From Octopus sinensis (lineage: Eukaryota): DNA of 21,880 bases. The notes under the pieces are model-generated. The model was not told where the DNA came from. It did not search any database and was given only the letters and a program-made list of their open reading frames with translations. The DNA lies in the NCBI RefSeq assembly GCF_006345805.1, contig NW_021823567.1, forward strand, positions 1 to 21,880. Reading direction: 5' to 3'. The position numbers and the translations under genes are program-made. Shown here piece by piece: positions 1 through 21,880 of this stretch. How positions within the stretch are numbered: the first letter of the stretch is position 1; every line of letters begins with the position of its first letter.

Positions 1-5
1 CGTGC

Positions 6-55
<50 letters not shown>

Positions 56-278
56 TGTGTGTGCGTGTGTTCAGTGTGTTGTGTTTCTCTCCACCATCAC
101 TTGACAACCGATGTTGGTGCGTTTACGCCACCGTAACTTAGCGGTTCGGCAAAAGAGACCGATAGAATAAGTACTAGGCTTACAAAGAATAAGTCCTGGG
201 GTCGAGTTGCTCGACTAAAGGCGGTGCTCCAGCATGGCAGCCGTCAAATGATTGAAACAAGTAAAAGAATAAAAAAAG
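1..278 (+). mobile_element. SINE family A, 3' half (GT microsatellite plus 3' body and tail); head lies outside the window
   Basis: Matches the 3' half of the full copy at 5287-5706 (cttgacaaccgatg...gcggttcggcaaaagagaccgatagaataagtact...gaaacaagtaaaaga). Confidence 0.9.
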
Positions 279-286
279 GAGCACGT

Positions 287-291
287 CCGTG

Positions 292-344
<53 letters not shown>

Positions 345-348
345 GTGT

Positions 349-388
<40 letters not shown>

Positions 389-610
389 TGTTTGCGTGCA
401 TGTGTTTGTCTCCCCACATCGCTTGATAATCGGTGTTGGTGTGTTCACATCCCCGTAACTAAGCGGTTCGGCAAAAGAGTCCGATAGAATAAGTACTCGG
501 ATAGGTTTACAAAGAAAAAGTCCTGGTGTAGATTTGTTCGACTAAAGGCGGTGATCCAACATGGCCGCAGTCAAATGACAGAAACATATAAAAGAACAGA
601 AGGATAAAAG
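287..610 (+). mobile_element. SINE family A, headless 3' half in tandem with the previous copy
   Basis: (GT)n followed by the same 3' body; no tRNA-like head between 278 and 287. Confidence 0.85.
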
Positions 611-830
611 CATATATATATATGTGTGTGTGTGTGTGTATATTATATATATATATGTGTTTGTATATATACATATGTATACAGACATACATGCATACAT
701 ACATACATACATACATACATACATACATACATACATACATACATACACCATACATACATACAAAGATACATATAATTATATATATGCATACTTATATATA
801 TATATATGTAAATGCTGGTGTGTGTGTGCT
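611..830. repeat. Compound microsatellite (TA)n/(TG)n/(CATA)n
   Basis: Directly visible; CATA array at about 686-760. Confidence 0.95.
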
Positions 831-1355
831 TGTCTAACTGCAACAGAATTCTAATTAGATACCAACCCCTTAAAATTTCCCCATTAAAACAAATTTGGAA
901 ATACTCACTGGATTACCTCTGCCTTATATATAACTAATAAACTATACACCAAAAACTATATTCTGCTATGTTGCATTTCTATTTCTATATTGATGTAATT
1001 TATTAAATGTTTCACTTTTTTCATATTAAATTTGTTTTAATCGCTGGCTTCAAATTTGCTCACATCATAACCTACATGGAAATGCTTTACTTATAAACAG
1101 ATACACATTTTAACCTTTAAAATTTGTAACACCGAAATAGCAAAACCTAGAATGTCATACGATTTTATGGCCTACATTTTTAGTGATAAAAAAAATATAT
1201 CTTTTTATTTGTCGTTTTGTTTCTCATTTTCTTTAAAATATAATTTCTCTGCAGTCAAATTTAAATAAAAACACTCCTTATTGACAAACGTTCTTCGTAG
1301 TTTTTTCTTTGCTTCTTTTCCAAATAATTTGAAAAGAATTATTCTTTTTCTTTTT

Positions 1356-2218
1356 TTATCTTTTATTTGTTCCTGCCATAAGACTGCAGCCATGCTGCCG
1401 CTCCACCTTGTAGAATTTTAGTCAAATGGTTTGGCACCAGTACTTGTTTTCTTCTTGTTTTGTTTTTTTTACCTGTTACTTATTCCATTGGTCTTTTATG
1501 ACGAACCACTAAGAACGGAACGTAAACACACCGACATCAGTTGTCAAGCAATGGTGGGGAACAAACGTAGACAAGACACACGCACACAGATACACAAACA
1601 AGTATGTATATGTACATACATATATGGGAATGGAAGCACTCCGTCGGTTACGACGATGAGGGTTCCGGTTGATCCGAATCAACGGAACAGCCTGCTCGTG
1701 AAATTAACGTCTAAGTGGCTGAGCACTCCACATACACGTGTATCCTTAACGTAGTTCTCGGGGATATTCAGCGTGACACAGAGAGTGACAAGGCTGGCCC
1801 TTTGAAATACAGGTACGACAGAAACAGGAAGTAAGAGTGAGAGAAAGTTGTGGTGAAAGAGTACAGCAGGGATCACCACCATCCCCTGCCGGAGCCTCGT
1901 GGAGCTTAGATGTTTTCGCTCAATAAACACTCACAAACCCGGTCTAGGAATCGAAACCGCGATCCTATGACCGCGAGTCCGCTGCCCTAACCACTGTGCC
2001 ATTGCGCCTCCCCATACATATATAAACACATATATATGTGTGTGTGTGCTTGTGTATGTATACGACGGACTTCTTTCAGCTTCCGTCTACCATTTCCAGT
2101 CACAAAGCTTTCATCACTCTGATGTTACAGTAAAAGACATTTGTCCAAGGTGCAAGACAGTGGGACTGAACCCAAAACCATGAAGTTGGGAAGCAAACTT
2201 CTTACCACACAGCCACCT
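1356..2218 (-). mobile_element. Old diverged SINE A, interrupted by a SINE B in its central microsatellite
   Basis: 3' body at 1356-1600 and tRNA-like head at 2060-2218 (gtgggactgaacccaaaacc...cttaccacacagccac), both reverse-complement to family A. Confidence 0.8.
1626..2011 (-). mobile_element. SINE family B, full length (~390 bp, tRNA-derived head)
   Basis: Near-identical to copies at 4733, 5912 and 9017; A-box and B-box-like motifs in the head; TSD catacatatat at 1615-1625 and 2013-2023. Confidence 0.93.
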
Positions 2219-2447
2219 ATTATTGAAATAACTTTTAAATATGATTTTAGGATATTTAATTAAAATTCGGATAGGGTATCGTTTATCTTTTCTTTTTCTG
2301 TTATTGAACTGTGGCCATGCTGTCTGTTTAAGTCTGAGACATTCTATCGGCGTCTTTTACGACCGCTAGGTTCCAGAACGTAAAAAAAACAATACCAGTT
2401 CTTGGGCGGTGGAACACAAACAGACACACATACACACTCCGCCCCTA

Positions 2448-2487
2448 AATATATATATATTACATATATATTATATATATTTATATA

Positions 2488-2520
<33 letters not shown>

Positions 2521-2545
2521 CGTATATATATATATAATACAATAT
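2448..2545. repeat. (TA)n microsatellite
   Basis: Directly visible. Confidence 0.95.
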
Positions 2546-2611
2546 AATTAAGATTCAGTTTGAATAGGTGCTTAATAGAATGGTTTATCCTTTATGTTTA
2601 GGTCTATTCGG

Positions 2612-2696
2612 TCATCTGACGATAACTGTTTCTTTCAAATTGATGTAATGTTTTCACTAACCAATTAAATGGAGCCGCTTGAAACGGCCGTCATGG
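2612..2696 (+). ncRNA. Candidate minimal type I hammerhead ribozyme
   Basis: CTGACGA (2616-2622) ... GAAA-C-GGCC-G-TC (2681-2692); stem I tcat/atgg; long imperfect stem II. Confidence 0.55.
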
Positions 2697-2797
2697 ATTT
2701 TCAGCTGTACATTTTTGTTATTTATACACACACTCTCACACACACATACGCGCGCGCGCACGCACACACAACAGGCTTCTAGAAGTTTCCGTCTATC

Positions 2798-3228
2798 CAG
2801 GGCCGGATTAAGACCCATCGAAGCCCTAAGCACTTAAAAGATCAGGGTGGCCCCATGAAGGATTACGTTATTCAAAATATAGACAATAACAAAACATGAC
2901 ATAAATCTTTATTTTTCAAAACGAAACAAAGCAGTTAGAGGGAAAATAATGTTTAATTTTGTATACTTCCACTTTATTTATATTTGAAAAGTTTCTTCCT
3001 AGTTTTTTGAATTGCAAAGTCTTTGATCAGATCCTCAAAATTTTTCTTAAGTAACACATCTGCATCTATACTTGGTAGAGATAAAGGCATCCCGAATATT
3101 ACTTTAACAAGTTTAAAGTGATTTCTTTTGTGCCGTTAACCATTTACCATTTCTGTGGTGTCCCTACCCCAACTTCTATTGATGCTCTAAGTACGTGCTT
3201 ATTTTGCTTAATGGTTAATCCAGCGCTG
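2798..3228 (-). mobile_element. Non-autonomous hAT DNA transposon (internal deletion derivative, 431 bp)
   Basis: Terminal inverted repeats (TIRs) cagggccggattaa / ttaatccagcgctg (12/14 match); 8-bp TSD cgtctatc (2790-2797) / cgtctacc (3229-3236); transposase remnant inside. Confidence 0.88.
2974..3090 (-). pseudogene. hAT transposase C-terminal (dimerisation-region) remnant
   Basis: Manual translation MPLSLPSIDADVLLKKNFEDLIKDFAIQKTRKKLFKYK* resembles the LSLLSIE...FDDLI.DFA..K.RK ending of hAT (ZMYM1-like) transposases. Confidence 0.75.
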
Positions 3229-3739
3229 CGTCTACCAAATCGATTCACAAAGCATTAGTCTGTTCGAGACTATAGCATATAACACTTGCTCAAGTTGCCG
3301 TGCAGTGGGGCTGAACCCAAAACTACATGATAGCAAGGTGAGTTATTACGCATTCAGTCATGCCTGCGCCAAAAAAAAGTATAAATCACTTTTTGAAAGC
3401 GACTTCCCTAAGTGATTAACAGCAGGGAACATGCTGCCCCAGTCTTTCGATGCCTTAAGCATCGTAACTACAAAGACTCAAATCTTATTGTAACAGCATG
3501 TCAGTCGCTTGGAAGTCGCTATTTTTATATATTGTATATATATATATTAGTCTTAGCGCAGTTACATAATCTGTCAGTTGACACGGCCTCCTTATATATA
3601 ACACTAGACCAGCAGTCAACGAGTGAGTCTCCACGTGTTGTTAGCTCCGACCTGCTAAATCTCTCTCTAACCTAACACCCTTCTACCGTCTGAAGAAGAG
3701 AAAGGCATAATGATGGATGATGCAGTAATATATATAGTA

Positions 3740-3978
3740 AGGCGGGCGGCGGGAGGCGAGCTGGTAGAAACGTTAGCACGCCGGGCGAGATTCGTAGCCG
3801 TATTTCGTCTGCCGTTACGTTCCGAGTTCAAATTCCGCCGAGGTCGACTTTGCTTTTCATCCTTTCGGGGTCGATAAATTAAGTACCAGTTACGCACTGG
3901 GGTCCATGTAGTCGACTTAATCCCTTTGTCTGTCCTTGTTTGTCCCCTCTGTGTTTAGACCCTTGTGGGTAGTAAAGA
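3740..3978 (+). mobile_element. SINE family C, full length (~240 bp)
   Basis: Head ggcgagctgg…gagttcaaattcc, central motif ttcatcctttcggggtcgataaattaagtacc; 13-bp TSD aatatatatagta at 3727-3739 and 3979-3991. Confidence 0.9.
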
Positions 3979-4066
3979 AATATATATAGTATGTATGTCT
4001 TGTGTCTGAAGAAAAAGAAAAAAAGAAAAGGAACAAATCGACGGTTGGATATGGAAAATATTCAGA

Positions 4067-4522
4067 GGTGCAGATATGGCAGTGTGGTTAAGAAGCTCGC
4101 TTTGCAGCTACGTGGTCTCGGGTTCAATCGTACAGCGCGGCACCTTGAGCAAGTGTCCTCTATAGTCGCAGATTGACTAATGCCTTGTTGATGAATTTGA
4201 TAGGCGCGGAAATTGTGTGAAACCCGTCGTAACATGTGTGTGTGTTGTGTGTGTGTGTGTGTGTGTTTGCGTGCGTGTGTGTGAGCGTGTGCGTAGTGTG
4301 TCTTTGTGTTTCTTTGTTTTCTCCGGCCACTATTTGACAAACGCGTTGGTTTGTTTACGCCTCTAACTTAAAAGTTCAGCAAAGGACAACGATAGAATAA
4401 TAAACTTTACAAAAAAAAAAACAAACAAAAAGTAGTGGGATCGATTTCGACTAAACCCTTCGAGGCGGTGCTCTAGCATGGCCGCAATCCTATGACTGAA
4501 ACATGTAAAAGATAAAAAAAGA
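4067..4522 (+). mobile_element. SINE A, full length, diverged
   Basis: Head, ccttgagcaagtg motif, central (GT)n and 3' body all recognisable. Confidence 0.85.
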
Positions 4523-4732
4523 TTCGCCCAGTCAGCGCTTACCTAGAGATTAACAGCTGCAGCCGCAATGCTACACTTCAATGACATATACATTGTTTGT
4601 GGTTTGTAGATATTGACCGTTCCATAGATATAATAAGCCGAGCCGGATTCTTAGAAAAGGAGAGGAAAAGAGTTATATGTATGTGTATATTTAATACTTG
4701 ATACAGTCTAGCGTCGGTTAACCTTGATTAAA

Positions 4733-5120
4733 TGGATGGAAGCACTCCGTCGGTTACGACGATGAGGGTTCCGGTTGATCCGAATCAACGGAACAGCCTG
4801 CTCGTGAAATTAACGTGTAAGTGGCTGAGCACTCCACAGACACGTGTACCCTTAACGTAGTTCTCGGGGATATTCAGCGTGACACAGAGAGTGACAAGGC
4901 CGGCCCCTTGAAATACAGGTACAACAGAAACAGGAAGTAAGAGTGAGAGAAAGTTGTGGTGAAAGAGTACAGCAGGGATCACCACCATCCCCTGCCGGAG
5001 CCTCGTGGAGCTTTTAGGTGTTTTCGCTCAATAAACACTCACAACGCCCGGTCTGGGAATCGAAACCGCGTCCTATGACCGCGAGTCCGCTGCCCTAACC
5101 ACTGGGCCATTGCGCCTCCA
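4733..5120 (-). mobile_element. SINE B, full length
   Basis: Perfect 13-bp TSD aaccttgattaaa at 4720-4732 and 5121-5133. Confidence 0.95.
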
Positions 5121-5286
5121 AACCTTGATTAAACAAGCCTATGACCAATGACAAACCAATCTAGATGTGGTCAACCAATCTTATTTTTACGCATAGTATA
5201 TCCTATTGAAATTTCACTTAAGAGGTTCTGCGTTCTGGTTATCAGATACGCCTGGCTCAATTCTGGTTACATTTTATACGTAGTTA

Positions 5287-5706
5287 GGCGCAGGAGTGGC
5301 TGTGTGGTAAGTAGCTTGCTAACCAACCACATGGGTCCGGGTTCAGTCCCACTGCGTGGCACTTTGGGCAAGTGTCTTCTACTATAGCCTCGGGCCGACC
5401 AATGCCTTGTGAGTGGATTTGGTAGACGGAAACTGAAAGAAGCCTGTCGTATATATGTATATATATATATATGTGTATGTGTGTGTGTGTTTGTGTGTCC
5501 GTGTTTGTCTCCCTAGCATTGCTTGACAACCGATGCTGGTGTGTTTACGTCCCCGTCACTTAGCGGTTCGGCAAAAGAGACCGATAGAATAAGTACTAGG
5601 CTTACAAAGAATAAGTCCCGGGGTCGATTTGCTCGACTAAAGGCGGTACTCCAGCATGGCCGCAGTCAAATGACTGAAACAAGTAAAAGAATAAAAGAGT
5701 AAAAAA
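5287..5706 (+). mobile_element. SINE A, full length, young (reference copy used here)
   Basis: A-box tggctgtgtgg, B-box ggttcagtccc, central (TA)(TG) microsatellite, GTAAAAGA-like repeated tail. Confidence 0.93.
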
Positions 5707-5911
5707 GGGTTATCTGCTACCTGATCTCGGCATTTTGGGAGGTAGGGCTGAGAGCTAACTGATAATTTGTTATATAAAACGAACCAGATCTGTTCGATCC
5801 CCATTCTAACTTAACTGGAATGCTCTCCGTGAGCCAGATTTTACAGCAAGACTAAACACAAGTGGACATGACTTGATGCTGTATTTATCTATGGCATGTG
5901 GGTTGCGGAGT

Positions 5912-6295
5912 GGAGGCGCAATGGCCCAGTGGTTAGGGCAGCGGACTCGCGGTCATAGGATCGCGGTTTCGATTCCCAGACCGGGCGTTGTGAGTGTTTA
6001 TTGAGCGAAAACACCTAAAAGCTCCACGAGGTTCCGGCAGGGGTTGGTGGTGATCCCTGCTGTACTCTTTCACCACAACTTTCTCTCACTCTTACTTCCT
6101 GTTTCTGTTGTACCTGTATTTCAAAGGGCCGGCCTTGTCACTCTCTGTGTCACGCTGAATATCCCCGAAAACTACGTTAAGGGTACACGTGTCTGTGGAG
6201 TGCTCAGCCACTTACACGTTAATTTCACGAGCAGGCTGTTCCGTTGATTCGGATCAACCGGAACCCTCATCGTCGTAACCGACGGAGTGTTTCCC
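5912..6295 (+). mobile_element. SINE B, full length
   Basis: TSD gtgggttgcgg at 5898-5908 and 6303-6313. Confidence 0.95.
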
Positions 6296-6477
6296 TTAGA
6301 GAGTGGGTTGCGGTAGAACGTTTAAGAAGCTGGCTATCCAATGTTTCTGTCTTACTTGAGTCCACGTTGCTGCACCTCGATGTTGAAAAGTGGTTGGTTG
6401 TGCTGGTTTGTTATTGTTATTGTGGTTGTTTTAGTCAAAGGTCGGCCCTGAATGAAAAACTTATAAAAGGTATTCTA

Positions 6478-6526
6478 GGCACAGGAGTGGCTGTGTGGTA
6501 AGTAGCTTGCTTACCAACCACATGGT
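6478..6526 (+). mobile_element. Isolated SINE A head fragment (first ~49 nt)
   Basis: ggcacaggagtggctgtgtggtaagtagcttgcttaccaaccacatggt, then an abrupt end. Confidence 0.85.
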
Positions 6527-6575
6527 ATTAAAAGAAGGATCTAGTAGGAAATATACGCAAAAATTAAGAGTGTGC

Positions 6576-6578
<3 letters not shown>

Positions 6579-6622
<44 letters not shown>
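6579..6622. repeat. (GT)n microsatellite
   Basis: Directly visible. Confidence 0.95.
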
Positions 6623-6626
<4 letters not shown>

Positions 6627-6631
6627 AACTA

Positions 6632-6973
6632 TTTACTCTTTACTCTTTTACTTGTTTCAGTCATTTGACTGCGGCTATGCTGGAGCACCGCCTTTAGTCG
6701 AGCGAATCGACCCCAGGACTTATTCTTTGTAAGCCTAGTACTTATTCTGTCGGTTCTCTTTTGTCGAACCGCTAAGTTACGGGGACGTAAACACACTAGC
6801 ATCGGTTGTCAAGTGATGTTGGGGGACAAACACATACACACAAACATATGCACACACATATATATATACATATATACGACGGGCTTCTTTCAGTTTCCGT
6901 CTACCAAATCCACTCACAAGGCTTTGGTCGGCCCGAGGCTATAGTAGAAGACACTTGCCCAACGTGCCACGCA
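6632..6973 (-). mobile_element. SINE A lacking its first ~65 nt
   Basis: Reverse complement of the family A body and tail; stops at gtgccacgca. Confidence 0.9.
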
Positions 6974-6983
6974 TAGAATTATT

Positions 6984-7202
6984 GTTAGAAATAGCGGCTA
7001 AATCTTAAACTACACCACAACGTCTAAAAGAACAAAACGGATGATAAATTGTGCTGCGGCACTAATTGTAAACAAAGTTTGATGATGGGGAAAGAATTGG
7101 TTGCCACCTTTTTCTTTTATCCAACTCTATATTCGTCTTTTTGTTCCATTTTAAGACGTTATAGTGTAGTTTAAGGAAGATTTGTTTGTTATTTCTTGCA
7201 GG
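6984..7202. repeat. Imperfect inverted repeat of a short dispersed motif (family D)
   Basis: tagaaatagcggctaaatcttaaactacaccacaacgtctaaaagaacaaaa versus the reverse complement of about 7138-7200. Confidence 0.65.
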
Positions 7203-7499
7203 CTGAGAAACCACGTAAAAGCTTCATATGTGCTGATCTACATTACCATGGAGATCAGCATAAACAAAAATATCAATAATGGACGCTTTCGATTGGCTGT
7301 AATTGTATAATTTTTAATGCTTCTAACGTTTTTAGTATTTATTTCTAAAAAAAAAAAAATTAATGCAATTTTCCTCAACGAACAAAACTTCACGTAAACT
7401 ACATTTAAAAAAAAATAATTGGTGAAAATTTGAAAAACTTCAAGTGGTTGGAAGAAATTTAGCAAAAACTGTCCTGGGGGCAAACGGCTTTGTTGTTGG

Positions 7500-7790
7500 T
7501 ATTACTACTGTTCAAGCAACACCTGTGGTTGTTGCTATGGTTATGATAATGGTGAAAGCGGAGGTGGTAGTGGTGGTAGTAGTGGTAGTAGTGGTAGTGT
7601 TGGGAATTGTGATGATGGCGACAAGGAGAGTGTTGTTAGTGGTGGTGGTGATGGCGATGGTGTGCCGGCGGCGGTGTTAATATTGTTGAGAGTAGCGGTG
7701 GTAGTGATGGTAGTGGTGAGGGTCCTTGTGATGACGGCGATAAATGTGGCGTTGACGGAAAGGGTGGTAACGGTTGTGACGTCAGTGGTA
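7500..7790. repeat. Degenerate (GTG/GTA/GAT)n low-complexity tract
   Basis: Triplet-periodic G/T-rich sequence. Confidence 0.85.
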
Positions 7791-8051
7791 ATTGTTTTTT
7801 GTAAAAAGATGGCTCAGTAGCACGCTTCGCGTTGAAAACATTTGAAGGATTGGCTGTAATTCTTTGTGTTACTCTAAAGATGATATGACAAAGAAGTCAA
7901 ACTAAGAAGGAGTTTAAGAATGTAGGAAAGGAAGAGGGGGAAGGAGAAGAAAGAGCGAAACGAAGAATATGAGACGGATTGACCTTCAGAGGAAGGAGTG
8001 ACACCTTGGTCTGTAAAAACAATAATATCCAAGAATTTTGTTTGTATTGAG

Positions 8052-8643
8052 TTACTCTCTTTTTACTTGTTTCAGTCATTTTGACTGCGGCCATGCTGGA
8101 GCACCGCCTTTAATCGAGCAACTCGACCCCCGGGACTTATTCTTTTGTAAGCCCAGTATTTATTATATCGGTCTCTTTTGCCGAACCGCTAAGTAACGGG
8201 GGACATAAACACACCAGCATCGGTTGTCAAGCAATGCCAGGGGGGACAAACACAGACACACAAACACACACACACACACACACACGCATATATATATATA
8301 TAGCGGTTCGGCAAAAGAGACCGATAGAATAAGTACTGGGCTTATATACGACATATATACGACGGGCTTCTTTCAGTTTCCGTCTACCAAATCCACTCAC
8401 AAGGCTTTGGTCGGCCCGAGGCTATAGTAGAAGACACTTGCCCAAGGTGGTACGCGACTGCGGCCATGCTAGAGCACCGCCTTTAATCGAGCAACTCGAC
8501 CCCGGGACTTATTCTTTTGTAAGCCCAGTATTTATTATATCGGTCTCTTTTGCCGAACCGCTAGGTAACGGGGACATAAACACACCAGCATCGGTTGTCA
8601 AGCAATGCTAGGGGGGACAAACACAGACACACAAACACACACA

Positions 8644-8712
<69 letters not shown>

Positions 8713-8930
8713 GCGGTTCGGCAAAAGAGACCGATAGAATAAGTACTGGGCTTATATACGACATATATACGACAGGCTTCTTTCAGTTTCCGTCTACCAA
8801 ATCCACTCACAAGGCTTTGGTCGGCCCGAGGCTATAGTAGAAGACACTTGCCCAAGGTGCTACGCAGTGGGACTGAACCTGGAACCATGTGGCTGGTAAA
8901 CAAGCTACTTACCACACAGCCGCTCCTGCT
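8052..8930 (-). mobile_element. SINE A with an internal tandem duplication and an inverted self-insert in each unit
   Basis: Unit 8083-8455 is repeated from 8456; 44-bp inverted segments at 8301-8344 and 8711-8754. Confidence 0.9.
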
Positions 8931-9016
8931 GCTATATATGTTTGTTATTGTAGTAAAGCGATAAATGAAGGAATTGGTACAGCGCAGGATATTTCCTTGC
9001 AGTGTATTTTCGTTAA

Positions 9017-9402
9017 GGAGGCGCAATGGCCCAGTGGTTAGGGCAGCGGACTCGCGGTCATAGGATCGCGGTTTCGATTCCCAGACCGGGCGTTGTGAGT
9101 GTTTATTGAGCGAAAACACCCAAAGCTCCACGAGGCTCCGGCACGGGATGGTGGTGATCCCTGCTGTACTCTTTCACCACAACTTTCTCTCACTCTTACT
9201 TCCTGTTTCGGTTGTACCTGTATTTCAAAGGGCCGGCCTTGTCACTCTCTGTGTCACGCTGAATATCCCCGAGAACTACGTTAAGGGTACACGTGTCTGT
9301 GGAGTGCTCAGCCACTTACACGTTAATTTCACGAGCAGGCTGTTCCGTTGATTCGGATCAACCGGAACCCACGTCGTCGTAACCGACGGAGTGCTTCCAT
9401 CC
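9017..9402 (+). mobile_element. SINE B, full length
   Basis: TSD attttcgttaag at 9006-9017 and 9403-9414. Confidence 0.95.
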
Positions 9403-9473
9403 ATTTTCGTTAAGTCATTTTATGTTTGTGGGTTTACCTTCTCTTACCGGATCGATAAAAAATAATTGGTAAA

Positions 9474-9629
9474 GGCGCAGGCGTGGCTGTGTCGTAAGAA
9501 GTTTACCTGGCAACCATATGGTTCCGAGATCAGTCCCACTGCGTGGCATCTCGGGTAAGTGTCTTCTATTATAATTTCGGGTCGATCAAAGCCTTGTGAG
9601 TGGATGTGGCAGACGGAAAGCGACGGAGG

Positions 9630-9677
<48 letters not shown>

Positions 9678-9725
9678 CGCGTGTGTGTGTTGTGTGTGTT
9701 TGTGCGTGTGCGTGTGTGTGTGTGC

Positions 9726-9767
<42 letters not shown>

Positions 9768-9784
9768 GTGTGCGTGTGTGTGTT

Positions 9785-9818
<34 letters not shown>

Positions 9819-10048
9819 CGTGCGCTTGTGTATGTATATGCGTGTGTGTGTATGTGTGTGTGTGCGTATAGCGTCCACTACCGCTTGACAATCAGTGTTG
9901 GTTTGTTTACATTTCAGTAACTTAGCTGTTCGGCAAACGACACCGATAGAATAAGTACGAGCCTTAAAAAAAGGACTTGGGTAGATTCGTTCGACTGTAA
10001 ACTCTTCAAAGCAGTGCCCCAGCATGGTCACAGCTACTAGATAAAAGA
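9474..10048 (+). mobile_element. SINE A, diverged, with an expanded (GT)n core
   Basis: Head 9474-9630, GT tract about 9632-9866, then the 3' body. Confidence 0.87.
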
Positions 10049-10493
10049 TTTTTTAAATAGTCAAATTAGCGTTAACATTAATATTTAACACAAGGTTATT
10101 AAGAAGTTAACTAGAGACAATTAGATGCCAAGAAAAAAAAAAAACAGTAATAAATAATTGCTAATACTATTTTCAGGGTTGGACTTGTCTGATACGTGAC
10201 TTTATCTCAAACTGTTTTGCAAGTAAAGAAGACTCCTTTTAACCCATCTAAAAATCACAAAAAACATTTGGGCGATGAAAATGTTGACACGTCAGAAAAG
10301 GGCTCCTCTGTGGTGAAACTGAATTATTGTTTTCGTTTTTACAGCAAGTACAGGAGACAATTTCGAACATGTTCCAGTTTATATAACCTCATCAGAGAAG
10401 CAAAATGTTTATTCTATTTACCGAAGTAGTGATGGTAGAATCACTAAATAAATGCACTAAATTATACATTAGCTGGTGTAGGCAAATAGAATC

Positions 10494-11077
10494 TGTAAGG
10501 AATATGTGAATATCTCCTCTTGCACTTTTGGGGTGCAAGTTGGTGCAATCACTTTCCGTTGCTTTTATATCCAGACTCTACCAGTCAAAGAAACACAAAA
10601 CGCAGACGTAAAAAATAGATATACTTTATTGTTTTATACCGGTGAGAAATCAGTGGTATATCTGATGTCCTTGGTTCTGGGCGCGCAAGGCTGAAAGTTA
10701 ATCGATTGTAATATTTACAATGTTCAGCTGCTAAAACAGAACGGGTCAAAATGGCGTCCAGAGGAAGAAGATGATGTCTGCAACAATCCAGGTTAAAGGC
10801 CTTTTGGTAAGGACTGCTAGAAGCAAGTTCGAACGGAGAGAAAATATGCGTGACCGTCTCCTTCAATCGCTGCCGTCCCAAGTCGCCGCTGCTGCTGCTA
10901 GCGGTCAAACGTTCTACGACCCCCTTGCCTCGCTAACTGTAGGCAATAGGGTTCTGCTTCCGGTGGTTCGCGCATGCGCGAGAGGGCCCTTCCTCTCTCT
11001 GCCTTGGTAAAGGCACCAACACGCGCGAAATAGAAAATGGACGGTGCGCGCGCGCGCACCGTTATAGGATCACTACA
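10494..11077 (-). repeat. 3' LTR (584 bp)
   Basis: tgtaagg...cactaca; adjacent to the PPT. Confidence 0.9.
10625..10630 (-). terminator. Putative AATAAA polyadenylation signal of the LTR
   Basis: tttatt on the + strand, also retained in the other LTR (12769-12774) within an otherwise diverged block. Confidence 0.6.
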
Positions 11078-11092
11078 AGGCTCCCCTCCAGT
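11078..11092 (-). other. Polypurine tract (plus-strand primer)
   Basis: Minus strand reads actGGAGGGGAGcct immediately before the TGT of the 3' LTR. Confidence 0.8.
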
Positions 11093-12604
11093 GCGTACGC
11101 ACGAAAGGAAACTTATTGTAGTGACTGCAAAACTCAAGGTGGACACCAGATAACCAAATAGCACACAATATAATAAAATGGCAAAATTTACAACATACAC
11201 AAGAAATTTACTAAAGGAAAAGGAGAAAAAAAAAAACTCAATGAGCAAAAATCAAGAGTGCATGCATGAAAGTGTATACGTCACAAAGTATAAACCCTTC
11301 CGCTGAAAGGAGCGGAGGGAAAGCAAAACTCACAGTCGAATGAACCTAGGCTACATTAAATCCAACTTCTCTAAAGGTAGTTGATCCTGCAAAATAGCAG
11401 TTAAATCAATTGCTGCAGGAGAGGAAATGGAATTGACAGAAGCTCGCTAGTAACACAAAAGGCAAAAGTGCAAACATGCTGGTGTGATGCGCGACACAGA
11501 TAATTTTCTCTGTTAATTACGTGACCAACAGTGGTCTAACAGGGAAAAATAATTACGCCTAAACATGGCGCAGCGCATGTGAACATCCGACGTCCTATGA
11601 GTCGGGAAAAAAACTAAGCTACCGCAAACGTGTTGCAAAAAACAAGGCAATACACGTGCGAAGCAAGGCGCATGAAATGCAATAGTGCTTGCCAGACCGA
11701 AAAACAGCAAATGAATATGCCAGTGGTTGAGCGATTATATGCCTCTTTCGTACAGGAACAAAAGTATGACATGCTGGCGCGTCATAATGGACAAACAACC
11801 CTCTCTATGTATACGTGACCGACCTAGGGTCTATAGAAATGAGGGGTGTCCACAAAAGGCAAATTCAGCATGGAAAAAAAACAAGCGAGAAAAGCATGTG
11901 TGACGTATGTATGTGAGAGAGAGCATTTATGTGTGTGTACGTGTGTGCGACAGAAATACATACAAGGTGAATGCGAGCAAAATATAAAAACAGCGCATAG
12001 AAAAAATGTCTCTCAAGGCTATTCCAGACAAGAGTTATTTTACCAGTCTCTAATAGCCTGATGCACAATAGCAGTTCGTTCTGTAACAGAATGTTGAGAT
12101 CACAAATGCAGATGCCGATTGGACACATATCGTGTAGCGGTTGTGGCTTCAATGCTGTGACAGGTTAACTGGAACAGAAGAAATCTCGTAGATAGACGGT
12201 GCTGTTTATCCTTGGTGTGCATATGCACATACAGCGTGCACGCTAAAGTTCCGCGAGTTGCTATGTACATCTTGTGGAGGTCGACGGTGTTGAAAGGCGA
12301 CGGTGGTGGAAGGCGACTGTAGTGGACTTGAGACAACATCGTTCTTAGTGATGATGGCGACGAAGATAACGACGACGTGAAGTAGAAAAACGACGATGGC
12401 GATGACGAAGGTGGAGAAAAGGCATCGAATATATGATGGCGTTCGTCATCATGGCTGTAGAATAAGAAAGAGGCTCCTTCTACAACTGTTTGTGGAGGCC
12501 GGAAACAAATCGTCGAAAGATGAATGCGTAGAGTTAAATCGTGTTCCGACTTCGCAGAAAAACTGGATTTCTTTGTTGTTAAGTGATCTCTGGTTTTAGA
12601 CCAG

Positions 12605-12625
12605 AATCACGTCGGGAGGTCACCA
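12605..12625 (-). other. Primer-binding site complementary to tRNA-Trp
   Basis: + strand aatcacgtcgggaggtcacca versus the eukaryotic tRNA-Trp 3' end aatcacgtcggggtcacca (2-nt insertion); 1 nt from the LTR edge. Confidence 0.85.
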
Positions 12626-12626
12626 G

Positions 12627-13222
12627 TGTAACGAACTTGTGTGAGTGAATATATCTTCTCTTGTACTTTCGGGGTACAAGAAAGCAATCACTAGCCGTTG
12701 CTTTAATAATCCAGATTCTCTACCAGTCAGAAACAACAAGACGCAGACGTAAAATATATATATACTACTTTATTCTCTTTCTTGGTAAGTAATAATAAGT
12801 GTGTTATCTGATGTCCTTGGTTCTGGGCGCGCAAGGCTGAAAGTTAATCGATTGTAATATTTACAATATTCAGCCGCTAAAACCAGAACGGGTTCAAGAT
12901 GGCGTCGAACAGGGAAGTTGAATGTGGTCGGCAACGCATTCGGCCGACTGCTGCTAGAATCAAGTCCTGACGGAGAGAGAATATACGTGACCGTTGCCTT
13001 CGATAGCCATGTCTCAAAGCCCCCGCTGACTGCTGCTAGCGGTCAAACGTTCTACGACCCCCTTGCCTCGCTAACTGCTACGTAGGCAATAGGGTTCTGC
13101 TTCCGGTGGTTCGCGCATGCGCGAGAGGGCCCTTCCTCTCTCTGCCTTGGTAAAGGCACCAACACGCGCGAAATAGAAAATGGACGGTGCGCGCGCGCGC
13201 GCACCGTTATAGGATCACTACA
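12627..13222 (-). repeat. 5' LTR (596 bp)
   Basis: tgtaacg...cactaca; adjacent to the PBS. Confidence 0.9.
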
Positions 13223-13288
13223 AATCGTTTAGAGAATATATAATACAGTCGCCATCCGTATGAAAAAAGTAATGTTAGTATTAACATG

Positions 13289-13305
13289 TATATATATATA
13301 TATAT

Positions 13306-13346
<41 letters not shown>

Positions 13347-13401
13347 GGAGATATCTCATTTCGCAAAAAATTCGTATTTATATATATATATATATATATA
13401 T
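13289..13401. repeat. (TA)n/(GA)n microsatellites
   Basis: Directly visible. Confidence 0.9.
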
Positions 13402-13402
13402 C

Positions 13403-13810
13403 GGTGCGGGAGTAGCTGAGTAGTAGGTAGCTTGCTTACCAACTACATGATTCTGGGTTCAATCCCACAGCGTGGCACCTTGGGCAAGTGTCTTTTTCTA
13501 TAGCCTCGGGCCAACCAAAGATTTTTGTGAGTGCATTTGGTAGACGGAAACTGAAGGAAGCCGTCGTATATGTATGTATATATATGTGTGTGTGTGTGTG
13601 TGTATGTTTGTGTGTCTGTTTGCCCCCATCATCATCGCTTGACAACCGATATTGGTGTGTTTACGTCCCCGTTACCTAGCGGTTCGGCACAAGAGACTGA
13701 TAGGATAAGTACTAGGTATACAAAGATTAAGTCCTGGGGTCGATTTGTTCGACTGAAAAGGCAATGCTCCTGCATTACTACAGTCAAATGACTGAAACAA
13801 ATAAAAGAAT
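13403..13810 (+). mobile_element. SINE A, full length
   Basis: Colinear with 5287-5706. Confidence 0.9.
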
Positions 13811-13854
13811 ATATATATGGAATAATTTCTGTGAAGTCTTGTGTAGAATATATT

Positions 13855-14075
13855 GTATAAAAGATCGTGAGTAAGGTCAAAACAATGCGAAGTAAATTGC
13901 AAGGTAAATCACAAGAAAGCAAATATGTGAACTAATGTAGACTCACCTTGTATTCGAGGTCATGAGACCATTTTCAAGAAACTGACGAATGTTGCCGCGG
14001 CAGCATATTTGTTTTCTTGTGATTTACCTTGCATTTACTTCGCATTGTTTTGGCGTTACCCACGATCTTTTATAC
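13855..14075. mobile_element. MITE-like foldback element
   Basis: Arms 13855-13927 and 14004-14075 are reverse complements with 4 substitutions and 1 indel; 76-bp spacer. Confidence 0.7.
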
Positions 14076-14473
14076 CAGGAGTGGCTGTGTGGTAAGTAGC
14101 TTGTTTACCAATCACATGTTTCTGGGTTCAGTCCCACTGCGTGGCATCTTGGGCAAGTGTCTTCTGCTATAGCCCCGGGCCGACCAATGCCTTGTGAGTG
14201 GATTTGGTAGACGGAAACTGAAAGAAGCCTGTCGTATATATGTATATATATATAAGTGTATGTGTGTGTATATGTTTGTGTGTCTGTGTTTGTCCCCCTA
14301 GCATTGCTTGACAACAATGCTGGTGTGTTTACGTCCCCGTCACTTAGCGGTTCGGCAAAAGAGACTTACAAAGAATAAGTCCCGGGGTCGATTTGCTCGA
14401 CTAAAGGCGGTGCTCCAGCATGGCCGCAGTCAAATGACTGAAACAAGTAAAAGAGTAAAAGAGTAAAGAGTAA
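14076..14473 (+). mobile_element. SINE A with a ~20-bp internal deletion
   Basis: gagac|ttacaaag junction lacks the gatagaataagtact segment. Confidence 0.9.
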
Positions 14474-14807
14474 TATATAAAGAAAACAAAAAATGGAATA
14501 GGAACGTGACAAGCGACAACAAAACTTCCAGACAGACGATGCAAAAAAGGAGAGAAAAAAATAAGGACGGGTCATTCGGAGCTTCGTATTTTCAGTCGAG
14601 TTCCAGATCGTCGTTGCAGTTTCGGCCGGTTAGACTCGAGACTGCTCCAATCTGGCCGGCCCCAAGAAAATCTAAGCTAAGAGCACTAGATTCCTTGGAA
14701 GAATGCAAGCGAATGTATACGAAAACAAGGACGAAAAAAAAACCCGGAGAAATGGTACACAATTACAACAGGACTTTAACAACAAGTGTCTTTCAACTAA
14801 GGACGAT

Positions 14808-14923
14808 GCACACATACGACGAGCTTCCGTCCACCAAATTCACTCACCAGGTATTATTCAGCCCGGTGTTATACTAGAAGGCACTTGACCAAGATGTCGA
14901 AGTGTGGTATTGAACTTAAAACC
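14808..14923 (-). mobile_element. Highly diverged SINE A 5' fragment
   Basis: tccgtccaccaaattcactcac...ggcacttgaccaagatg resembles the family A head region. Confidence 0.65.
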
Positions 14924-15045
14924 GCCTATAAAAATTGTCTTTTCTTTCTTTCTGCCTTTCTTTCCTTCTGTTTACGTGCGATATTCAGTACTTCATTCCT
15001 TAACTTATCGAAATTCAGGCTACTGGCACATTTCAGTTATTTCTC

Positions 15046-15452
15046 TCTTACTCTTTTACTCTTTTACTTGTTTCAGTCATATGACTGCGGCCATGCTGGA
15101 GCACCGCCTTTAGTCGAGCAACTCGACCCCGGGACTTATTCTTTGTAAACCCAGTACTTATTCTATCGGTTTCTTTTTGCCGAACCGCTAAGTGACGGGG
15201 ACGTAAACACACCAGCATCGGTTGTCAACCAATGCTAGGGGACAAACACAGACATACACACACACACACAATATATATATACATACATACGACAGGCTTC
15301 TTTCAGTTTCCGTCTACCAAATCTACTCATAAGGCATTGGTCGGCCCGGGGCTATAGTAGAAGACACTTGCCCAACATGCCACGCAGTGGGACTGAACCC
15401 GGAACCATGTGGTTGGTTAGCAAGCTACTTACCACACAGCCACTCCTGCGCC
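15046..15452 (-). mobile_element. SINE A, full length, young
   Basis: Reverse complement of the 5287-5706 type; ends cactcctgcgcc. Confidence 0.93.
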
Positions 15453-15470
15453 TTTGCTTCTTTTTTTTTT

Positions 15471-15767
15471 TATAAATTATGCAAATATACTTTCTGATAT
15501 AAATTATGCAAATATACTTTCTGATATAAATTATGCAAATATACTTTCTGATATAAATTATGCAAATATACTTTCTGATATAAATTATGCAAATATACTT
15601 TCTGATATAAATTATGCAAATATACTTTCTGATATAAATTATGCAAATATACTTTCTGATATAAATTATGCAAATATACTTTCTGATATAAATTATGCAA
15701 ATATACTTTCTGATATAAATTATGCAAATATACTTTCTGATATAAATTATGCAAATATACTTTCTGA
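15471..15767. repeat. Perfect minisatellite, 11 x 27 bp (tataaattatgcaaatatactttctga)
   Basis: Unit starts at 15471 + 27n up to 15741; no variants seen. Confidence 0.97.
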
Positions 15768-16027
15768 AAATTATTCGTAATTGCTTCTGTATATAATAAA
15801 ACAGGCCAAATTAAACCAGATTAAACCAAATATGCAAAGTTATCCCTTGCTTACAAAGACAAAACATTGCATCTCCTAAGCATGCAAATTCACCTTGGAA
15901 CATTCTTCTTCTGTTATTTTTCTTTTTTTTTTGGGGGGGGTTAACTGTTGCTGTCATTTATACCATTACTATCGCTTCTGATGTTGTTTTTGATGATGAT
16001 GATGATGATGATGATGAATCTGTTGAT

Positions 16028-16271
16028 CATCATCATCATTGTTCGACCGTGGTCGAGACAATGGAATTTACCATGCTACGCCAGACTTCACGGTCCATCA
16101 TGGCATTACGGAGGTCCTGTTGCTGGATGCCTGTATCCCTGGAGATTACATCAGGGTAGGAGAGTGTGCGCCCTCTGGTATTGCGAGTAGATGGCTTCCA
16201 GAGGAGAAGAGTAGAAATTACTTCTTTTTCAGCTCTACAACAATGTCCAGCAAACTGGACTCTCCTACCTT
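16028..16271 (-). mobile_element. 5'-truncated RTE-clade LINE (3' end of the RT ORF)
   Basis: Stop-free translation KGRRVQFAGHCCRAEKEVISTLLLWKPSTRNTRGRTLSYPDVISRDTGIQQQDLRNAMMDREVWRSMVNSIVSTTVEQ*; (TGA)n tail; 9-bp TSD tctgttgat at 16019-16027 and 16272-16280. Confidence 0.9.
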
Positions 16272-16344
16272 TCTGTTGATACTAATCCTGGTCGTAAAGG
16301 TTATGTCGATATTTCGATATTGGTAGTAAGATGGACGGACGATT

Positions 16345-16460
16345 ATGATTACGATGATGATGATGATGAAGTTGATGATGGGTTGGAGGATTACGCCGGT
16401 CCTAATTGCAGTGGTGGTTGTAGTGATGCTGGTGGTGATGGTAGTAATAGTTGTTGTTGT

Positions 16461-16496
<36 letters not shown>

Positions 16497-16641
16497 CGGT
16501 GATGACGACGATGATGATGATGTGATGGTAGTGTGTAGGAGAGTGGGGGTGATGAAGATGACGACGACGTCGTCGGCGACTGTGATACTGAAGTGGGGTG
16601 GAAAAGATTATGATGATAATCACCGTTGTAGTGGTTGCGGC

Positions 16642-16685
<44 letters not shown>

Positions 16686-16842
16686 CGATGACGACGACGA
16701 CGACGCTGATGATGACGCTGATGATAATGATGAGAAGGATAAGGATTATGGTGATGATGATGATAACGGCTTATGAGCGCGGTAATGATGATTATTACAG
16801 TGATGACGTGTATGATGATGATGATGATGATGATGATGATTA
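16345..16842. repeat. (GAT)n/(GAC)n/(GTT)n compound triplet tract
   Basis: Directly visible. Confidence 0.93.
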
Positions 16843-17378
16843 TGGTGTGTCTCGCAGACAGCATGATGCTTTTGTTTTTATTTTTTGATTTATAAATTTT
16901 TTTTTTTCTTTTCTATTTTGTTTGTTCTGACAGTTGTCGGAAACGAGTGGGACTGTACACGTAGGCGTCTCATGTCACTTAGTCTAGTCTGTGTTTTATA
17001 CAACCTTCACACCATCCCTCACTTTGTCGGTGTTCTGTTTCTCCACATCCCCCCCCCACACACTCACTTAGTCTGGGCCTACGTTTTCCTCCCCTCCCCT
17101 CCCCTCCCTTCCCAGATCTCTACCACTTATTCCCCCACCCTCCACCCACTATCCAACCACTATCACCACCTTTCACAGTACCAATCCCTAGCCGCCACTG
17201 CTAACAACCACAACCACCAACACCAACACCAACAACCCCTTCTGTCTCTCAGTACCAACACTATTATCGCTTAATAACTCGAAAGACCACAGCCAGTTCT
17301 AATCGAGCCAATGAAGGCGGTTCAAATGGGTCGCTCGGGGTTGTAGAAATAGCAGCAAAATTTCTCTTAAATTGAAAT

Positions 17379-17606
17379 TCTTTTTATCTTTTAATTGTTC
17401 CAGTCATTTGACTGTGGCGATGCTGGGGCACCGCCTTTAAGGTTTTTTTTTTTTTTAGTCGAACAAATCGACCTCCGGACTTTTTTTAAAGCCTACTACT
17501 TATTCTATCGGTTCCTTTTGCCGAACTGCTAAATTACAGGGACGTAAACAACCAAGACCGGTTGTCAAGCGGTGGAGGGGGGGGGCAAAGAGACAAGAAG
17601 ACATAC
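17379..17606 (-). mobile_element. SINE A 3' half, diverged
   Basis: cagtcatttgactgtggcgatgctgg...ggttgtcaagc. Confidence 0.8.
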
Positions 17607-17757
17607 CTGCATACCATCTGGTTCATAACTGATGAAGAATTAGGGACCTTCTGTTTATGTCTCCCGACCAGTTGTACGCTCAGTATACGTTAGACGTTTC
17701 TTTTACTTGTCTTTTACTTGTTTATTTACAATACATTTTTTTCATTTATTATATATA

Positions 17758-18136
17758 GGCACAGGAGTGGCTGTGTGGTAAGTAGCTTGCTAACCAACCA
17801 CATGGTTCCGGGTTCAGTCCCACTGCGTGGCATCTTGGGCAAGTGTCTCCTGCTATAGCCCCGGGCCGACCAATGCCTTGTGAGTGGATTTGGTAGACGG
17901 AAACTGAAAGAAGCCTGTCGTATATATGTATATATATGTGTTTGTCCCCCTAGCATTACTTGACAACCGATGCTGGTGTGTTTACGTCCCCGTCACTTAG
18001 CGGTTCGGCAAAAAGAGACCGATAGAATAAGTACTGGGCTTACAAAGAATAAGTCCCGGGGTCGATTTGCTCGACTAAAGTCGGTGCTCCAGCATGGCCG
18101 CAGTCAAATGACTGAAACAAGTAAAAGAATAAAAGA
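17758..18136 (+). mobile_element. SINE A, full length, short microsatellite core
   Basis: Colinear with 5287-5706. Confidence 0.93.
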
Positions 18137-18144
18137 ACATGTAA

Positions 18145-18342
18145 GGCGGCGAGCTGGCAGAAACGTTAGCATGCCGGGCGAAATGCTTAACAGTGTTACG
18201 TCTGTCTTTACGTTCTGAGTTCAAATTCCGCCGAGGTCGACTTTGCCTTTCATCCTTTCAGGTTCGATAAATTAGGAACTTAGGTCGATCTAATCGACTG
18301 GCTCCTCTCCCCCAAAATTTCAGAGTTGTGTAGAGAAGATTA
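18145..18342 (+). mobile_element. SINE C variant with a different 3' tail
   Basis: Head and centre as at 3740; tail tcgactggctcctctcccccaaaatttcag differs. Confidence 0.8.
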
Positions 18343-18388
18343 AATATACATGTACATACGTACACACACACACACACATAAATATTCG

Positions 18389-18815
18389 TTTGTTTCAGTC
18401 ATTTGACTGTGGCCATTTAGGAGTACCGCCTTTAGTGGAGCAAATCGACCCCAGAGCTTATTCTTTGTAAGCCTAGTGCTTATTCTATCGGTCTCTTTTG
18501 CCGAACCGCTAAGTTACGGGAGACGTAAACACACCAACATCGGTTGTCGAGCGATGTTGGGGAACAAACACAGACACACAAACATATACGACGGGTTTCT
18601 TCCTGTTTCTGTCAACCAAATCCACTCACAAGGCTTTGGTCGGCCCGTGGCTATAGTAGAACACACTTGTCCAAGGTGCCACGCAGTGGGACTGAACCCG
18701 GACCCACGTCTACCAAATCTACTAGAAGACACTTGCCCAAGGTTCCACGCAGTGGGACTGAACTTGGTACCATGTGGTTGGTATGCAACTTACCACACAC
18801 AGCCACTCCTGCGCC
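18389..18815 (-). mobile_element. SINE A with a partial internal duplication near the B-box
   Basis: tagaa(c/g)acacttg...gggactgaac occurs twice (about 18657-18700 and 18723-18762). Confidence 0.85.
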
Positions 18816-19014
18816 TATACACACACACACAACACACACACACCAACAATATATATATATTATATATATTAATATATATATATATATATAAAATCAGATA
18901 AACTTAGATAGGTTTCGACCAAAGATTGGTCCAGGCTATGTCTAACTTAAGAGCACCTCCTGATAGGATTAGCTAAGTCAAGTTTTGTGGTATCATGGTC
19001 CATTAGAGTAGGAA

Positions 19015-19363
19015 TATATATGTATACGACGGGCTTCTTTCAGTTTCCATCTACCAATCCACTCACAAGGCTTTGGTTGGCCCGAGGCTACAGTAGAAGA
19101 CTTACCCAAGGTGCCATGCAGTAGGACTGAACCTGGAACCATATATGTTTGTGTGTGTGTGTGCACGTGCGCGCGTGTGGCAACTGGCGTTGGTATGTTT
19201 GCGTCCCCGTAACTTGGCACTTCGTCAAAAGTGACCAATAGAGTATGTACCAGGCTTTAAAAAGAAAAATTACTATGGTCGATTTGTTCAACTAAAATTA
19301 TTCAAGATGGTGCTCCAGCATGGCCGCAGTCTAATGACTGAAACGAGTAAAAGATAAAAGATA
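19015..19363. mobile_element. SINE A with the 5' segment inverted relative to the 3' segment
   Basis: 19015-19142 is minus-strand 5' body; 19143-19363 is plus-strand microsatellite plus 3' body and tail. Confidence 0.75.
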
Positions 19364-19762
19364 CCCTTGTTCATGTGACTGCGTTATCGGGTCTAATTTG
19401 GTGCTAAATAACCACTACCAACTCTTTACTACAGTAAATATCAGCATATAACATCAACAGCACCAACGAAGGGGCTTTCAAGTAGGATTGCATTTTGGTC
19501 TGCTAGAAATGGCAACCAAAATTCATTCATATCATATCTTAAAAAAACGTATTCAATGGCGACTTATTAGTCGTTTGCAGATATCAGCACGGATCAACGA
19601 TCAGCTTGTTCGCTGAAATTATTTGATAAGGCCATCAGCCCTTGTTAGATTCATCGGTCCAGATAGTTCTGGCTAGCGAGATGCAACATGTCAAAAACAC
19701 CTATGTCCCAGCGTCGATTGTACACGTAGCCGTGATAAAGAAGAGCGAGTAGCATACTTGGA

Positions 19763-19865
19763 CTCGAATCTGCCGGGACCAGCATTTCAACCCAGAACGT
19801 AAAGACGGACGAAATGCTGCTAAGTATTACGTCCGACGTGCTAGCGATTCTGCCAGCTCGCCACC
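19763..19865 (-). mobile_element. SINE C head fragment
   Basis: cagaacgtaaagacggacgaaatgc...ttctgccagctcgcc. Confidence 0.7.
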
Positions 19866-20269
19866 CTACTAAGTGAGCCATATCAGTAATCCCTAGCCGA
19901 AGCTTTTATAGAGATGAAACATAAGCATTTGAGTCGAATGTTCAACTTTTGAGGAATCCAGCCACTTAGATGTGTCATACCTCTCAAAGAGCTATTGTAT
20001 GTACAAAGCAATAGCTAGGTGCCATTGGGAACTACACATAAGCGTTTACAGCAGTTCCCCCCTTTTTTTTTTAGCCATTTCTCACTATTCCCCTTTTTAC
20101 TGCCTGACCAGCCTGATCCCCTTCCCGCCATGTTACATATGATAAGAAAAAAGTATAACACTATTTATTGCATAACAACATTCTTAACATTCTCCTTCAC
20201 AGCAGCAGTCGGCAGTCATTAGAGTATCGGATGGAATTAATGTCATCTGGTATTTATTTGTTACGGCCC

Positions 20270-20384
20270 TTTTCATTCTGGGTCCAAGTGCCGCCGAGAT
20301 CGGCTTTGCCTTTCACTCTTACTGGGACGATAAATAAAATATCAGTCAAGTACAGGATTGATAACTCTCTCTCTCTCTCTCCAC

Positions 20385-20415
<31 letters not shown>
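20270..20415 (+). mobile_element. Decayed SINE C fragment followed by (CT)n
   Basis: ccgccgagatcggctttgcctttcac...gataaataaaatatcag. Confidence 0.6.
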
Positions 20416-20419
<4 letters not shown>

Positions 20420-20511
20420 CGGCTGGTTATACTGGTTTGATGAGCTTATTCTGCTGCACTGGCGCGGCATGGCTTGGCAAGAGGTGCAGTTTTAATACTC
20501 TTACTCAGAAG

Positions 20512-21093
20512 TAAAGTCGATTGCATCGACCATAGTGCTCAACTGGTACTTATTTTATCGCCCTCAGAGGGATTAATGGCAAAGTCGACTTGGGCGGAAT
20601 TCGAGGCCGGACGAAATACCTATTTCTTTACTACTCACAAGGGGCTAAACACAGGGGAGACAAACAAGGACAGACAAACGTATTAAGTCGATTATATCGA
20701 GCCCAGTGCGTAACTGGTATTTATTTAATCGGCGAGCTGGCAGAAACGTTAGCACGCCGGGCGAAATGCTTAGCGGTATTTCGTCTGCCGTTACGTTGTG
20801 AGTTCAAATTCCGCCGAGGTCGACTTTGCCTTTCATCCTTTCGGGGTCGATAAATTAAGTATCAGTTACGCACTGGGGTCGATGTAATCGACTTAATACC
20901 TATGTCTGTCCTTGTTTGTCCCCTCTGTGTTTAGCCTCTTGTGGGTAATAAAGAAATAGGTATTTATTTAATCGACCCCGAAAGGATGAAAATCAAAGTC
21001 GACATCGGCGGAATTTGAACTCAGAACATAAAGACAGACGAAATACCGCTTAGCATTTTGCCCGGCGTGTTAATGATATTGCCAGCTCACCGC
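20512..21093 (-). mobile_element. Nested SINE C cluster (minus-strand copies)
   Basis: Old fragment at 20512-20610; second copy split into 20621-20731 and 20975-21093. Confidence 0.8.
20731..20958 (+). mobile_element. Young SINE C inserted antisense into another SINE C
   Basis: 16-bp TSD ggtatttatttaatcg at 20716-20731 and 20959-20974. Confidence 0.92.
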
Positions 21094-21151
21094 TTTGCAA
21101 TTAACATATTAAGGAATATATATCTTGTTAAAAGGGGGCGAATAATGATGA

Positions 21152-21500
21152 AGGGTTTCTGGAGTAACGTTACTCGACAGTTTGCGTAGCTCAGAGATCA
21201 AGATGTCTCTCGGGGTCGAGTCGTTTCTTCTCCGTATTGAAGGGGTCACGGCTCCGGTGTTACGAACATGTGATTAAAATGTTGCAGGAAAGAATCACAA
21301 GACTAATTTTTCAGGCCGAGCAAATGGGCAAGGTTAGGCTAAGGACGAGATAGTTGGATATTCTCTATAATCTCTGTTGGTCATGCTTAAGAATCCAACC
21401 AGAAGTGTAATGAAAGTTACTTCTGATAGGTTCTTATGGAGGAGGTGTTTAAAGGCTCTCCTCCCACGACTCTCCCCCAAGACTCTCCCAGGAATTGTAG
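21152..21500 (+). mobile_element. Decayed 3' fragment of a second RTE-clade LINE (Rex3/Expander-like)
   Basis: Across two frameshifts and a stop: RVSGVTLLDSLRSSEIKMSLGVESFLLRIEG / SRLRCYEHVIKMLQERITRLIFQAEQMGKVRLRTR*LDILYNLCWSCLRIQPE / SVMKVTSDRFLWRRCLKALLPRLS. Confidence 0.8.
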
Positions 21501-21718
21501 GTGGAGAAAATGTGAGGATGAATTTTTTTTTTAATCGAAGACAAATTTCATCAAAAAATCTCCAAATTTCTCATTGGAATCTTGGAATTTTCTTCTAGTT
21601 AAAAACATTTTAGTGTAGATTGATGCACTTTGAAAAGCCATTGACTCCTGACATCAAATATCACCACCAACAACAACAACAATACCATCAACCGCTACTT
21701 ACAATTGGACGTGCTAGA

Positions 21719-21880
21719 AATGGATGGAAGCACTCCGTCGGTTACGACGATGAGGGTTCCGGTTGATCCGACCAACGGAACAGCCTGCTCGTGAAATTAA
21801 CGTGTAAGTGGCTGAGCACCCACGACCACGTGTACCCTTACGTAGTTCTCGGGGATATTCAGCGTGACACAGAGAGTGAC
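21719..21880 (-). mobile_element. SINE B 3' end, cut by the window edge
   Basis: Near-identical to 4733-4895. Confidence 0.93.

Follow-up and report, generated by a model that had tools for sequence, protein, structure and literature searches.

Structure of the element

The window, by which we mean the whole stretch of DNA analysed (21,880 bp), is an entire unplaced contig of a 2.72-Gb genome and is rich in microsatellites and SINE-like repeats. It contains one LTR retrotransposon with two unlike LTRs (Table 1). The positions of the primer binding site (PBS, 12606-12625) and the purine tract (11078-11090) place the element on the minus strand, and the substitution-free block of 186 bp is therefore the start of both LTRs, that is, U3. 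The borders of U3, R and U5, for all LTR parts named, are predictions from sequence. LTR positions are counted along the 3' LTR, with position 1 at window position 11077.

Table 1. Features of the retrotransposon and its insertion site, in window coordinates
Feature	Positions	Strand	Remarks and basis
TSD AATC, left copy	10490..10493	.	sequence and empty-site contig in run X4
Whole element	10494-13222	-	total 2729 bp; LTRs 584 and 596 bp, interior 1549 bp
3' LTR, TG...CA, three-part mosaic	10494..11077	-	584 bp; sequence and lineage comparisons
3' LTR: putative end of R plus U5, from autonomous family H	10494..10658	-	lineage matches, block tree
3' LTR: AATAAA, likely polyadenylation signal (predicted)	10625..10630	-	sequence; 137 bp from LTR end
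3' LTR: conserved core, N subtype B to H switch interval	10659..10744	-	contains 63-bp block
3' LTR: putative left part of R, N subtype B	10745..10891	-	matches to B-type LTRs
3' LTR: putative U3, haplotype common to both LTRs	10892..11077	-	pairwise LTR alignment
Polypurine tract	11078..11090	-	sequence
Non-coding N-family interior, fine mosaic	11078..12626	-	1549 bp
pol remnant, 87% identical to family H	11278..11439	-	blastn and tblastn against an H copy
PBS for tRNA-Trp(CCA), carries 2-nt insertion	12606..12625	-	complementarity to tRNA-Trp 3' end
5' LTR, TG...CA	12627..13222	-	596 bp; LTR alignment
5' LTR: putative R-U5, N subtype A	12627..13029	-	matches to A-type copies, block tree
5' LTR: putative U3, inner edge within family-wide linkage gap	13030..13222	-	LTR alignment and linkage
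TSD AATC, right copy	13223..13226	.	sequence and empty-site contig in run X4

We use "N" for the non-autonomous family of the element and "H" for its autonomous partner family. The element is a young non-coding Ty3/gypsy derivative belonging to N. The longest stop-free frame of the interior is 168 aa and has no Pfam match. Sequences 91-96% identical to the interior occur at 39 other genomic places, and its nearest neighbours switch every 200 bp, indicating that the interior is shuffled. The PBS complements the 3' terminus of a tRNA-Trp(CCA) gene in the same genome, and the element carries a private deletion of 14 bp. The element is thus of a non-autonomous type that lacks coding capacity, keeps its cis signals and persists in many conserved copies; the N-type LTR/PBS junction pattern is found at 132 sites genome-wide. 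Among non-coding LTR elements, TRIMs have short LTRs and a total length under about 1 kb, and LARDs have a non-coding interior of several kb. We rejected the first class for LTRs of 584 and 596 bp in an element of 2729 bp, and the second for an interior of 1549 bp.

Family H was found through the last 165 bases of the 3' LTR. Its elements are about 5.7 kb long, with a gag-like frame plus reverse transcriptase, RNase H and integrase, and their LTR pairs are mostly less than 1% apart. The order of Pfam domains in pol (RVT_1, RT_RNaseH, Integrase_H2C2, rve) is that of Ty3/gypsy. The H interior of 4.5-4.6 kb is taken up by gag- and pol-length frames, and no separate env-like third frame of at least 150 aa was found past the pol region on the sense strand of seven H copies, so that the family is not errantivirus-like. 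Both N and H have the Ty3/gypsy structure of TG...CA LTRs, a tRNA PBS, a polypurine tract (PPT) and a short target duplication; the duplication is a perfect 4 bp in 47 of 50 and 50 of 56 two-LTR elements in two sets.

The two LTRs are a mosaic of three lineages

A preliminary description of this DNA had noted two substitution-free blocks in the LTRs amid heavily diverged sequence. Our alignment of 10494-11077 with 12627-13222 bears this out. The shorter block matches at 63 of 63 positions (10659-10721 versus 12805-12867), and the longer (10892-11077 versus 13030-13222) has 186 matches and 0 substitutions, with indels of 5 bp and 2 bp plus a 1-bp gap at the block edge. The remainder does carry many differences: pairwise, 26 substitutions in 160 aligned columns for 10494-10658 and 28 in 152 for 10722-10891. 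The 63-bp block, however, calls for a correction. Unrelated copies were compared over it in 3003 pairs, and 22% of these show no difference, so the block is uninformative, and we ruled it out as a special converted or copied patch in favour of ordinary family-wide conservation.

Outside this block the two LTRs have different affinities. Over LTR positions 1-186 (U3) the nearest other copies are L080 (1/191 differences) and L090 (3/189), and in both the same U3 runs on into B-type sequence. In the multiple alignment, the 3' LTR at positions 187-333 differs at 2/147 sites from five B-type LTRs and at 41/132 from its own 5' LTR, which itself differs at 2/137 from A-type copies. All copies are alike at positions 334-419. 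The last B-type site in the 3' LTR is at position 333 and the first clear H-type site at 420, and the interval in which N subtype B gives way to H is presumably the strand-transfer point. At positions 420-584 the same alignment gives 0/163 differences between the 3' LTR and H copies, against 47/162 from the 5' LTR, whose U5 is N-type. The 165 bp at the end of the 3' LTR are 100% identical to six other loci. Block trees of 29 selected LTRs place the 5' LTR with subtype A (support 100/99) and the end of the 3' LTR with H (100/100). Each diverged version thus exists elsewhere in the genome as a lineage of its own (A, B and H), a point that the earlier reading had proposed to test. The segments of the two LTRs come from these three lineages.

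The LTRs of the element are 9.8% divergent, versus 0.2-2% in most sister elements. At 69 of the 78 differences between them both alleles are present in other copies, and this together with the lineage matches indicates that the divergence was imported rather than accumulated. Conversion within an element has been described (PMC7251063), but the reading that the insertion is old, with LTRs driven apart by mutation and then partly re-homogenised in this way, is ruled out by the donor matches and retains next to no probability: the diverged blocks are 98-100% identical to other lineages, most differences are shared alleles, and the site is still polymorphic (see below).

Two properties of the junctions bear on how the segments were joined. 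Across 78 N LTRs, we correlated the distances in neighbouring 50-bp intervals on the two sides of a cut; the coefficient is about 0 for cuts at LTR positions 160-190 and 0.5-0.6 for those at 240-300. The U3/A junction at position 187 therefore lies where linkage is zero, a pattern that a transcription start would be expected to leave. H-type sequence extends to the last informative base, which lies 5 bp from the flank and leaves almost no homology for a later conversion.

We found no locus near 100% identity to either LTR or to the interior. No sibling carrying either LTR was found among the best 40 candidates scored per search, where the best others reached 94% and 89%, and no parent with an A-type R at its 5' end and a B-type R at its 3' end was found among the best 40 candidates scored per search.

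The target duplication is real and the insertion polymorphic

The element is flanked as a whole by AATC (10490-10493 and 13223-13226), as reported in the preliminary description, which allowed that the flanks might derive from two loci and the match be coincidental. One contig of 542 bp in the public sequencing run X4 passes directly from 10489 into 13223 and has AATC once; its shorter side is 68 letters, and four bases at the junction fit either flank. This contig holds the empty site of one locus. AATC is therefore a true target duplication, and the insertion is polymorphic.

It might still be supposed that assembly or polishing had joined pieces of different copies. The contig is unplaced and only 21,880 bp long, and the public runs consist of short contigs, none of which spans the whole element. 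With exact matching in four runs over 12890-13285, no contig among the matches listed crosses the right junction or the private 14-bp deletion, and run X2 has no exact cover at 12946-12987 among the matches listed. Nonetheless we consider an artefact improbable. Contigs in runs X1, X2 and X5 cross from the left flank into the H-type U5 end and follow it for 29 bases with no differences there, although this overlap is two letters below our 31-letter bridging rule and one of the runs may be the assembled sample. Both flanks belong to one locus by the X4 contig, and no second copy of the left flank was found in a search of the genome. Copies near 100% identity that could have supplied the LTRs or the interior are missing, the same pattern appears on chromosome-scale contigs, and mis-polishing should affect both inner LTR ends, not U5 alone.

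Asymmetry at the U5 end across the family

Differences between 5' and 3' LTRs are in excess at the U5 end throughout family N. We define a "tract" as a cluster of at least four differences between the two LTRs of one element within 40 bp. Eighty loci were fetched for a first set; 41 had two full LTRs, the rest being solo, truncated or duplicated, and with the window element and L129 the set numbers 43. A tract is present in 19 of the 43, reaching the U5 end in 15 of the 19 and starting in U3 in one. Among 32 elements found through the interior alone, 16 have a tract. Simulated uniform conversion from random copies gives tracts of which 13-40% reach the U5 end and 32-54% start in U3. Family H has tracts in two of eight elements, one of them in U3.

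A validation set was drawn from 70 unseen elements among 100 listed junctions of the 132. Pairs were obtained from 56, of which 50 have a perfect duplication. Twenty-two of these 50 carry a tract, and 16 of the 22 tracts reach the last 25 bp. Four of the 22 start before position 160 (L162, L163, L204 and L185), so that a strict prediction set beforehand, that no tract would lie in U3, failed; the p-value of this count runs from 0.12 to 0.0006 depending on the assumed tract length.

When the two sets are pooled, the last 60 bp contain at least four differences in 34 of 93 elements and the first 60 bp do so in 3 of 93, and a U3 tract is found in 5 of the 41 tract-bearing elements, compared with the simulated 32-54%. 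The asymmetry seen in the window element is thus shared by other full elements, as the preliminary description had thought worth checking, and this polarity disfavours its suggestion of patchy gene conversion at random positions. Between elements the U5 end differs by 14.0% and the U3 end by 9.4%, which does not account for 34 versus 3. For both ends of 32 of the 34 asymmetric elements, some other copy is more similar than the partner end, if often still several differences away. Since the U5 end is the most variable part and rich in CAC/CTC, some short tracts may reflect local slippage or misalignment. Ectopic conversion after insertion, from genomic donors, would be expected to give tracts that are spread along the LTR and accumulate with age. 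Neither is seen: the number of differences in the last 60 bp is uncorrelated (rho -0.02) with the number in U3, a crude proxy for age that is noisy and narrow in range.

Which of the two LTRs is the foreign one was less easily read. Linkage to the leader points one way in 11 of 17 elements, a comparison that has no power, given that the interior is shuffled. Linkage to the upstream LTR body, computed without L185 and the window element (W), gives 19 versus 13 (p = 0.38). When the elements are split post hoc by tract length the result fits (p = 0.009), yet it is fragile, as L186 changes sides with the comparison interval used. The direction is plain only in hybrids of N by H.

Origin of the unlike LTRs

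Transfer of the first strand can run between co-packaged RNAs, and both LTRs then take the U5 of the donor, according to the parts of two accounts cited here (PMC6894440, PMC6088434). For that reason an intermolecular first transfer cannot by itself give unlike U5 regions. We think it probable that the element was born with unlike LTRs, the R-U5 of its 3' LTR coming from a co-packaged RNA and that of its 5' LTR from the end of its own RNA. The particle would have held the N RNA of the element together with an RNA of family H. Minus-strand synthesis would have been primed on the H RNA, copying H U5 and part of R, and an early jump inside the conserved core to the N RNA's 3' end would have produced a 3' LTR composed of U3, B-type R and H-type R-U5. 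The minus strand would then have copied the unprimed A-type U5 and R of the N RNA itself, stopping at the 5' end of that RNA close to position 187; the outcome would be the same if another short minus strand had started on the N RNA and been incorporated. Plus strong-stop DNA would have paired with the end of the minus strand through R-U5, supplying U3 only, and the mismatched 5' LTR would have been resolved towards the minus strand after integration. On this scheme the minus strand would hold a second, independent copy of R-U5, and two unlike RNAs would yield a 5' LTR mismatched in R-U5 and never in U3. The N parent would itself need unlike LTRs, with A-type R at the 5' end and B-type R at the 3' end, unless a third RNA was involved.

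The earlier proposal of a recombinant between co-packaged RNAs therefore stands as the best reading, with the correction that the lineages are three rather than two and that one belongs to a different, autonomous family. Its other proposal, of a family that heritably keeps unlike R/U5 regions, survives in part: a fixed family keeping both versions was not seen among the best 40 candidates per search (best others 94% and 89%), and passage of the unlike state through one generation would be required by the best model.

Hybrids between N and H are informative in this respect. In the window element as in L129, the 3' LTR ends in H-type U5, and the U5 next to the N primer site is N-type. L129 is H from the last 55 bp before the PPT through the 3' LTR, has an N interior and PBS, and its 5' LTR is H except for an N-type end of about 55 bp; one two-RNA event explains it. 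The standard outcome, an H-type U5 beside an N primer site, has a single match genome-wide (L048, over the last ~13 bp only), versus 132 N-type junctions. The reciprocal arrangement, an N-type U5 end before an H primer site, has 0 matches, and no N element with H-type U5 in both LTRs was found. The pattern of N U3 with H-type sequence has two other matches, each a solo LTR that is N-type at its ends and contains an H patch. Unlike R regions do occur in other elements (L061, L032, L031 and L185). L032 is otherwise an N element, and its 5' LTR (L150) has an H-type patch at positions 190-234, absent from its 3' LTR, that begins at the presumed transcription start.

We regard as unlikely the alternative that the element was born with identical LTRs of U3, B and H type and that an A-type donor, whether a genomic copy or cDNA of the family, later converted its 5' LTR over a stretch reaching from position 187 to within the interior. 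One tract anchored in the PBS and leader would be enough, no discordant parent is needed, and LTR conversion between elements is documented in plants, as summarized in PMC7251063. Because minus-strand cDNA includes R-U5 but lacks U3, cDNA donors, the leading candidates here, would leave a comparable polarity, and four validation tracts do lie in U3. With genomic donors, however, conversion at the beginning of U3 in the 3' LTR should be roughly as frequent as at the end of U5 in the 5' LTR; the counts are 3 and 34 of 93. The tracts do not increase with the age proxy, the required starting state (H-type U5 in both LTRs of an N element) is the one that was not found, and the element is young and still polymorphic.

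Less likely again is that the LTRs were unlike at birth through an intermolecular second transfer, in which plus strong-stop DNA moved between two separately made minus strands and each LTR thus stems from its own molecule. Such a transfer has been proposed for HIV-1 (PMC5651808, Fig. 4B), and L185, whose LTRs are wholly different with 79 differences including U3 and an intact GATC duplication, is as it predicts. It also predicts differences in U3, but the LTRs of the window element have the same rare U3 haplotype (0/186); a single particle would have needed two N RNAs with that U3 and one H RNA. Short PBS-anchored tracts are left unexplained.

Extended to this animal gypsy clan, birth from two RNAs would mean that 5' and 3' R-U5 are routinely copied from different RNAs, that pairs are often unlike at birth, and that the 5' R-U5 is inherited in cis, making the asymmetry heritable for generations. 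This generalization is a serious possibility which we advance tentatively, at slightly less than even confidence.

Comparison with known systems

Co-packaging and LTR swapping are known phenomena, as are this type of element and the transfer model from yeast. In soybean, Du et al. (2010) reportedly observed LTR swapping between autonomous and non-autonomous partners, in work about the formation of subfamilies. To judge by its title, that case resembles ours in that a non-autonomous family gains LTR parts of its autonomous partner; it differs in that it reportedly concerns subfamily formation and not unlike LTRs within one insertion.

The nearest mechanistic precedent is the PPT-primer-recycling model for Ty1 and Ty3 (Lauermann and Boeke 1994, 1997), as outlined in PMC5371799. 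In that outline the tRNA does not serve as template for the PBS, and plus strong-stop DNA finds its pairing partner in the R and U5 sequences with which the minus strand ends at its 3' side, giving a product with repeated U3-R-U5. The likeness would be that here too the PBS may not be reset by the tRNA, and that pairing through R-U5, for which we have a putative genomic footprint, implies a minus strand that copies a second R-U5. The portion of the Ty1/Ty3 account cited does not discuss unlike LTRs, whereas ours would be a footprint in natural animal gypsy insertions, between families and in about a third of copies.

For HIV-1, Cappy et al. 2017 (PMC5651808) describe an intermolecular second strand transfer in which the LTRs of one provirus come from two RNAs, with U3/R breakpoints in the next generation. 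The window element likewise seems to combine LTRs from two RNAs in one insertion; in the HIV-1 account, as far as cited, the LTRs differ along their full length and their unlikeness was deduced rather than seen, whereas here U3 is common and R-U5 alone differs. Only L185 fits the HIV-1 pattern. Co-packaged members of ONSEN/COPIA78 and of Ty1 recombine, with breakpoints in R, mosaic LTRs and interiors, and a rare three-parent copy, in the passages cited from PMC5668417 and PMC6894440. Mosaic LTRs with R breakpoints, a mosaic interior and contributions from more than two parents are features in common with our case, as pairwise co-packaging would be, but those products are described, in the same passages, with two identical LTRs, and the LTRs of the window element are unlike. 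Gene conversion among LTRs biases LTR dating, as stated in the cited part of PMC7251063, and there as here LTR divergence does not track age alone. That source, so far as cited, assumes identity at insertion and places conversion later; here the bias would arise at birth and would inflate ages. Among the titles and abstracts searched, none describes natural insertions whose LTRs are frequently mismatched in a U5-anchored manner that spares U3; prior reports may exist.

Implications for LTR dating

The dating of insertions from their LTRs rests on identity at insertion. A single element such as this one would be a curiosity, but since the polarity extends across the family, both the origin of the 5' R-U5 and that dating assumption become directly testable. 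If mismatches are present from birth, dating should be confined to U3, and outlying LTR pairs that have usually been blamed on conversion or misassembly may instead record the course of reverse transcription. If the routine copying of R-U5 from different RNAs proves true, identity at insertion fails for R-U5, and the tracts would be natural, genome-scale evidence in animals for the plus-strand transfer of yeast Ty1/Ty3. An excess at the U5 end would be a cheap genomic test, in any long-read assembly, for R-U5-mediated plus-strand transfer family by family. The locus also catches a non-autonomous family exchanging LTR parts with an autonomous one.

Primer sites and other observations

Of 102 primer sites, 47 match the C run of tRNA-Trp and 55 differ, and the 2-nt PBS insertion of the window element is common to 22 of the 102 copies. 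The primer sites thus look uncorrected by the tRNA, which fits the Ty1/Ty3 pathway; recurrent slippage is an alternative. Primer sites of H (L114-L121) match tRNA-Trp over at most 10-12 bases and those of N over up to 18. At G000:C6:69.79-69.89 Mb the pattern for the 3' end of tRNA-Trp has 16 clustered matches. The last 13-35 bases of N LTRs are CAC/CTC-rich and differ in almost all copies; the same bases are nearly constant in H. This end is where minus-strand synthesis starts, and error-prone initiation may possibly be responsible.

Several loci have unusual structures. L056 (188-5102) is a three-LTR tandem N element with one target duplication, in which the 5' and middle LTRs have a common U5 end and primer site and the 3' LTR differs. 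At L138 (3163-3247) an inverted piece of U5 end and primer site directly follows an H-type LTR. L087, L154/L155 and L219/L220 are elements repeated with identical flanks, and represent segmental duplications or assembly duplicates.

Two further repeats occur in the window. At 15471-15767, adjoining a SINE-like repeat, a 27-bp AT-rich unit is present in 11 copies that are 100% identical. A repeat of 280-330 bp occurs four times, at 1629-1916, 4730-5070, 5962-6297 and 9122-9406; the copies are 95-98% alike, lie in both orientations and belong to a young dispersed family.
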